Source of the DNA: Candidatus Magasanikbacteria bacterium GW2011_GWC2_37_14
GTDB lineage: Bacteria; Patescibacteriota; Patescibacteriia; Magasanikbacterales; UBA922
Reading direction: 5' to 3'
Length of the DNA stretch: 64,000 nucleotides
Assembly (NCBI GenBank): GCA_000990355.1
Contig: LBSX01000002.1
Location: 6,000-69,999 of the forward strand
A model generated the notes under the pieces. That model searched no databases. It had not been told where the DNA came from and saw only the letters and a program-made list of their open reading frames with translations. Positions 1 to 64,000 of this stretch are shown in pieces (within the stretch, counting starts at the first letter, position 1; each line of letters starts with the position of its first letter). Both the position numbers and the translations under genes were made by a program.

Positions 1-2
1 CT

Positions 3-572
3 TTGTTAAAAAAAGAATTCGATATTCATCGAGCCAAAAATCAACAACATCCTTTGCAAGAAAAATATGGCATAGATGCTGTACCAGCACAACACGAAAA
101 ATTAAATGAATGGCGCGAGAATTTTGTAGGTATTCAGTATGAACATCCGGAATTAGGAATCACTATTACTGGGGCAATTGATGATTTATGGGTAAATTCA
201 GCTGGTGAATATATTGTGGTAGATTATAAATCTACTTCCAAGGCCGAAAAAATTGAAGCCTTGGATCAAGAGTGGCAAAATGGTTACAAAAGACAAATGG
301 AAGTTTACCAATGGCTTTTGCGAAAAAATGGTTACCAGGTTTCTAATACTGGATATTTTGTGTATTGTAATGGCGATACCGACAAAGAAGCTTTTGATGG
401 TAAATTAGAATTTGAAATTACTTTAATTGTTCACGAAGGTAATGATAGTTGGGTAGAACAAAGAATTAAAGAAGCTCATGAATGTTTAAAAATTGATAGT
501 TTGCCTAACCCGGGCAAAGCTTGTGATTATTGCGCTTATCGCCAGGGAGTGAAAGAAGTTTTGAGTGTTTAA
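3..572 (+). CDS. PD-(D/E)XK nuclease family protein (RecB/Cas4-like), N-terminus outside window
   Basis: ORF open to window edge. IDDLW...YIVVDYKS...QMEVYQWL fits the D / (D/E)xK / QxxxY nuclease core. C-terminal CDYC pair. Confidence 0.55.
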   Translation: MLKKEFDIHRAKNQQHPLQEKYGIDAVPAQHEKLNEWRENFVGIQYEHPELGITITGAIDDLWVNSAGEYIVVDYKSTSKAEKIEALDQEWQNGYKRQMEVYQWLLRKNGYQVSNTGYFVYCNGDTDKEAFDGKLEFEITLIVHEGNDSWVEQRIKEAHECLKIDSLPNPGKACDYCAYRQGVKEVLSV

Positions 573-574
573 TT

Positions 575-1072
575 ATGCAGTTACCATATAGAAAACCAGG
601 AAAATATAGTCAAATAAAAATTGATCTTCTTTTAACAGAAGAGAAATTTAATGAACTTAAAAAAGATTTAGAAAAATTAAAAAGAAAACAACCTCAGGCA
701 GCTGCCGAAGTGGTTCGTTTGGCGGAGCTTGGTGATTTTTCGGAAAATGTAGAGTACCAATTAGCCAAGGGTAAGTTAAGGGGGATAAATAATGCTATTC
801 TAAAATTGGAATATCAAATAGATCATGCAGAAATAATTAAACCAGAAAAACAAAAAAATACAGTGCAAATTGGTCACGAGGTTTGGGTGCTCGTGAGTGG
901 CCAAGAAAAAAGATTCCAAATTTTGGGTTCAAGCGAGACTAATCCCGAAAAAGGGATTGTGTCTTATTCATCACCACTTGGTTTGGCGCTTTTGGGGCAT
1001 AGAGTCGGGGAGCATGTAAGAGTGAGTTTAGGTGAGCGGGAAATAGAGTACCAGATTTTAAAAATTGAGTAA
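575..1072 (+). CDS. GreA/GreB-family transcription elongation factor (paralog 1)
   Basis: LAELGDFSENVEYQLAKGKL coiled-coil tip motif and C-terminal SPLGLALLGHRVGE. First ATG at 575; the track start 530 overlaps the upstream gene. Confidence 0.8.
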   Translation: MQLPYRKPGKYSQIKIDLLLTEEKFNELKKDLEKLKRKQPQAAAEVVRLAELGDFSENVEYQLAKGKLRGINNAILKLEYQIDHAEIIKPEKQKNTVQIGHEVWVLVSGQEKRFQILGSSETNPEKGIVSYSSPLGLALLGHRVGEHVRVSLGEREIEYQILKIE

Positions 1073-1075
1073 ATC

Positions 1076-1104
1076 TTGACAATTCTTTGTAAATAGTGTA
1101 TACT
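1076..1104 (+). promoter_or_regulatory. sigma70-type promoter TTGACA-N17-TATACT upstream of the cold-shock gene
   Basis: TTGACA 1076-1081, 17-nt spacer, TATACT 1099-1104. Leaves a roughly 80-nt 5' UTR, as is typical for csp genes. Confidence 0.7.
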
Positions 1105-1188
1105 AAAAATCTACAAAATATCCTTAGAAAACTAGTCGACCTTCTTCAGTGATATATAATTTGTATTTTATTCATTACATTTCATACT

Positions 1189-1389
1189 ATGAAAGGTGCA
1201 ATTAAGACCATCGTTGCTGAAAAGCATTTTGGTTTCATCACCCCTGAGGATGGTTCTAAAGACGTTTTCTTCCATGAATCCGGTTTAGTAGACCTTCAAT
1301 TTGGTGACTTAAAAGCTGGTGATATGGTAAGTTTCGACGTTGAGCAGTCCGACAAAGGACCACGCGCTATCAACGTTGTTCGCGCTTAA
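1189..1389 (+). CDS. cold-shock protein (CspA family)
   Basis: 66 aa. KHFGFITPEDGSKDVFFH carries the RNP1/RNP2-like cold-shock domain motifs. Confidence 0.92.
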   Translation: MKGAIKTIVAEKHFGFITPEDGSKDVFFHESGLVDLQFGDLKAGDMVSFDVEQSDKGPRAINVVRA

Positions 1390-1400
1390 TCATTCAGATT

Positions 1401-1434
1401 AAAAACACCCCGCATTTTGCGGGGTGTTTTTTTT
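1401..1434 (+). terminator. rho-independent terminator after the csp gene
   Basis: ACACCCCGC-atttt-GCGGGGTGT stem followed by a T-run. Confidence 0.8.
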
Positions 1435-1442
1435 AATATTTT

Positions 1443-1495
1443 CCCTCCCCTATGAGGGGAGGGGTAGCCTGCCTGCCGGTAGGCAGGGGTGGGGT
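1443..1495. repeat. GC-rich composite hairpin element (CCCTCCCCT/AGGGGAGGG hairpin plus CCTGCC/GGCAGG hairpin plus GGGGTGGGG)
   Basis: Two adjacent perfect hairpins in the spacer between convergent genes. The same modules recur at 37916-37953, 38422-38449, 47248-47273 and 31756-31777. Confidence 0.75.
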
Positions 1496-1499
1496 TTGT

Positions 1500-2129
1500 T
1501 TATTTCTTCTTTTTTGCAACAACTTTTTTTACAGCTGCTTTTGTTTTAGTTTTCTTTTCTTTTGTAGCTTCTTTTTCAACTACTTCTTTAACAACAGTTT
1601 CTTTGGTTTTTTTTGTTTCAGGTTTGCTTTCAGTAACAACTCCCAAAAACTTCATTAATTTATCAATTTTTACATGAAGTTGCTTGATTTGTTCTGTTAC
1701 GTCGCCATTATCTCTACTACCTCTGTTTTCGTCTTTTTTAAAGCAATTACTACAATATACAGGTTTATCAGTTGGTCGAAAAGGCACTTGGCAATTGTCG
1801 CCACATTTAGCGCAAGTAGCATCATGCATCTGGCGATCAGCACCAAAGTTTGGTCTTTCGCGACGGTCGCTGGCAAAATTACTTGGTCTACTGCCGCCAC
1901 CATTGTCTTGCTGTTTGCCAAAGCAATTACTGCAAAACACTGGACGTTCACCAGATGGTCTAAATGGTAATTCACAGTTGTCTCCACATTCACTGCAAAC
2001 AGCCTTAAAACGAGCTGGTTTATCTCCATCACGGTCAAATCTACCTCCACCGCCAAATGATTTACCGCCACCAAATTTACGGCCAAAACCACCACTAGAT
2101 TTTCGATCGTCTCTATTAAAATTTTTCAT
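1500..2129 (-). CDS. zinc-ribbon protein with two CxxC-x16/17-CxxC modules, Gly/Arg-rich N-terminus and Lys-rich tail
   Basis: CSECGDNCELPFRP...CSNC and CAKCGDNCQVPFRP...CSNC internal repeat. KKTKTKAAVKKVVAKKKK tail. The overlapping plus-strand ORFs are low-complexity shadows. Confidence 0.65.
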   Translation of the reverse strand: MKNFNRDDRKSSGGFGRKFGGGKSFGGGGRFDRDGDKPARFKAVCSECGDNCELPFRPSGERPVFCSNCFGKQQDNGGGSRPSNFASDRRERPNFGADRQMHDATCAKCGDNCQVPFRPTDKPVYCSNCFKKDENRGSRDNGDVTEQIKQLHVKIDKLMKFLGVVTESKPETKKTKETVVKEVVEKEATKEKKTKTKAAVKKVVAKKKK

Positions 2130-2207
2130 ATTTCAATATTTTATATTAATTAAACAACAAGTGACCTAAGCTTACCACAGAATGGTATAAAAAACAAGGG
2201 GCGTGGT

Positions 2208-3380
2208 CTAAAAATGATTTGTTTGAGCTTCTTGATATAATTTTTCAAAAGCAAGAATAGTGGTAGAGACATCGTGTTTTTTAATAATTTCCAAACTTTC
2301 TTGGCCAAATTTTTGGCGTAAGTCACTATTTTCTAGTAATTGTTTAAGATAATTAGCCAATTCCAAATAGTTATTATCATTAAACAAAAAACCATTTTCA
2401 TTAGGGTAAACTAATTCTGGTAAAGCCAAAGCATTGGCAGCTACCACAGGTAAACTAGTAGCCATAGCTTCCATTGTTACCAAACTTTGTAATTCTGCAG
2501 TGCCAGCCATTACAAAAATATTTGCCAAAGGATAAACAAAAGGTAAGTCTTCGTCACTTACATATCCCAAAAATGTTACATTATTACTAATATTTAAATT
2601 TTTAGCCAAATTTTCCAAATTTTGTCTTTCATTACCATTGCCAGCAACTATAAAATGTATATCAATATTTTTTTTCAATTCTGCAACAGCGCGTAATACT
2701 GTATCAACATGTTTTTCTGGGGATAGACGATTAACTACTAAAATAGTTGGTTTGTTTGGTAAATTATGGCGTTTTTTTAAATAATCACTATTATTATTTG
2801 GATTAAATTTTTTCATGTCTATACCACAAGAGAGAGGAATAATTTCTTGAGTTAGGCCAATTTTTTTTAAAACATTAGCTGCTGTTTTGGTAGGTGTAGT
2901 AATAATGGGTAACTTGGAAAAATTTCTTTTAAAATGCCACCAGAGTAAATTATTTAAAAGTTTTTTTATTTTTTTTGGTAAAGCCACATAATGGGTTAAA
3001 TTATCTGGCATGAAGTGGTTGGTGGCCACAATTGGCAAATGATTTTTTTTGGCAATTTGTATTAAAGCATTTTCCACGAAAAAATGTCCTTGTACGTGAA
3101 TTACGTCAGGTTTAAAGTTTAAGACAACTGGTTCTAGATGTTTTAACAAACCAAAGGGTAAACTAAAACAATAATCTTTATGAAAGCCCGAGGGCCAAGA
3201 ACTAACCCCTAAAATATTAACTTGATTATGCGTAGAGTAAATGTCATTAAAACTTTTGCCAGGGGCAATTACTAGCACTTCGTGGCCTCGCAATACTAAT
3301 TGTTCGGCCAAGCGTTGCGTAAAATAAGAAGCACCGTCGATGTTTGGATAATAAGTATCTGCGCCGATAATAATTTTCAT
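2208..3380 (-). CDS. glycosyltransferase family 4 (GT-B fold)
   Basis: N-terminal MKIIIGADTYYPNIDGAS and C-terminal ELQSLVTMEAMATSLPVV are typical of GT4/group 1 enzymes. Confidence 0.8.
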   Translation of the reverse strand: MKIIIGADTYYPNIDGASYFTQRLAEQLVLRGHEVLVIAPGKSFNDIYSTHNQVNILGVSSWPSGFHKDYCFSLPFGLLKHLEPVVLNFKPDVIHVQGHFFVENALIQIAKKNHLPIVATNHFMPDNLTHYVALPKKIKKLLNNLLWWHFKRNFSKLPIITTPTKTAANVLKKIGLTQEIIPLSCGIDMKKFNPNNNSDYLKKRHNLPNKPTILVVNRLSPEKHVDTVLRAVAELKKNIDIHFIVAGNGNERQNLENLAKNLNISNNVTFLGYVSDEDLPFVYPLANIFVMAGTAELQSLVTMEAMATSLPVVAANALALPELVYPNENGFLFNDNNYLELANYLKQLLENSDLRQKFGQESLEIIKKHDVSTTILAFEKLYQEAQTNHF

Positions 3381-3383
3381 AAT

Positions 3384-3992
3384 TTATTTGATAAGTTTTT
3401 TCTCTAAATAATTACCAATAAATAAATAGCCAATAAAGATTAAAATAATTATAACCGAAAAAATAATTGTGCCATAAGTTAAATAAGAATTAATTTTTTC
3501 TGAAAGTTGGCCAAGGTAATATCCAATGATTAAAAAAAATAAGGTTTTGGGTATGGTAGCCATTAAATCATATAAGAAAAAAAGCCACCAGTTTATTTTA
3601 ATTATACCAGCGGCTATAAGTATTGGTACTCCGGCCATGTGGGTGATTTTTCCAATGATTAGGGTTTTTCTAGGATGATTGTGAAAAATGTGTTTTAAAA
3701 AATTTAGACGTTTTTCTGACAATTTAGTAAAATTAGCATATTTTTCTGCGAGTTTTTTTCCACCCCAATAACCAGCTAAATAATAAAGACTGTCACTTAC
3801 CATTTCTGCGGCTATAATAATTACAAAAGCCAATAACCAATTAAACAAATCGTGAGCTAATAAAAAACCCACAAACATAGTTATTAGTGGGCCCTCAATA
3901 ATTACAAAAATAAAAACCAGCAAATAACGGTATATAGGTAAAAGTGTGGCAATTGTTGTTAGAGTTAAGAGGTCCATTTTAATGTTATACAT
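3384..3992 (-). CDS. DedA/SNARE-associated family membrane protein
   Basis: Polytopic membrane protein with IIEGPLITMFVGFL and HPRKTLIIGK motifs. The ATG at 3992 overlaps the upstream stop (TAATG). An alternative ATG lies at 3977. The track start 4046 is TTG. Confidence 0.7.
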   Translation of the reverse strand: MYNIKMDLLTLTTIATLLPIYRYLLVFIFVIIEGPLITMFVGFLLAHDLFNWLLAFVIIIAAEMVSDSLYYLAGYWGGKKLAEKYANFTKLSEKRLNFLKHIFHNHPRKTLIIGKITHMAGVPILIAAGIIKINWWLFFLYDLMATIPKTLFFLIIGYYLGQLSEKINSYLTYGTIIFSVIIILIFIGYLFIGNYLEKKLIK

Positions 3993-6583
3993 TATATAGC
4001 AAATAAAAACCCATAACTCAAAGAAGTATAGGCCATATCTTGCCAAACAGTAAATTCATTCATATCCGGCATGCGGGCCCAAGGAGCATATTGTCGAAGG
4101 GCAGGAATATTTTTTGGGGTGGGATAAAAATTATTATACACCAAACAACCCCAAGCATCGGTAGGTTCACAATCGCCGTCATAATCTCGTGCATGGGGAC
4201 CATAAATAGGTAATCCAGGGACTGGTTTTTCTTGTTGGTCATACATAGAATTCAAATGTAGTGGAAATTCGGGATTTCTAATTCCTAATCCAGTTATCCA
4301 AGAAAGACCCAAAGGATTTTCTCCTAATTGATAATCAGCATTTAAAGAAATTGCGTCGATATATTTTTGATCTTTGGTAAAATAATATGCCATTGCAGTG
4401 CCAACAATACTTCTCATAGAGTTTGATCCCGAGCCCCAAGCAATTGCGTAATTAAAATTAGTAGAATTTTTATATTTATTTTCCATAATTTGTTCTACTT
4501 CGTCATTGCCAATTTCAATAATTCTATTTTTTACTTGTTCTTGAAAATCTCTGTCAACGTTGGTGCCATTGGCATTGCTATAACCCCAAAAAGAATAAAT
4601 ATTTGCAAACCAAGTAGGACCACGATAGGTTGGGTACAATTGTTTAAATACATTTTGATATTTTGTTTCATTGGTTAAAGCAAATAATTCTCCGGCGGCG
4701 TACATTTTTTCTCTTTCTAGTTCATTCAGTTTGTCTTCGTTACTTCTTTCTACAGGCGCTGTCGTGCCAAGGCTAGTTTGTTTTTCTGCCCAATCCCAAG
4801 CTTTCAAGGCTTTATTTTTTAAATCAGTGGCTTTGTTTTTTCCGGCGGGATAATTTTCCAAAATTCTCGCTAAATGTGCAGCTGCTCCGGCAAATTTATA
4901 AGAAGTCCATCTGTTTGGAGCATATGTCCAGTAGGGAAGTGTGTCACCCTCACATGTAGAAGAACCTGGGTGAGCATAACTCTCAACGCCAGCTCTTACT
5001 CCGCCGTCTGATTCTTGTAAAGTTTCCCATAATTTTATTCCCCATAAAGCTTCATCCAAAACATCTGGAATTTGGTTTCCACTTTCCGGAATATTTAATT
5101 GATTGTCTGTAAATTTATTAGGAAACATTTCTTGTAAGGTTGTTAAATCTTCGACAATTAGTAAATGCATTGGTCTTAAATCAAAATCACCAGCATCAAA
5201 CCAACCACCACTAATATTTATCGGGTTATTTTTGGAAGTATTTTTAGAAAATTTTTCACCAAAATCTTCCAATATATTTGTTTCAAATACTTGGTTCAGG
5301 CACATTTTATGAATCCAGTTGGTATATTTTGATTCTAGGGCTGTGCCAGCCCGTTGGTGGTACAAACCGCGAATTGCTGTATAAAAGGCTGTAAAAGCAG
5401 AATCTAGCCCTACGCTAAAGACAAGAGATCGACCAATTCCTTCTACCTCAAGATAATAATTACCTTCGTTTAAATCACTTAAATCTAATTCATATAAAAT
5501 TTCTCCACTTAGATTGTCCGATCCTAAGTTTGTTGATTTTCCCGAACTGACCAATTGTTTGGAACTGGCATTATACACTTGATAATTTAATTGTGTCGGC
5601 AATATTAAAGCACCGCCAGAACCTAACCAATAACCAACATAAGCATAGCGTTCTTTTGCTTTTAAAGAAAAACCATGTTGATTAATTTTAATAGCTTTGG
5701 CAATTTGCAAATCTTTGCCAGGCATTAAATTCCAAGAAGAAAATTGTTCATTGGAAAAATAACCAATTGTTCCGTTATAAACATATTTTTTACCTGTTGG
5801 GTTAATAAGTTCTACTGTATAATTTTGATCATTTTTTAATTCTTTAGGTAAAGTTAAATACAAAGTATGTCTTAAAACAACGTCGGCTTGGTTTTGGCCG
5901 TTATAATCTCTGTCTTCAGCATCTAATACTGCCGAAAATCGATCAATTTTTGTAGGATGAACAATATTTTTGTAATTTATATCACTAGTAGAAATAATAT
6001 TCCAATTGTTTGCATTCATTATAAAATTTAAATCAATTTCACCATCAAAAATTACTTCCGCTATTTTATTAGTAATTAGTCCAATTGAATTATTTTTTAT
6101 TACGACTTCAGAAGTAGTAAATTCACTGTCTGGATATATTTCCGAGTTGTTTATGGTTAATATTCTGTCCCAGCGATAGCCCAAATTATTAAAAGCAGTT
6201 TCATTAGCAATGTGTTTTTTTAATAAAATTCCTTTTTCACTGTATTCTAAGCGATAAACTTTATTACTATTAGCATATTTTATAATTGTAAATTCTGGGT
6301 GATGGTCAGTGTAATTTATTTCACCGGCAGTTTCGTATTTATTTAATAATTCGACATCAATATTTTCAATCCAATTCCAAGGGTATTTTAAAGAGTTAAA
6401 AATATTTTCAGATTTTATCCAATATTTTTTATTGTTCAATAATATATACACCTTTGGGTCGTTGGGAATTTTTACCAAAGCGCCATGCAGGGTGTTATTA
6501 ATAGAAAATGCTTTTGGCACAAACAATACAAAGGCAAAAACTAAGTTTAAAACAATTAAACTAAATATTTTTCTTTTATTCAT
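3992..6583 (-). CDS. secreted glycoside hydrolase family 9-like protein (endoglucanase-like) with long N-terminal beta-rich region
   Basis: Signal peptide MNKRKIFSLIVLNLVFAFVLFVPKAFS. GGWFDAGDFDLRP and DYQLGENPLGLSWITGLG resemble the GH9 catalytic signatures. Confidence 0.65.
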   Translation of the reverse strand: MNKRKIFSLIVLNLVFAFVLFVPKAFSINNTLHGALVKIPNDPKVYILLNNKKYWIKSENIFNSLKYPWNWIENIDVELLNKYETAGEINYTDHHPEFTIIKYANSNKVYRLEYSEKGILLKKHIANETAFNNLGYRWDRILTINNSEIYPDSEFTTSEVVIKNNSIGLITNKIAEVIFDGEIDLNFIMNANNWNIISTSDINYKNIVHPTKIDRFSAVLDAEDRDYNGQNQADVVLRHTLYLTLPKELKNDQNYTVELINPTGKKYVYNGTIGYFSNEQFSSWNLMPGKDLQIAKAIKINQHGFSLKAKERYAYVGYWLGSGGALILPTQLNYQVYNASSKQLVSSGKSTNLGSDNLSGEILYELDLSDLNEGNYYLEVEGIGRSLVFSVGLDSAFTAFYTAIRGLYHQRAGTALESKYTNWIHKMCLNQVFETNILEDFGEKFSKNTSKNNPINISGGWFDAGDFDLRPMHLLIVEDLTTLQEMFPNKFTDNQLNIPESGNQIPDVLDEALWGIKLWETLQESDGGVRAGVESYAHPGSSTCEGDTLPYWTYAPNRWTSYKFAGAAAHLARILENYPAGKNKATDLKNKALKAWDWAEKQTSLGTTAPVERSNEDKLNELEREKMYAAGELFALTNETKYQNVFKQLYPTYRGPTWFANIYSFWGYSNANGTNVDRDFQEQVKNRIIEIGNDEVEQIMENKYKNSTNFNYAIAWGSGSNSMRSIVGTAMAYYFTKDQKYIDAISLNADYQLGENPLGLSWITGLGIRNPEFPLHLNSMYDQQEKPVPGLPIYGPHARDYDGDCEPTDAWGCLVYNNFYPTPKNIPALRQYAPWARMPDMNEFTVWQDMAYTSLSYGFLFAI

Positions 6584-6633
6584 ATCTTTTATTTTACTCT
6601 AATAAGTGAGTAAAAACAATTTATTTATAAGAT

Positions 6634-6666
6634 ATAAAAAAATAATGGCCCAATAAAGCCATTATT
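6634..6666 (-). terminator. rho-independent terminator after the small TPVE-repeat ORF
   Basis: AATAATGGC / GCCATTATT 9-bp stem, followed on the minus strand by TTTTT. Confidence 0.6.
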
Positions 6667-6692
6667 TCATTTATTTTACAATTTTTGTAAAA

Positions 6693-6806
6693 TTATGCTT
6701 GAGGTTCAACTGGAGTTTCTTCTGGGGTAGGTTCTACTGGAGTTGCTGTTTCCTCGACTGGAGTAGTGGCTGTAGTTTCGTCTGTAGTAGGTTCGTCTTG
6801 CATCAT
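6693..6806 (-). CDS. candidate 37-aa acidic Thr/Pro/Glu-rich peptide (MMQDEPTTDETTATTPVEETATPVEPTPEETPVEPQA)
   Basis: Not in the ORF track (<60 aa). Bracketed by a perfect consensus promoter and a terminator. Contains three ACTCCAGTnGAr repeats. Confidence 0.35.
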   Translation of the reverse strand: MMQDEPTTDETTATTPVEETATPVEPTPEETPVEPQA

Positions 6807-6856
6807 ATGTGTGATACTTATGTATAAAGGCCAACTAGTGTTAGTCAGTGGAATCA

Positions 6857-6885
6857 ATTATATCACGTTTTGATTATCTTGTCAA
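6857..6885 (-). promoter_or_regulatory. perfect consensus promoter TTGACA-N17-TATAAT (minus strand)
   Basis: Minus-strand TTGACA at 6885-6880, 17-nt spacer, TATAAT at 6862-6857. Confidence 0.65.
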
Positions 6886-6945
6886 TGATAAATTTTACCT
6901 TACACTACTTGGCTCGGGGTCACGAACGACGTTCGAACCAGCTTG

Positions 6946-7404
6946 TTAGAATTTTAAAAGACTGGCAATACACAAAACTACCCCAGCACCAAAAAGACAA
7001 CCAGCCATTTTACCAACCGCGGATTTAAGCATTGTCCTTTCTTCAGACACAAATTGAAGTCTTAATTTTTCGGCAGAATAGCCCTCAAAGATCCCCGCTA
7101 TTCCGTCTGTTATGGCATTTCCGACAACACCGCCAAGGATAGCCCCTGTTACCCCACCAAAATGACCGCCAAAGATTGCCATTATCGCTAGAATACCATT
7201 ATCTATCAATCCGAAGTATATATCCGGCAAAACGGATTTTATATTTATTTTAAAAGGTAAAAGAGAGAGAAGACAAAGTATGGACAATAAAATCAACACA
7301 AGACCTATCCAGTGACCGTCGTTAACAAGATATATGCTAACCGCACCGATTATAATACAAAGTGCAAGTATGTTAACGATAGCTAAAAAGAACTTCTTAT
7401 TCAT
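6946..7404 (-). CDS. small membrane protein with glycine-zipper segment, unknown function
   Basis: Hydrophobic helices. GGHFGGVTGAILGGVVGNAITDGIAGIFEG. Confidence 0.5.
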   Translation of the reverse strand: MNKKFFLAIVNILALCIIIGAVSIYLVNDGHWIGLVLILLSILCLLSLLPFKINIKSVLPDIYFGLIDNGILAIMAIFGGHFGGVTGAILGGVVGNAITDGIAGIFEGYSAEKLRLQFVSEERTMLKSAVGKMAGCLFGAGVVLCIASLLKF

Positions 7405-7406
7405 AT

Positions 7407-8585
7407 TTATTTATTAATGTTTAATCTTTTTTTGTACTTGTTTGGCTTATTAGCAACAATCTCCTTGTATATCGTCATCAATTTTGTTGTCATGTTTTTT
7501 GAACTAAATTGTTTTGAGCTTGCAAGCGCTCCTGCGGACAGTTTTTTCCGCAGAACATCATCACTTAAAATAAGCTGAATTTTTTCAACCATTTCTTTTT
7601 CAGAATTAACCAAATACCCATTAACGCCATCCTTAATGATTTCCGGAGCTACTCCGACAGGGAACGTTACGGGAATAATTCCTTGTGACATGCCTTCAAC
7701 CATACTCAAACAAAACCCTTCATAACGGGAAGTAACCAATAATATACTACCACAGAGGGCACTCAATTTTTCTTTAATTTCTGGTTTATACAGGTTTGTA
7801 TAAACAGTGTGAAGATTTATAGACGATCTTAACCAAGAACTAATGTTTTTATTAGCCGTCATTAGAATGCTAAGTTTGGGCACATCTCTAAACGCTCGAT
7901 AAGCATAAATAAGACGATCTAGCCCTTTTAATTTGAGGGTAAACACATTTTGGCCGATACGTCCCAAATAAACAAGAAAAGGGGCTGTTGTGGTCGTTGT
8001 TGGACTGTTTTCAAACCAAAAATCTTCTATCGCATTATGGACTACATGAATTTTTGTTTCATCAATTCCGCTGTTTATCAAATCGTTCTTTACTATCTCC
8101 GAGGTTGCCACAATAGCCGTGACTCGTTTAGCGACTAAATTTTCGATATCCGCTATATCTCTTAGTGGTCTTCTGGTTTTTATATTAAGTTCATTAATAA
8201 TTTTGGCTTGTTTTAATTCGTTCCAAATTTTTCTTAATTTTGGTTCAGTTTGGTTTGTGTGAGGTGTTGCGTGGATAAAACCACTCGTTGTTGAACCAAA
8301 ATGAGAAACGATAGGGGTTGAAAAAGATAAGAATGCAATCGTTGTGTATGTAGTTCCTTGGATAATATCACAGCTCAAAACTTTATTTCTATGTTCTAAC
8401 AAACTAAAAAAGAATAATATATTGTTGAAACCTTTCATGTGGTGTGGAGCGTCTACCAATTTTACTTTAGGATAAAAATGTATCATTTCGACGCCCTCTC
8501 CTTCTAATTTGCAAGAAATCAGGCTGTTTATACAACCTGCCCCAGTTTTTAATTTTTTATCTTGGTGAATAAAGGCGATTTTCAT
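7407..8585 (-). CDS. glycosyltransferase family 4
   Basis: C-terminal TSRYEGFCLSMVEGMSQGIIPV...DGVNGYLV matches the GT4 EX7E region. Confidence 0.75.
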   Translation of the reverse strand: MKIAFIHQDKKLKTGAGCINSLISCKLEGEGVEMIHFYPKVKLVDAPHHMKGFNNILFFFSLLEHRNKVLSCDIIQGTTYTTIAFLSFSTPIVSHFGSTTSGFIHATPHTNQTEPKLRKIWNELKQAKIINELNIKTRRPLRDIADIENLVAKRVTAIVATSEIVKNDLINSGIDETKIHVVHNAIEDFWFENSPTTTTTAPFLVYLGRIGQNVFTLKLKGLDRLIYAYRAFRDVPKLSILMTANKNISSWLRSSINLHTVYTNLYKPEIKEKLSALCGSILLVTSRYEGFCLSMVEGMSQGIIPVTFPVGVAPEIIKDGVNGYLVNSEKEMVEKIQLILSDDVLRKKLSAGALASSKQFSSKNMTTKLMTIYKEIVANKPNKYKKRLNINK

Positions 8586-8690
8586 ATGGTAAGTCTATCA
8601 TAAAATATGATATACAACTAGGTACATTATGCCATGCAGTTTATTTTCCAGTTCAAACGTCTTGCCTCCACCTAAGGCAACTTGCATAAA

Positions 8691-9737
8691 TCAATTAGCC
8701 TTGATTTCTCCCACAATCGCTTCCAAAATATCATGAAAAGTAATAATCCCCATAATTACATCTTTATTTTTACTATTTTTATCTGTAACCAGAGCCATAT
8801 TTAGTGATGAACGTTTAAGACGTTCAATAGCCACTAATGCAGGAGTGTCAACATCAATTTTTATTGCGGGTTGGGATAAATTTCTAAGATTAATTTTTTC
8901 TTCCACATTGCCTTTAAAATAATGAGACAAAATATCTTTTACTTCTAAAATACCAATAAAATTGTCTAGAGTGTTTTCACACAGTAAAAAGATAGAACGG
9001 TCACTGGTGGATATTTTACGTTTAATCTCATCATAGGAATCATTGGTGTCTAACCATATTATCGCGTTTCGTAATGTCATAAAATCTTTAATCGGGCGAT
9101 TACCTAAATGAAAAATACTTTCCACCATTTTTTGTTCGGCTCTTTCAAATACCCCACTTTCTGCACCCTCAGCTATTAGAAGTTTAATTTCATCTTCTGT
9201 AACAATCTGTTCAGGAGCTGGCTTAATATGAAGTAACTTAAGCAATATCGTAGTTGATGAACTTAGCAGATTCACTAAAGGGGTGGCAATTTTCATTATT
9301 ATTTTTATTGGTCCAGCAACTCTTAATGATAATTTTTCAGGATTTGATAGAGCAATTTGTTTTGGCACAAGCTCGCCAATTATTAATGATAAATATGTAA
9401 TAACTATAACCACTACTGCCACGCTGATTAGCTCGCTATATCCAGTAATAGGAGGAAATACTGACAAAAATTTTTCCAAGTGTTCAGCCACAGTCGCCCC
9501 GCCAAAAGCACCAGCGAATATTCCGATAACTGTAATGCCTATTTGGATTGTAGAAAGCATTTCAGGAGATTTACGTGTCAAAAATAATGCATTTTGTGCT
9601 TTTTTGCTTCCTTGTTTAGACAAGTGTCTAAGACGGCTTTTTTTAACGCTTAACAAGGCTATTTCTGACATGGAGAAATAACCATTTAAAATAATCAAAG
9701 CAATTATTAAGAGAATTTCAATTAAGACATTTGGCAT
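8691..9737 (-). CDS. CNNM/DUF21 transmembrane domain plus CBS-pair protein (HlyC/CorC-type transporter family)
   Basis: N-terminal LNGYFSMSEIALLSVKKSRL DUF21 motif followed by two CBS-like repeats. ATG at 9737; the track start 9773 is TTG. Confidence 0.8.
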   Translation of the reverse strand: MPNVLIEILLIIALIILNGYFSMSEIALLSVKKSRLRHLSKQGSKKAQNALFLTRKSPEMLSTIQIGITVIGIFAGAFGGATVAEHLEKFLSVFPPITGYSELISVAVVVIVITYLSLIIGELVPKQIALSNPEKLSLRVAGPIKIIMKIATPLVNLLSSSTTILLKLLHIKPAPEQIVTEDEIKLLIAEGAESGVFERAEQKMVESIFHLGNRPIKDFMTLRNAIIWLDTNDSYDEIKRKISTSDRSIFLLCENTLDNFIGILEVKDILSHYFKGNVEEKINLRNLSQPAIKIDVDTPALVAIERLKRSSLNMALVTDKNSKNKDVIMGIITFHDILEAIVGEIKAN

Positions 9738-9828
9738 ATTAATAAGTTTACCATTTACAACAAAATATAACAATTGATTTTATATTGTATCGAACTTAAT
9801 GAATTAATTTGAATCTCAGCTGTAGTCA

Positions 9829-9860
9829 ACAAAAATAAGGCTTTAATTAGGCCTTATTTT
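9829..9860 (-). terminator. hairpin terminator downstream of tRNA-Asn
   Basis: AATAAGGC / GCCTTATT stem followed on the minus strand by TTTGTT. Confidence 0.5.
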
Positions 9861-9865
9861 ATAAG

Positions 9866-9937
9866 CTCGGGAGGTGGGGATCGAACCCACGACCATCACG
9901 TTAACAGCGTGCCGCTCTACCGCTGAGCTACTCCCGA
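9866..9937 (-). tRNA. tRNA-Asn (anticodon GTT)
   Basis: Manual cloverleaf: acceptor TCGGGAG/CTCCCGA, D arm GCTC-AGCGGTA-GAGC, anticodon loop CTGTTAA, T arm GTGGG-TTCGATC-CCCAC. No encoded CCA. Confidence 0.9.
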
Positions 9938-9948
9938 ATATAAAATGT

Positions 9949-10077
9949 CTGTGTATTCACAGAAACTATGAACACATTAAATACCTTATACTTAAAGTGC
10001 GAAGCGGTACCACTGCCTGCCCGCCAAGCTTGCTGGTGATTGCGCCGGATGGTTGTGGTGTGAACCGAGAGGCGGGG
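9949..10077 (-). ncRNA. GC-rich structured leader or unknown RNA co-transcribed upstream of tRNA-Asn
   Basis: 129-nt GC-rich segment bracketed by 22-nt direct repeats (9927-9948 and 10078-10099) and preceded by a consensus promoter. CCCGCC/GGCGGG and other stems are present. Class not recognised. Confidence 0.35.
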
Positions 10078-10124
10078 GCTACTCCCGAATATAAATTGTT
10101 GGTATACTGTAAAATTGTGGTGAA

Positions 10125-10153
10125 ATTATAACAAATAAAAAAACCAGTGTCAA
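10125..10153 (-). promoter_or_regulatory. perfect consensus promoter TTGACA-N17-TATAAT driving the tRNA-Asn locus
   Basis: Minus-strand TTGACA at 10153-10148 and TATAAT at 10130-10125. Confidence 0.65.
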
Positions 10154-10183
10154 TAAGGATTATTAACAAGACGGCCAAAATTT

Positions 10184-10211
10184 TTGATTTATTTAAATTT
10201 AATGCTAAAAT
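10184..10211 (+). promoter_or_regulatory. promoter with extended -10 (TTGATT-N16-TAAAAT, with TGC immediately 5' of the -10)
   Basis: TGCTAAAAT at 10203-10211, 10 nt before the Nudix ATG. The same 9-mer recurs upstream of atpG, the DUF721-like gene and lysS. Confidence 0.45.
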
Positions 10212-10220
10212 ATATCTACT

Positions 10221-10778
10221 ATGTCAGACAATAAATATTTAAACATCGTAAACGAAGCTGGCCAAATTATTGGTGAAGATTCTCGGGAAAATATTCATAA
10301 AAATGGTTTGCTACATCGCGAAGTTCATGTTTGGTTTTATACCCCTCAAGGTGAGATTATTTTGCAACACCGTGGTAAAAATGCCGAGACTTTTCCTGAT
10401 TTGTTATATGTTACTGTGGGTGGTCATGTAGAAATAGGAGAGGATTTCGAGCAAGCCGCTCTAAAAGAAGTACAAGAAGAAACAGGTGTAAAATTAAAAA
10501 TTAGTGATTTAGTTTTGGTATATAAAGCTCACGCGCCAATTGATACTGACACTGTTACTCATAAAATAAATAATACCATAAGAGCAGTTTACGTTTATTG
10601 TTATCGAGGAGCAATCAAAGATTTACAAACAGAAAAAGGTGTAGGGCAAGGTTTTGAAGTATGGCCTTTGACAAGAATATTAAATATTTCAAATGAAGAC
10701 CGAATAAAATTAATTTTTAGTATTTTAAAAGAACCAGCTTTGGGAATTTTAAAAAAGATTCAAACAATGATAAAATAG
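10221..10778 (+). CDS. Nudix hydrolase
   Basis: GGHVEIGEDFEQAALKEVQEETGV Nudix box. Confidence 0.8.
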   Translation: MSDNKYLNIVNEAGQIIGEDSRENIHKNGLLHREVHVWFYTPQGEIILQHRGKNAETFPDLLYVTVGGHVEIGEDFEQAALKEVQEETGVKLKISDLVLVYKAHAPIDTDTVTHKINNTIRAVYVYCYRGAIKDLQTEKGVGQGFEVWPLTRILNISNEDRIKLIFSILKEPALGILKKIQTMIK

Positions 10779-10806
10779 ATTTAATTTAATTCATAAGTAT
10801 AAAACT

Positions 10807-11205
10807 ATGAAAGGCTACAAAAACAATATCGAAAAATTAACTCTAGAAAATGAAAATTTTCGCCAAGTGCTTTATACTGGCAAAAATTGTCAATTAGTCT
10901 TAATGACTTTAAAACCAAATGAGGAAATTGGTATGGAAGTGCATAGTGAAAACGACCAGTTTTTTCGTTTTGAAAGTGGAACTGGTAAAGTAGTAATTGA
11001 TGGCAATGAACAAGTAGTGGGCGATGGTGACGCGGTAATTGTACCAATGGGTGCAGAACACAATATTATAAATACCTCAACGACAGAAGCCTTAAAACTT
11101 TACACTATTTATGCTCCACCACACCATGCCGATGGTACAATACACCCTACCAAAGAAATAGCTTTGGCCGATGATGAAGAATTTGACGGTGTTACAACTG
11201 AGTAG
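10807..11205 (+). CDS. cupin domain protein
   Basis: 132 aa. GMEVHSENDQFFRFESG...GDAVIVPMGAEHNIIN is a two-motif cupin pattern. Confidence 0.7.
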   Translation: MKGYKNNIEKLTLENENFRQVLYTGKNCQLVLMTLKPNEEIGMEVHSENDQFFRFESGTGKVVIDGNEQVVGDGDAVIVPMGAEHNIINTSTTEALKLYTIYAPPHHADGTIHPTKEIALADDEEFDGVTTE

Positions 11206-11207
11206 TT

Positions 11208-11402
11208 ATGAATGGACAAAATCGTGCTGACATAAAAATTGGCTTGGCAGTGGAAATAGTTTTGAAAGCTGATCAAAGAACTGGTAAACTGACCAAGGGG
11301 ATTGTTGCAGAAATTTTAACGAGTTCAAGTTTTCACCCACATGGCATAAAAGTGAGATTGGCAGACGGTCAAGTGGGTAGGGTGGCCAAGATAATTGATT
11401 AA
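11208..11402 (+). CDS. YwbE-family small protein
   Basis: 64 aa. GKLTKGIVAEILTSSSFHPHGIKVRLADGQVGRV resembles the YwbE/DUF2196 family. Confidence 0.65.
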   Translation: MNGQNRADIKIGLAVEIVLKADQRTGKLTKGIVAEILTSSSFHPHGIKVRLADGQVGRVAKIID

Positions 11403-11410
11403 TAATATTT

Positions 11411-12049
11411 ATGATTTATTTAATTGGCGCACCGCCCAGATGTGGCAAGACCACTTTGGCCAAAAAAATGTCTAAGCAAATGAGAATTCCTTGGCTGTCT
11501 TCTGATACTCTGGATTCCATAACCCAAGTATTAACAACAAAAGGAAAATTTGCTAAAAAATTTCCTTATTCTTTTTTGCGAAAAAAAGGCAGTGCCAAAA
11601 ACAATGATTCGTTTTATAATGTCTACTCACCAGAAAAAATAGTTAGTGTTTTAAAAAAAGAAGCCGAGGCAGTTCATTTAGCGATTGATACTGTAATTGC
11701 TTGTGAAATAGCCGACGGCAATGATTATATTATTGAAGGTTATCATTTATTGCCTGGTTTTGTTAATAAAATGATTAAAAAGTATGGTAAACAAAATATT
11801 CGGGCAGTTTTCTTAACTAAGTTTGATGCGAATAAATTTGCCGTAGATGTTCACAAAAGTACCACGCCCAATGATTGGTTACTGGTTTTAACTAAAAAGC
11901 CAGAAACTTTTATTAAAGTTGGCAAAATGGTTTCTGCTTTTAGTAAATATTTTGAGCAGGAGGCAAAAAAGTTTGGTTTACAGACTTTTAATACTGATAT
12001 AAATTTTATTAGACAGATTTTTGAAGCTATAAAATGTTTAAAAGCTTAA
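11411..12049 (+). CDS. P-loop NTPase / small-molecule kinase-like protein
   Basis: Walker A GAPPRCGKTT at the N-terminus. About 210 aa, a size typical of AAA_33/CPT-like kinases. Confidence 0.55.
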   Translation: MIYLIGAPPRCGKTTLAKKMSKQMRIPWLSSDTLDSITQVLTTKGKFAKKFPYSFLRKKGSAKNNDSFYNVYSPEKIVSVLKKEAEAVHLAIDTVIACEIADGNDYIIEGYHLLPGFVNKMIKKYGKQNIRAVFLTKFDANKFAVDVHKSTTPNDWLLVLTKKPETFIKVGKMVSAFSKYFEQEAKKFGLQTFNTDINFIRQIFEAIKCLKA

Positions 12050-12052
12050 TGT

Positions 12053-12493
12053 ATGAGCGATATTATATATTCAACAATGAAAAATTCAGAAGAAATTGAA
12101 TTTTTACGAGACAGAAGATCATTTAATTATTCATTCAACAAAGTTACAATGGATTCGCTAGAAAAGCATTTTAGACTAAAAGACAGCTTGTATTTGTTGG
12201 CTAAAAAAGAAGAAAGATTTGTGGCTTTTTGCTCTATTGATCGAGGGTGGTGGGAAGAAAATTTCTTTTTTATTCGTGAAATTTTGGTAGATCCAGACTT
12301 CCATAAGAGAGGAATAGGTGAAAAATTAATGAGTATGTGTATAGAACATGCAAAAAACTGTGGTACCGTGGGCGTTGTGACTGAAACAGATTTTGTAAAT
12401 ATTCCCATGCAAAAACTTTGTGAAAAACTAGGTTTTACGAAATGGGAAAATCCGCAATGGAAAGAGGGGATAACTTATAAATTGATTTTTTAG
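12053..12493 (+). CDS. GNAT family N-acetyltransferase
   Basis: VDPDFHKRGIGEKLM acetyl-CoA binding motif (Q/R-x-x-G-x-G/A). Confidence 0.75.
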   Translation: MSDIIYSTMKNSEEIEFLRDRRSFNYSFNKVTMDSLEKHFRLKDSLYLLAKKEERFVAFCSIDRGWWEENFFFIREILVDPDFHKRGIGEKLMSMCIEHAKNCGTVGVVTETDFVNIPMQKLCEKLGFTKWENPQWKEGITYKLIF

Positions 12494-12494
12494 T

Positions 12495-13460
12495 ATGAAA
12501 ATGAACAGCAATACAATAAAAATTATCAAAGCCGAACCAAAAGATGTGTTGGGTATTGCAGAAGTAAAAAAAGTTACCTGGCTTGCAACATATCCCAATA
12601 AAAAAGCTGGGATAACAATTGAGGATTTACAAAAAAGTAATTTTTTTGATATAGAAAAAATTAAACGGCGACAAAAAGAGATAAGAGAAAATATAAATCG
12701 TCAATTTTGGGTTGCCAAAGATGATAAAAAGACAGTTGGTTTTTGTGGGGCAATGAGAGAAAAAGAAAAATATGAAATTGGTGCTATCTATGTTTTACCA
12801 GAATATCAGGGTCAGGGGATTGGTAAGATGTTCATTGATAAGGCATTTGTCTGGCTTGGTGGTAATAGAGATATTATCGTTAAAGTGGTAAGCTATAATA
12901 AACAGGCGATTAATTTTTATAAAACAGTAGGCTTTAAGTTGGCTAAAGGAGTTAAAAAGTCTGAATGGCATAAATTGGCGTGTGGCAAATTACTTCCCGA
13001 GATTGAGATGTTAAGAAAGGGTGTAAAATGCAAACTTGCAACAATAAATGATACAAAAATACTTTTGAAACTAAACAGCCTTCTTGACCTAGAAGAAAAA
13101 AATAAAAAGGAAAAAATAAGTGAAGCAGTTAAAAAGAAATTAATTTGGGTTGCTGAGTGTGATAAAAAAATTGTCGGGTATGTTCTTGTTAGACTGTTTG
13201 ATAAAATGCACGAACAACTACCAAATTCTGTTTTTCTTTCTGATTTGTGTGTGCTAGATAACTATCGCGGGCAGGGTATTGGTAGAATGTTGGTACAGAA
13301 AACATTGGATAAAAAATATCCTAAACAATATCATTATTTTTCATTAACACACGATCCAAAAGAAAAAGATTTAACTAATTTTTATAAAACTTTTGGTTTT
13401 AAAGTGAAAGGAAAAACTAAAGCTGGGAATGTTAAGTTGGTTAAAAATATAATTGTATGA
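12495..13460 (+). CDS. tandem double-GNAT N-acetyltransferase
   Basis: Two motif A copies: VLPEYQGQGIGKMF and VLDNYRGQGIGRML. Confidence 0.75.
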   Translation: MKMNSNTIKIIKAEPKDVLGIAEVKKVTWLATYPNKKAGITIEDLQKSNFFDIEKIKRRQKEIRENINRQFWVAKDDKKTVGFCGAMREKEKYEIGAIYVLPEYQGQGIGKMFIDKAFVWLGGNRDIIVKVVSYNKQAINFYKTVGFKLAKGVKKSEWHKLACGKLLPEIEMLRKGVKCKLATINDTKILLKLNSLLDLEEKNKKEKISEAVKKKLIWVAECDKKIVGYVLVRLFDKMHEQLPNSVFLSDLCVLDNYRGQGIGRMLVQKTLDKKYPKQYHYFSLTHDPKEKDLTNFYKTFGFKVKGKTKAGNVKLVKNIIV

Positions 13461-13870
13461 AAAATAATTACGACTGGGAAAGTGTTGGTTTGGATTTTGG
13501 AAATTGGGATGAAGAAAAAATATGGGCGTTAAATTTGACTGTTGTAGAAATAGACATTAATGAATTGTTGTGGCATTTTGATGCTCCTTGGTGGCCAAAT
13601 GATACCGATGAACGGTGGACTGTTACTCCTTGGGATGTGTTGAATAAAACAGTAGATAGTAAAAAACAACAAGATATTACAGATCAAGTTGATCTTTCTT
13701 ATCCTATTGATATCTTTAAGAATAAAGGTAAGTGGCTTATTTTGGATGGGATTCACCGTCTGGTAAAATCATATAAACAGGGTTTAAAGAAAGTTAAGGT
13801 ACATATCATTCCACCAGAGAGGCTTCCTGAAATTTTGTCCGGTTTACCAATTGAGTTACCTAATAGTTAA
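13457..13870 (+). CDS. hypothetical protein, possible ParB/sulfiredoxin-like fold
   Basis: WLILDGIHRLVKSY resembles the DGxHR motif. Otherwise unrecognised. Confidence 0.35.
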   Translation: MKNNYDWESVGLDFGNWDEEKIWALNLTVVEIDINELLWHFDAPWWPNDTDERWTVTPWDVLNKTVDSKKQQDITDQVDLSYPIDIFKNKGKWLILDGIHRLVKSYKQGLKKVKVHIIPPERLPEILSGLPIELPNS

Positions 13871-13879
13871 TTTCTTTTT

Positions 13880-14464
13880 ATGAAAAAAATAATTCCAATA
13901 ATAAATTGCGCCACCCGACTGGCATTAGTAAATAGAACGGTTGGTTATCGTGACGGCCATTTTGAGAATGACGCCGAACATAGTTATCAACTAGCCTTGG
14001 CTTGTTGGGCGGCAAATAAACAATATAATCTTGGCCTAAATGATGAATTAATACTTAAATTTGCGTTGATACATGATTTGGTTGAGGTGTATGCCGGTGA
14101 TGTAGATGCTTTTGGCGATCCACAACAAATTGTTTTGAAAAAGGAAAATGAGAAAAAAGCCTTCGCGAAATTAAAAACAGAATTTGGTCAATTTGAGGAC
14201 ATCATAGGTATGATTGAAAAGTATGAAGAAAGAAAAGAAATTGAAGCCGAGCTGGTTTATGTATTTGATAAGCTGATCACGGATGTTAATATTTATAATA
14301 GCAAAGGAGATTATTATAAGAGTAGAAAAATTGGCGTAGACGGGTGGAAAAGTTGGTTTTTAAATAAAATAAATTACGATTCATTAGATCTGAAGCTTAA
14401 GCCACTAGTAGATGAATCAATAAAAGAAGTAGAGGAAAATTTTAAGAGTAGTTTTTATGGATAA
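13880..14464 (+). CDS. HD-domain phosphohydrolase (YfbR-like)
   Basis: NDAEHSYQLA...LIHDLVEVYAGD gives an H...HD...D metal-site pattern. Confidence 0.7.
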   Translation: MKKIIPIINCATRLALVNRTVGYRDGHFENDAEHSYQLALACWAANKQYNLGLNDELILKFALIHDLVEVYAGDVDAFGDPQQIVLKKENEKKAFAKLKTEFGQFEDIIGMIEKYEERKEIEAELVYVFDKLITDVNIYNSKGDYYKSRKIGVDGWKSWFLNKINYDSLDLKLKPLVDESIKEVEENFKSSFYG

Positions 14465-14499
14465 TACTATAATAAATGAAATTTTTTAAATAATTAACT

Positions 14500-15159
14500 A
14501 TGAAACTACTTCTTACATCCGCTGGTTGGGGAGAGAGCCCGGTGATTGGTCAGAAATTTTTGAAATTGGTTGGAAAAAAGCCTTCTGAAATTAGGATATT
14601 TTTAGTGGTGACCCCAATTAAATATCTTAAACGAAATAAATATATTTTGAACCAACTGTTGCAGTTCAAAGGAATTAAGATACCAGAGAAAAATATTACT
14701 TTTTTCAAATTAGATAGAAAACTCGCACCAGATGATTTGAAAAATATAGATGTTGTTTTTGTCTTTGGGGGAAACACTTTTGAATACTTAGACAGAATTA
14801 AAAAAACTGGCTTAGATAAAATTATTAAAAGTTTTGTTAAAAAAGGTGGTGTTTATTTGGGATTAAGTGCTGGCAGTTATGTTGCTTGTCCCACAATTGA
14901 AATGGCGACTTGGAAAAATGCTGACCCTAATTTGATTGGTCTTAAAAATTTAAAAGGTTTGGATATCGTGCCTTTTTTGGTTACCGCTCACTTTGAAGAA
15001 AAATGGCGTGAGGTCATTGAGCAGAGTGCTAAGAAAACAAAATACCAAACTATTGCCTTAACAGACAAACAAGCAATTTTGGTAAAAGGGAAAAGCATAA
15101 AGATAATTGGTAGTGGCAAGAAAAATATTTTTAATGGTAAAAAATACCAAAGTAATTAA
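14500..15159 (+). CDS. S51 peptidase (dipeptidase E-like, class I glutamine amidotransferase-like fold)
   Basis: VFGGNTFEYL...GLSAGSYVA carries the nucleophile-Ser motif. Confidence 0.65.
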   Translation: MKLLLTSAGWGESPVIGQKFLKLVGKKPSEIRIFLVVTPIKYLKRNKYILNQLLQFKGIKIPEKNITFFKLDRKLAPDDLKNIDVVFVFGGNTFEYLDRIKKTGLDKIIKSFVKKGGVYLGLSAGSYVACPTIEMATWKNADPNLIGLKNLKGLDIVPFLVTAHFEEKWREVIEQSAKKTKYQTIALTDKQAILVKGKSIKIIGSGKKNIFNGKKYQSN

Positions 15160-15241
15160 AATGAAATTAATTTTATAAATTCCTTCTATCGTGCTATAAT
15201 TTATTAAACACAGTTTATTAATATAAATTAAACTAATATTT

Positions 15242-16564
15242 ATGTTAGAATCAATCGCTTTTAAACTATTTTTGTCAATACTAATTGGTGCCGCTATTGG
15301 TCTAGAAAGACAAAGTGGAGCTACACAAGAAGCACCTGGTGGTATTAGAACTTTTTCCATTGTCTCATTAATGGGTGCTTTAGGAGGAGTACTCCTTACT
15401 TCGGGTGCTAATGTGTTGTTTGCCATAATGAGCGCATTTGTGGCACTGTTAATTTTGGCTTATTATGTTATTTATTCATTAAAATCAAACAAACTTGGTT
15501 TTACCAACGAACTGGCAGTATTTTTTGCATATCTTTTGGGCTTTTTAGTAACTGCCTCTAGTCTATCATTACAAGTTGTGATTGCAATTTTTGTAGTTGT
15601 GCTTTTAATTTTATCTTTTAAACACAAAGTTAAGCACTTCATGGCTAGAGTTTCTCGGAGTGAAACAGAGTCTTTTATTAGTTATGCTATTATTGCTTTG
15701 GTAGTTATGCCATTTTTACCGAATACCGCTATTCATGTTAGTGATATTCCACTTTTACAAACTATTCTAAATGGTTATCAAATAAATTTAGGCGCTTTTG
15801 GTAGTATGGAAATATTTAATCCTCGAAATATTTGGTATATTGTAGTTTTGGTAACTGGTATTGATGTTTTTGGTTATTTATTGGGTAAATTATTTGGCAA
15901 CAAACGTAGTTTTGTTCTTACTAGTTTAATTGGTGGCTTTATTTCTTCTACTTCTACAACTATAGCGATGGCCAATAAAAGTAAAAAAGGTGGTGTGGTT
16001 AATCATTTGGTAGGGGCGACGTTAATTGCCAATATGGCCAGTATTTTTCCAATTTTTTTATTGGTTGGGCCAATAAATGGAGCCTGGTTAGCGACAATTG
16101 TTCCGACATTGGTTTTAGTTATTTTAAGTGCAGCTATTTTAGGAGCTGTTTTTCTCTTAAAAAAGACTGAAAAAAAAGATGAGGCAAATAAATTGGATAC
16201 TTCTGCAGAAAAGAAGGGTAAAGTGTTTTCATTAATGCCAGCTTTAAAATTTGCTCTTATTTTAATTGCAGTAAAATTTGTTACCAAAATTTGTTTAGTG
16301 GTTTTTGGTAACTCAGGATTTATAATTAGTTCAATGATTGCTTCGCTCGCTGGTTTAGATGCCATAGTTATAAATTTGGCAGACATGGCGGGTAAGACTA
16401 TTACTTTTCATACAGCTTTATTCACTCTTATCTTGGTAAGTGCTACCAACATGGTTGGCAAAATGGTCTATTCATTTATTCAAGGAAAAGGCTCATTTGC
16501 TCTCAAATTATCACTCTCCTTAGCTGTGGTTATTGGTGTAAGTTTTATAGGTCTATTTATTTAA
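15242..16564 (+). CDS. MgtC/SapB-family N-terminal domain plus DUF4010-like polytopic membrane protein
   Basis: LSILIGAAIGLERQ...GIRTF MgtC motif followed by a long hydrophobic C-terminal half. Confidence 0.65.
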   Translation: MLESIAFKLFLSILIGAAIGLERQSGATQEAPGGIRTFSIVSLMGALGGVLLTSGANVLFAIMSAFVALLILAYYVIYSLKSNKLGFTNELAVFFAYLLGFLVTASSLSLQVVIAIFVVVLLILSFKHKVKHFMARVSRSETESFISYAIIALVVMPFLPNTAIHVSDIPLLQTILNGYQINLGAFGSMEIFNPRNIWYIVVLVTGIDVFGYLLGKLFGNKRSFVLTSLIGGFISSTSTTIAMANKSKKGGVVNHLVGATLIANMASIFPIFLLVGPINGAWLATIVPTLVLVILSAAILGAVFLLKKTEKKDEANKLDTSAEKKGKVFSLMPALKFALILIAVKFVTKICLVVFGNSGFIISSMIASLAGLDAIVINLADMAGKTITFHTALFTLILVSATNMVGKMVYSFIQGKGSFALKLSLSLAVVIGVSFIGLFI

Positions 16565-16595
16565 TTGACTTTGCATTTATAAGAAAAAATATTTA

Positions 16596-16625
16596 AACAT
16601 CTCAACCTAACTGAGATGTTTTTTA
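16596..16625 (+). terminator. rho-independent terminator
   Basis: AACATCTCA / TGAGATGTT stem plus T-run. Confidence 0.75.
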
Positions 16626-16654
16626 ACCCTTTTATTTTCAATTAGTGCTGGGGG

Positions 16655-16683
16655 TTGACAAACAATTAAATTTTCGCTATAAT
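16655..16683 (+). promoter_or_regulatory. perfect consensus promoter TTGACA-N17-TATAAT upstream of typA
   Basis: TTGACA 16655-16660, TATAAT 16678-16683. Confidence 0.7.
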
Positions 16684-16697
16684 TAGGCAATTCTTAT

Positions 16698-18512
16698 ATG
16701 CAGATTAGAAATATTGCCATTATTGCCCACGTAGACCACGGTAAAACCAAATTAACCGATGGTTTGTTGCGTTTTACTGGCATGGTTACGGACGAAAGTG
16801 TAAGTATGGATTCTAATGCTTTGGAGCAAGAACGTGGCATTACAATTTATTCCAAAAATACTTCTGTTTTTTATAAAGGAACAAAAATTAATATTGTGGA
16901 CACTCCTGGTCACGCTGATTTTGGCTCCGAAGTAGAACGTGTACTTCGTTCCATTGATTCAGTATTATTGGTTGTTGATGCACAAGAAGGTCCGATGCCT
17001 CAAACAAAATTTGTCTTAAAAAAATCATTAGATTTGGGTTTAAAGCCGATTGTGGTGATTAACAAAATAGATAAAGCCGCCGCTCGACCCGAATGGACTC
17101 ATGATAAGGTTTTGGAATTATTTATGGATTTGGGTGCCAATGATGCACAATTAAATTTTACTACTGTTTATGCCATTGCAAAAAATGGCATTGCCAAAAG
17201 AAATTTAGCCGATGAAAGTAATGATTTAGCACCTTTACTTGATACAATTTTAGAAGTTGTTGAACCAGCCAAGGTAGACACCACATTGCCATTTACTTTT
17301 CAACCTTTTAATTTGGCTTATGATAATTACTTGGGTCGTTTAGGTATTGGCCGTATTTATCAAGGCACTTTAAAAGCTAATGACCGAGTGTTTGATAAAA
17401 AAGTTGACGGTGAAATAATTTCTGGTAGTGTAAATAAAATTTTTACTTTTGAAGGCATGGCTCGCAAAGAGGTAAGTGAAGTGATTGCTGGCGACATTGT
17501 CATGGTTGCCGGTCTTCCCGAAATTTATATTGGTGATACTGTTTGTGCCAACAAAGATCAAGAAACTTTACCAGCGATTAGTGTAGATGAACCAACCATT
17601 TGTCTTAATTTTTTGGTAAATAATTCTCCTTTTGCCGGACGTGAAGGTAAATATGTAACCAGTCGCCAAATTAAAGAACGTTTGGAAAAAGAATTAGAGG
17701 TAAATGTAGGTTTAAAAATTGATTTTTCGGCTACTGACTACTATAAAGTTTATGGTCGTGGTGAATTGCATATTGCAATTTTATTAGAAAATATGCGCCG
17801 CGAAGGTTTTGAAGTACAAGTTTCGCAACCACAGGTAATTATTAAGGAAATTCCTTCGGCAAGCTCAGGACAAGTAATTAAATGTGAACCTTTTGAAGAA
17901 ATTACCGTAGATATTCCCGATAATTGTGTGGGTGGAGTAATTGAAAAATTATCCAAACGTAAAGCGGTAATGACAGAAATGCGTCCTGAAGGTAATCATA
18001 CTCGTTTACTCTTTATTATTCCTACTCGCGGACTCTTGGGTTATCGCAATGAATTTATTGTGGATACTCGTGGTGAAGGAATTTTATGTAGTGAAATGAT
18101 TGGATTTCAACCCTATGTTGGTGAAATAGAAAAACGCGATGTAGGTTCCATGATTTCTGGTGAAACTGGTAAAGTGTTGGCTTATTCATTGGCCAATTTA
18201 CAAGATCGCGGTGTATTGTATGTAGCACCAAATGTAGATGTTTATACTGGACAAGTAATTGGCAATACTGCCAAGGGTCAAGATATGACCGTTAACCCTA
18301 TTAAAGGTAAGCATCTCACCAATATGCGTTCTTCCAATTCAGATATGGCAGTGCAATTAACTCCGCCAATGGATTTATCACTAGAAAGAGCCATGGAAGT
18401 AATGGCTGAAGATGAATTTTTGGAAATTACTCCCAAAAGTATTCGCTTGCGTAAACAATTTTTAACCGAAAATGATCGGATTCGGCAAGAAAGAAAAGAA
18501 GCTAAAGAATAA
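16698..18512 (+). CDS. typA: translational GTPase TypA/BipA
   Basis: [13 protein letters not shown] and NKID G-motifs, full-length collinear architecture. Carries a short PSASSGQV insert. Confidence 0.95.
17853..17875. repeat. 23-nt GC-rich element CCTTCGGCAAGCTCAGGACAAGT inside typA
   Basis: 22/23 identical to 20169-20191 in nifS. Encodes PSASSGQ. Confidence 0.75.
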
Positions 18513-18539
18513 ATCGCCAAAACTGGCGATTTTTTTTTA
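18513..18539 (+). terminator. rho-independent terminator after typA
   Basis: ATCGCCA-aaac-TGGCGAT followed by T9. Confidence 0.85.
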
Positions 18540-18578
18540 TTTATGCTAAACTGTGCTAGTTATAACTAAATTTATTTT

Positions 18579-19163
18579 ATGTCAAAAGAAATCGTTTTGG
18601 ATATTGAAACCATTGGCGATATTCGTGATTTTAATAGTTTAAAAGTTACTGTTGTTTCTATTTATGAATATGAAACCGATAAATATACTAGTTTTGTAGA
18701 ATCTGAATTAGGAAATTTGTGGCCAATTTTGGAAAAAAGCGAACGGATAATTGGTTACAATAGTGAACATTTTGATTTGCCAATATTAAATAAATATTAT
18801 GCTGGGGATCTTTTAAAATTTCCCCAATTAGATATATTAAAAGTAATCAAAGAAACTAGTGGTTCACGTTTTAAATTAAATGATATTGCTAAAGCTACCT
18901 TGCAAATCGAAAAAAGTGCCGATGGTTTACAAGCCATGAAATGGTGGGAAGAGGGGAAAGTGGATGAAATCAAAAAATATTGTGAGCAAGATGTAAAAGT
19001 TACCAAAGAGATTTATGAATATGGTCGCAAAAATAAAATGTTGTATTTCTTTACTCTCACCGGCGACCTTACACCAATTGCGGTGAATTTTGAGCCAATA
19101 CCACAATCCACAACAAAAAATGGTAGTACCGTCTCCAATATCAATTTAACCCTGCCCTTGTAG
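18579..19163 (+). CDS. DEDDy-type 3'-5' exonuclease / RNase H-like domain protein
   Basis: LDIET (ExoI), GYNSEHFDLPIL (ExoII), YCEQDVKVT (ExoIII, YxxxD). Confidence 0.65.
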   Translation: MSKEIVLDIETIGDIRDFNSLKVTVVSIYEYETDKYTSFVESELGNLWPILEKSERIIGYNSEHFDLPILNKYYAGDLLKFPQLDILKVIKETSGSRFKLNDIAKATLQIEKSADGLQAMKWWEEGKVDEIKKYCEQDVKVTKEIYEYGRKNKMLYFFTLTGDLTPIAVNFEPIPQSTTKNGSTVSNINLTLPL

Positions 19164-19193
19164 TTGACATCTCATACTTAGATAGTATATAAT
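19164..19193 (+). promoter_or_regulatory. promoter TTGACA-N18-TATAAT with embedded palindrome ATACT-TAGAT-AGTAT (19174-19188)
   Basis: Seen directly in sequence. The palindrome overlaps the -10 and is a plausible operator for the downstream Rrf2 regulator. Confidence 0.6.
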
Positions 19194-19219
19194 GAATTTA
19201 CTTTTATATACTTATTTAT

Positions 19220-19630
19220 ATGTTACAATTCAACAAAGAAGTAGACTATGCTTTGCAACTGCTTTTGGCATTAAAAAGTTTACCCGAAGGCCAGCTTTTG
19301 AGTTTAAGAAATTTTTCTAAAGGTAGTAAAATTTCTTTTTTATTTTTACAGCGTATCGCCTTTAAATTAAAAAATTCAGGAATTGTTAAGTCCGTAAAGG
19401 GGGCGCAAGGGGGTTATTATTTAGCCCAAAAACCACAAAAAATTACTTTTAAGAATGTGGTTGATTCTTTGGAAGGGGAATGTGTGGTAGCCAATTGTTT
19501 GCGAGCAGGTTTTTGTTGTGAAAAACAAAAGACTTGCAAGGTGCACGATGTTTTTTTCAATATCAACACCAAAATTTTGGAATATTTAAGTGCTATAAAT
19601 CTAGGTACAATTGCTAATTATGACAAATAA
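19220..19630 (+). CDS. Rrf2-family transcriptional regulator (IscR/CymR-like)
   Basis: N-terminal wHTH (DYALQLLLAL...) and a Cys cluster CVVANCLRAGFCCEKQKTC. First gene of the Fe-S operon. Confidence 0.8.
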   Translation: MLQFNKEVDYALQLLLALKSLPEGQLLSLRNFSKGSKISFLFLQRIAFKLKNSGIVKSVKGAQGGYYLAQKPQKITFKNVVDSLEGECVVANCLRAGFCCEKQKTCKVHDVFFNINTKILEYLSAINLGTIANYDK

Positions 19631-20927
19631 TTTACCTAAAAAACCAAAAACAAAAAAATTAGTATATTTGGATCATGCCGCTACTACATATGTAAGTCAA
19701 GAGGTAGAAAAAGCCACAAAGCCTTTTATAACCAAGATTTTTGGGAACCCCAGTAGTTTGTATGAACTAGGTAGAATTGCTAATGGTGAATTAAATGATT
19801 GCCGACGTAAAGTGGCGGAGATTTTACACGCCCTGCCTGACAATATTATTTTTACGGGTGGTGGTAGTGAATCAGATAACTTGGCTATTTTTGGTGTTTG
19901 TAGAAAAATTGGTAAAGGTCATATTATTGCTACCAGGATAGAACATCACGCAGTGCTTTATCCTTGCCAACAATTAGAAAAAGAAGGTTTTACTGTTACT
20001 TACCTAGAACCAGATTCACAAGGTTTTATTTCACCCAAAAAAGTTTTAGCGGCAATTAAACCAGACACAATTTTGATTTCTATAATGTATGCTAATAATG
20101 AAATTGGTACTGTAGAACCAATTGCTGATATTGGTCGCGAGATTTTAAAATATCGTAAAGCCAACAATCCTTCGGCAGGCTCAGGACAAGTTCAGTATCC
20201 TATTTTTCATACCGATGCTTGCCAAGCCGGTGGAGTGCTGGAATTAGATGTAGAAAAATTACATGTGGACCTAATGACACTTAATGGTAGTAAAATTTAT
20301 GGACCAAAAGGTGTGGGTTTGCTTTACAAACGTCGTGGAGTAAATATTCAACCACTTATTTTTGGTGGTGGTCAAGAAATGAATTTGCGTAGTGGTACTG
20401 AAAATTTAGCTGGCATTGTAGGTTTTACCAAAGCTTTGGAAATTGCTCAAGAAAATCGTCACGAAGAAAATATGCGTTTAGTAGATTTGCGCAATTATTT
20501 TTTTGATCAAATACAAAAGAATATTAAAAATATTAGACTCAATGGTCCCCAACTTCACTCTGATAAAAATCAGAGTTACACTGGGCAAGCTGGTTCTGAA
20601 GTTCTAAACAGATTACCTAACAATCTAAATATTACATTTATTGATGTAGAAGGTGAGGCAATGCTTCTTTATTTAGATGCTTACGGAATTTGTTGTTCTA
20701 CTGGTTCGGCTTGTACTTCAATGTCATTAGAACCTTCACATGTTCTTACCGCTTTAGGTTTGCCCTATGAATACGCTCATGGTAGTTTAAGATTTACTTT
20801 GGGTTATTGTAATACAAAACAAGATATTGATTATGTAATGAGATACTTACCAGCAATTGTAGAAAAATTACGGGAAATGAGTCCGGTGCAGATGGGGAAA
20901 GTTCAACATGCCAAATATAAAAAATGA
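19620..20927 (+). CDS. nifS: cysteine desulfurase (NifS/IscS class)
   Basis: YLDHAATT, HTDACQA, SGTEN and the SACTS active-site Cys loop. ATG at 19620; the track start 19611 is TTG. Confidence 0.9.
   Translation: MTNNLPKKPKTKKLVYLDHAATTYVSQEVEKATKPFITKIFGNPSSLYELGRIANGELNDCRRKVAEILHALPDNIIFTGGGSESDNLAIFGVCRKIGKGHIIATRIEHHAVLYPCQQLEKEGFTVTYLEPDSQGFISPKKVLAAIKPDTILISIMYANNEIGTVEPIADIGREILKYRKANNPSAGSGQVQYPIFHTDACQAGGVLELDVEKLHVDLMTLNGSKIYGPKGVGLLYKRRGVNIQPLIFGGGQEMNLRSGTENLAGIVGFTKALEIAQENRHEENMRLVDLRNYFFDQIQKNIKNIRLNGPQLHSDKNQSYTGQAGSEVLNRLPNNLNITFIDVEGEAMLLYLDAYGICCSTGSACTSMSLEPSHVLTALGLPYEYAHGSLRFTLGYCNTKQDIDYVMRYLPAIVEKLREMSPVQMGKVQHAKYKK
20169..20191. repeat. 23-nt GC-rich element CCTTCGGCAGGCTCAGGACAAGT inside nifS
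   Basis: Near-identical to the typA copy. Encodes PSAGSGQ. Confidence 0.75.
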
Positions 20928-21024
20928 CAAATTACTAATATCTAATACCTAATGAAATGACAAATTTTAAAATTTAACATTAAGAATTTCATTAGAAATT
21001 AGTAATTAGACATTAGAAATTATT
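20928..21024. repeat. AT-rich long imperfect palindrome (nifS-nifU spacer)
   Basis: Left arm AATTACTAATATCTAAT... is mirrored by ...ATTAGAAATTAGTAATT. Same style as 24136-24262 and 31060-31181. Confidence 0.55.
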
Positions 21025-21705
21025 ATGCTTAATAAATCAATCAAAAAAGAAAATTTGGAAAACCCAGTTGACATAAGAAACACTGACGGTTCTGGTTGGT
21101 TGTATTCTGATATTGTAAAAGACCATTTTTTCAACCCGCGCAATTTTATGCAATATGGTGAGGAAGAAAAGTTTAAGTTTAATGGTCTGGGCCGAGTTGG
21201 TTCACCAGCTTGTGGTGATGAAATGGTGTTGTGGATTTTGGTAGATGAAAAAAGTGAAAAAATTATTGATTGCCGTTGGCGTACTTTTGGTTGTGGTTCA
21301 GCGATTGCTTCTACTAGTGTTTTAAGCGAAATGATTATTGAAAATGACGGAATGAAACTAGAGGAGGCTTTGAAAATCAAGCCTCAAGACATTTTAGAGC
21401 GTTTAGGTGGTTTGCCAGCGAGAAAGGTACATTGTTCGGTTTTGGGGGATAAGGCCCTTCAAGAGGCAATTAATGACTATTTTAGGCAAACTGGACAACA
21501 CAATCGCATAATTACAGCGGGTAAAAAGGTTATTGACAAAGTTTTAAATATTACGGATAATGACATTGAAGAAGCAGTTTTGGAAGGGGCACGGACTTTG
21601 GAAGATTTACAAAAAAAATTAAAAGTTGGTGTTGGTGATCCAGAAGCCATTCCTCAAATTGAAGAATTATTAAAATTTTATTTTGAAAAATATTATGAAG
21701 TGTAA
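21025..21705 (+). CDS. nifU: NifU/IscU-type Fe-S cluster scaffold protein
   Basis: GSPACGDEM, FGCGSAIAS and HCSVL supply the three scaffold cysteines. Confidence 0.85.
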   Translation: MLNKSIKKENLENPVDIRNTDGSGWLYSDIVKDHFFNPRNFMQYGEEEKFKFNGLGRVGSPACGDEMVLWILVDEKSEKIIDCRWRTFGCGSAIASTSVLSEMIIENDGMKLEEALKIKPQDILERLGGLPARKVHCSVLGDKALQEAINDYFRQTGQHNRIITAGKKVIDKVLNITDNDIEEAVLEGARTLEDLQKKLKVGVGDPEAIPQIEELLKFYFEKYYEV

Positions 21706-21880
21706 AGTAGACAAAGACCTGTGTATTGGCTGTGCCACTTGTACAATTTTGGCTGCCAATAGTTTTAAAATGAATGACGACAACAAAGCTGTGGAAATTA
21801 ATCCTCCAGGTGATGACGCCGAAGCTTTAAAAGATGCCAAAGATAATTGTCCGGTTGCTGCCATTACTATAGAAGAATAA
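21695..21880 (+). CDS. small [4Fe-4S]-type ferredoxin
   Basis: CIGCATC...C(P) cluster pattern. The ATG at 21695 overlaps the nifU end. Confidence 0.7.
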   Translation: MKCKVDKDLCIGCATCTILAANSFKMNDDNKAVEINPPGDDAEALKDAKDNCPVAAITIEE

Positions 21881-21885
21881 ACAAC

Positions 21886-21917
21886 AAAAACAGCTTGCAA
21901 AAAAGCTGTTTTTTTGT
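21886..21917 (+). terminator. rho-independent terminator of the Fe-S operon
   Basis: AAAAACAGCTT / AAGCTGTTTTT stem plus T-run. Confidence 0.8.
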
Positions 21918-21929
21918 TAAGCTTATTAT

Positions 21930-22649
21930 ATGGAAAATATTGGAAAACTTTATATTGTTGCCACCCCAATTGGCAATTTAGGCGACATTACTTTACGCGC
22001 TTTGGAAACATTAAAAAGTGTTGATTTTGTTTTGTGTGAAGATACCAGAGTTACCCAAAATTTACTAAATCATTTTGCTATTAAAACAAAAAGTATTTCC
22101 TACCACCAACATAGCGGTGTAGAAAAAATAAGTGAAATTATTAAATTATTAGAGACCGGTAAAAATTTAGCTCTTGTAACCGATGCTGGCACTCCCGGTA
22201 TCTCTGATCCTGGGAATTATTTGATAGCTGAAATTGTCAAAAAATGTCATGCTGAATTTATTTCAGCATCTCAGGGGATCCTGAAACCAGTTCAGGATGA
22301 CAGTATTGTACCAATCCCAGGTGCTTCGGCAGTCATTACTGCTTTATCAATTTCTGGTTTTTCAACAGATAAATTTTTATTTCTGGGTTTTCCGCCACAT
22401 AAAAAGGGTCGCAAGACGTTTTTTGAAGAATTAGCAAAAGTAGAACACACAGTTTGTTTTTATGAATCAAATCATCGAATTAAAAAATGTTTAGGAGAAT
22501 TAGCCGACGTTTTGGAAGAAGATAGACAAATGTGCGTGTGCCGTGAATTAACAAAAAAATTTGAAACTATTTATCGTGGAACAATAAAAGAAATATTAAC
22601 AAAAAATATTTCCGAAAAAGGCGAATTTGTAATAGTAATTAGTAATTAA
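21930..22649 (+). CDS. rsmI: 16S rRNA (cytidine1402-2'-O)-methyltransferase RsmI
   Basis: LYIVATPIGNLGDITLRALETL...CEDTR...DAGTPGISDPG. Contains a hairpin-element insert. Confidence 0.9.
   Translation: MENIGKLYIVATPIGNLGDITLRALETLKSVDFVLCEDTRVTQNLLNHFAIKTKSISYHQHSGVEKISEIIKLLETGKNLALVTDAGTPGISDPGNYLIAEIVKKCHAEFISASQGILKPVQDDSIVPIPGASAVITALSISGFSTDKFLFLGFPPHKKGRKTFFEELAKVEHTVCFYESNHRIKKCLGELADVLEEDRQMCVCRELTKKFETIYRGTIKEILTKNISEKGEFVIVISN
22246..22301. repeat. GTCAT...ATGAC double-hairpin element, short form, inside rsmI
   Basis: ATGCTGAA/TTCAGCAT and ATCCTGAA/TTCAGGAT hairpins bracketed by GTCAT/ATGAC. Confidence 0.85.
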
Positions 22650-22650
22650 T

Positions 22651-24135
22651 ATGAAAAATTTTTATTTAACAACTACACTTCCATATGTAAATGCCGAACC
22701 TCACATTGGTTTTGCTTTGGAAATTATTCAAGCTGATGTAATTGCTCGTTATCATAAGTTGCTAGGTGAAGAAGTAATTTTTAATACTGGTACTGATGAG
22801 CATGGTTTAAAAATATATCGTAAAGCAATAGAACTGGGTGTTGAACTACAAAAATATTGCGACGAATATGCTGCCAAGTTCGATGCTTTAAAGCAAGCCT
22901 TAAATTTAAGTTATACTCATTTTATTCGTACTACCGACCCACATCATCTCAAAGCTGCTCAGGAATTTTGGTTACGTTGTGAAAAAAATGGTGATATTTA
23001 TAAAAAGAATTATAAAGTAAAATATTGTGTAGGTTGTGAATTAGAAAAAACTGATTCCGAATTGGTAGACGATAAATGTCCAGTGCATCCAAATTTAAAT
23101 ATTGAATTAATTGAAGAAGAAAATTATTTTTTTAAATTTTCTAAATTTCAAAAGCCATTACTGGAACTTTATAAAAAGAATCCAAAATTTGTTATTCCAG
23201 CCAATCGTCAATTAGAAATAAAAAACTTTGTGGAAAAAGGTTTGGAAGATTTTAGTATTTCTAGATTAAAAGAAAAAATGCCTTGGGGTATTCCAGTGCC
23301 AAATGATGCTGATCATGTAATGTACGTTTGGTTTGATGCTCTTATAAACTATATATCTACATTAGGTTGGCCAGAAGATGAAAATAATTTTAATAATTTT
23401 TGGCCAGGAATTCAAGTAGCCGGAAAAGATAATTTACGCCAACAATCGGCAATGTGGCAAGCAATGCTGTTGTCTGCAGGGTTGCCAACGTCAAAACAGA
23501 TATTTATTCATGGTTTTATTACCTCCGAAGGACAAAAAATGAGTAAGAGTTTCGGTAATGTTGTTGAACCTTATAAAATTGTAGATAAATATGGCACTGA
23601 TGCCACGCGTTATTTCTTGCTTGGTGGTTTGCCTTCATATGAAGATGGTGATTTTTCTATTGAACGTTTTGAAGAATTTTATACTGCTCATCTTGTAAAT
23701 GGAGTAGGGAATTTATCAAGTCGAATTTTGACGATGATTGAAAAATATTCAGAATCAAAAATACCAGCTCAAATAGCAGATAACAAATATCAGTTAACAG
23801 AATTTTGGGCAAGTTATGATAAATTTATTAATGAATATAGATTTGAATCAATTGTTGAATTGGTGAATAGTCTTGTTGGCCAACTTGATGGAATGATTTC
23901 AACAGAAAAACCATGGGAAAAAGCGAAAAAAGGTGAAGATATTTCTGGTTTACTTTATCAACTAGCTGAAGGTTTGCGTCATATTGCTGTAGCACTTTTA
24001 CCAATTATTCCCGAAACTGCAGAAAAGATTTTAAAACAATTAGGCACAGAAGATACTTCGCGCGACTGGGGAAAATTAGAAGAAGGTGGTATAATAAAAA
24101 AAGGCGTGATACTTTTCCCAAGACTGGAAAAATAA
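22651..24135 (+). CDS. metG: methionine--tRNA ligase
   Basis: Class I HIGH-type motif (PHIGF) and KMSKS. CxxC knuckles present. Confidence 0.95.
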   Translation: MKNFYLTTTLPYVNAEPHIGFALEIIQADVIARYHKLLGEEVIFNTGTDEHGLKIYRKAIELGVELQKYCDEYAAKFDALKQALNLSYTHFIRTTDPHHLKAAQEFWLRCEKNGDIYKKNYKVKYCVGCELEKTDSELVDDKCPVHPNLNIELIEEENYFFKFSKFQKPLLELYKKNPKFVIPANRQLEIKNFVEKGLEDFSISRLKEKMPWGIPVPNDADHVMYVWFDALINYISTLGWPEDENNFNNFWPGIQVAGKDNLRQQSAMWQAMLLSAGLPTSKQIFIHGFITSEGQKMSKSFGNVVEPYKIVDKYGTDATRYFLLGGLPSYEDGDFSIERFEEFYTAHLVNGVGNLSSRILTMIEKYSESKIPAQIADNKYQLTEFWASYDKFINEYRFESIVELVNSLVGQLDGMISTEKPWEKAKKGEDISGLLYQLAEGLRHIAVALLPIIPETAEKILKQLGTEDTSRDWGKLEEGGIIKKGVILFPRLEK

Positions 24136-24262
24136 TTTTCATTTTACAATTTACAATTTTCAATAAATTATCAATTTTCAATTACCAATTTGGAAATTGT
24201 TTCATTGAAAATTTATTGTAAATTGATTATTGATAATTGTAAATTTTATTTTTTAATTTTTT
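24136..24262. repeat. AT-rich long imperfect palindrome (metG-cvpA spacer)
   Basis: Shares the 22-mer TTGAAAATTTATTGTAAATTGA (24205-24226) with 31141-31162 and a TTTTCAATAAATT motif with 31091-31103. Confidence 0.6.
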
Positions 24263-24267
24263 ATGTT

Positions 24268-24810
24268 ATGAGTTTATTCGACATAATATTATTAATCATC
24301 ATTGGTGGTTTTACCATGTTTGGTTTTTGGTTTGGTTTGATTCACACTCTTGGTTCACTCTTGGGTACAGTGTTTGGGGCTTATTTGGCTGCCAGATTTT
24401 ATGAACCAATGGCTGGGTGGCTGATGAATATTACCGGTTGGGGTGGTAATATTTCCAAAGTTTTAATGTTTATTATCGCCTTTATAATTATCAACCGTTT
24501 GGTTGGTTTTGCTTTTTGGATTGTGGAAAAAATTACCAATGTTATTACTTATCTACCATTTATTCAAGGAATTAATAGACTTCTTGGCATGATTTTGGGT
24601 TTGGCCGAAGGTTTAATTACTTTGGGTTTAATTTTTTATTTTATTGAACGTTTTCCTCTTTCCGATACTTTTATGCAATGGATGGCTAATTCGGTAGTAG
24701 TACCATACACACTCTCTATTGCCGCTGTTTTAATTCCACTACTCCCTGAAGCCTTAAAAATGCTAAAATCTACAGTGGATTATGTAGAGCATACGCTGAT
24801 TAAATTGTAA
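24268..24810 (+). CDS. CvpA-family membrane protein
   Basis: MSLFDIILLIIIGGFTMFGFWFGLI N-terminus and 4-TM layout typical of CvpA. The track start 24190 is a TTG inside the AT-rich repeat. Confidence 0.7.
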   Translation: MSLFDIILLIIIGGFTMFGFWFGLIHTLGSLLGTVFGAYLAARFYEPMAGWLMNITGWGGNISKVLMFIIAFIIINRLVGFAFWIVEKITNVITYLPFIQGINRLLGMILGLAEGLITLGLIFYFIERFPLSDTFMQWMANSVVVPYTLSIAAVLIPLLPEALKMLKSTVDYVEHTLIKL

Positions 24811-24813
24811 AAC

Positions 24814-24836
24814 AAAGCTCCGTTCGCGGAGCTTTT
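24814..24836 (+). terminator. rho-independent terminator
   Basis: AAGCTCCG-ttcg-CGGAGCTT followed by TTT. Confidence 0.7.
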
Positions 24837-24842
24837 AAAATT

Positions 24843-26696
24843 ATGAGGAAATATTTACTAATGTTTATTTTATTATTTATTACTGGTTGTACCGGTGTTT
24901 CTTTAGTTAACGAACAAAACACAACAACAAATAATAAAATAAATTATCAATACAGCAAACCTTGGGATAAAGAATTGTTTGATAATTTTTATAAAAATAA
25001 ATTATCACCAACCTCAACTTTACCAAGTATTAAAGGTGGAATTATTCCTCATCATTTATTGGCAGGTAACTATATTGCCAGTTTTTTGGCTACCTTGGAA
25101 AAACAAAAACCCAGTGTCGTAGTTCTAATTGGTCCTAATCATTTTAGCGAAGGTCGGGGACAAGTAATTTCTTCAGTTTGGGATTGGCAAACTCCTTATG
25201 GTGTTTTGAAAACAAATGAAGAATTATTGAATAAATTGCACGACGAAAAATTTATAACTTTTGAAAATAATGTTTTTAAAACCGAACATAGTATTAATGG
25301 ACCAATAGCATTAATTAAAAAAATTCTACCCAAGACAACTATTATACCGCTTATTTTAAAAAATAATTTAAGCAACAAAGAATTGGATAATTTATCAATC
25401 AAATTAAAAGAAATTTTACCGGCTGACGCAGTAATTATTTCTTCCATAGATTTTTCACATTATCAAACATTAAACGCGGCTAATCTCCATGATGAATTTA
25501 GCGAAAGTGTAATCGCTAGTTTTGATTATACACGATTAAAAACTTTGGAAATTGATTCTGTACCTTCGTTATATGTGCTTTTAAAATTAATGGATAGTTA
25601 TGGTACTAAGAAAATTGTTCAGGCTTGGCACAGTAATAGTGCCGAAATTACTGGTCAACCAGATTTAGCACAATCTACTAGTTATTATTTACCACTATTT
25701 GGTAAAGGAGAAGCGAATACAGAAAAAGTTGCTAGTTTGTTATTTTTTGGCGACATGATGTTGGATAGGAACGTGGCCAAAAGAATAAGTGAAAATGGAG
25801 CAGATTATATTTTTACAAAATTAGCTGGTGAAGAAAATCGCTTTTTAAAAGGCGTGGATATTATTCATGCAAATTTGGAGGGGCCATTTGCCAATTATCG
25901 TCGACCCACGACCAAAGAAATTGCTTTTCAATTTAATCCGGAATTAATAAGTACTTTGAAAAAATATAATTTTAATTTGTTTTCAGTTGCCAATAATCAT
26001 ACTTTGGATATGGGTAGTGCCGGTTTGGCAGAATCAAAAGAAAATTTAACTAATGCTGGTTTGGAATTTTATGGTGATGGCTATGATATTGGACAGGATG
26101 CAACTCTTTTTAAAGAAATTGGAGGAGTTAAAATTGGTTTTGTGGGTTTCAATGACACCTATTTCCCACTGAGCGAAGAAAAAATTATTAATAAAATTAA
26201 ATTAGCCAAAGCCCAAAGTGACCTGGTAGTGGTAAATATTCACTGGGGATCAGAATATAAAGTTTTAAAATCCAATCAACGCCAACAATCTTTGGCGCAT
26301 TTAATGATTGATAACGGGGCTGATATAATTATTGGTCATCACCCACATGTAGTACAAGAGATGGAGATTTATAAAGATAAACCCATATTTTATTCTTTGG
26401 GAAATTTTGTTTTTGATCAGTATTTTTCCCAAGAAACCCAAGAAGAAATGGGTGTCGGTTTAGTCTGTCATTGCGAGGACGAAGGACAAAGCAATCCCAA
26501 TGATGTAAAAATAAGTCAGTGTCAGAAAAAATCTTTATCAATTTATGTCTTTCCTTTACAAAGTGTTAACAGCCAAATCAGTCAAATGCCACCTGAAAAT
26601 GGCAAAATTTGGTTTAAAAATTTTGTTGACAGTAGTCGTTTGAACGGCTATAATTTTGATACTAATAAACATTTAAATTTAATTTATGAAAAATAA
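24843..26696 (+). CDS. lipoprotein fusion: Memo/AmmeMemoRadiSam-B-like domain plus CapA-family (PGA_cap) metallophosphatase domain
   Basis: Lipobox FITGC. GGIIPHHLLAG...LIGPNH...TPYG (Memo-like). GDMMLDR, ANLEGPF, ANNHTLDMG, NIHWGSEY, GHHPHVVQ (CapA). Confidence 0.75.
   Translation: MRKYLLMFILLFITGCTGVSLVNEQNTTTNNKINYQYSKPWDKELFDNFYKNKLSPTSTLPSIKGGIIPHHLLAGNYIASFLATLEKQKPSVVVLIGPNHFSEGRGQVISSVWDWQTPYGVLKTNEELLNKLHDEKFITFENNVFKTEHSINGPIALIKKILPKTTIIPLILKNNLSNKELDNLSIKLKEILPADAVIISSIDFSHYQTLNAANLHDEFSESVIASFDYTRLKTLEIDSVPSLYVLLKLMDSYGTKKIVQAWHSNSAEITGQPDLAQSTSYYLPLFGKGEANTEKVASLLFFGDMMLDRNVAKRISENGADYIFTKLAGEENRFLKGVDIIHANLEGPFANYRRPTTKEIAFQFNPELISTLKKYNFNLFSVANNHTLDMGSAGLAESKENLTNAGLEFYGDGYDIGQDATLFKEIGGVKIGFVGFNDTYFPLSEEKIINKIKLAKAQSDLVVVNIHWGSEYKVLKSNQRQQSLAHLMIDNGADIIIGHHPHVVQEMEIYKDKPIFYSLGNFVFDQYFSQETQEEMGVGLVCHCEDEGQSNPNDVKISQCQKKSLSIYVFPLQSVNSQISQMPPENGKIWFKNFVDSSRLNGYNFDTNKHLNLIYEK
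26467..26504. repeat. truncated GTCATTGCGAGGA... element inside the CapA domain
   Basis: The first 13 nt are identical to the tatD element (29118-29130). Retains CGAAG, GCAATCCC and a degenerate AATGAT end. Confidence 0.6.
26626..26654 (+). promoter_or_regulatory. perfect consensus promoter TTGACA-N17-TATAAT inside the end of the capA-fusion gene
   Basis: TTGACA 26626-26631, TATAAT 26649-26654, 32 nt before the ATG at 26686. Confidence 0.6.
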
Positions 26697-28638
26697 AATT
26701 CTCTTGGTGGCATCTCTGCTTAGTGTTGCTTTAGTGTTTTCTGGTTGCCAATTTACTGACAATTTTAAAACTTTTTTTGCCAAAAAAGAAGCACCTGTGG
26801 TGGTAATACCTAACGATCCAAACACTAACTCTATCAATGAAGTAGCTGGTGAAAGTACTGAAATGGAAGTAGTAGAAGCTGTTTGGAGTGGTAAAGCAGA
26901 AAAAGTTTCTCTTGAAGAAACTAATACCTTATTAAATAAATTATATCCCAACTATCAAAAAACTGTTGAGTGGGTTAATAACTACAAAAAACTTTGTAGT
27001 AAAAATTTAAAAAATGAAATTTGTTCGCAAGCAGTTTCTCCAGATTCAATGACTAACCCAGAAATAGTTTTGTATAAAGTTGGTAAAACGAAAGTTGGTA
27101 ATTTTGATATTTATTACCTAACAGTACCAATTTTACCAATCATGGAAATGGGAACTCCCCAACAAAGTTGGCTGGCATATTTTGACAGTGTAAATAACAA
27201 AATGGTTGGTTTGCAGGCAAATAAAGAAATGGCCTTCAGTTACCCAACTTATGGAATTGATACTTTACCAAATTACGTAACAGGACCAAACAATTTCAAT
27301 TTAGGTCCAGAATATAAAAATGTGGAAATTTTTTCAGAAAATAAATTTTTAAGTTTACAAACAGAATTTTTAACTTTAGACGAGACTACCATCGAATTAC
27401 CTGGGGGCAATGTAAAGTTGACTCCCCTTGGTTTTTATAAGACAGGCTGGTCTAGTTGGTCAAATATTGAAATGCTGGGTGATTTTGGTTTAGATGATCC
27501 TTTGATTGGAAAAACTTACGAAGATAAAATAAATTCTTCAACTGATTTTATGGATGGTAAAATTTTACCAGGATTAAAATATCAAAATGGTTGTTTTTAT
27601 CGAGTTTTGACAAATGGTTCATTATTTTTTTATAAAGTCCAACCTTATTTCTTTAAACAAACATTGGAATCAATGGCATTGCAAACATACCCAGAAAGTT
27701 TTGTGGCAACAATTGAATGGAAAAATAAAAGTAATGAAAAAGATTTTTACTTTGCTTATGGCGAGTTAGGTGGTTGTGGATCTATTGTTTTTAACTGTAA
27801 AGAAATAGTAAATAATAAACCGTGGTTTAGTGAAAATGACTTGGTAGAAATTGGTAAAACTGCGAGCGCAGAAAAAGTTTATGAATTAAAAAACAAAAAG
27901 GATAATGAGTTCTACAAAGAATTTTTTCAAAATTACGGATCTGTAGTTTATGATAATTATGGAGAGTCTGAAAAAATACCCGAGGCAACTCGTTATGCTA
28001 ACTTTCTAAGTGATCAGCCAGTATTTTTTTGGAAAGATAACTGGGGAAATTGGCGTGTTTATCAAAAAATTAAATATAGGCCAATGGCAGAATGTGGTAA
28101 GCCAGTAATTTATTTATATCCAGAAGAAACTACTGATGTAAGCGTAAAAGTAGCACCAACTGGTGGATTAACGATTACCGAACCAATGTATAATAATGGT
28201 TGGTTGGTAAAAGCCACACCAAATAGTGAATTGTTTAATTATGCTAACCAAACTAATTATCCTTATTTATTTTGGGAAGGTAAAGCTAATGATTTTGTAA
28301 CTCCAGATTATGGCTATGTAATTAAACGTGAACAAGTTGCAATGAAAATGAAGGAAATCCTTGGTAAATTGGGTTTGAACACTAAAGAAACTGCTGATTT
28401 TCTAGAATTTTGGCAACCAAAGTTGGAAGTAAAACCATATGTGTTTGTAACCTTTGTACCACAAAGAGAGTTTGATAAAATGGCACCTCTAACAATTTCA
28501 CCAAAACCGGATAAAGTTATTCGTGTGTTTATGGATTATGAACCATTAGAAAAATTTATTAATGTTCCTGAGCCACAATTTAGCACTCCAATACGCACTG
28601 GGTTTACGGTTGTGGAATGGGGTGGTAGGTTGCACTAA
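26686..28638 (+). CDS. large lipoprotein of unknown function
   Basis: Lipobox LVFSGC, 650 aa, no recognised catalytic motif. Confidence 0.5.
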   Translation: MKNKILLVASLLSVALVFSGCQFTDNFKTFFAKKEAPVVVIPNDPNTNSINEVAGESTEMEVVEAVWSGKAEKVSLEETNTLLNKLYPNYQKTVEWVNNYKKLCSKNLKNEICSQAVSPDSMTNPEIVLYKVGKTKVGNFDIYYLTVPILPIMEMGTPQQSWLAYFDSVNNKMVGLQANKEMAFSYPTYGIDTLPNYVTGPNNFNLGPEYKNVEIFSENKFLSLQTEFLTLDETTIELPGGNVKLTPLGFYKTGWSSWSNIEMLGDFGLDDPLIGKTYEDKINSSTDFMDGKILPGLKYQNGCFYRVLTNGSLFFYKVQPYFFKQTLESMALQTYPESFVATIEWKNKSNEKDFYFAYGELGGCGSIVFNCKEIVNNKPWFSENDLVEIGKTASAEKVYELKNKKDNEFYKEFFQNYGSVVYDNYGESEKIPEATRYANFLSDQPVFFWKDNWGNWRVYQKIKYRPMAECGKPVIYLYPEETTDVSVKVAPTGGLTITEPMYNNGWLVKATPNSELFNYANQTNYPYLFWEGKANDFVTPDYGYVIKREQVAMKMKEILGKLGLNTKETADFLEFWQPKLEVKPYVFVTFVPQREFDKMAPLTISPKPDKVIRVFMDYEPLEKFINVPEPQFSTPIRTGFTVVEWGGRLH

Positions 28639-28640
28639 TT

Positions 28641-29771
28641 ATGATGATTGACACTCACTGTCATATACAATTCAATTCATATAAAGACGATTATGAAGAA
28701 GTAATAAAAAGATGCACTGAAAAGGGTATGATTTTGAATTGTGTGGGTTCACAAATTGATACTAGTAGACGAGCAGTAGAGTATGCGGAAAAGTATGAAA
28801 ATATTTATGCCACCATTGGGCTTCACCCCGTGCATTTGTTTTCCAGTGAAGTAGATGAAGAAGAAACAAAATTTAAAACGCGTGAAGAAAAGTTTGATTA
28901 TGAAGAATATAAAAAATTAGCAGAACACCCCAAAGTGATTGGCATAGGGGAGTGTGGCTTAGAATTATTTCATCTTCCAAAAGATGCTAACAAAGATGAA
29001 ATTTTGGCAAAACAAAAAGAAGGATTTTTGTTACAATACAAATTGGCACAAGAATTAGCCTTGCCAATGGTAATTCATGTACGTGATGCTTATGATGAAA
29101 TGGTAGAGTTTCTAACTGTCATTGCGAGGAGGTCAACAGCCGACGAAGCAATCCCCAGTCAGAATGGGATTGCCACACCTCGTTCGGGCGAGGTTCGCAA
29201 TGACATTTGTGGAGTAGTGCATTGTTACTCTGGTAATTGGGCTCAGGCCTCTAAATTCATTGATTTAGGCCTGTACCTAGGCTTTACTGGGATTCTAACC
29301 TATCCAACAAGAAAAACCAACCCAAAGCCTACAGAAGACCTTGTAGAGGTAGTTAAAAATTGTCCTATAGAGCGAATTTTAATCGAAACAGACGCTCCTT
29401 ATCTAGCACCGCAGAAATATCGTGGACAGCGTTGCGAGCCATGGATGGTAGAAGAAGTTGCTGTAAAAATAGCAGAAATAAAGGGAATAAGTGTAGAAGA
29501 AGTTCGAGAACAAACAGTAAAAAATGCTTTGAAATTGTTTAAAAAATTAGATATTTGGCATTTTCATACTTGTCCCCAAGCAAATCTAAAAATCCCCTTG
29601 ACCAAAGAGGGGTTTTTTAGTAAAATATGTGCGTTCTTCAATAAACAATATTCAAGAAGTATATGGCTCTTTTACCTACTGATTCCAAGGATCGTCAATA
29701 TATGTTACTTGGTTTGCGCATTGCTGGTGATTTTGGTGCTACAATTGCTGTTCCAATTGTTCTTTTTGTAA
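28641..29771 (+). CDS. tatD: TatD-family metal-dependent hydrolase (homology ends near 29550; about 75-codon unsupported C-terminal extension)
   Basis: IDTHCH, GLHP, GECGLE, VIHVRDA, HCYSG and ETDAPYL motifs. There is no in-frame stop until 29771, so the ORF overlaps atpZ. Confidence 0.8.
   Translation: MMIDTHCHIQFNSYKDDYEEVIKRCTEKGMILNCVGSQIDTSRRAVEYAEKYENIYATIGLHPVHLFSSEVDEEETKFKTREEKFDYEEYKKLAEHPKVIGIGECGLELFHLPKDANKDEILAKQKEGFLLQYKLAQELALPMVIHVRDAYDEMVEFLTVIARRSTADEAIPSQNGIATPRSGEVRNDICGVVHCYSGNWAQASKFIDLGLYLGFTGILTYPTRKTNPKPTEDLVEVVKNCPIERILIETDAPYLAPQKYRGQRCEPWMVEEVAVKIAEIKGISVEEVREQTVKNALKLFKKLDIWHFHTCPQANLKIPLTKEGFFSKICAFFNKQYSRSIWLFYLLIPRIVNICYLVCALLVILVLQLLFQLFFL
29118..29204. repeat. 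87-nt GC-rich element with 10-bp terminal inverted repeats GTCATTGCGA/TCGCAATGAC inside tatD
   Basis: Internal hairpins GCAATCCC/GGGATTGC and CCTCG/CGAGG. Encodes VIARRSTADEAIPSQNGIATPRSGEVRND. Confidence 0.85.
29594..29618 (+). terminator. hairpin plus T6 (terminator-like) overlapping the atp promoter
   Basis: CCCCT / AGGGG stem followed by TTTTTT. Confidence 0.5.
29598..29626 (+). promoter_or_regulatory. candidate atp operon promoter TTGACC-N17-TAAAAT
   Basis: TTGACC 29598-29603, TAAAAT 29621-29626, 37 nt before the atpZ ATG. Confidence 0.5.
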
Positions 29772-29920
29772 TAATTGGCCAGTGGTTAGAAGGTAAATAC
29801 GGTTATGCGCCTTGGTTTACAATTAGTGCTTTCCTTTTAGCAGCTGTTTTGTCTGGAATTAGTATTTATAAAAAAGCAAAAAAATACGGCGAAGAATATA
29901 AAAATTTTGATAAAAAGTAA
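29663..29920 (+). CDS. AtpZ/AtpI-family small membrane protein
   Basis: Two-TM protein with LGLRIAGDFGATIAVPIVLF...PWFTISAFLLAAVLSGISIY, immediately 5' of atpB. Confidence 0.7.
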   Translation: MALLPTDSKDRQYMLLGLRIAGDFGATIAVPIVLFVIIGQWLEGKYGYAPWFTISAFLLAAVLSGISIYKKAKKYGEEYKNFDKK

Positions 29921-29923
29921 TTT

Positions 29924-30712
29924 ATGTCCGGAACGATTCACATACCAACATTAGCCCCAGACGTACTATTTCAAATTGGTAATTTTAACATTACCAATAC
30001 TATGATTAATGTTTGGTTGGCAATGCTAATTTTTTTGGTCTTGGGAATTTTAATTAAAAGAAAAGTTAGTTTGCGCCCGGGAAAATTACAAAATATTTGC
30101 GAATTTTTTTTAGAAAGTGTTTTAAGTTATTTTGATCAAGTAACAGGAGATAGAAAAAAGACAATACGTTTTCTGCCAGTTGTCGGTTCTATCTTCTTTT
30201 TTATTTTGTTGTCTAATTGGTTAGGACTTTTGCCTGGTACTGGTAGTATTACTTGGGGTCATAAAATGTTGCTTCGCCCTGCTAATACTGATTTAAATTT
30301 AACAGTAGCTATGGCGTTAGTATCGGTTATTGCTTCGCATGTCTATGCCTTTATTGCGCTTGGTGTTTTTACACATTTGGGAAAGTTTATTCAAATAAAA
30401 AATTTGTTCAAGAGTATAAAAAAAGGACCGATTGCTATTTTTACGGCGATTATTGAATTTGCAGTTGGACTTATAGAAATTATTTCCGAATTGGCCAAAG
30501 TTTTGTCCTTATCATTGCGGTTGTTTGGAAATATTTTTGCAGGTGAGGTTTTGATTTCAGTTATTTCGGCATTAATTGCTGCTTTGGTGCCAACTCCGTT
30601 TATGCTTTTAGAATTATTGGTTGGTTTGATTCAAGCAGCTGTGTTTGCTATGTTAACGATTGTGTACTTAACGGTTGCTACGAGCGCCCCTCATGGAGCA
30701 GAGGAACACTAA
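29924..30712 (+). CDS. atpB: F0F1 ATP synthase subunit a
   Basis: LSLRLFGNIFAGE with the essential Arg. Operon position fits. Confidence 0.95.
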   Translation: MSGTIHIPTLAPDVLFQIGNFNITNTMINVWLAMLIFLVLGILIKRKVSLRPGKLQNICEFFLESVLSYFDQVTGDRKKTIRFLPVVGSIFFFILLSNWLGLLPGTGSITWGHKMLLRPANTDLNLTVAMALVSVIASHVYAFIALGVFTHLGKFIQIKNLFKSIKKGPIAIFTAIIEFAVGLIEIISELAKVLSLSLRLFGNIFAGEVLISVISALIAALVPTPFMLLELLVGLIQAAVFAMLTIVYLTVATSAPHGAEEH

Positions 30713-30794
30713 AATAATTAATTAATGTTGTTTTGATTAACGAGATTAAAAAACTAATTTCCTCTCGCTTAATTAAGACATAAATAATAAAAAT

Positions 30795-31016
30795 ATGGAA
30801 CATGCCTCAATTGTGGTATTGGCCAAAGCCTTTACTATGGGTATCGGTGGTATGATGCCAGCCTTGGCTATCGGTAAATTAGTAGCCAAAGCTATGGAAT
30901 CAATCGGTCGTAACCCAGAATCAGCTGGTAAATTATTTGTGCCAATGTTACTTGGCGCTGCGTTTGCCGAAGCGATTGCTATCTACGCTCTTGTAGTAGT
31001 ATTCACTTTAAAGTAA
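30795..31016 (+). CDS. atpE: F0F1 ATP synthase subunit c
   Basis: 73-aa hairpin with a GRNPE loop and the carboxylate in FAEAIAIY. Confidence 0.95.
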   Translation: MEHASIVVLAKAFTMGIGGMMPALAIGKLVAKAMESIGRNPESAGKLFVPMLLGAAFAEAIAIYALVVVFTLK

Positions 31017-31059
31017 AATGTTTCGACCCAATGGACTGAATGGTCTGTTGGGATGGGAA

Positions 31060-31181
31060 CGTTTTAAATTTACAATTACTCAATTTACAGTTTTCAATAA
31101 ATTTACAATTACTCAATTTTCAAATTGATAAATTGTAGGATTGAAAATTTATTGTAAATTGAAAATTAAAAATTGAAAATT
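31060..31181. repeat. AT-rich long imperfect palindrome (atpE-atpF spacer)
   Basis: TTTTCAATAAATTTACAATTACTCAA... is mirrored by ...TTGATAAATTGTAGGATTGAAAA. The 22-mer at 31141-31162 is identical to 24205-24226. Confidence 0.6.
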
Positions 31182-31751
31182 ATGAATATCATTGAAATAG
31201 CTAACGCCTCTACTGAAGAAACTGTAGTAGAGCATACAACAACACCAAATAACGAGAGTGTCGCTGCATCTCTAGGCTTAAATGGCCAGTTATTTGTTTT
31301 CCAATTAATTAATTTTGCGATAGTCGCAGGAATTGTTTGGTTTTTAATTTTAAAGCCTTTAACTTCAAAATTAGAGGAACGAAAAAATATTATTGATGAA
31401 AGTCTTGAGAAAGCAAAAGAAGTAGAAGCTAATTTAATAATGAGTAATGAAAAATTTACTGAAAAAATTAGCGAAGCCAAAGCTGAAGGTAATAAAATTA
31501 TTACCAAAGCAACTACCGATGCTGAAGAATTGGCAGTTTCTATGAAAGCCAAAGCCAAGGTTGAAATTGAAAATTTAGTAGAACAAGCAAGAGGAAAAAT
31601 TAAGGATGAAAAAGAAGAAGTAATGCAGGGTATTAAAAAAGAAACTGCTAGTTTAATTATGGCTGTGGTAGAGAAAGTTTTAAATGAAAAATTAACCGAT
31701 AAAAAAGATCAGCAATTGATTGAAGAATCATTAAAAAATTTGCATAAATAA
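31182..31751 (+). CDS. atpF: F0F1 ATP synthase subunit b
   Basis: Single N-terminal TM followed by a long charged coiled coil. First ATG at 31182; the track start is TTG. Confidence 0.85.
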   Translation: MNIIEIANASTEETVVEHTTTPNNESVAASLGLNGQLFVFQLINFAIVAGIVWFLILKPLTSKLEERKNIIDESLEKAKEVEANLIMSNEKFTEKISEAKAEGNKIITKATTDAEELAVSMKAKAKVEIENLVEQARGKIKDEKEEVMQGIKKETASLIMAVVEKVLNEKLTDKKDQQLIEESLKNLHK

Positions 31752-31755
31752 TTTG

Positions 31756-31777
31756 TCCCCACAAGGGAGGGAAACAG
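31756..31777. repeat. degenerate copy of the CCTCCCCT-aca-AGGGGAGG module
   Basis: TCCCCACAAGGGAGGGAAACAG compared with 37930-37953 CTCCCCTACAAGGGGAGGGGAACG. Confidence 0.5.
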
Positions 31778-31782
31778 AATGT

Positions 31783-32172
31783 ATGAAAAAGAAATTAAGT
31801 ACAAAACAATTCGCCGTAGCCCTTTACGAAATTACCGAGGGATTAAAAAGTGAAAAATTGGATGAGGCCTTGCGTCAATTTGTTTTGTTGCTAATAAAAT
31901 ATCACAAATTAAAACAAGGTGCACGAATCATTGTTGAATTTGAAAAATATGCTAAAAAGAAAGCTGGTATTGTAGAAATAGAAATTACCTCAGCCCGAAA
32001 ATTATCTGGTACTACTCTAAATCATATTAAAAAAATATTTGGCGAGCATATTGAATCAGTGGAAAATATTGACGAAGCGCTTTTGGGTGGAATGAAAGTT
32101 AAAACCGAAGATAAAATTTTGGATGCAAGTTTAAAAACACAGTTAAATAATTTTAAAAATAGTTTGATTTAA
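31783..32172 (+). CDS. atpH: F0F1 ATP synthase subunit delta (short form)
   Basis: C-terminal IDEALLGGMKVKTEDKILDASLKTQL matches the OSCP/delta signature. ATG at 31783. Confidence 0.8.
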   Translation: MKKKLSTKQFAVALYEITEGLKSEKLDEALRQFVLLLIKYHKLKQGARIIVEFEKYAKKKAGIVEIEITSARKLSGTTLNHIKKIFGEHIESVENIDEALLGGMKVKTEDKILDASLKTQLNNFKNSLI

Positions 32173-32176
32173 TAAT

Positions 32177-32560
32177 ATGGCGGGAAAACCAAAACAAACA
32201 GATTACTCAGAAAGAATGAAATGGGCATTAAATTTTTCGCAACAGCTGTATGATTTAGAGTCTGGTACTAAAATTGCAGTTGATACTGGATATATTACTT
32301 TTGATGAATTAGTAATTACGACCTTCATTAATGATTTATGTAATGAACATGATCCCTATCCTGTGGCATCTGAACAGAAAAAAATATTTGGATTAGTTGC
32401 TCAATTATATTCTAAAACAGAAGATAAAATTTTGGAAATTTGGGAGAGAAGAAACTTGATTCCTAGAGCCGCTGAAACTGTTGAACAATTTAAACAGATG
32501 TTGGAAAAGAACCGTGAATTTATGGAAGGAAGAAAACAGGGTAGAGTAATTTTTAAATAA
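32177..32560 (+). CDS. hypothetical soluble protein encoded between atpH and atpA
   Basis: 127-aa ORF tightly packed in the operon (4-nt gap upstream). No recognisable motif. Confidence 0.5.
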   Translation: MAGKPKQTDYSERMKWALNFSQQLYDLESGTKIAVDTGYITFDELVITTFINDLCNEHDPYPVASEQKKIFGLVAQLYSKTEDKILEIWERRNLIPRAAETVEQFKQMLEKNREFMEGRKQGRVIFK

Positions 32561-32592
32561 AATTGTTATATTATTTTTATTAATCATTTGAT

Positions 32593-34080
32593 ATGTCAAC
32601 AAATACTATAGTAAACGAACTAAAAAAACACATTGCCGCTTTTGAAAAAACTGTCCAAGTAGAAGAAATTGGCACAGTAATTGAAGTCGGTGATGGCATT
32701 GCCCGCATGTCTGGCCTAACCAAGTGTCAATATCAAGAAATGTTGGAATTTACTGGTGGGGTATTTGGTGTGGCCTTAAATTTGGAAGAAGAAACTGTAG
32801 GTGCGGTTATTTTGGGTGATTACAAACAAATTAAAGAAGGTGATAGTGTAAAACGCACTGGCCGTATTTTGTCGGTACCAGTTGGTAAAAATGTGATAGG
32901 CAGAGTAGTAAATGCTTTGGGACAACCAATCGATGGAAAGGGCGATATTAAGTCAGACAAATTTTATCCAGTAGAAAAAATTGCTCCCGGCGTAATGACT
33001 CGCGAAGGTGTACACGAACCAGTACAAACTGGTATTAAAGCAATTGATGCCATGATCCCAATTGGGCGTGGACAACGCGAACTTATTATTGGTGATCGTC
33101 AAACTGGTAAAACTGCAATTGCGATTGATGCAATTATTAATCAAAAAGGCCAAGACATGAAATGTATTTATGTGGCGATTGGCCAAAAAGAATCCAAAGT
33201 TGCTAGAATCGTAGCCAAATTACAAGAAGCTGGAGCTATGGAATATACCACTGTCGTGGTAGCTGGTGCTTCGGATCCTGCTTCAATGTCTCTTTTTGCT
33301 CCTTATGCTGGAGTAGCCATGGCTGAATATTTCGCTGATCAAGGTGAAGATGTTTTGATTATTTATGATGATTTAACTAAACAAGCTTGGGCTTATCGTG
33401 AAATTTCCTTACTCCTTCGTCGTCCACCAGGACGTGAAGCTTATCCCGGTGATGTATTTTATTTACATTCTCGTTTACTTGAACGCGCTTGTAAATTAAA
33501 TGAAAAATACGGTGGCGGTTCAATTACTGCATTACCAATTATCGAAACTCAAGCAGGGGATGTAACTGCTTATATTCCTACCAATGTAATTTCAATTACT
33601 GATGGACAAATTTTCTTGGAAACCGATTTATTCTATCGTGGTATTCGTCCAGCTTTAAATGTAGGTATTTCTGTATCTCGTGTAGGTGGTTCTGCACAAA
33701 TCAAGCCAATGAAGAAAGTTGCTGGTAAATTAAAATTAGCCATGGCACAATTTCGTGAATTAGAAGCATTCTCTGCCTTATCATCCGACCTAGATGTCGA
33801 CACCAAGCGCCAGATTGACTTGGGTCAACGTATGACAGAGCTTTTAAAACAGCCACAATATTCACCAATGGCAGTAGAAGACCAAGTGGCGGTAATTTAT
33901 GCAGTATCTAACGAATTCTTTAATAAATTTTCTGTTAAAGAAATCAAAGACACAGAAAAGAAATTTTTGGAATTTTTGCATAAAAGCAAAAAAGCTTTGT
34001 TGGACAAAATTGCCAAAGGTGATTGGGAAGAAGACACAGAAAAAGAATTAAAAGAAGCTTGTTTGGAGTTCGCCAAGTAA
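32593..34080 (+). CDS. atpA: F0F1 ATP synthase subunit alpha
   Basis: GDRQTGKT Walker A, full-length conservation. Confidence 0.97.
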
Positions 34081-34082
34081 TT

Positions 34083-34175
34083 GTCATGCTGAATTTATTT
34101 CAGCATCTCTTCGATAGATTACTTTTTGCTAAAATAATTAAATTAAGAAAGATCCTGAAACGAGTTCAGGATGAC
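34083..34175. repeat. GTCAT...ATGAC double-hairpin element, 93-nt long form (atpA-atpG spacer)
   Basis: Hairpin stems identical to 22246-22301 and 63253-63345. The AT-rich central spacer contains TGCTAAAAT (34127-34135). Confidence 0.85.
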
Positions 34176-34182
34176 AGACAAT

Positions 34183-35136
34183 ATGCCCGTAAATACCAAA
34201 GCAATTAAAAGAAGAATTAAATCTGTTAGCTCGACCAAAAAAATTACCCGAGCTATGGAAATGATTTCCGCAGTAAAAATGCGTAAAGCTATTGAAGCAG
34301 CAATTAATACTCGTACTTATGCTACTTTGGCTTGGGATTTGCTCGTAAAATTAGCTAAAGTTAAAAAAGATAATTTAGTTCTTTTGGAAGTTCGTCCTGT
34401 AAAAAAGTTATTAGTAATTTTAATAACTTCTAATCGCGGACTTTGTGGTAGTTTCAATGCTAATATTATTAAAAAAACTGCTGCTCAGTTGGCTGATCCT
34501 AAGAATATTAGTCGTCAAAGAGTAGAAAATGGCCATTTAGAGCCAGCAAATATTGTAGAAGTGGATGTTGTAGGTGTGGGTAAAAAAGGTGCTGATTTCG
34601 CCAAAAAAATGGGTTATAATTTGATTGCTAGTTTTTCCGATTTTTCTGATACCTTAAAATTAAACGATGTTTTACCAATTTGTAAAATGGTGATTGATGA
34701 GTATAGTAAAAAAAATTATGACAAAGTTGTGGTGGCCTACACCGATTTCAAATCCACCGTTAATCAAGTAGCCAAGCTACGTCAAGTTTTGCCAATTTCC
34801 GAACTTGATTTAGAAAAGATGATTACCGATCTAGGTACAGAAATTGCCGAAAAAAATAAAATTACCGAACTTGAACTAGATAATTATATTTTTGAACCAA
34901 CACAAGATGATGTTTTGGAAATTATTTTACCACGTTTGGTAGAAACACAGATTTATCAAGCAACATTAGAATCTGCAGCTTCCGAACATAGCGCTCGCAT
35001 GATCGCTATGAGAAATGCTAGTGATGCTGCTTCCGACATGATTAAAGAATTAACCTTAACATTTAATAAAGCACGTCAAGCTGGCATTACACAAGAAATT
35101 GCTGAAATTGCTGGTGGGGCAGCAGCTTTAGAATAA
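34183..35136 (+). CDS. atpG: F0F1 ATP synthase subunit gamma
   Basis: N-terminal IKRRIKSVSSTKKITRAMEMISAVKMRKA and C-terminal ITQEIAEIAGGAAAL. An alternative in-frame ATG at 34171 lies inside the repeat. Confidence 0.92.
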   Translation: MPVNTKAIKRRIKSVSSTKKITRAMEMISAVKMRKAIEAAINTRTYATLAWDLLVKLAKVKKDNLVLLEVRPVKKLLVILITSNRGLCGSFNANIIKKTAAQLADPKNISRQRVENGHLEPANIVEVDVVGVGKKGADFAKKMGYNLIASFSDFSDTLKLNDVLPICKMVIDEYSKKNYDKVVVAYTDFKSTVNQVAKLRQVLPISELDLEKMITDLGTEIAEKNKITELELDNYIFEPTQDDVLEIILPRLVETQIYQATLESAASEHSARMIAMRNASDAASDMIKELTLTFNKARQAGITQEIAEIAGGAAALE

Positions 35137-35145
35137 TTTTTATAA

Positions 35146-36546
<1,401 letters not shown>

Positions 36547-36548
36547 TT

Positions 36549-36980
36549 ATGAATACGTTAAAGTTCAAAATTGCCACACCAGAAAAAGTCGTTTATGAAA
36601 ACGAAATTTTTCAGGTTTCTATTCCTACTACTACCGGAGAAATTACCATACTACCTAATCATTCACCCCTCGTTTCTATTTTGCAAGCAGGTGAATTAAG
36701 ATTTAAAGACAATGAAGGCGAACATTTAATGGCTGTTTCTGGTGGATTTTTGGAAATTCGCGCCAATAATGAATTAATAATTTTGGCAGATAACGCCGAA
36801 CGTGCTGAACATATTGATATTGACCGTGCTGAAGAAGCTCGAAATAGGGCTGAAGAACAAATGAAAGCTGTTAAAACTGGAGAGGATATTGATTATGCTA
36901 AGTTACAGGCAATAATAGAGAGAGAAGTGAATAGAATGAGAGTTGGTAAAAAATATAAAAATATAAAAATTAACAGTTGA
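36549..36980 (+). CDS. atpC: F0F1 ATP synthase subunit epsilon
   Basis: Beta-sandwich N-terminus plus helical C-terminus. Operon position fits. Confidence 0.9.
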   Translation: MNTLKFKIATPEKVVYENEIFQVSIPTTTGEITILPNHSPLVSILQAGELRFKDNEGEHLMAVSGGFLEIRANNELIILADNAERAEHIDIDRAEEARNRAEEQMKAVKTGEDIDYAKLQAIIEREVNRMRVGKKYKNIKINS

Positions 36981-37005
36981 CACCTTTTTTAGAGTATTTT
37001 ATAAT
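36977..37005 (+). promoter_or_regulatory. perfect consensus promoter TTGACA-N17-TATAAT
   Basis: TTGACA 36977-36982, TATAAT 37000-37005. Confidence 0.65.
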
Positions 37006-37037
37006 ATAATTATTAATTATAATTTTTAATTTATAGT

Positions 37038-37160
37038 ATGGCAGATTGCCCACAATGTGGTATGCCCATGGACGAAGATATTTCTTGTCCAAAGTGCGAT
37101 GCTTGCGATCAGTGTTGTAAATGTTTTGAAGGAGAAGAAACCTTGGAAGAAAATGAATAA
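37038..37160 (+). CDS. 40-aa Cys-rich zinc-ribbon-like protein (MADCPQCGMPMDEDISCPKCDACDQCCKCFEGEETLEENE)
   Basis: Not in the track (<60 aa). Has its own consensus promoter and terminator. CPQC...CPKC pattern, 9 Cys. Confidence 0.5.
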   Translation: MADCPQCGMPMDEDISCPKCDACDQCCKCFEGEETLEENE

Positions 37161-37165
37161 AATTC

Positions 37166-37191
37166 AAAACCCGTTTTTTAGGCGGGTTTTG
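37166..37191 (+). terminator. rho-independent terminator
   Basis: AAAACCCG / CGGGTTTT stem. Confidence 0.7.
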
Positions 37192-37212
37192 TTATCCACA
37201 GTTTAAGTGGTC

Positions 37213-37242
37213 TTGACAGTTTTCATACTAAATTAGTATACT
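37213..37242 (+). promoter_or_regulatory. promoter TTGACA-N18-TATACT with perfect 15-bp palindrome ATACTAA-A-TTAGTAT (37225-37239)
   Basis: Seen directly in sequence. The palindrome resembles the one in the Rrf2/isc promoter. Confidence 0.6.
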
Positions 37243-37277
37243 ATACTTAGTTTAAGTCACTTTTTAATTATAATTAT

Positions 37278-37301
37278 ATGTGTGGTGGATGTTCTTGCTA
37301 A
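37278..37301 (+). promoter_or_regulatory. candidate leader mini-ORF MCGGCSC
   Basis: ATG TGT GGT GGA TGT TCT TGC TAA sits between the promoter and a strong terminator. 3 of 6 sense codons after the ATG are Cys. Confidence 0.3.
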
Positions 37302-37310
37302 ATTAGCCAA

Positions 37311-37341
37311 AAATATCCCGACTAAGTCGGGATATTTTTTT
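37311..37341 (+). terminator. strong hairpin terminator/attenuator upstream of the helicase gene
   Basis: AAATATCCCGAC-taa-GTCGGGATATTT 12-bp stem plus T-run. Confidence 0.7.
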
Positions 37342-37399
37342 ATTGCCTTTTTTATACTTGGATGCTAGAATAGTGTACATATACAAGCTAAAAGAGAGC

Positions 37400-40384
37400 A
37401 TGAAAGATCTGAATTTAGAACAAAAACAAGCAGTAGAATACACCTCTGGTCCGCTTTTGATTGTCGCCGGAGCTGGTACTGGTAAAACTACAGTAATCAC
37501 CCAAAAGATTACTTTTTTGGTTAAGCAAAATTTGGCCAAACCCGAAGAAATTTTGGCTTTAACTTTTACAGAAAAGGCAGCCGGGGAGATGCAGGAGCGC
37601 GTGGATCAACTATTGGATTTGGGTTATTCAGACATGCAGATTTCAACTTTTCATGCTTTTTGTCAAAAACTTTTAGAATTTCATGGGCTAGACATTGGCT
37701 TGTCAAATCAATTTAAATTATTAACTCCCACTGATGCTTGGCTCTTGGTACGTAAAAATTTAGATAAATTTAATTTGGATTATTATCGACCCCTGGGTAA
37801 TCCTACGCGCCATATCCATGAATTAATTAAACATTTTTCTAAGTGTAAGGATGAATTAATTACGCCAGCAGAATATTTAAAATATGCGGAAGAAGTGAGT
37901 TTGGATGATGATGCCGACCCCACCCCATCCTCCCCTACAAGGGGAGGGGAACGTAAGCGTCTCACTGAAATAGCTAATGCTTATCATACTTATAATCAAC
38001 TTTTGCTGGATAATAATTGTCTGGACTTTGGTGATCTAATTTTTTATGGCCTTAAATTGTTAAAAGAACGGCCAAATATTTTAAAATTATTGCAAAATAA
38101 ATATAAATATATTTTGGTTGACGAGTTTCAAGATGTTAATTATGCACAGTATGAATTGGTAAAATTGTTTACGACTAATGGAAATCAGTTAACAGTTGTG
38201 GGAGACGATGACCAGTCAATTTACGCCTTCCGCGGAGCATCGGTTTCCAATATCTTACGTTTTAAAGATGATTTTCCTAATGCCAAAGAAATTGTTTTAA
38301 CAGAAAATTATCGTTCAGGCCAAGAAATATTAGATTTAGCCTATAAATCAATACAAAATAATAATCCCGATCGTCTAGAGATTAAATTAAATATCAATAA
38401 ACAATTAAAGTCAGTAGTTAGTAGCCTGCCTGCCGGCGAGGCAGGTCTAAAGTCTGAAGTCGAATACAAGCATTTTAATACTTCAACTGAAGAAATTAAT
38501 TTTGTAATTAATAAAATTTGTGAGATTTGTAAAGATGAATCTGTAGTTTTGTCAGATTTTGCAATTTTAATTCGCGCCAATAGTCAGGCCGAACCGTTTA
38601 TTAATGCTTTTGAAAAAGTTGGTCTGCCTTATGAGTATCTGGCTTCGTCTGGATTATATCGCCAGCCATTAATTTTAGATTGTATTAACTTTTTAAAAGT
38701 ATTGGACAACTATCACGAATCCAGTGCTATTTTTCGTTTATTACATTTACCTTTTTTAAAATTTAATCCAGATGATTTACAAAAAATAACCTATTTTTCT
38801 AAGAAAAAAAGCATTTCTTATTATGAAACTCTAAAACGTGGATTGGAAATTAATTTATCAAAAACAGGTATTGAAATAGTCAATAAATTGTTAAATATAA
38901 TAAACAGTGGCACACAAATGGCCAAGGAAAAAAAACCTATAATAATTTTATTAGATTTTTTAGAACAAAGTGGTTATTTTAAATATCTTGCCTTGGAAGA
39001 TGAACAAGGTAATAGAGAAATAATTAAACAAATTAAAGAGCTACGAAGTTTTTTTGAAGAAGTTAAACACTACGAAGAATCAGTGCCTCAAGCACGCGTG
39101 TCAGATTTTTTGGAACATTATAATTATATTTTAGAGTCTGGTGATGAAGGGCAAATGTTTAAAAATCTAGAAGAAACAGAAGCGATAAAAATTTTAACGA
39201 TTCATTCTGCCAAGGGCTTAGAATTTAAATATGTTTTTGTTGTTAACTTGGTGGAAGAACGTTTTCCTAGTCGTAAACGTGGAGAAGCTATTGAATTGCC
39301 TGTATCATTAATTAAAGAAAATCTATCAGAAGTGGATTACCATGTTAATGAAGAAAGACGTTTATTTTATGTGGCCTGTACCAGAGCCAAAGAAAAATTA
39401 TTTTTAACTAGCGCGGATGATTATGGTGGGGTGAGAAAGAAGAAAGTTAGTAGGTTTATTGATGAATTAAATTTAAGTATGGAAGCAAGGCAACAATATA
39501 ACAATGTAACTATTGACACATTGCCACATTGTCACACTGTTGACAAAAAAGATATTAATCAGTCTAAAAGTACTACAATTTTATCTGACACCTTTTCCTA
39601 CTCCCAAATCAATTCATATCTTCGCTGTCCTTATCAGTATAAATTAGCCCATGTATTAAAAATTCCTACCACAGGCAATGCTAGTTTTAGTTTTGGTTCA
39701 ACTATACATAATACTTTACAAAAATTTTATAACCAGGTTATTGAATTAAATAGTATTAAACAAGATTCGTTGTTTGTTCAACATACTACAACTAAACAAG
39801 TTGGAGAAATAAAAGTTCCAACATTGGATAATTTACTAAAATTTTATAAAGATTCTTGGCAAGATGACTGGTATCAAAATAAACAACAACGAGAGGAATT
39901 TTACAAAAAAGGACATAAAATATTGGAAATATTTTATTCTTCAGAGCAAAAAAATGGCTGGACTGTGCCAGTTTTTCTAGAGAGCGGTTTTAAAATTAAA
40001 ATAGGAGATTATTTTATAAATGGACGCATAGATCATATTGATAAATTATCGGCTGGTGCTTTAAAGATTATTGATTATAAAACCGGTAAAGCTAAAGAAA
40101 AAGTAGTTGGCGATGATAAAAATCAACTGCTAATTTATCAAATTGCCGCGGAAATTTTACCTGAATACAAAAATATTGGCCCAGTTAGTGAATTAACTTT
40201 TTATTATTTAGAAGAAAATCTTACAACGTCTTTTGTTGGCGACGATAAAGACAAAACAAAACTACAAGAAAAAATTATCAAAACAATTGGGGAAATAAAC
40301 GATTCTAATTTTGTTGCCACACCCAGTGAACACATTTGTCAGCATTGTGATTTTAGAGACATTTGTCAGTTTAGACAATTATAA
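37400..40384 (+). CDS. UvrD/PcrA-type superfamily 1 helicase fused to a C-terminal PD-(D/E)XK nuclease with Cys4 (AddA/AddB-like)
   Basis: AGAGTGKT, VDEFQD, GDDDQSIYAFRGA, TIHSAKGLEF and VACTRAK helicase motifs. IIDYKTGK, QLLIYQ and RCPYQY...CQHCDFRDIC nuclease/Fe-S staple motifs. ATG at 37400. Confidence 0.85.
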   Translation: MKDLNLEQKQAVEYTSGPLLIVAGAGTGKTTVITQKITFLVKQNLAKPEEILALTFTEKAAGEMQERVDQLLDLGYSDMQISTFHAFCQKLLEFHGLDIGLSNQFKLLTPTDAWLLVRKNLDKFNLDYYRPLGNPTRHIHELIKHFSKCKDELITPAEYLKYAEEVSLDDDADPTPSSPTRGGERKRLTEIANAYHTYNQLLLDNNCLDFGDLIFYGLKLLKERPNILKLLQNKYKYILVDEFQDVNYAQYELVKLFTTNGNQLTVVGDDDQSIYAFRGASVSNILRFKDDFPNAKEIVLTENYRSGQEILDLAYKSIQNNNPDRLEIKLNINKQLKSVVSSLPAGEAGLKSEVEYKHFNTSTEEINFVINKICEICKDESVVLSDFAILIRANSQAEPFINAFEKVGLPYEYLASSGLYRQPLILDCINFLKVLDNYHESSAIFRLLHLPFLKFNPDDLQKITYFSKKKSISYYETLKRGLEINLSKTGIEIVNKLLNIINSGTQMAKEKKPIIILLDFLEQSGYFKYLALEDEQGNREIIKQIKELRSFFEEVKHYEESVPQARVSDFLEHYNYILESGDEGQMFKNLEETEAIKILTIHSAKGLEFKYVFVVNLVEERFPSRKRGEAIELPVSLIKENLSEVDYHVNEERRLFYVACTRAKEKLFLTSADDYGGVRKKKVSRFIDELNLSMEARQQYNNVTIDTLPHCHTVDKKDINQSKSTTILSDTFSYSQINSYLRCPYQYKLAHVLKIPTTGNASFSFGSTIHNTLQKFYNQVIELNSIKQDSLFVQHTTTKQVGEIKVPTLDNLLKFYKDSWQDDWYQNKQQREEFYKKGHKILEIFYSSEQKNGWTVPVFLESGFKIKIGDYFINGRIDHIDKLSAGALKIIDYKTGKAKEKVVGDDKNQLLIYQIAAEILPEYKNIGPVSELTFYYLEENLTTSFVGDDKDKTKLQEKIIKTIGEINDSNFVATPSEHICQHCDFRDICQFRQL
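37916..37953. repeat. GC-rich module CCCCACCCC plus CCTCCCCT-aca-AGGGGAGG inside the helicase gene
   Basis: Same hairpin as 1443-1463. Encodes DPTPSSPTRGGE. Confidence 0.75.
38422..38449. repeat. GC-rich module TAGCCTGCCTGCCGG...GGCAGG inside the helicase gene
   Basis: The 15-nt core TAGCCTGCCTGCCGG is identical to 1465-1479. Encodes SLPAGEAGL. Confidence 0.75.
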
Positions 40385-40400
40385 ATAATCGTGCTAAAAT
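40371..40400 (+). promoter_or_regulatory. candidate promoter TTAGAC-N18-TAAAAT with extended -10 TGCTAAAAT
   Basis: TGCTAAAAT at 40392-40400. Confidence 0.4.
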
Positions 40401-40418
40401 AGCCTTATAACCAAATTT

Positions 40419-40673
40419 ATGAAACAATTGAAAAATAATGCCTCAGTAAATGACGAATTGATACTTTTAGCCGAAACAATTTTAGCCGAAGTTTTGGGTT
40501 TAGAAAATGCTATTTTTGTAAAACCTTTGTTTTTAAAAAATCGTACTCTTACGGTTGCGTGCACAAAAGTTGATTTAGCCCCTAGTATTAGAGAAAAACA
40601 GCAAATAATTGTCGAGAAAATTAATGAAAAATTAGGTAAAAACGAAGTAGACAGAATTCGTTATTTGTTGTAA
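40419..40673 (+). CDS. DUF721/DciA-like small protein
   Basis: 84 aa. LKNRTLTVACTKVDLAPSIREKQQIIVEKINEKLG resembles the DUF721 pattern. Confidence 0.5.
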   Translation: MKQLKNNASVNDELILLAETILAEVLGLENAIFVKPLFLKNRTLTVACTKVDLAPSIREKQQIIVEKINEKLGKNEVDRIRYLL

Positions 40674-40681
40674 GATAATCT

Positions 40682-41104
40682 ATGAATTTAAGGCAATATT
40701 TTATAACTATGCTCATTGGCACAATTTTGTGCTGGCTAGCTTGGAGTATAGTAATTATCAATGTAAATCCTGCTGTTGACAGCGGATTGGGTTTTTTCTT
40801 TTTCTATCTCAGTTTGGGATTAGCCTTGTTGGGAACAATCTCTCTGTTAATTTTTGTAATATATTATTTTTTTTCAAAAAAAGAATTACCTTTATTTCGT
40901 TTTGTAAAAAAAAGTTTTCAGACAGCATTGTTTTTAACTTTTTTATTAATTATAATTTTGTATTTACAAGGTAAAGGCTATTTAAGCTGGTGGAATATAT
41001 TATTATTATTTATTATTGTTATTTTATTAGTTATTTTTAAAAAACTGAGTAAAACTTATGAAACAGAGCCAATTATTTACGAAAACAACCAAAAACATTC
41101 CTAA
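40682..41104 (+). CDS. small membrane protein, unknown function
   Basis: Four hydrophobic helices. Overlaps the proS start by 47 nt. Confidence 0.5.
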   Translation: MNLRQYFITMLIGTILCWLAWSIVIINVNPAVDSGLGFFFFYLSLGLALLGTISLLIFVIYYFFSKKELPLFRFVKKSFQTALFLTFLLIIILYLQGKGYLSWWNILLLFIIVILLVIFKKLSKTYETEPIIYENNQKHS

Positions 41105-42302
41105 AGATGAACTGGCCAAAAATGCCGAACTTTTAATTCGTGCTGGTTTTATTCACAAAGAAATGGCAGGGGTTTATTCTCTTATGCCATTGGGTTTTAG
41201 GGTAATCAAAAATATTAAAAATATAGTTGCCGAAGAAATGGAAAAAATTGGTTCTGAAGAAATAATAATGTCTACTTTACAAAATAAAGAAATTTGGCAA
41301 AAAACCGACAGATGGGATGATGAAAAAGTGGATGTTTGGTTTAAATCACAATTAAAAAATGGTAACGAAGTAGGCTTTGGTTGGTCTCACGAGGAACCAA
41401 TTACCGAAATGATGAAATCATTTATAGTTAGTTACAACGACTTACCAAGATTTGTACATCAATTTCAAAATAAATTAAGGAATGAAATAAGAGCAAAAAG
41501 TGGAATTATAAGATGTCGGGAATTTATTATGAAAGACATGTATGCTTTTTGTGCTACAGACGAAGAAAACATGAATTTTTATAATAAAACCACTGAGGCT
41601 TATCTAAAAGTCTTTAAAAGAGTAGGTTTAGGTGATATTACTTATGTAACTTCAGCATCGGGGGGGCTCTTTACCGATAAATTTAGTCATGAGTTTCAAA
41701 CTATTTGTGAAACTGGTGAAGACATTATTTATATAAATAAAGAAAAAAATATTGCTGTTAACAAAGAAATTTACAACAAAGAAAATCTAGAAAAAATGAA
41801 AATGGAGATGAAAGATTTTGAGGAAAAGAAAACAGCCGAGGTAGGAAACATTTTTAATTTCGGCACTAATAAGTGCGAACAAATGGGTCTTTATTTTAAT
41901 GATAAAGATGGAAGTAAAAAACCTGTATATTTAAGTTCCTATGGGATTGGTATTACTAGACTTATGGGAGTTTTGGTGGATGTTCACCATGATGATAAAG
42001 GTATAATTTGGCCAGGCGAAGTTGCTCCATTTGATTATCATCTTATTTCTTTGGCCAAAACTGATGAAGAAAAAAAAGAAGCAGAAAAAGTATACGAAAA
42101 ATTAAAACAAATTGGCAAGGAAGTATTATTTGATGATAGAACAAATAAAACCGCTGGAGAAAAATTTGCTGACAGTGATTTAATAGGTATCCCTGTGCGT
42201 TTAATATTAAGCACTAAAACGTTGGAAGCTGGTGGTTTAGAAATTAAAAATAGAAATGAAAATGAAAGTAAAATAATTAAAATTGGTGAACTACTCCATT
42301 AA
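41058..42302 (+). CDS. proS: proline--tRNA ligase (short form lacking the INS editing domain)
   Basis: MKQSQLFTKT...LIRAGFIHKEMAGVYSLMPLG N-terminus and class II motif 2 LRNEIRAKSGIIRCREFIMKDMY. Confidence 0.88.
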   Translation: MKQSQLFTKTTKNIPKDELAKNAELLIRAGFIHKEMAGVYSLMPLGFRVIKNIKNIVAEEMEKIGSEEIIMSTLQNKEIWQKTDRWDDEKVDVWFKSQLKNGNEVGFGWSHEEPITEMMKSFIVSYNDLPRFVHQFQNKLRNEIRAKSGIIRCREFIMKDMYAFCATDEENMNFYNKTTEAYLKVFKRVGLGDITYVTSASGGLFTDKFSHEFQTICETGEDIIYINKEKNIAVNKEIYNKENLEKMKMEMKDFEEKKTAEVGNIFNFGTNKCEQMGLYFNDKDGSKKPVYLSSYGIGITRLMGVLVDVHHDDKGIIWPGEVAPFDYHLISLAKTDEEKKEAEKVYEKLKQIGKEVLFDDRTNKTAGEKFADSDLIGIPVRLILSTKTLEAGGLEIKNRNENESKIIKIGELLH

Positions 42303-42305
42303 AAT

Positions 42306-43358
42306 ATGTTTTTAAATAATTTATTTAAAAAATTTAACAAAGAAATTGGAATTGATTTGGGTACTGCAAATACTTTGGTGTTTGTAAAAGACAAGGGAAT
42401 TATAATCAATGAACCCTCGGTAGTAGCTATAAATACTCGCACCGAACAAATTTTGGCCGTTGGTAATGAAGCCAAGAGTATGTTGGGTAAAACTCCACCT
42501 CATATTACAGTTACCAAACCACTAACCAATGGTATTATTTCTGATTATGAAGTAACTGAAAAAATGCTTAAATATTTTTTGGATAAGGCCAATGAAGGAA
42601 ATTATTCGTTTTTTAATCGGCCAAGAGTAATCATTTGTGTTCCTTTAGAAGTAACAGAGGTAGAAATTAAGGCTGTTGAAGATGCTACATTAGCAGCAGG
42701 TGCAGGAGAAGTGTTTGTTGTTCAGGAACCTATGGCAGCTGCTATTGGAGCACGCATGCCAATTCAAGATCCTGTGGGTAATATGATAGTTGATATTGGT
42801 GGAGGAAACTGTGAAGTAGCAGTAATTTCATTAAACGGTGTGGTAGCTTGGAAATCAATTATTATCGCTGGTGATGAAATGAATAGAAACATTACACAGT
42901 ATGCACGTGAAGTATTCAATTTATTTATTGGAGAAACACAAGCAGAACAAATAAAAATTAAAATAGGTTCTGCTATTGATGATGGAAATCCAACAGAGTT
43001 TGCTATGCGTGGTCGCGATGTTGTTACTGGATTACCAAGAGAAATAATGGTGACCGACACTCATATTCGCGAAGCTTTATCTCGCTCAGTAAACAGTATT
43101 GTTGAATCTATAAAAATGACATTGGAAATTACCCCACCAGAACTTACCGCCGATATACATGAAAGAGGCTTACTTTTAACGGGAGGTGGTTCATTATTAA
43201 AAGGTTTGGACAGAGTCATTGCCGAATCAACAGAAATACCAGTTAGAATTGCTGATGATCCATTGAGCGCTGTGGTTAGAGGTACAGGAATACTTCTAGA
43301 AGAAAAAGAATTACTAAAAGAAATTGCTTTACCTTCGGCCAGAATTAGTAAAAAATAG
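42306..43358 (+). CDS. mreB: rod shape-determining protein MreB
   Basis: IGIDLGTANTLV, DIGGG, actin-fold conservation. Confidence 0.95.
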   Translation: MFLNNLFKKFNKEIGIDLGTANTLVFVKDKGIIINEPSVVAINTRTEQILAVGNEAKSMLGKTPPHITVTKPLTNGIISDYEVTEKMLKYFLDKANEGNYSFFNRPRVIICVPLEVTEVEIKAVEDATLAAGAGEVFVVQEPMAAAIGARMPIQDPVGNMIVDIGGGNCEVAVISLNGVVAWKSIIIAGDEMNRNITQYAREVFNLFIGETQAEQIKIKIGSAIDDGNPTEFAMRGRDVVTGLPREIMVTDTHIREALSRSVNSIVESIKMTLEITPPELTADIHERGLLLTGGGSLLKGLDRVIAESTEIPVRIADDPLSAVVRGTGILLEEKELLKEIALPSARISKK

Positions 43359-43363
43359 TTTTT

Positions 43364-44158
43364 ATGAAAAATAAATCTAAAACTTTTTTGGCTATAAGTG
43401 TTGTTATATTGTTAACAACATTTTTTCATTATATTGGTTTGTTAAAACCTTTGGAAAATTTAATTAGAAGTTTTATAAGTCCAGTATCCAAAGTAATGTA
43501 TGATTTAAGTTTAGAAATAAAAGGACAAAATCAAAATTTTTCAACAGTAGAAGAATTAAAAAATGCTTATATAATTTCCGAGGAGAAATTATTAGAAAAA
43601 GAAATTTTTGACTCTCAAATTAAATTAGTCTCAGCCGAAAATGAGGAGTTACGCAAAGAACTTAATTTTCTTAAAAAGAATAGTTATCAAACATTGGGAG
43701 CAGATGTAATTGGTAAAAATATTGATTCATTGGGTAATACTATCATTATAAACAGAGGGGAAGATTCAAATTTAAAAGTTGGGCAATCAGTTGTTGTTAG
43801 TGAAGGAGTTTTGATTGGAAAAATAATTAAAGTAGAAAAAAGTAATTCTGTAATACGTCTTATAAATGATAATCAAAGTAAAATTGCTGCCACAATATTA
43901 AATGAAAATAAAAGCATTGGTTTAGTTGAGGGCGGTTATGGTATAAGTATTTATCTTAATTTTGTGCCCCAAACCGAAAAAATTATTATTGGTGATGTTG
44001 TCGTTACTTCGGGGTTAGAAACCAATATACCAAAAGGATTACTGTTGGGTAAAGTAGAGGCAGTTGAAAAGGAAGCTTATCAACCTTTTCAAAAAGCTAT
44101 ACTTACACCTTTTGTTGATTTAGAAAAAATTTTTGTTGTTAGTGTTATTTTAATATAA
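43364..44158 (+). CDS. mreC: rod shape-determining protein MreC
   Basis: N-terminal TM, coiled coil (ENEELRKELNFLKK), beta-rich C-terminus, synteny. Confidence 0.85.
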   Translation: MKNKSKTFLAISVVILLTTFFHYIGLLKPLENLIRSFISPVSKVMYDLSLEIKGQNQNFSTVEELKNAYIISEEKLLEKEIFDSQIKLVSAENEELRKELNFLKKNSYQTLGADVIGKNIDSLGNTIIINRGEDSNLKVGQSVVVSEGVLIGKIIKVEKSNSVIRLINDNQSKIAATILNENKSIGLVEGGYGISIYLNFVPQTEKIIIGDVVVTSGLETNIPKGLLLGKVEAVEKEAYQPFQKAILTPFVDLEKIFVVSVILI

Positions 44159-44163
44159 CAAAT

Positions 44164-44709
44164 ATGCCCAGTTGGTTAAGATTTATTTTCATAATTTTGT
44201 TTATTGTTTTTATCACAAGTTTGCACGTTGGAGCTGTTTATCTTTTACCATACCCACTATCAAAAATGAATGTTTTATTTTCTTTTTTTATTATAATGTT
44301 ATTATGGCAAAATTCTGGTAAAATTGTCTGGATGGTTTTTTTTTCACATTTTTTAATAGAACTTTTTACTGTCAGCCCTTTCGGTATAATATTGTTTTCT
44401 AGTGTAATCGCTTTTTTAATAAGTTATTGGCTGTACCAAAATGTGTTTACAAATCGATCATGGTATGCAGCTTTAGTTTTATCTGTTTTTACGTTATCTA
44501 TATACAGAATTTTATATATAACATTATTATTTTTAGGTCAATTGTTGGGATGGCAAAACAACACACCATTACGTTTGGTTTTGGTAACTTCTTTTTGGGA
44601 ATTATTAACTACAACCGGATTTTTAATAATTATTTACTTTATATTTTCTCGTTTTTCAAAAAAATTAAGTTCAGCTGTTGTAATTGAAAGTTCAATATAT
44701 GGTAGATAA
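44164..44709 (+). CDS. mreD: MreD-like polytopic membrane protein
   Basis: Position between mreC and pbp2, 5-TM small protein. Sequence not diagnostic. Confidence 0.55.
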   Translation: MPSWLRFIFIILFIVFITSLHVGAVYLLPYPLSKMNVLFSFFIIMLLWQNSGKIVWMVFFSHFLIELFTVSPFGIILFSSVIAFLISYWLYQNVFTNRSWYAALVLSVFTLSIYRILYITLLFLGQLLGWQNNTPLRLVLVTSFWELLTTTGFLIIIYFIFSRFSKKLSSAVVIESSIYGR

Positions 44710-46687
44710 AAAATCATATTTTTTTGGTGAACCATTGTTTTCTGGTAAAAAATTAGAAGGTAAATTTAGAAATACATGGGTAGAAGAGTCTTTTTATTTT
44801 GAAAAGACTTTTGGTAAACAAAAAGAATTGGCTGGCACTACAAAAGAATATTTAGGAAATAACTTTACTAAAAATAAATATTTAATTAGTCTATTAACTA
44901 TAATTGCTGTATTTTTTTTAATTCTTTTCCGATTAATTTATTTACAAGTCTTTTCTGGTTCCGACTATAGAATTTTAGCAGAAAATAATCGTCAAAGAAT
45001 AATTCCTATTCCAGCTGAGAGGGGTTTAATCTACGATAGAAACAACATACCTCTTACAAAAAATATTCCAAATTTTGTTTTAACTCTTATTCCACAAACA
45101 TTACCAAAAGACGAAAACAAAAAAAATGAAATTATTAACAAATTAGCAGAATTAACAGCTATACCAAATGATGAAATTAAAATGATTATTGAAGAGTATG
45201 GTAATTATACATACGAATCTGTAGTAATAAAAGATAATATAGAATATGAAAAAGCCTTGTCAATCCTTATTGCTCTTGGAGATTTGCCTGGTATAGAAAT
45301 CAAGCAGGGTAGCAAACGTTTGTATATAAATAAAGAAGAAGTTATTTCTACCTCTACCCCAAGTTCTTTAGCCCATGTTTTGGGATATATTGGAAAATTA
45401 AACAAAAAAGAACTAGATAATTTGCACAGTAAAGGCTATTTACCATCAGATGTGATTGGAAAGGTAGGAATTGAAAAAACTTTTGAAACTTATTTACGAG
45501 GTATTTATGGTAAAAAAAGAATAGAAGTTAATGCCACGGGCAAAGAACAAAGCATTTTGGCGGAAGAAGCTCCAATACCAGGCAAACATTTAATTCTTAC
45601 CATAGACAAAAAAATTCAAAATAAACTAGAAGAAATAATTAGTAGTTATTTAAAAAATTTTCCATCCAAAAGGGCTGCTGCAGTAGCAATAAACCCACAA
45701 AATGGTGAAGTGTTAGCACTAATTAGTTTACCAGCGTTTGATAATAATGATTTTTCTGGTGGAATTAAATCAGTGGTTTATAATAATTACTTAAACGATA
45801 AAAATCAACCTCTTTACAATAGAGTAATTAGTGGTCTTTATCCATCGGGTTCTTCAATCAAGCCAGCAATCGCTGCTATAGCATTAGAAGAAGGAATTAT
45901 TACATCAGTAACTTCTTTTTTAAGTACCGGTGGTTTACAAGTGGGGGATTGGTTTTTCCCAGATTGGCAAGCCGGAGGTCATGGTAATACAAATGTTCGT
46001 AAGGCAATTGCTTGGTCAGTGAATACTTTCTTTTATTATATTGGGGGTGGTTACCGAGATTTTACTGGTTTAGGTGTAGAAAAAATTGTTGAATATTTAA
46101 AAAAGTTTGGATTTTCAACTCAAACAGGTATTGATTTACCAGCAGAAAATCAAGGTTTTTTACCTAGTAAAAAATGGAAGGAAGAAACCAAAAAAGAAAG
46201 GTGGTATGTTGGTGATACTTACAATGTTTCAATCGGACAAGGTGATATTTTAGTAACTCCATTACAAATTGCCAACATGACAGCTTTTTTTGCTAATGGT
46301 GGTGTTTTATACAAACCACAGATAATTAAATCCATTATTGACCCTGTAACAAATTTAGAAACAGAAAAAATTATTCCACAAATCATTAATAGAGATTTTA
46401 TTAAAAAAGAAAATATTAATACTGTAAAGTTAGGAATGAAAGATTGTGCCGATTATGGTTCTTGTCGTCGTTTAAGTTTGCTTCCTTTTTCGACTGCTGG
46501 AAAAACTGGCACAGCGCAATGGAACAAAAACAAACCAAACCATGCCTGGTTTACTTCCTTTGCTCCATACGAAAACCCACAAATTGTAGTAACTGTTTTA
46601 GTAGAAGAAGGTGGAGAGGGTAGTAGTATTGCTGTACCAATAGTTTATGATTTTTACAAATGGTGGGCAAACAATGGTTTAAAATAA
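44699..46687 (+). CDS. mrdA: penicillin-binding protein 2 (elongasome transpeptidase)
   Basis: SGSSIKP (SxxK) and KTGTAQ (KTG) motifs, N-terminal TM, synteny with mreBCD. Confidence 0.9.
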   Translation: MVDKKSYFFGEPLFSGKKLEGKFRNTWVEESFYFEKTFGKQKELAGTTKEYLGNNFTKNKYLISLLTIIAVFFLILFRLIYLQVFSGSDYRILAENNRQRIIPIPAERGLIYDRNNIPLTKNIPNFVLTLIPQTLPKDENKKNEIINKLAELTAIPNDEIKMIIEEYGNYTYESVVIKDNIEYEKALSILIALGDLPGIEIKQGSKRLYINKEEVISTSTPSSLAHVLGYIGKLNKKELDNLHSKGYLPSDVIGKVGIEKTFETYLRGIYGKKRIEVNATGKEQSILAEEAPIPGKHLILTIDKKIQNKLEEIISSYLKNFPSKRAAAVAINPQNGEVLALISLPAFDNNDFSGGIKSVVYNNYLNDKNQPLYNRVISGLYPSGSSIKPAIAAIALEEGIITSVTSFLSTGGLQVGDWFFPDWQAGGHGNTNVRKAIAWSVNTFFYYIGGGYRDFTGLGVEKIVEYLKKFGFSTQTGIDLPAENQGFLPSKKWKEETKKERWYVGDTYNVSIGQGDILVTPLQIANMTAFFANGGVLYKPQIIKSIIDPVTNLETEKIIPQIINRDFIKKENINTVKLGMKDCADYGSCRRLSLLPFSTAGKTGTAQWNKNKPNHAWFTSFAPYENPQIVVTVLVEEGGEGSSIAVPIVYDFYKWWANNGLK

Positions 46688-46707
46688 AATGATATCCACA
46701 GTATTCT

Positions 46708-46767
46708 TTGCTCTTTTTTGTTTTTTTTTCTATACTACTCATTATCCGCAAGTTGCGGTTTATTTTA
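46708..46767 (+). promoter_or_regulatory. candidate greA promoter (TTGCTC-N17-TATACT) followed by a short leader hairpin CCGCA-agt-TGCGG plus T-rich tail
   Basis: TATACT 46731-46736. Hairpin 46746-46758 followed by TTTATTTTA, before the ATG at 46780. Confidence 0.35.
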
Positions 46768-46779
46768 TTAAGATTTTAT

Positions 46780-47244
46780 ATGCAAGATGATATTCAATAC
46801 ATGTCCGAAGAAAAATTAGCAGAATTAAAAAAAGAACTAATTTATTTAAAAAATGAAAAATCAATACAATTACGTAAACGTATAGATGAAGCTCGACAAA
46901 TGGGTGATTTATCAGAAAATGCTGAATATCACCAAGCTCGAGAAGATTTGTCTTGGGCATTATCACGAGTAAATGAAATCCAGTCAATTTTAGGTAATGC
47001 CCAGATCATTGTTAACACTGTTGGCAAGGGCGTTTCTCTTGGCTCTTTTGTAAAAGTAGAAGATAAAAGTGGTAAAGAAAAAGAATTTACTATTGTAGGT
47101 GCGCAAGAAGCAAACCCTTTAATTGGTAAAATTTCCAATGAATCACCACTTGGTAACGCTCTTTTAGGTAAGAACAAAGGTGACAAAGTAGAAATAAATA
47201 CTCCAGGTGGTATCCAGATATACAAAATCCTAAAAGTTGGCTAA
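46780..47244 (+). CDS. greA: transcription elongation factor GreA (paralog 2)
   Basis: ARQMGDLSENAEYHQAREDL, SPLGNALLGKNKGD. Confidence 0.9.
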   Translation: MQDDIQYMSEEKLAELKKELIYLKNEKSIQLRKRIDEARQMGDLSENAEYHQAREDLSWALSRVNEIQSILGNAQIIVNTVGKGVSLGSFVKVEDKSGKEKEFTIVGAQEANPLIGKISNESPLGNALLGKNKGDKVEINTPGGIQIYKILKVG

Positions 47245-47247
47245 AAT

Positions 47248-47273
47248 TAGTCTACCTACTGGCAGGCAGGCTA
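47248..47273. repeat. GC-rich module (reverse orientation) TAGCCTGCCTGCCAGTAGG
   Basis: The reverse complement matches the core of 1465-1483 and 38422-38440 with one substitution. Confidence 0.65.
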
Positions 47274-47282
47274 AATATTCTA

Positions 47283-47319
47283 CAAATACCTCAAAAAAAT
47301 GGGGTATTTGTGTTTTTTG
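47283..47319 (+). terminator. rho-independent terminator after greA
   Basis: CAAATACC / GGTATTTG stem followed by TGTTTTTT. Confidence 0.65.
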
Positions 47320-47396
47320 TGGTTTTTTGCTAAAATAAAAGATAATAAATCCCTGTAAAAAGGATCTTTTTTCACTACAAATAACTAGCTAATTTT

Positions 47397-49484
47397 ATGG
47401 AAAAAATAACAAACATCAACGACGAAAAAACTATTAGAATTGGTAAATTAAACGATTTAAAAAAACTTGGAGTAAATCCTTATCCAGCCAAAGCGCATAA
47501 AAAAAATACTTTAGAAGAAGCATTAAGCATGACCGATGGTGAGAAAGTTTGTTGTGCTGGTAGAATTATTACTTTTAGAGAAATGGGTAAATTAACTTTT
47601 TGTCATTTACAAGATGCTAGTGCAAAAATGCAAATTGCCTTAAAAGATGGTGAGATTGATAAAGAAAGTTATCATTTGTTTTTAAAGAAAATTGATTCTG
47701 GTGATATTATTCAAGTAGAAGGAGAAAGATTTACTACCCACAAAGGCGAAGCTTCTATTTTAGTTAAAAAATGGACCTTGCTTAGCAAATCACTTCTACC
47801 TTTACCAGATAAATTTCATGGATTACAAGATGAAGAGATTCGTTTGCGTAAACGATATTTAGAAATGATTGACAATCCCGAAGTAAAAGATATTTTTATT
47901 CGTAAAAGTAAATTTTGGAATAGTACTCGTCAATTTTTATTAAAAGAAGGATTTTTGGAAGTCGAAACCCCAGCCTTGGAAGTAACTGCTGGTGGAGCCA
48001 GTGCTACTCCATTTGTTACACATCACAATGCCCTAGATATTGATGTTTATTTACGAATTTCTATGGGTGAACTTTGGCAAAAAAGATTAATGGTTGCTGG
48101 TTTTGAAAAAACATTTGAAATTGGTAGACAATTTAGAAATGAAGGCATGAGTCGTGAGCATTTGCAAGATTATACACAAATGGAATTTTATTGGGCCTAT
48201 GCGGATTACAACATGGGTATGGAATTAGTAGAAAAATTAATTAAATATATTGCCAAAGAAACATATAACACACTAAAATTTACGATTGGTGATTTTGGTG
48301 AAATTGATTTAGGTGAAAAATGGGAGCGTTATGATTATGTTTCTATAATTAAAGAAAAAACTGGCGTAGATGTTTTAAAGACTAATGATAAGGAATTGAA
48401 AATTGAACTTAAAAAATTAAAAGTAGCCTATGAAGAAACCGAGGGTCGTAGTAGTTTAATTGATGCTTTATGGAAATTTTGTCGCCGGTCATTAAAAGGT
48501 CCTGGTTTTTTAATTAATGTACCTGTAGCTGTGTCTCCTTTAGCCAAAAGAAAAACCGATAACCCAGAATTAACCGAAAGATTTCAAATTATTATTGCTG
48601 GTTCTGAATTGGGCAATGGTTATTCCGAATTAAATGATCCAATCGATCAAGCAGAAAGATTTAAAGAGCAGGCCAGCATGCGTGAAGCCGGGGATAATGA
48701 AGCACAAATGCATGACACAGACTTTGTAGAAGCTTTGGAACATGGTATGCCACCAACCTGTGGTTTTGGTTTTTCCGAACGTTTATTTTCGTTTTTAGAG
48801 AACAAACCAATTCGCGAGTGTGTAATTTTTCCTTTGATGAGACCAGAAAAGGGTGATTTAGAAAAAATCAGTGTTGTCAGTAAAAAAAACAATGATGTTT
48901 TATTAAAACTTCCAATTACTCGTGAGGAGGCGTTATGTGCTATAAAAAAGTATACTAAAAAACCAGCAAATTTAAATCATTACCTAGAATCAGAAGTGGT
49001 AATGCGTGCTCTAGCAACACATTTAAAACAAAACGTGGAATATTGGGGTATGCTTGGGTTACTTCATGATATTGATTGGGAAATGACTGAGGATGACTCT
49101 ATAAAACATTTGACTAAAGCTCCAGAATTGTTAAAAGGATTAGGTTTTGATGATTATTTTATTGAAATTATTTTGTCTCATGGTTATGGTTGTAATTGTG
49201 CTGGGTTGAATGATAAAAAACGTTCAAAACAATTAGAATTTGCTTTGGCCTGTGCTGAGACAGTAACTGGGTTAATTTACAGTGTATCTTTAATGAGACC
49301 GGATAAAATTGCTACTTTAGATGCTAAATCGGTAATGAAGAAATTTAAGGATAAGAAATTTGCGGCTAAAGTAGATCGTGAGGTAATTAAAGAATGTGAA
49401 AAGATCGGTTTGGGTGTTGAGGAATTTTTACAATTATCAATCGAAGCTATTCGTTCGATTGCTGGTCAAATTGGTTTAAAATAA
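47397..49484 (+). CDS. lysS: lysine--tRNA ligase (class II) fused to a C-terminal HD-domain protein
   Basis: OB-fold N-terminus, FRNEGMS and class II core up to ...FPLMRPE, then a roughly 200-aa domain with LLHDIDW and SHGYG (HD superfamily). Confidence 0.88.
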   Translation: MEKITNINDEKTIRIGKLNDLKKLGVNPYPAKAHKKNTLEEALSMTDGEKVCCAGRIITFREMGKLTFCHLQDASAKMQIALKDGEIDKESYHLFLKKIDSGDIIQVEGERFTTHKGEASILVKKWTLLSKSLLPLPDKFHGLQDEEIRLRKRYLEMIDNPEVKDIFIRKSKFWNSTRQFLLKEGFLEVETPALEVTAGGASATPFVTHHNALDIDVYLRISMGELWQKRLMVAGFEKTFEIGRQFRNEGMSREHLQDYTQMEFYWAYADYNMGMELVEKLIKYIAKETYNTLKFTIGDFGEIDLGEKWERYDYVSIIKEKTGVDVLKTNDKELKIELKKLKVAYEETEGRSSLIDALWKFCRRSLKGPGFLINVPVAVSPLAKRKTDNPELTERFQIIIAGSELGNGYSELNDPIDQAERFKEQASMREAGDNEAQMHDTDFVEALEHGMPPTCGFGFSERLFSFLENKPIRECVIFPLMRPEKGDLEKISVVSKKNNDVLLKLPITREEALCAIKKYTKKPANLNHYLESEVVMRALATHLKQNVEYWGMLGLLHDIDWEMTEDDSIKHLTKAPELLKGLGFDDYFIEIILSHGYGCNCAGLNDKKRSKQLEFALACAETVTGLIYSVSLMRPDKIATLDAKSVMKKFKDKKFAAKVDREVIKECEKIGLGVEEFLQLSIEAIRSIAGQIGLK

Positions 49485-49489
49485 AAATT

Positions 49490-49909
49490 ATGAAAACCGT
49501 AATGATCTTTGGCACTTTTGATATTGTCCATGCTGGACATTTGCATATGTTTAAAGAAGCCAAGAAATATGGTGATTTTTTAGTCGTTGTGGTTGCACGT
49601 GATCAAAATGTAGAAATAATTAAGGGTTTAGGGTCATTACATAGTGAAGAAGAAAGATTGTTGTTTTTAGAAAATATTAAATTAATTGATCAGGTTTTGT
49701 TGGGAGACAAAACTGATGTTTATAAAGTCGTAAATGAAATTAAACCAAATATAATTGCTTTAGGTTATGATCAAAAAATTTATGTAGACAATCTTGAAAA
49801 GGCTATCACCAATTTCGGGTTGAATACTAGAATAGTACGATTAGCACCTTATCAAGAAAATCGTTTAAAAAGTAATAAAATTCGTAAATATATTGAACGT
49901 TTAGTATAG
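49490..49909 (+). CDS. cytidylyltransferase-like nucleotidyltransferase (FAD synthase RibL / TagD-like)
   Basis: FGTFDIVHAGHLHMF HxGH motif, 139 aa. Confidence 0.7.
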   Translation: MKTVMIFGTFDIVHAGHLHMFKEAKKYGDFLVVVVARDQNVEIIKGLGSLHSEEERLLFLENIKLIDQVLLGDKTDVYKVVNEIKPNIIALGYDQKIYVDNLEKAITNFGLNTRIVRLAPYQENRLKSNKIRKYIERLV

Positions 49910-49912
49910 ATT

Positions 49913-50941
49913 ATGCAAAAAGTTTTAATTGCGACAACCAACCAAGGAAAATTTAATGAAACCAAGGAATTTTTGAGTGATTTGGCTTTTAATTTTATTA
50001 GTTTAAATGATTTGAACAAAAAAATTTCTCCACCAGAAGAAAACGAAGATAATTTGGAAAAAAATGCCATGTCTAAAGCGGTTTATTATGGAGAAAAAAC
50101 CGGTTTAATTACACTTTGTGATGATTCTGGTTTGTTTGTTAAAACTTTAAAAAACTTTCCCGGTATTTATTCAGCGCGAATTGCAAAAACCGATAAAGAG
50201 CGTTGTAAAATTATTTTAGAAAAATTAAAAAATAAAAAAAGCCGTTCTGCTATTTTTGCTTTAGTTTATGCACTCTATAACCCCAGCAATCAGGATCTAT
50301 ATTTAGCCAGTGGTATGACCAAGGGCAAAATTACCGAAAAGGAAATTGGCAAAAATGGTTTTGGTTATGACCAAATTTTTTATGTAAATGAAAAAAAGAA
50401 AACTTACGCTCAAATGAAAATTCAAGAAAAAAATTCTTGTTCGCATCGAGCTAAGGCCTTAAACAAAGTAAAATATTTTTTATTAAATCAGTTTGACCCA
50501 AAACATATTGTCGTTCCTTTTGGTATTATTGTAAAAGAAGGCAAAATGTTAATATCTCTACGTAATGATCCTCATCGTCCAAAATCCCACAAAAAATGGG
50601 AAATGCCTGGTGGGGGAGTAGATTTTGGAGATAATGTAGAATCTACATTATTAAAAGAAGTAAAAGAAGAAACAGGTTATAAAATAAAAATTATTAAGCA
50701 ATTGCAAGGAATTACTGTTAAAAGTGTTGCATACCCAAATTACAAATATCAAGTTTTTTTAGTTCCTTTTGTTTGTAAAATTATTAGTGGTAAATTAGCA
50801 TTGAACAGTAATGAAGTTTTGACTACAAAATGGATTAAACCAAATGATTACAAAAATTACAAATTTTTAGAAGGTAATAATATCATGTTAAAAAAATTAT
50901 TACCGCAATTAAAACAAGTTATTAAAGATTTTAAATTATAA
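49913..50941 (+). CDS. fusion of RdgB/HAM1 non-canonical purine NTP pyrophosphatase and a Nudix hydrolase
   Basis: ATTNQGKFNE, GFGYDQIF and SHRAKAL (HAM1), then GGGVDFGDNVESTLLKEVKEETGY (Nudix box). Confidence 0.8.
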   Translation: MQKVLIATTNQGKFNETKEFLSDLAFNFISLNDLNKKISPPEENEDNLEKNAMSKAVYYGEKTGLITLCDDSGLFVKTLKNFPGIYSARIAKTDKERCKIILEKLKNKKSRSAIFALVYALYNPSNQDLYLASGMTKGKITEKEIGKNGFGYDQIFYVNEKKKTYAQMKIQEKNSCSHRAKALNKVKYFLLNQFDPKHIVVPFGIIVKEGKMLISLRNDPHRPKSHKKWEMPGGGVDFGDNVESTLLKEVKEETGYKIKIIKQLQGITVKSVAYPNYKYQVFLVPFVCKIISGKLALNSNEVLTTKWIKPNDYKNYKFLEGNNIMLKKLLPQLKQVIKDFKL

Positions 50942-50944
50942 AAT

Positions 50945-52183
50945 ATGCTAGATATTAAATTCATTCGTGAAAATGTGGAATTAATCAAAACTAACTGCGC
51001 TAATCGACATGTAAAAGTTGATATTGAAAAATTAGTAGAATTTGACGACAAAAGACGAGGGATGCTAAAAAGAATTGAAGATTTAAGAGCTAGTAGAAAT
51101 CAAAATTCCAAGCAAAAACCAAGTGAAGAAGAAATTGCTAAAATGAAGATTGTTGGAGAAGGCATAAAAGCCTTGGAAGTGGAAATGCAGACAATTGACG
51201 CTGAATATTTAAATTTGTTAAAACAAATTCCAAATTTATCCCATCCAGAGAGTCCAATTGGCGGTGAAGCAGATTATAAAGTAATTTGTGAAAGTGGTAA
51301 GCCACCTAAATTTGACTTTGTACCCAAAGATCATGAAACCCTAATGACAAGTTTAGATTTAATTGATTTTGAACGAGGAGCTAAAGTGTCGGGTTCTAAG
51401 TTTTATTTCGTAAAAAATGACGCTGTACGGCTCAATTTTGCCCTTTTGAGCTATGGTATGGATATTGTGAATAAATATGGCTACACCCTAATGGAAACCC
51501 CGGATTTGGCCAAAAATGAGATTTTGAGCGGTACTGGTTATAACCCTAGGGGTAATGAAACAGCAATTTATTCTGTCGAAAATACTGACCTAAGTTTAAT
51601 AGCCACTGCCGAAATCACTGTTGGTGGTTATCATGCCAATGAAGTTTTGGATTTGTCTAGTGGACCAAAAAAATATGTTGCCTTATCACATTGTTTTCGT
51701 ACCGAAGCAGGGTCCTATGGCCAGGAATCCAAAGGCCTGTATCGCGTTCATCAATTTACTAAATTAGAAATGTTTGTTTTTTGTAAACCAGAAGAAAGTG
51801 AAAAATATCACGAAGAAATATTAAATATTGAAAAAGAAATTTGTGATGGCTTAAAATTAAATTATCGCGTGATTGATATTCCGACAGGCGATTTGGGCGG
51901 GCCCGCTTATCGCAAATTTGATCTAGAAGCTTGGATGGTGATGAAAGACGGCTATGGTGAAATTACTTCTACTTCCAATTGTACAGATTATCAAGCACGA
52001 CGATTAAATATTAAATACAAAAATGAACAAGGCAATAATGAATATGTTCATACTTTAAATGGTACTGCTGTAGTCTTGAGCCGTTTTCCTCTGTCAATAG
52101 TTGAACAATACCAGCAAGCTGATGGGAGTGTTAAAATTCCTGCAGTGTTGGTAAAATATTTGGGTAAAAAAATTATTAAATAA
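50945..52183 (+). CDS. serS: serine--tRNA ligase
   Basis: N-terminal coiled coil, FRTEAGS motif 2, GTAVVLSR motif 3. Confidence 0.95.
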   Translation: MLDIKFIRENVELIKTNCANRHVKVDIEKLVEFDDKRRGMLKRIEDLRASRNQNSKQKPSEEEIAKMKIVGEGIKALEVEMQTIDAEYLNLLKQIPNLSHPESPIGGEADYKVICESGKPPKFDFVPKDHETLMTSLDLIDFERGAKVSGSKFYFVKNDAVRLNFALLSYGMDIVNKYGYTLMETPDLAKNEILSGTGYNPRGNETAIYSVENTDLSLIATAEITVGGYHANEVLDLSSGPKKYVALSHCFRTEAGSYGQESKGLYRVHQFTKLEMFVFCKPEESEKYHEEILNIEKEICDGLKLNYRVIDIPTGDLGGPAYRKFDLEAWMVMKDGYGEITSTSNCTDYQARRLNIKYKNEQGNNEYVHTLNGTAVVLSRFPLSIVEQYQQADGSVKIPAVLVKYLGKKIIK

Positions 52184-52184
52184 A

Positions 52185-52955
52185 ATGACTAAAAAAACTT
52201 TGATAATTCTACCTGGATGGGGTGGAAACAAAGAAACGTGGAAAAATTTTGCAGAACTTGCGAGCAAAGATTTTGACGTACATATTATTGAATTGCCGTG
52301 TTTTGGCGATGAACCCTGCCCAAAAACAGTTTGGGATATTGAAGATTATGTTGAGTTTGTTAAAAATAAACTTCTTGAGCGTCATTCCCGCGAAGGCGGG
52401 AATCTTAAATTGGTGAAAGATCCCCGTTTTCACGGGGATGACGCAGTGCTATTAGGTCACTCATTTGGTGGACAAGTAGCCACGGTCTTTGCTTCCAAAT
52501 ACCCAGAGATGATTGAAAAACTTATTTTAACAGCACCGGCTGTTTTCCGCCCTAAAAAAACTTTTCGACGAGTAGTTTTCAATATTGGAGCAAAATTTGG
52601 TAAATTAATTTTTAAAATTCCTTGGATAGAAAATGGTTCCCTCTGGGCCGAAAAAATTTATCACCAAGCAATTGGTGCCAAAGATTATCATGATAGTTCG
52701 GGCATTAAACGAGAAATTTTTAAAAATATTATTCGTCAAGACAGGGGAGTGGAAGCTAGTAAAATTACTATACCAACTCTAATTGTTTGGGGTACAATGG
52801 ATGGTTATCTACCAGTTGCTGATGCTAATCAATTGAATAAATTAATAAAAAACTCTAAACTTGAAATAGTTAATGGTGGAAGACATGGATTACACCTACA
52901 AATACCAGAAAAACTTTTATATTTAATAAAATCTTTTCTTGAAAAAAATATATGA
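52185..52955 (+). CDS. alpha/beta hydrolase
   Basis: GHSFGG nucleophile elbow. Contains a hairpin-element insert just upstream of it. Confidence 0.75.
   Translation: MTKKTLIILPGWGGNKETWKNFAELASKDFDVHIIELPCFGDEPCPKTVWDIEDYVEFVKNKLLERHSREGGNLKLVKDPRFHGDDAVLLGHSFGGQVATVFASKYPEMIEKLILTAPAVFRPKKTFRRVVFNIGAKFGKLIFKIPWIENGSLWAEKIYHQAIGAKDYHDSSGIKREIFKNIIRQDRGVEASKITIPTLIVWGTMDGYLPVADANQLNKLIKNSKLEIVNGGRHGLHLQIPEKLLYLIKSFLEKNI
52379..52444. repeat. GCGTCAT...ATGACGC double-hairpin element inside the hydrolase gene
   Basis: ATTCCCGC/GCGGGAAT and ATCCCCG/CGGGGAT hairpins. Same architecture as the rsmI element but with different stems. Confidence 0.85.

Positions 52956-64000: not shown

What the first reader, a model, noticed from the sequence alone, without database searches (positions are those of the whole stretch)
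47397..49484. Lysyl-tRNA synthetase fused to an HD-domain hydrolase
The class II LysRS core ends near ...CVIFPLMRPE. It continues without a stop into a roughly 200-aa domain with LLHDIDW and SHGYG, characteristic of HD phosphohydrolases. LysRS is a well-known source of Ap4A, and an HD-family enzyme (YqeK) is a known Ap4A hydrolase in Gram-positive bacteria. A covalent LysRS-HD fusion could therefore couple synthesis and removal of dinucleoside polyphosphates, or alternatively nucleotide salvage.
Basis: inference. Interest (0 to 1): 0.5.

Follow-up and report, generated by a model that had tools for sequence, protein, structure and literature searches.

The report
Lysyl-tRNA synthetase with tethered HD hydrolase
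The gene really encodes a lysyl-tRNA synthetase joined by a floppy linker to an intact metal-dependent phosphohydrolase of an unstudied family; the fusion is widespread in tiny-genome bacteria (CPR) and archaea (DPANN), but what the hydrolase acts on is still only a guess.

Summary
ORF 47397-49484 (+) is one uninterrupted 695-aa protein: a class II LysRS (res 7-485), a poorly conserved linker (~486-504), and a complete ~190-aa HD/HDIG domain (505-695). It is identical to GenBank KKQ28104.1 (Ca. Magasanikbacteria), which is annotated only as LysRS.

The fusion is not an artefact. More than 85 diverged orthologues (37-71% identity in the HD part) share the architecture. They include six CPR and eight genuinely archaeal (DPANN) species genomes.

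All metal ligands are invariant (H528, H557-D558, H571, H595, E621), which predicts a dinuclear site.

The module is not YqeK:
- YqeK's profile never matches.
- YqeK's Arg(-3) and its catalytic Lys(+3) are replaced by D/N and by Trp.
- There is no nadD context.

It belongs to an uncharacterised subfamily that is mostly stand-alone in DPANN/Asgard archaea.

In CPR the 3' end of lysS is a variable slot. It holds HD, HAD, B3/4 or DUF2000 modules and sits next to Ham1/NUDIX genes; the HD gene is sometimes fused to Ham1 instead.

Function remains inferred. Local clearance of Ap4A-type nucleotide by-products is the leading but unproven reading. tRNA-end repair or quality control is a serious rival.

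The parts
47397..49484 (+). Complete LysRS::HD fusion ORF (695 aa plus TAA stop)
   Evidence: ORF list; 100% identical to KKQ28104.1; coordinates checked by translation.
47547..47783 (+). LysRS N-terminal anticodon-binding OB fold (res 51-129)
   Evidence: PF01336, 46 bits (cut-off 27).
47829..48839 (+). Class II catalytic core (res 145-481), including the invariant motif 2 FRNEG (res 246-250, nt 48132-48146)
   Evidence: PF00152, 236 bits. NF001756 and TIGR00499 above their cut-offs over res 7-485; catalytic-core residues are invariant in 59 fusions.
48852..48908 (+). Inter-domain linker (res 486-504, GDLEKISVVSKKNNDVLLK): hydrophilic, of variable length, and predicted to be disordered
   Evidence: length 17-55 aa (median 25) across 59 fusions, with mean top-residue frequency 0.21 against 0.74 for the core and 0.63 for HD; res 488-502 have pLDDT<50 and full-length pTM is 0.69.
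48909..49481 (+). HD/HDIG metallo-phosphohydrolase module (res 505-695). It covers the full length of a family that otherwise occurs as ~190-aa stand-alone proteins.
   Evidence: HD, HDIG. (6147 homologues; the top 120 are all stand-alone, 181-221 aa). (family HMM positions 3-194 matched). (AF2 pLDDT 95.2, pTM 0.92, all-helical). (HD-superfamily fold).
48978..48995 (+). First ligand His528 within the invariant HxxExE motif (H528, E531, E533)
   Evidence: H528 in 207/207; E531 and E533 in >=92%.
49065..49079 (+). HDIDW: the HD doublet H557-D558, plus invariant D560 and W561
   Evidence: H 207/207, D558 206/207, D560 207/207, W561 206/207. W561 occupies the position of YqeK's catalytic Lys62.
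49107..49109 (+). His571, the predicted ligand of the second metal
   Evidence: 207/207. The six-residue dinuclear motif criterion comes from PMC8177086.
49176..49190 (+). SHGYG, containing His595, the predicted ligand of the second metal
   Evidence: H595 207/207.
49257..49259 (+). Glu621, an invariant acidic residue at the place of the last Asp of the HD motif
   Evidence: 207/207. No conserved Asp lies nearby. It sits in the middle of the long helix 612-632. Its assignment as a ligand is inferred.
46708..47244 (+). greA, the conserved upstream neighbour. The true start is probably downstream of the listed TTG, because relatives are 152-156 aa.
   Evidence: GreA_GreB_N plus C; synteny.
49490..49909 (+). 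Small adenylyl/cytidylyltransferase-family gene, 5 nt after the fusion's stop. It is a conserved neighbour and is not NadD.
   Evidence: PF01467, 72 bits. (TIGR00125 domain; RfaE-II/TagD-like, below the equivalog cut-offs). (synteny).
49913..50941 (+). RdgB/Ham1 (XTP/dITP diphosphatase) fused to a MutT-like NUDIX domain. It belongs to the conserved neighbourhood.
   Evidence: TIGR00042, 166 bits > 145; NUDIX 49 bits..
50945..52183 (+). serS, the conserved downstream end of the neighbourhood
   Evidence: translation. (Seryl_tRNA_N plus tRNA-synt_2b at the same relative position).

Best explanation
Shown by the analysis:
- The gene is the organism's syntenic, housekeeping class II lysyl-tRNA synthetase. 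Its C-terminus carries a complete HD-superfamily metallo-phosphohydrolase on a disordered tether of about 20 residues.
- The module keeps all six predicted ligands of a dinuclear metal site (H528, H557, D558, H571, H595, E621), plus further invariant acidic residues (E531, E533, D560) and basic residues (K648, K649, R661).
- It belongs to an uncharacterised HD subfamily that is mostly a free ~190-aa protein in DPANN and Asgard archaea.
- The fusion is old and is maintained under selection in many CPR bacteria and DPANN archaea.

Inferred:
- LysRS is a dimer, and class II LysRS is the classic source of Ap4A/ApnN, made when ATP or another nucleotide attacks enzyme-bound lysyl-AMP. The tethered hydrolase most likely destroys such polyphosphorylated nucleotide by-products at their source.
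- It would thus act as a functional analogue, not an orthologue, of YqeK/ApaH.
- It would work within a conserved cluster of nucleotide house-cleaning genes (Ham1-NUDIX, HAD).
- The flexible linker implies co-localisation and co-expression rather than a rigid substrate channel.

Confidence is about 0.95 for the anatomy and only about 0.35-0.4 for the nucleotide/Ap4A-clearing function. The confidence field below refers to the function.
For: The fusion is real and conserved:
- Searches show the same architecture in many diverged proteins.
- The housekeeping LysRS identity and the greA-lysS synteny are supported.

The active site is intact and predicted to be dinuclear:
- Searches show the ligands are invariant. 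They match the H..HD..H..H..D criterion of PMC8177086.
- That review also notes that multinuclear HD enzymes tend to take bulkier or multi-bond substrates.

Distant homology to YqeK:
- The H-to-HD spacing is the same: 29 residues here (H528 to H557) and in YqeK (H21/H50 in 2O08; H29/H58 in Sp-YqeK).
- hhalign gives probability 93% and E 2.5e-7 over 56 columns.
- YqeK chains are the only PDB sequence hits to the family profile, although they are not significant.

Nucleotide-hydrolase neighbourhood:
- Ham1-NUDIX lies two genes downstream.
- L005 has a NUDIX gene directly downstream.
- L012 has lysS - HAD - HD::Ham1.
- P0295 is LysRS::HAD::HD.
- In L009 a different, HD-GYP-like HD protein occupies the same slot next to an unfused lysS. 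This suggests that an HD-type hydrolase beside LysRS is what is selected.

Other support:
- The module is acidic to neutral (median pI 5.9), which is more typical of a small-molecule enzyme than of a general RNA binder.
- The fusion persists in archaeal genomes with unrelated neighbours. It is therefore kept as a unit and is not merely an accident of the CPR operon.
Against: - No assay exists for any member of the subfamily.
- Residues specific to YqeK and to HD phosphatases are absent: Arg at -3 is D/N/T, and Lys62 is Trp.
- By profile the family is nearer to RNase Y-type HDIG domains, TIGR00295 and the HD tail of aTrm56 fusions (40-45 of 45 members, E down to 5.5e-8) than to YqeK (0 of 45).
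- tRNA-editing-type modules share the slot: B3/4 (hits PheRS-beta and the CtdA deacylase) and DUF2000.
- Closest sister lineages have lost the module without replacement (P0139), so it is dispensable.
- Most family members are free-standing proteins in archaea, where a specific link to LysRS is not evident.
- Whether these genomes lack ApaH, YqeK or Nudix-type Ap4A hydrolases could not be checked.
Confidence: 0.38

Rival explanations
1. tRNA-centred quality-control or repair cassette. On this reading the HD module is a phosphodiesterase/phosphatase acting on RNA ends, for example removing 3'-phosphate or 2',3'-cyclic phosphate from damaged tRNA(Lys) so that it can be recharged, or acting on an aminoacyl-adenylate. 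It would be one of several interchangeable cis-acting accessory modules (B3/4 deacylase-like, DUF2000, HAD, HD) that CPR/DPANN LysRS carries at its C-terminus.
For: - Profile affinity to RNase Y HD (45/45 members, best 3e-7), TIGR00295, and the HD tail of the tRNA methyltransferase aTrm56 fusion PRK12703 (40/45, best 5.5e-8).
- The phosphatase-type Arg is absent, as expected for the phosphodiesterase class.
- Triple fusions exist: LysRS::B3/4::HD and LysRS::DUF2000::HD. The B3/4 insert matches PheRS editing domains and canavanyl-tRNA deacylase CtdA.
- From memory, not tested here: the HD domain of bacterial CCA-adding enzymes has 2',3'-cyclic phosphodiesterase/phosphatase activity.
Against: - The module is acidic to neutral (median pI 5.9, net charge -4/-5).
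- All profile similarities are far below family cut-offs and largely reflect the shared HD(IG) core.
- Alternative fusion to Ham1, and neighbours NUDIX and HAD, point to free nucleotides.
- No RNA ligase or kinase partner was seen in the neighbourhood.
Confidence: 0.27
2. A generic nucleotide house-cleaning or salvage hydrolase (for example a nucleotidase or NTP/dNTP hydrolase working with Ham1, NUDIX and HAD). Its fusion to LysRS would have no mechanistic meaning: adjacent genes of a compact operon merged, as they also did with Ham1.
For: - The gene order lysS-(HAD)-HD-(nucleotidyltransferase)-Ham1/NUDIX-serS is conserved. The HD gene fuses with either neighbour: LysRS upstream, or Ham1 downstream in L012.
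- Unrelated partners also occur: FtsY, AMMECR1 and a beta-propeller.
- The flexible, unconserved linker and pTM 0.69 indicate no fixed interface.
- The module was lost in close relatives.
- Most family members are free-standing.
Against: - LysRS is by far the dominant partner: at least 12 of the top 150 clusters at 50% identity, and 14 of 80 species genomes.
- The fusion spans 37-71% module identity and two domains of life.
- It survives in archaeal genomes where the CPR neighbourhood is absent.
- Mononuclear H..HD..D plus Arg is the usual signature of HD nucleotidases, whereas this family has the six-ligand set and no Arg.
Confidence: 0.25
3. A catalytically dead, purely tRNA-binding appended domain, like the HD domain of the bacterial GlyRS beta-subunit.
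Against: - GlyRS-beta has lost the HD doublet (Ser393-Lys394 in E. coli; PMC8464048), whereas every ligand is invariant here in 87 fused and 120 free modules.
- The module is not basic.
- The same family exists as a free enzyme-sized protein.
Confidence: 0.03
4. Sequencing or assembly artefact: two adjacent genes joined by a lost stop codon or a frameshift in this MAG.
For: None beyond the a priori possibility. The top 120 relatives of the module alone are all stand-alone proteins.
Against: - The identical protein occurs on 6 contigs from several sources.
- 87 diverged orthologues, and 14 species genomes from independent studies, share the continuous frame.
Confidence: 0.01

Closest known systems
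YqeK (COG1713/TIGR00488), the HD-domain symmetrical Ap4A hydrolase of Firmicutes (PDB 2O08, 2OGI, 3CCG, 8WMY, 8JJA)
   Same: - ~190-aa all-helical HD domain.
- Six-residue dinuclear ligand pattern.
- Identical 29-residue spacing between the first His and the HD doublet.
- Co-linear N-terminal helix (hhalign probability 93% over 56 columns).
- The plausible substrate class fits LysRS chemistry.
   Different: - The YqeK profile is not matched.
- Arg(-3) is replaced by D/N and the essential Lys62 by Trp (HDYAK versus HDIDW).
- The last ligand is Glu, not Asp.
- The HD-to-third-His spacing is 14 residues versus 33.
- Only 121-122 of 195 residues superpose.
- There is no nadD-yqeK context.
- The taxonomic range differs (CPR/DPANN/Asgard versus Firmicutes).
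HD domain of the bacterial (alpha-beta)2 glycyl-tRNA synthetase beta-subunit (PDB 7EIV, 8IE2, 7YSE)
   Different: - The GlyRS-beta domain is internal and rigidly integrated.
- It has lost the HD doublet.
- It serves tRNA acceptor-arm binding or allostery (PMC8464048).
- Here the domain is C-terminal, tethered, and keeps all catalytic ligands.
- Sequence identity is only 9-11%.
HDIG phosphodiesterases (RNase Y catalytic domain; PgpH c-di-AMP phosphodiesterase; HD-GYP)
   Same: - It passes the HDIG domain model (34.9 bits > 27.6).
- RNase Y's HD region is hit by all 45 members.
- It has a dinuclear-type ligand set and lacks the phosphatase Arg.
   Different: - It lacks the KH domain and membrane anchor of RNase Y, the 7TM domain of PgpH, and the HHE...GYP motif (the family has S-H595-G).
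- The signature is HDxDW instead of HDIGK.
- Scores are far below the equivalog cut-offs.
Archaeal TIGR00295 proteins and the HD tail of aTrm56-HD fusions (NCBIfam PRK12703)
   Same: They are the closest curated profiles after the generic HDIG model (43/45 and 40/45 members; best E 3.5e-7 and 5.5e-8). They are archaeal and also uncharacterised. The PRK12703 type is another case of an HD domain fused to a tRNA-handling enzyme.
   Different: Scores are about ten-fold below the family cut-offs, so these are separate subfamilies. No function is known for them either.
Other LysRS fusions: LysX (MprF-LysRS, mycobacteria)
   Same: A class II LysRS covalently joined to a second enzyme that uses or handles a LysRS product (PMC9437257; the NF002821 partial hit).
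   Different: - In LysX the partner is N-terminal and membrane-bound, and it consumes Lys-tRNA. LysX is also a paralogue rather than the housekeeping enzyme.
- Here the partner is a soluble C-terminal phosphohydrolase on the syntenic housekeeping LysRS.

Membership tests
Class II lysyl-tRNA synthetase (LysS; TIGR00499 / NF001756) | Whole-protein score above the curated equivalog/subfamily cut-off | tested here: met
   NF001756 scores 537.3 bits (cut-off 468) and TIGR00499 scores 483.7 (cut-off 427.6), over res 7-485.
Class II lysyl-tRNA synthetase (LysS; TIGR00499 / NF001756) | N-terminal OB anticodon-binding domain plus a class II core with conserved catalytic motifs | tested here: met
   PF01336 (res 51-129) and PF00152 (res 145-481). 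FRNEG (246-250), E404, E411, N413, G456, G458 and R473 are invariant in 59 fusions.
Class II lysyl-tRNA synthetase (LysS; TIGR00499 / NF001756) | Aminoacylation of tRNA(Lys) and Ap4A synthesis in vitro | not testable with these tools
   Needs a biochemical assay.
HD superfamily / HDIG domain (PF01966, TIGR00277) | Profile score above the curated cut-off | tested here: met
   for the isolated module, PF01966 scores 23.1 bits (cut-off 22) and TIGR00277 scores 34.9 (cut-off 27.6). In the full-length context PF01966 scores 21.1, just below its cut-off.
HD superfamily / HDIG domain (PF01966, TIGR00277) | Conserved metal ligands H...HD...D | tested here: met
   H528, H557 and D558 are invariant or nearly so (D558 206/207). 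The terminal acidic ligand is an invariant Glu621 rather than Asp; its assignment as a ligand is inferred from its position in the helix.
HD superfamily / HDIG domain (PF01966, TIGR00277) | All-alpha HD fold | tested here: met
YqeK Ap4A hydrolase (TIGR00488 / COG1713) | Match to the family profile | tested here: not met
   no hit at E<=1 for any of 45 members; the NadD-YqeK fusion model PRK07152 matches only 2/45, at E 0.054. PDB YqeK chains score E 0.12-0.18.
YqeK Ap4A hydrolase (TIGR00488 / COG1713) | Six-residue dinuclear motif H..HD..H..H..D (PMC8177086) | tested here: inconclusive
   H528, H557, D558, H571, H595 and E621 are all invariant, but the last ligand is Glu and the spacings differ. 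This motif is also shared by HD-GYP, PgpH and the HD oxygenases, so it is not specific to YqeK.
YqeK Ap4A hydrolase (TIGR00488 / COG1713) | Conserved Arg three residues before the first His (PMC8177086; KR-x-x-H in the YqeK alignment A3) | tested here: not met
   position 525 is N/T/I/D in fused modules and D in 102/120 free ones; Arg never appears among the four commonest residues. YqeK R26 aligns with D/N.
YqeK Ap4A hydrolase (TIGR00488 / COG1713) | Catalytically essential Lys at HD+3 (Lys62 in Sp-YqeK, PMC11857287) | tested here: not met
   the position is Trp561 in 206/207 modules (HDIDW versus HDYAK).
YqeK Ap4A hydrolase (TIGR00488 / COG1713) | nadD-yqeK operon context | tested here: not met
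   the adjacent 139-aa nucleotidyltransferase is a generic TIGR00125 member (RfaE-II/TagD-like); no NadD-specific model is among its hits.
YqeK Ap4A hydrolase (TIGR00488 / COG1713) | Symmetrical hydrolysis of Ap4A to 2 ADP | not testable with these tools
   Needs an enzyme assay.
GlyRS-beta-type degenerate HD domain | Loss of the catalytic HD doublet, with integration between the B3 and anticodon-binding domains | tested here: not met
   (PMC8464048: Ser393-Lys394 in E. coli), against (HD retained in 206-207 of 207). The domain here is C-terminal on a disordered linker.
HD-GYP cyclic-dinucleotide phosphodiesterase | H..HD..H..HH..D ligand set with a GYP motif | tested here: not met
Ribonuclease Y | Equivalog score; N-terminal anchor plus KH plus HD architecture | tested here: not met
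   about 14 bits for the window's module, against a cut-off of 454. Only the HD region (profile positions 331-400) aligns.

The most novel reading that the evidence does not exclude
The C-terminus of LysRS in CPR bacteria and DPANN archaea is a docking site for interchangeable cis-acting 'maintenance' cassettes (HD, HAD, B3/4 deacylase-like, DUF2000, alone or stacked). On this reading the HD module is a new kind of synthetase-appended catalytic domain. It would be a metal-dependent phosphohydrolase that repairs the tRNA(Lys) 3' end or destroys non-cognate or abortive adenylates and ApnN at the synthetase. That would be a phosphohydrolase-based quality-control step in aminoacylation with no described precedent.
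Probability: 0.15. Interest if true: 0.8.

Novelty: new variant of a known kind. Interest (0 to 1): 0.55.

Why it matters
If the tethered HD enzyme degrades Ap4A-type nucleotides, it would be a third, independent solution to Ap4A clearance, after ApaH and YqeK. It would also be physically coupled to the main Ap4A producer, in the two great radiations of ultra-small symbiotic prokaryotes, and this would make Ap4A homeostasis in CPR/DPANN directly testable.

If it acts on tRNA ends or adenylates instead, it would define a new class of synthetase-appended repair or editing domain.

Either way, the work gives a first functional handle on an uncharacterised HD subfamily present in at least 580 species-level genomes. 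It also exposes a modular accessory slot on LysRS, and whole-fusion sharing between CPR bacteria and DPANN archaea. Public annotation currently hides all of this under 'lysine--tRNA ligase'.

Tried and rejected
- Single-sequence and profile searches of the HD module against PDB sequences found nothing significant.
- The AFDB50 fold library was unavailable.
- Literature searches found no description of the fusion or the subfamily: LysRS plus HD plus fusion; COG2316; aaRS plus CPR plus HD; DUF2000; LysRS plus DPANN.
- I considered that the downstream nucleotidyltransferase is NadD, which would mirror nadD-yqeK. Rejected: it is a generic RfaE-II/TagD-like member.
- I considered that the 353-aa HD protein next to unfused lysS in L009 is a split version of the same module. 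Rejected: it is a different, HD-GYP-like subfamily with no match to the family HMM.
- Genomic context of stand-alone archaeal members showed no informative conserved operon.
- Seeding a YqeK family alignment from the 2OGI fragment returned only N-terminal fragments, so only a partial profile-profile comparison was possible.
- I considered a replication origin at the strand/GC-skew switches in the window. No dnaA or dnaN lies nearby.
- The NJ trees are crude: distance-based, midpoint-rooted, and from a biased sample. I use them only as hints about loss and transfer.
Full report
**1. Observation**

The ORF at 47397..49484 (+) is a single uninterrupted frame of 695 codons with an ATG start and a TAA stop.

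Curated profiles place a class II lysyl-tRNA synthetase on residues 7-485 (NF001756 537 bits against a cut-off of 468; TIGR00499 484 against 428). They place an HD/HDIG domain on about 526-598 (PF01966 23.1 bits against 22 for the isolated module; TIGR00277 34.9 against 27.6).

The protein is 100% identical to GenBank KKQ28104.1 / UniRef100_A0A0G0IVE8 from Candidatus Magasanikbacteria bacterium GW2011_GWC2_37_14. It is seen on six contigs and is annotated only as lysyl-tRNA synthetase. The low G+C content (about 32%) and the mreB-mreC-PBP2-greA context fit a CPR/Patescibacteria genome.

**2. The fusion is real, old and widespread**

A search with the full-length protein returned dozens of proteins of 675-744 aa at 50-71% identity. 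A family HMM finds the complete HD module (HMM positions about 3-194) at the C-terminus of 87 of the top 120.

In a scan of one genome per species, at least 580 genomes encode the HD family. Among the best 80 loci, 14 have the module in a continuous frame with a full LysRS, at 44-63% identity end to end. Six of these are CPR (Parcubacteria, Magasanikbacteria). Eight are DPANN archaea (Pace-, Woese- and Nanoarchaeota, Diapherotrites).

The archaeal labels are not binning errors. The fusion in L038 lies next to an archaeal Hjc resolvase, and the one in L057 lies next to PCNA and a eukaryotic/archaeal-type primase. The artefact explanation is therefore excluded.

**3. Anatomy**

Across 59 aligned fusions, the LysRS catalytic residues are invariant (for example FRNEG 246-250).

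The linker between invariant Pro483 and the first HD helix is 17-55 residues long (median 25). It is hydrophilic and essentially unconserved, with mean top-residue frequency 0.21 against 0.74 for the core and 0.63 for the HD module.

AlphaFold2 models both modules confidently (mean pLDDT 90.1). However, residues 488-502 have pLDDT below 50, and pTM falls to 0.69 against 0.92 for the HD module alone. The module is tethered, not docked.

Several residues are invariant or nearly so in 87 fused and 120 free modules:
- Predicted ligands: H528, H557, D558, H571, H595 and E621.
- Further conserved residues: E531, E533, D560, W561, K648, K649, R661 and E666.

According to the HD-superfamily review (PMC8177086), a six-residue H..HD..H..H..D pattern diagnoses a dinuclear site. 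Here the last position is an invariant Glu, and its role as a ligand is inferred. The module therefore looks catalytically competent. This contrasts with the HD domain of bacterial GlyRS-beta, which has lost the HD doublet (PMC8464048).

**4. Which HD family?**

- The module's nearest relatives (54-65% identity) are all free-standing 181-221-aa proteins. Where named, they come from DPANN and Asgard archaea.
- The exhaustive representative search finds 131 clusters (50% identity) at E<=1e-30 and 1,353 at E<=1e-10.
- No solved structure is close. Foldseek has no hit below E=1e-3.
- Curated NCBIfam profiles hit by most of 45 members are HDIG (45), the RNase Y HD region (45), TIGR00295 (43) and the HD tail of aTrm56 fusions (40). 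All except the generic HDIG domain model are far below their cut-offs.

YqeK's own model never matches. A profile-profile comparison with an N-terminal YqeK alignment confirms distant homology (probability 93%, E 2.5e-7, 56 columns, same H-to-HD spacing). It also shows that YqeK's invariant Arg at -3 aligns with D/N, and that HDYAK aligns with HDIDW. The Lys of HDYAK is essential for Ap4A cleavage in Sp-YqeK (PMC11857287).

The neighbouring 139-aa nucleotidyltransferase is not NadD.

Conclusion: this is a distinct, uncharacterised HD subfamily and not a YqeK orthologue.

**5. Context and other architectures**

In Magasanikbacteria and other CPR, the order mreB-mreC-PBP2-greA-lysS-...-serS is conserved, but the 3' end of lysS is a variable slot. 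The states seen are:

| State at the 3' end of lysS | Example |
|---|---|
| LysRS::HD | window, L007, L008 |
| LysRS alone, followed directly by the nucleotidyltransferase | P0139 |
| LysRS::DUF2000 | P0164 |
| LysRS::DUF2000::HD | P0253 |
| LysRS::B3/4::HD | P0178/L011 |
| LysRS::HAD::HD | P0295 |
| Unfused LysRS plus a separate HD-GYP-like 353-aa protein of a different subfamily | L009 |
| Unfused LysRS plus a PD-(D/E)XK protein | L010 |
| lysS - HAD - HD::Ham1 | L012 |

The B3/4 insert matches PheRS-beta editing domains and the CtdA canavanyl-tRNA deacylase.

Downstream neighbours are often nucleotide house-cleaning enzymes: a Ham1-NUDIX fusion in the window and a NUDIX gene in L005.

Outside CPR, the family is also fused to FtsY, AMMECR1 and a beta-propeller. 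Stand-alone archaeal copies show no informative operon.

Crude NJ trees suggest three things:
- Fused modules form deep fused-only clades, with the sampled free archaeal proteins nested among other fused ones.
- The window's LysRS groups with unfused Magasanikbacteria LysRS inside a clade of fused ones, which points to secondary loss or replacement.
- The archaeal fusions do not form a single group in the LysRS part.

These are hints, not established events.

**6. Mechanism**

Shown: an intact, probably dinuclear phosphohydrolase is kept on a flexible tether at the C-terminus of the housekeeping LysRS in many lineages.

Inferred (leading model, about 0.38): the module removes polyphosphorylated nucleotide by-products of the synthetase, with Ap4A/ApnN the obvious candidates. 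It would be a functional analogue of YqeK/ApaH. The model rests on:
- the known chemistry of class II LysRS;
- the dinuclear motif and the distant YqeK homology;
- the nucleotide-hydrolase neighbourhood and the alternative Ham1 and HAD fusions;
- the non-orthologous HD-type protein in the same slot in L009;
- the module's non-basic charge;
- retention of the fusion in archaeal genomes with different neighbours.

Against it:
- YqeK- and phosphatase-type substrate residues are absent.
- The profiles lean toward RNA-acting HDIG domains.
- GlyRS-beta is the top structural hit.
- tRNA-editing-type modules share the slot.
- The module is dispensable in sister lineages.

The main rivals are a tRNA-end or adenylate-directed repair/quality-control role (about 0.27) and a general house-cleaning enzyme fused only because of adjacency (about 0.25). 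A dead tRNA-binding domain (about 0.03) and an artefact (about 0.01) are effectively excluded.

**7. Novelty and verdict**

The protein itself is in public databases, but the HD module is not annotated. I found no paper describing a LysRS-HD fusion or this HD subfamily.

Appended or fused domains on synthetases, and HD hydrolases, are both known kinds. The specific architecture, its CPR-plus-DPANN distribution and the modular lysS accessory slot appear undescribed. I therefore rate it a new variant of a known kind, of moderate interest (0.55).

Its interpretation is partly supported: the HD identity and the ligand set hold, the YqeK kinship does not, and the Ap4A function remains a plausible, testable hypothesis rather than a finding.

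Noticed in passing
window 49913-50941 (+): An RdgB/Ham1 non-canonical NTP pyrophosphatase is fused to a MutT-like NUDIX domain (342 aa). The same fusion is conserved at the same position in related Magasanikbacteria (L007, L009, L010, and the contexts of P0139 and P0164).
   Followed up: partly
L009:7487-8548; L010:7510-7899; L011:5001-7748; L012:4307-6188; proteins P0164, P0235, P0253, P0295: The 3' end of lysS in CPR is a variable accessory slot. It holds DUF2000, B3/4, HAD and HD modules, alone or stacked on LysRS. It can also hold separate genes: an HD-GYP-like protein, a PD-(D/E)XK protein, or HAD plus HD::Ham1.
   Followed up: partly
P0241 (628 aa); L028, L059, L066 (archaeal loci): In some archaea the same HD family is fused N-terminally to the SRP receptor FtsY (SRP54_N plus the SRP54 GTPase). 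An AMMECR1::HD fusion (P0388) and a beta-propeller::HD fusion (P0314) also exist.
   Followed up: no
P0209 (partial, 668 aa; Gribaldobacteria): Pfam reports two OB-fold stretches and two class II core stretches in one protein. This may be a tandem-duplicated LysRS.
   Followed up: no
window ~9.8-10.2 kb and ~57.8-58.1 kb: Gene orientation and GC skew flip together: minus to plus at about 10 kb, and plus to minus at about 58 kb. No dnaA or dnaN lies next to either point. The flanking genes are a CNNM/CBS transporter and a NUDIX gene at 10 kb, and an FtsQ-like POTRA protein and an M23 peptidase at 58 kb.
   Followed up: partly
L044:4703-5200 (-): In a Diapherotrites archaeon, a LigT-like 2',3'-cyclic phosphodiesterase / 2'-5' RNA ligase family gene lies a few genes downstream of the archaeal LysRS::HD fusion. 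It may be relevant to the RNA-end hypothesis, but it is a single case.
   Followed up: no
window 46708-47244 (+): The greA ORF as listed (TTG start, 178 aa) is probably over-extended. The Pfam match begins at residue 31, and orthologues are 152-156 aa.
   Followed up: no
window 10221-10778 (+) and 37343-40384 (+): The window also contains a second stand-alone NUDIX hydrolase gene and a 1013-aa UvrD-helicase plus PD-(D/E)XK nuclease (AddA-like) gene. Both look ordinary.
   Followed up: no

Follow-up and report, generated by a model that had tools for sequence, protein, structure and literature searches.

Background

The closest described relatives of the element reported here are the CGTC-tagged REPs of Di Nocera, De Gregorio & Rocco (2013, BMC Genomics 14:522, PMC3733652), in which the tag is CGTC, with TGTC or CCTC allowed, the stems of families 1 and 2 have 8 bp and open with complementary A-T then T-A pairs at positions 1 and 2, the loop has 4 nt in family 1 and 5 nt in families 2-4, and a short unpaired tail, mostly CCA, follows. 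These repeats occur mainly as HH dimers (tags outside), often as heterodimers, and the hosts given are Proteobacteria, Chlorobi, Bacteroidetes, Spirochaetes and Thermotogae; no RAYT gene with CGTC units at its flanks turned up in any species, and REPs elsewhere in bacteria can stabilise or terminate transcripts (PMC3733652).

Hairpins of this kind are, in single-stranded DNA, cut by small GIY-YIG nucleases (Ssn), whose own genes lie between such hairpins (Chenal et al. 2025, Nat Commun 16:2388, PMC11893778). The consensus of the Neisseria repeat (NTS) is CGTCATTCCCGCGMAVGCGGGAATCYRG, for which the authors allowed one mismatch, and the Ssn-related motif (SRM) is HGTCWYN(0-2)YYVSBRHN(0-5)WNVSBRGN(0-2)RNCYNB (PMC11893778). 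Such a system also comprises a cognate GIY-YIG ssn gene of the cd10448 type elsewhere in the genome, typically with the motif on its flanks. SsnA does not interact with RNA and binds and cuts its target solely as ssDNA; its activity is abolished when the stem sequence is changed and the hairpin kept, and by mutagenesis the GTC, the AT..AT and the C after the stem are critical for both cleavage and binding (PMC11893778). Ssn was shown to bind and cut, and the role demonstrated is the limiting of transformation, not transposition; the published genome screen covered RefSeq reference and representative genomes, and CPR bacteria are absent from the main text (PMC11893778).

A hairpin dimer inside a hydrolase gene

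The genome of Candidatus Magasanikbacteria GW2011_GWC2_37_14 has only 32% GC, and within the stretch that we analysed (64 kb, hereafter the window) it carries a GC-rich, near-palindromic insert of 66 nt at 52379-52444 (55% GC, 22 in-frame codons), whose sequence and coordinates we read exactly as the first-pass annotation had given them. The left unit (52380-52407, plus strand) is CGTC-ATTCCCGC-gaag-GCGGGAAT-C-tta and the right unit (52416-52443) reads on the minus strand CGTC-ATCCCCGT-gaaa-ACGGGGAT-C-ttt; the AT-rich centre of the spacer between these two 28-nt units lies at 52408-52415. The whole stretch separating the two post-stem C positions is TTAAATTGGTGAAA, a spacer of the 'TT..AA' type that other low-GC hosts share, its counterpart in high-GC hosts being CAG..CTG. 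The element is bordered as GAGC|GTCAT...ATGAC|GCAG, with ..CTTGAG to its left and ..GTGCTATTAGG to its right. The second hairpin is better parsed as ATCCCCGT-tttc-ACGGGGAT, with 8 bp and a 4-nt loop, which gives it the same geometry as the first, ATTCCCGC-gaag-GCGGGAAT. The two stems had been described as alike, and they differ at positions 3 and 8.

Judged from its sequence, the element consists of two CGTC-tagged REP hairpins with their tags outward and without a gene, an identification that we regard as demonstrated rather than inferred. Both units carry the CGTC tag, both 8-bp stems are perfect (ATTCCCGC/GCGGGAAT and ATCCCCGT/ACGGGGAT), the loops gaag and tttc have 4 nt as in family 1, and the non-identical stems with their tags outside make an HH heterodimer. 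The tails are C-TTA and C-TTT; the CCA tail is found in the related loci L004, L017, L024, L060 and L071. Of the 28 positions of the NTS consensus the left unit shares 26; the mismatches are the last two positions, in the 3' tail. That tail (CTTA) departs from that of NTS and SRM, and the left unit does not match the SRM motif; the right unit is an exact SRM match, the sole one in the window (0.06 expected). The peptides encoded by the element, VIPAKAGI, SFPRRRES and D.R..G[DN]D, are those tabulated for the intragenic CGTC-1 (RPE-6) units of R. conorii. The type of unit has been described already, as CGTC-1 REP, Neisseria dRS3/NTS, SRM and Rickettsia RPE-6, and its architecture is not new; what is new, and modest, is the host phylum, together with a hydrolase loop in which different hairpin inserts recur across orthologues. 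Literature searches on the peptide strings gave no matches, and a search on REPs in CPR returned nothing relevant.

Folded as RNA, the whole element reaches -42.5 kcal/mol, where shuffled sequences reach -19.4 +/- 3.1 (z -7.36, none of 200 shuffles doing as well); its DNA fold, at -21.2 kcal/mol (z -5.92), consists of two hairpins and a closing stem. In an Rfam scan only tRNA reached the gathering threshold and no family matched the element. An intrinsic terminator was considered and rejected, since the terminator scan found no terminator-like site at 52379-52444 and the position is inside an ORF. A PATE derived from IS200/IS605 was likewise rejected, as the two units are inverted (a near-palindrome) and are not direct hairpins on the same strand. 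By the classical criteria for a MITE, the inverted 28-nt ends are present, and no direct repeat (target-site duplication) flanks the element.

Related dimers and the statistics of the unit

The window holds five CGTC-type dimers with all stems intact, three of them in frame in genes. One family with 5-nt loops comprises the dimer at 22245-22302, in frame in rsmI with left stem ATGCTGAA, right stem ATCCTGAA and the encoded peptide CHAEFISASQGILKPVQDD, and two dimers of the same type, at 34082-34176 between the ATP synthase alpha and gamma (atpG) genes and at 63252-63346, intergenic near the right end of the window and upstream of clpB (as labelled in the first-pass annotation). Their loop length makes these three (elements at 22246-22301, 34083-34175 and 63253-63345) family-2-like in the CGTC-tagged REP scheme, and a search with the SRM motif does not match them. 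The remaining dimer, at 29116-29212, is tags-outward with a different body, TGTC-ATTGCGAGG...CGCAATGACA, in frame in a TatD-like ORF (28641-29771) where it encodes VIARRSTADEAIPSQNGIATPRSGEVRNDI. The tag of all these other dimers is TGTC. As had been claimed, the rsmI/atpG/clpB family shares its architecture (tag, AT-closed 8-bp stem and the ATC that follows) with the 52379-52444 element, and the stems, which differ in sequence between the two, are perfectly self-complementary in each.

The termini GTCAT...ATGAC, proposed as a conserved signature, are by themselves not significant, with 2 matches where 0.78 are expected. The joint occurrence of tag and hairpin is significant: of the 51 perfect AT-closed hairpins of 8 bp in the window and 80 related loci, 18 have GTC on one side and not on the other, against about 1.6 by chance. 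This count comes from a screen for perfect 8-bp stems, which replaced a first, loose hairpin screen that was over-permissive (control pentamers scored alike). Among 17 units the invariant columns are GTC, AT..AT and the post-stem C. The two stem classes are not unrelated families whose termini agree by chance; they share tag, geometry and post-stem C far beyond it. In alignment A2 pairing is 100% and 5 of 7 pairs are changed on both sides, a count inflated by the choice of perfect hairpins as seeds, and we placed the weight on the tag-hairpin association and on independent hits instead. The idea that structure is conserved while the stem covaries holds for tag and geometry, which are kept; it does not hold as purely structural recognition, given the effect of stem changes on SsnA (PMC11893778).

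CGTC units are sparse, with 18 hits at E < 0.01 in the 1.37 Mb of the 80 related loci, 8 of the 18 being in the window, and the stem class of the 52379-52444 element is single copy within the window. Elsewhere, at least 120 metagenome contigs pair ATTCCCGC with ATCCCCGY, with a flank GC from 0.31 to 0.72, and a scan of viral contigs that left the variable stem positions open returned 17 dimers, namely 10 such heterodimers, 7 homodimers of ATTCCCGC and no homodimer of ATCCCCGC. Because this pairing recurs in metagenome and viral contigs, and the second family of the window also keeps its left and right stems (ATGCTGAA left and ATCCTGAA right in 3/3 copies), the dimer of the 52379-52444 type behaves as one unit. 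The same DNA unit is also found between genes and in unrelated genes, across phyla. An attempt to place the low-GC metagenome hits in CPR through their similarity to the window and related loci was uninformative.

The host gene and the status of the insert

The host gene (52185-52955, plus strand) encodes an alpha/beta hydrolase of 256 aa, annotated as a BioH-like carboxylesterase, whose catalytic Ser93, Asp206 and His234 sit in invariant alignment columns. The element encodes RHSREGGNLKLVKDPRFHGDD(A) just before the GHSFGG elbow, which bears out the earlier reading of an in-frame insert directly before the nucleophile. It is open in two frames, one of which is used by the hydrolase; as that reading also held, the other frames give the peptides ..VIPAKAGILNW and ..KIPAFAGMT.. 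in which the two spurious ORFs over the element end or begin.

The comparison of orthologues with and without the insert, proposed as a check, gave a clear difference: LPCFG and GHS are 54 aa apart in this hydrolase, whereas 64 of 75 loci have a distance of 36-44 aa. By alignment, the 22 codons are an insert relative to most orthologues, which are without them. Deleting them would leave a loop about 3-5 residues shorter than in any empty orthologue, and therefore either the insertion was not clean or a deletion came afterwards; the mobility of this copy is presumed from comparison with orthologues of at most 73% identity. Filled and empty hydrolase genes interleave on the tree, and some orthologues bear unrelated sequences in place of the insert. 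Different hairpin inserts occupy one identical codon position in many orthologues, the (N/D)D encoded by the tag ends the insert in the same frame in 10 of the 21 insert-bearing proteins, and inserts of this type are visibly decayed in L002, L003 and L006. The insert (residues 66-87) falls between the helix 52-70 and the strand 87-92. It is predicted to lie in a loop at the protein surface, across the sheet from the catalytic triad; in the AlphaFold model it is a low-confidence loop (mean pLDDT 53 for residues 71-80, 83.6 for the whole model).

The gap between serS and the hydrolase gene is variable. We rejected it as a general hotspot of mobile elements, since apart from two RAYT genes it contains ordinary genes (NUDIX, asparaginase-like, membrane proteins).

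Association with Ssn-like nucleases

Unsupervised clustering of the ORFs near dimers led to a GIY-YIG protein of about 100 aa (PF01541). Tags-outward units stand on both sides of its gene in L115, L165 and L206, and likewise in the low-GC loci L219 and L220, where the CTTTC tails equal those of the window's units; the clustering of dimer neighbours reproduces independently the NTS-ssnA-NTS layout of PMC11893778. Other products of the clustering, TctC-like binding proteins and ABC ATPases, were discarded as host context of orthologous loci and not partners. In L032, a contig of Magasanikbacteria type with the same serS-hydrolase-murF synteny, an Ssn-like gene adjoins a CGTC unit; a protein search with this Ssn fragment returned only four proteins. 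Neither an Ssn nor a RAYT ORF was found in the 64-kb window or in the 7.8 kb past its left end. This leftward extension of the contig brought no new CGTC units, and the contigs matching the right end break off inside the window.

Origin of the element

Taken together, we consider it likely that the insert, a CGTC/SRM dimer, is a non-autonomous derivative linked to Ssn and kept as tolerated codons in a loop. On either DNA strand, when single-stranded, one unit would fold into an AT-closed 8-bp hairpin with (C/T)GTC before it and C after it, and such a hairpin would have the shape and sequence that small GIY-YIG single-strand nucleases (Ssn family) bind, with cleavage a few bases 5' to the tag. 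Full-length relatives hold ssn between two such inverted hairpins, and from these the short dimer most likely derives as a non-autonomous form, related to the ssn-bearing parent as a MITE or REPIN is to its own; it would be copied in trans by Ssn-dependent ssDNA breakage and repair. In compact CPR genomes, which have almost no spacer DNA, copies would persist mainly at harmless sites, and this one would have been retained as 22 extra codons because it offers an open frame and lies in a surface loop off the catalytic side. The first-pass annotation had suggested selection or propagation of a folded DNA or RNA form: single-strand folding agrees with the cutting of ssDNA by Ssn, and the RNA half of the suggestion falls, as SsnA does not interact with RNA (PMC11893778). 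Different stem classes are more likely to be different specificity pairs of nuclease and repeat than products of free compensatory drift, because a stem swap that keeps the hairpin abolishes the activity of SsnA.

A second reading, which we hold to be possible rather than likely, is that the dimer is here by descent alone, with no cognate enzyme in the genome, and survives as an inert fossil in a tolerant loop. The lack of an Ssn or RAYT gene in about 72 kb of this genome, the single-copy stem class in the window, the tail that is off consensus and the decayed inserts of L002, L003 and L006 are all consistent with it. Two perfect 8-bp stems at 55% GC in a 32%-GC genome speak instead for recent arrival or maintenance. 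The intact stems of all five CGTC-type dimers in the window and the Ssn-like gene of a related CPR contig also count against a fossil.

It is unlikely, in our estimation, that the hairpin-ssn-hairpin arrangement is a live, GIY-YIG-driven mobile element in CPR, whose gene-less dimers land by preference in or beside resident hairpins; the hydrolase loop would then have turned into a landing pad that renews itself, with inserts repeatedly arriving, nesting, being replaced and disappearing. In that case the single base in which the two ends differ at stem position 3 (T/C or G/C) would tell the nuclease left from right.

The sharing of one codon position by different hairpin inserts, with the (N/D)D end in the same frame in 10/21, could also reflect site-specific recombination, the units being recombinase targets (as dRS3 is for the recombinase of Neisseria filamentous phages) and the loop turning over by repeat recombination and not by transposition. 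We find this quite improbable: selection that filters insertions to one tolerant loop explains the pattern equally well, and a non-exhaustive look at the window revealed no such recombinase or prophage.

Mobilisation by a RAYT (a Y1 HUH transposase), as for GTAG-tagged REP doublets, appears very improbable. The doublet architecture of inverted hairpins is identical to that of a REPIN, and RAYT genes of Magasanikbacteria do exist between serS and this very hydrolase gene, in L070 (9431-9955) and L075. The L070 gene is flanked, however, by a GTAA-CTCAGGTC-tgaa-GACCTGAG repeat and not by CGTC units, in the 2013 survey CGTC units flank a RAYT gene in none of the species (PMC3733652), and phmmer with eight RAYT queries found nothing in the window or in 120 metagenome contigs with CGTC-1 dimers. 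We rejected membership in the REPIN/RAYT system on the tag, which is CGTC and not GTAG, and on this want of a RAYT flanked by the CGTC repeat.

Extremely improbable is a module selected by the host, either as an RNA-level hairpin (attenuator, stabiliser or terminator), as the very stable RNA fold and the effects of REPs on transcripts in other bacteria (PMC3733652) might suggest, or as a 21-residue peptide giving the hydrolase a new property, since the element sits inside an intact ORF with no terminator-like site and no Rfam match, most orthologues lack it or carry unrelated sequences with filled and empty genes interleaved on the tree, the peptide is modelled as a low-confidence loop, and the DNA unit recurs between genes and in unrelated genes across phyla.

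Implications

CGTC dimers explain a class of odd GC-rich "extra loops" in CPR proteins as well as spurious ORFs that yield VIPAKAGI, IPAFAGMT and similar peptides, and annotators should mask such stretches as repeat-derived and not as new domains. The CGTC/NTS-SRM hairpin family, with an Ssn-like gene and a RAYT gene, is extended to Patescibacteria, whose genomes of about 1 Mb offer a small search space for the question of how these repeats spread, to which the 2013 work gave no answer and that of 2025 only a partial one. The hydrolase loop, used again and again, lends itself as a natural system to the dating of gains and losses.

Comparison with known systems

The element resembles the CGTC-1 REPs in its tag, its 8-bp stem opening with A-T/T-A, its 4-nt loop, its unpaired tail and its tags-outside dimer with slightly unlike stems, and these REPs likewise lie inside genes and encode the same peptides (VIPAKAGI, SFPRKRES, LDSRFRGND). 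It differs from the usual CGTC-1 in its tail (CTT/CTTTC and not CCA), in its host, a member of the Patescibacteria (CPR), and in its low copy number. The core ATTCCC-N8-GGGAAT of the Neisseria dRS3/NIME repeats is identical to that of the left unit; unlike dRS3, which forms arrays with RS elements, there is a single dimer in a gene here, and no filamentous prophage was seen.

In Rickettsia, RPE-6 (= CGTC-1) and RPE-4 (= CGTC-4) are similarly GC-rich palindromes in frame in conserved genes of an AT-rich reduced genome, where they are tolerated as extra peptide loops, and the hairpin unit of RPE-6 is the same as in our element. The host phylum differs, as does the length (66 nt with a 14-nt spacer, against R. 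conorii dimers that encode 29-33 residues), and the left unit is in another frame. REPINs/BIMEs are also non-autonomous doublets of inverted hairpins that can fold as one long or two short hairpins; by contrast with them, the tag is GTC and not GTAG, no RAYT is associated, and the RAYTs of related genomes carry other REPs.

With the NTS/SRM systems the element shares, in its units, invariant positions that are those critical for SsnA, and the hairpin-ssn-hairpin layout occurs in relatives, including a related CPR contig, whereas the part of this genome that was read (the 64-kb window and 7.8 kb) holds no ssn gene. The published role of Ssn, the limiting of natural transformation, is one described in Neisseria.

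The element and its host gene

The element at 52379-52444 reads GCGTCAT-TCCCGC-gaag-GCGGGA-ATCT-taaattggtgaaa-GATCCCCG-ttttca-CGGGGATGACGC, as the first-pass annotation had given it, and has a GC content of 55%, against 27-37% across the window. Its halves are a single 28-nt unit in two inverted copies, the left unit being CGTC-ATTCCCGC-gaag-GCGGGAAT-C-tta on the plus strand and the right unit CGTC-ATCCCCGT-gaaa-ACGGGGAT-C-ttt on the minus strand. As DNA, the element is predicted to fold into two 8-bp hairpins with a closing stem GCGTCAT/ATGACGC (-21.2 kcal/mol, z -5.92 against shuffles) and, as RNA, into a single long imperfect hairpin (-42.5 kcal/mol, z -7.36); no shuffled sequence was as stable in either form, and by these predictions the strand can adopt two alternative folds. 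A pattern search with the bare termini, GTCAT-N40-65-ATGAC, was not significant (2 matches for 0.78 expected), and the significance of the element lies in the tag and the hairpin together, not in its termini.

The host ORF (52185-52955), with serS and a Mur-ligase gene as neighbours, encodes a 256-aa alpha/beta hydrolase that is 100% identical to the protein annotated as Carboxylesterase BioH of Candidatus Magasanikbacteria bacterium GW2011_GWC2_37_14. Residues 66-87, RHSREGGNLKLVKDPRFHGDD(A), are encoded by the element, and the G-H-S93-F-G-G motif begins four residues further on. Translation of the other frames of the element gives ..VIPAKAGILNW and ..KIPAFAGMT.., which are the ends of the two spurious ORFs that had been traced to it.

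The proposed comparison of orthologues with and without the insert was carried out, and the length variation bears out its status as an insert. When 34 orthologues were aligned, Ser93, Asp206 and His234 proved invariant, and the position of the element was the sole large length-variable region besides the N-terminus. Of the window and 80 genome loci encoding an orthologue, 75 allowed the distance from LPCFG to GHS to be measured; 64 of these have 36-44 aa and the window hydrolase has 54 aa, and the element is therefore an in-frame insert relative to most orthologues. In the AlphaFold model (mean pLDDT 83.6, falling to a mean of 53 for residues 71-80), the insert is predicted to be a low-confidence loop joining helix 52-70 to strand 87-92. 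From standard alpha/beta-hydrolase topology, we take this loop to lie at the N-terminus of the nucleophile strand and to face away from the active site.

A single family of tagged hairpins

The first-pass annotation had proposed that the element shares its architecture with a second family of dimers, in rsmI, before atpG and upstream of clpB, while its stems differ and remain self-paired. The second-family dimers lie in frame within rsmI (22246-22301), between the genes for the alpha and gamma subunits of ATP synthase (34083-34175) and at 63253-63345, and all have stems ATGCTGAA on the left and ATCCTGAA on the right, with 5-nt loops. Another dimer, CGTC-tagged as well but differing in its body, occupies 29116-29212 within a TatD-like gene, again in frame; of the five CGTC-type dimers of the window, three thus lie inside genes in an open frame. 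When the window and the 80 loci (1.37 Mb) were screened for perfect 8-bp stems opening with AT, GTC was found on exactly one side in 18 of 51 hairpins, where chance predicts about 1.6, and 17 of these 18 carried a C on the opposite side. The 17 aligned units have the invariant columns G-T-C, A-T...A-T and C, and their six inner stem positions show at least 10 different self-complementary sequences, although the 100% stem pairing arises partly by construction, the seeds having been chosen as perfect hairpins. A covariance model seeded with these units and run over the same 1.37 Mb gave 34 matches at E <= 10, 18 of them at E < 0.01, of which 8 are in the window. The tag-hairpin excess and the invariant columns uphold the shared architecture, and the stems differ yet stay self-complementary: the observation is real, its structural reading is right, and the element and the second-family dimers belong to one family.

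The window holds further repeats. GTAG-tagged CCTGCC hairpins, a second kind of GC-rich palindrome, occur at 1436-1507, 38406-38467, 61275-61361 and 62536-62685 and often adjoin CCCTCCCCT hairpins; the last is a 150-nt composite that folds at -80 kcal/mol and lies in frame within a WecG/TagA-like glycosyltransferase ORF (62016-62888, minus strand), to which it adds about 45 residues. A CCTCCCCT-aca-AGGGGAGG hairpin (37886-37969) lies in what is, from a nearby translated motif alone, a putative UvrD/PcrA-type helicase gene; REPs are often found in repair-helicase genes (PMC3733652). A 106-nt GC-rich stretch (9989-10094) adjoining tRNA-Asn (9865-9937, minus strand) ends with a repeat of CTACTCCCGAATATAAA, the sequence spanning the tRNA 5' end into its flank, and may be an integration scar or att site. 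Long AT-rich inverted repeats with 38-52-nt arms, 71-79% complementary, at 20920-21024, 24128-24251 and 31082-31167 contain TTTACAATTTTCAAT-like motifs and form a separate family.

Recurring inserts in the hydrolase loop

Besides the window, ten of the related loci bear inserts in the loop (L001, L002, L003, L004, L006, L010, L014, L023, L025 and L073), nearly all palindromic, that of L073 barely so. The L004 insert consists of one CGTC unit and a lone ATGAC, that of L001 is a nested composite whose left tag is degenerate and whose right end is ATGACG, and that of L003 retains the right tag; those of L002 and L006 look decayed, and those of L010, L014, L023 and L025 are unrelated GC-rich hairpins. 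The (N/D)D ending in 10 of the 21 insert-bearing proteins of the alignment is encoded by the ATGAC tag, in the frame that is also used in the window. In a loop-masked tree, filled and empty genes are interleaved (filled P0006 pairs with empty P0014, and P0003 with P0011 and P0010 with P0012 are further such pairs), which implies several gains, several losses, or both. This recurrence may reflect either targeted insertion or selection that filters insertions to one tolerant loop. Without the 22 codons, the LPCFG-to-GHS distance would be 33 residues, below that of every empty orthologue, so a simple, clean insertion does not account for the event.

Tandemly repeated heptamers, CTCCGAA x4 (encoding SELRTPNSEL) and GCCGAAA x3, occur in the same loop of "empty" orthologues; loop repeats lie at L012:10190-10225, L007:10190-10215, L055, L025:10180-10250 and L023:1620-1700. 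Direct repeats AAATCTGAAAT and TCCGAAATC flank the hairpin inserts of L023 and L025, and the peptide ELRTPNSEL recurs in distant orthologues. Such repeats may represent a target prone to slippage or else a footprint.

In another Patescibacteria genome, a CGTC tags-outward heterodimer with stems ATTCCGGC and ATTGCGGG directly follows the hydrolase stop codon (L017:10726-10805), and the gene is thus accompanied by hairpin elements at several positions. The serS-hydrolase spacer carries 150-1457 bp of inserted sequence in 20 of 72 syntenic loci among L001-L080; as these inserts encode varied ordinary genes (NUDIX, asparaginase-like and membrane proteins), the junction is a general variable spot.

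Distribution of the heterodimer

A metagenome scan for the left stem ATTCCCGC with the right stem ATCCCCG found the dimer in at least 120 contigs (at least 124 matches), and its distribution is cosmopolitan. Among the matches listed, flank GC ranges from 0.31 to 0.72 (median 0.63), and the spacer is CAG...CTG in high-GC hosts and TT...AA in the low-GC contigs L108, L124, L133 and L149, the type that the spacer of the element resembles. In low-GC contigs the dimer often lies within long ORFs, as in L149, where it encodes RHSREGGNLKKRKQDPRLRGDDE. In viral contigs, scanned with the variable stem positions left open, 10 of 17 dimers combine ATTCCCGC with ATCCCCGC and 7 are ATTCCCGC homodimers, with no ATCCCCGC homodimer among them. 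The difference between the halves is therefore a conserved property of the dimer, and the resembling but unequal stems noticed within one element thus recur. The difference falls at stem position 3: T/C in the element, G/C in the second family and C/T in L165, L206 and L220.

A GIY-YIG nuclease as probable partner

The study of Di Nocera et al. had identified no transposase dedicated to CGTC repeats (PMC3733652). Clustering of every ORF lying up to 2.5 kb from a dimer in the retrieved contigs yielded a GIY-YIG protein of about 100 aa (PF01541) besides host-context families, and in L115, L165 and L206 its gene lies exactly between two tags-outward CGTC-1 units. This hairpin-GIY-YIG-hairpin layout, present in relatives, is already known from Chenal et al. 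(2025), who defined the NTS as CGTCATTCCCGCGMAVGCGGGAATCYRG, plus a degenerate SRM motif, and reported SRMs near 71% of ssn homologues (PMC11893778). Their SsnA (cd10448 GIY-YIG) binds the hairpin and cuts beside it solely as ssDNA, being inactive on dsDNA and RNA; the three bases upstream of the palindrome matter most for cleavage and the C directly after it for binding, and activity is lost when the stem is given another sequence that still forms the hairpin (PMC11893778). The invariant columns of our 17-unit alignment are exactly the SsnA-critical positions. The left unit matches the NTS at 26 of 28 positions, both mismatches being in the tail, and the right unit is the sole exact SRM match in the window (0.06 expected from shuffles).

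Neither an Ssn ORF nor a RAYT ORF was found in the window or in the 7.8 kb adjoining it on the left. An HMM of the recovered Ssn proteins matches L032, a MAG contig labelled Parcubacteria that retains the serS-hydrolase-murF synteny (serS 71% identical): the C-terminal 61 residues of an Ssn-like gene (20512-20694, minus strand) were matched, and a CGTC-type unit, TGTC-ATTCTGAACGCAGTGAAGAAT-CTC (20454-20484), adjoins it on this CPR contig. Its closest homologues, P0241 and P0242 (75-82% identity), are bracketed by tags-outward units with C/T at stem position 3 and CTTTC tails, the tail type of the window's units. We suggest that the element probably originated as a non-autonomous derivative propagated by an Ssn-type nuclease that acts on ssDNA, and that it would persist because the hydrolase loop tolerates it.

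The L032 fragment is 82% identical to P0241 on L220, a 41%-GC contig with an adjoining IMPDH gene; on L219, genes for IMPDH, adenylosuccinate synthase and PLP synthase surround a close homologue, a set that looks improbable for CPR. This hints that the nuclease-hairpin unit has moved recently between distant hosts.

Comparison with known repeat systems

Genes for a 174-aa RAYT-like Y1 HUH transposase (phmmer E down to 2e-19) are inserted between serS and the hydrolase gene in L070 (9389-9969) and L075 (7545-8200). That of L070 is flanked by its own inverted repeats, GTAA-CTCAGGTC-tgaa-GACCTGAG, and it represents a classical REPtron of a Patescibacteria genome. In a contig from a soil metagenome, a stretch of 1.6 kb (L143:3176-4754) contains at least five CGTC-1 heterodimers around a GIY-YIG gene (4272-4592), an array that resembles Neisseria NIME clusters.

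In its anatomy the element belongs with the CGTC-tagged REPs, which Di Nocera et al. (2013) described as a superfamily with a short unpaired tail, frequent heterodimers and intragenic copies (PMC3733652). Its translations are the peptides tabulated for intragenic CGTC-1 units of R. conorii, VIPAKAGI, SFPRKRES and, for a dimer, SFLRKQES...LDSRFRGND (PMC3733652, Additional file 3). CGTC-1 has been equated with Neisseria dRS3 and Rickettsia RPE-6 (PMC3733652), and dRS3, ATTCCC-N8-GGGAAT, is the same as the core of the left unit; the element is an added member of this described family and not a new kind.
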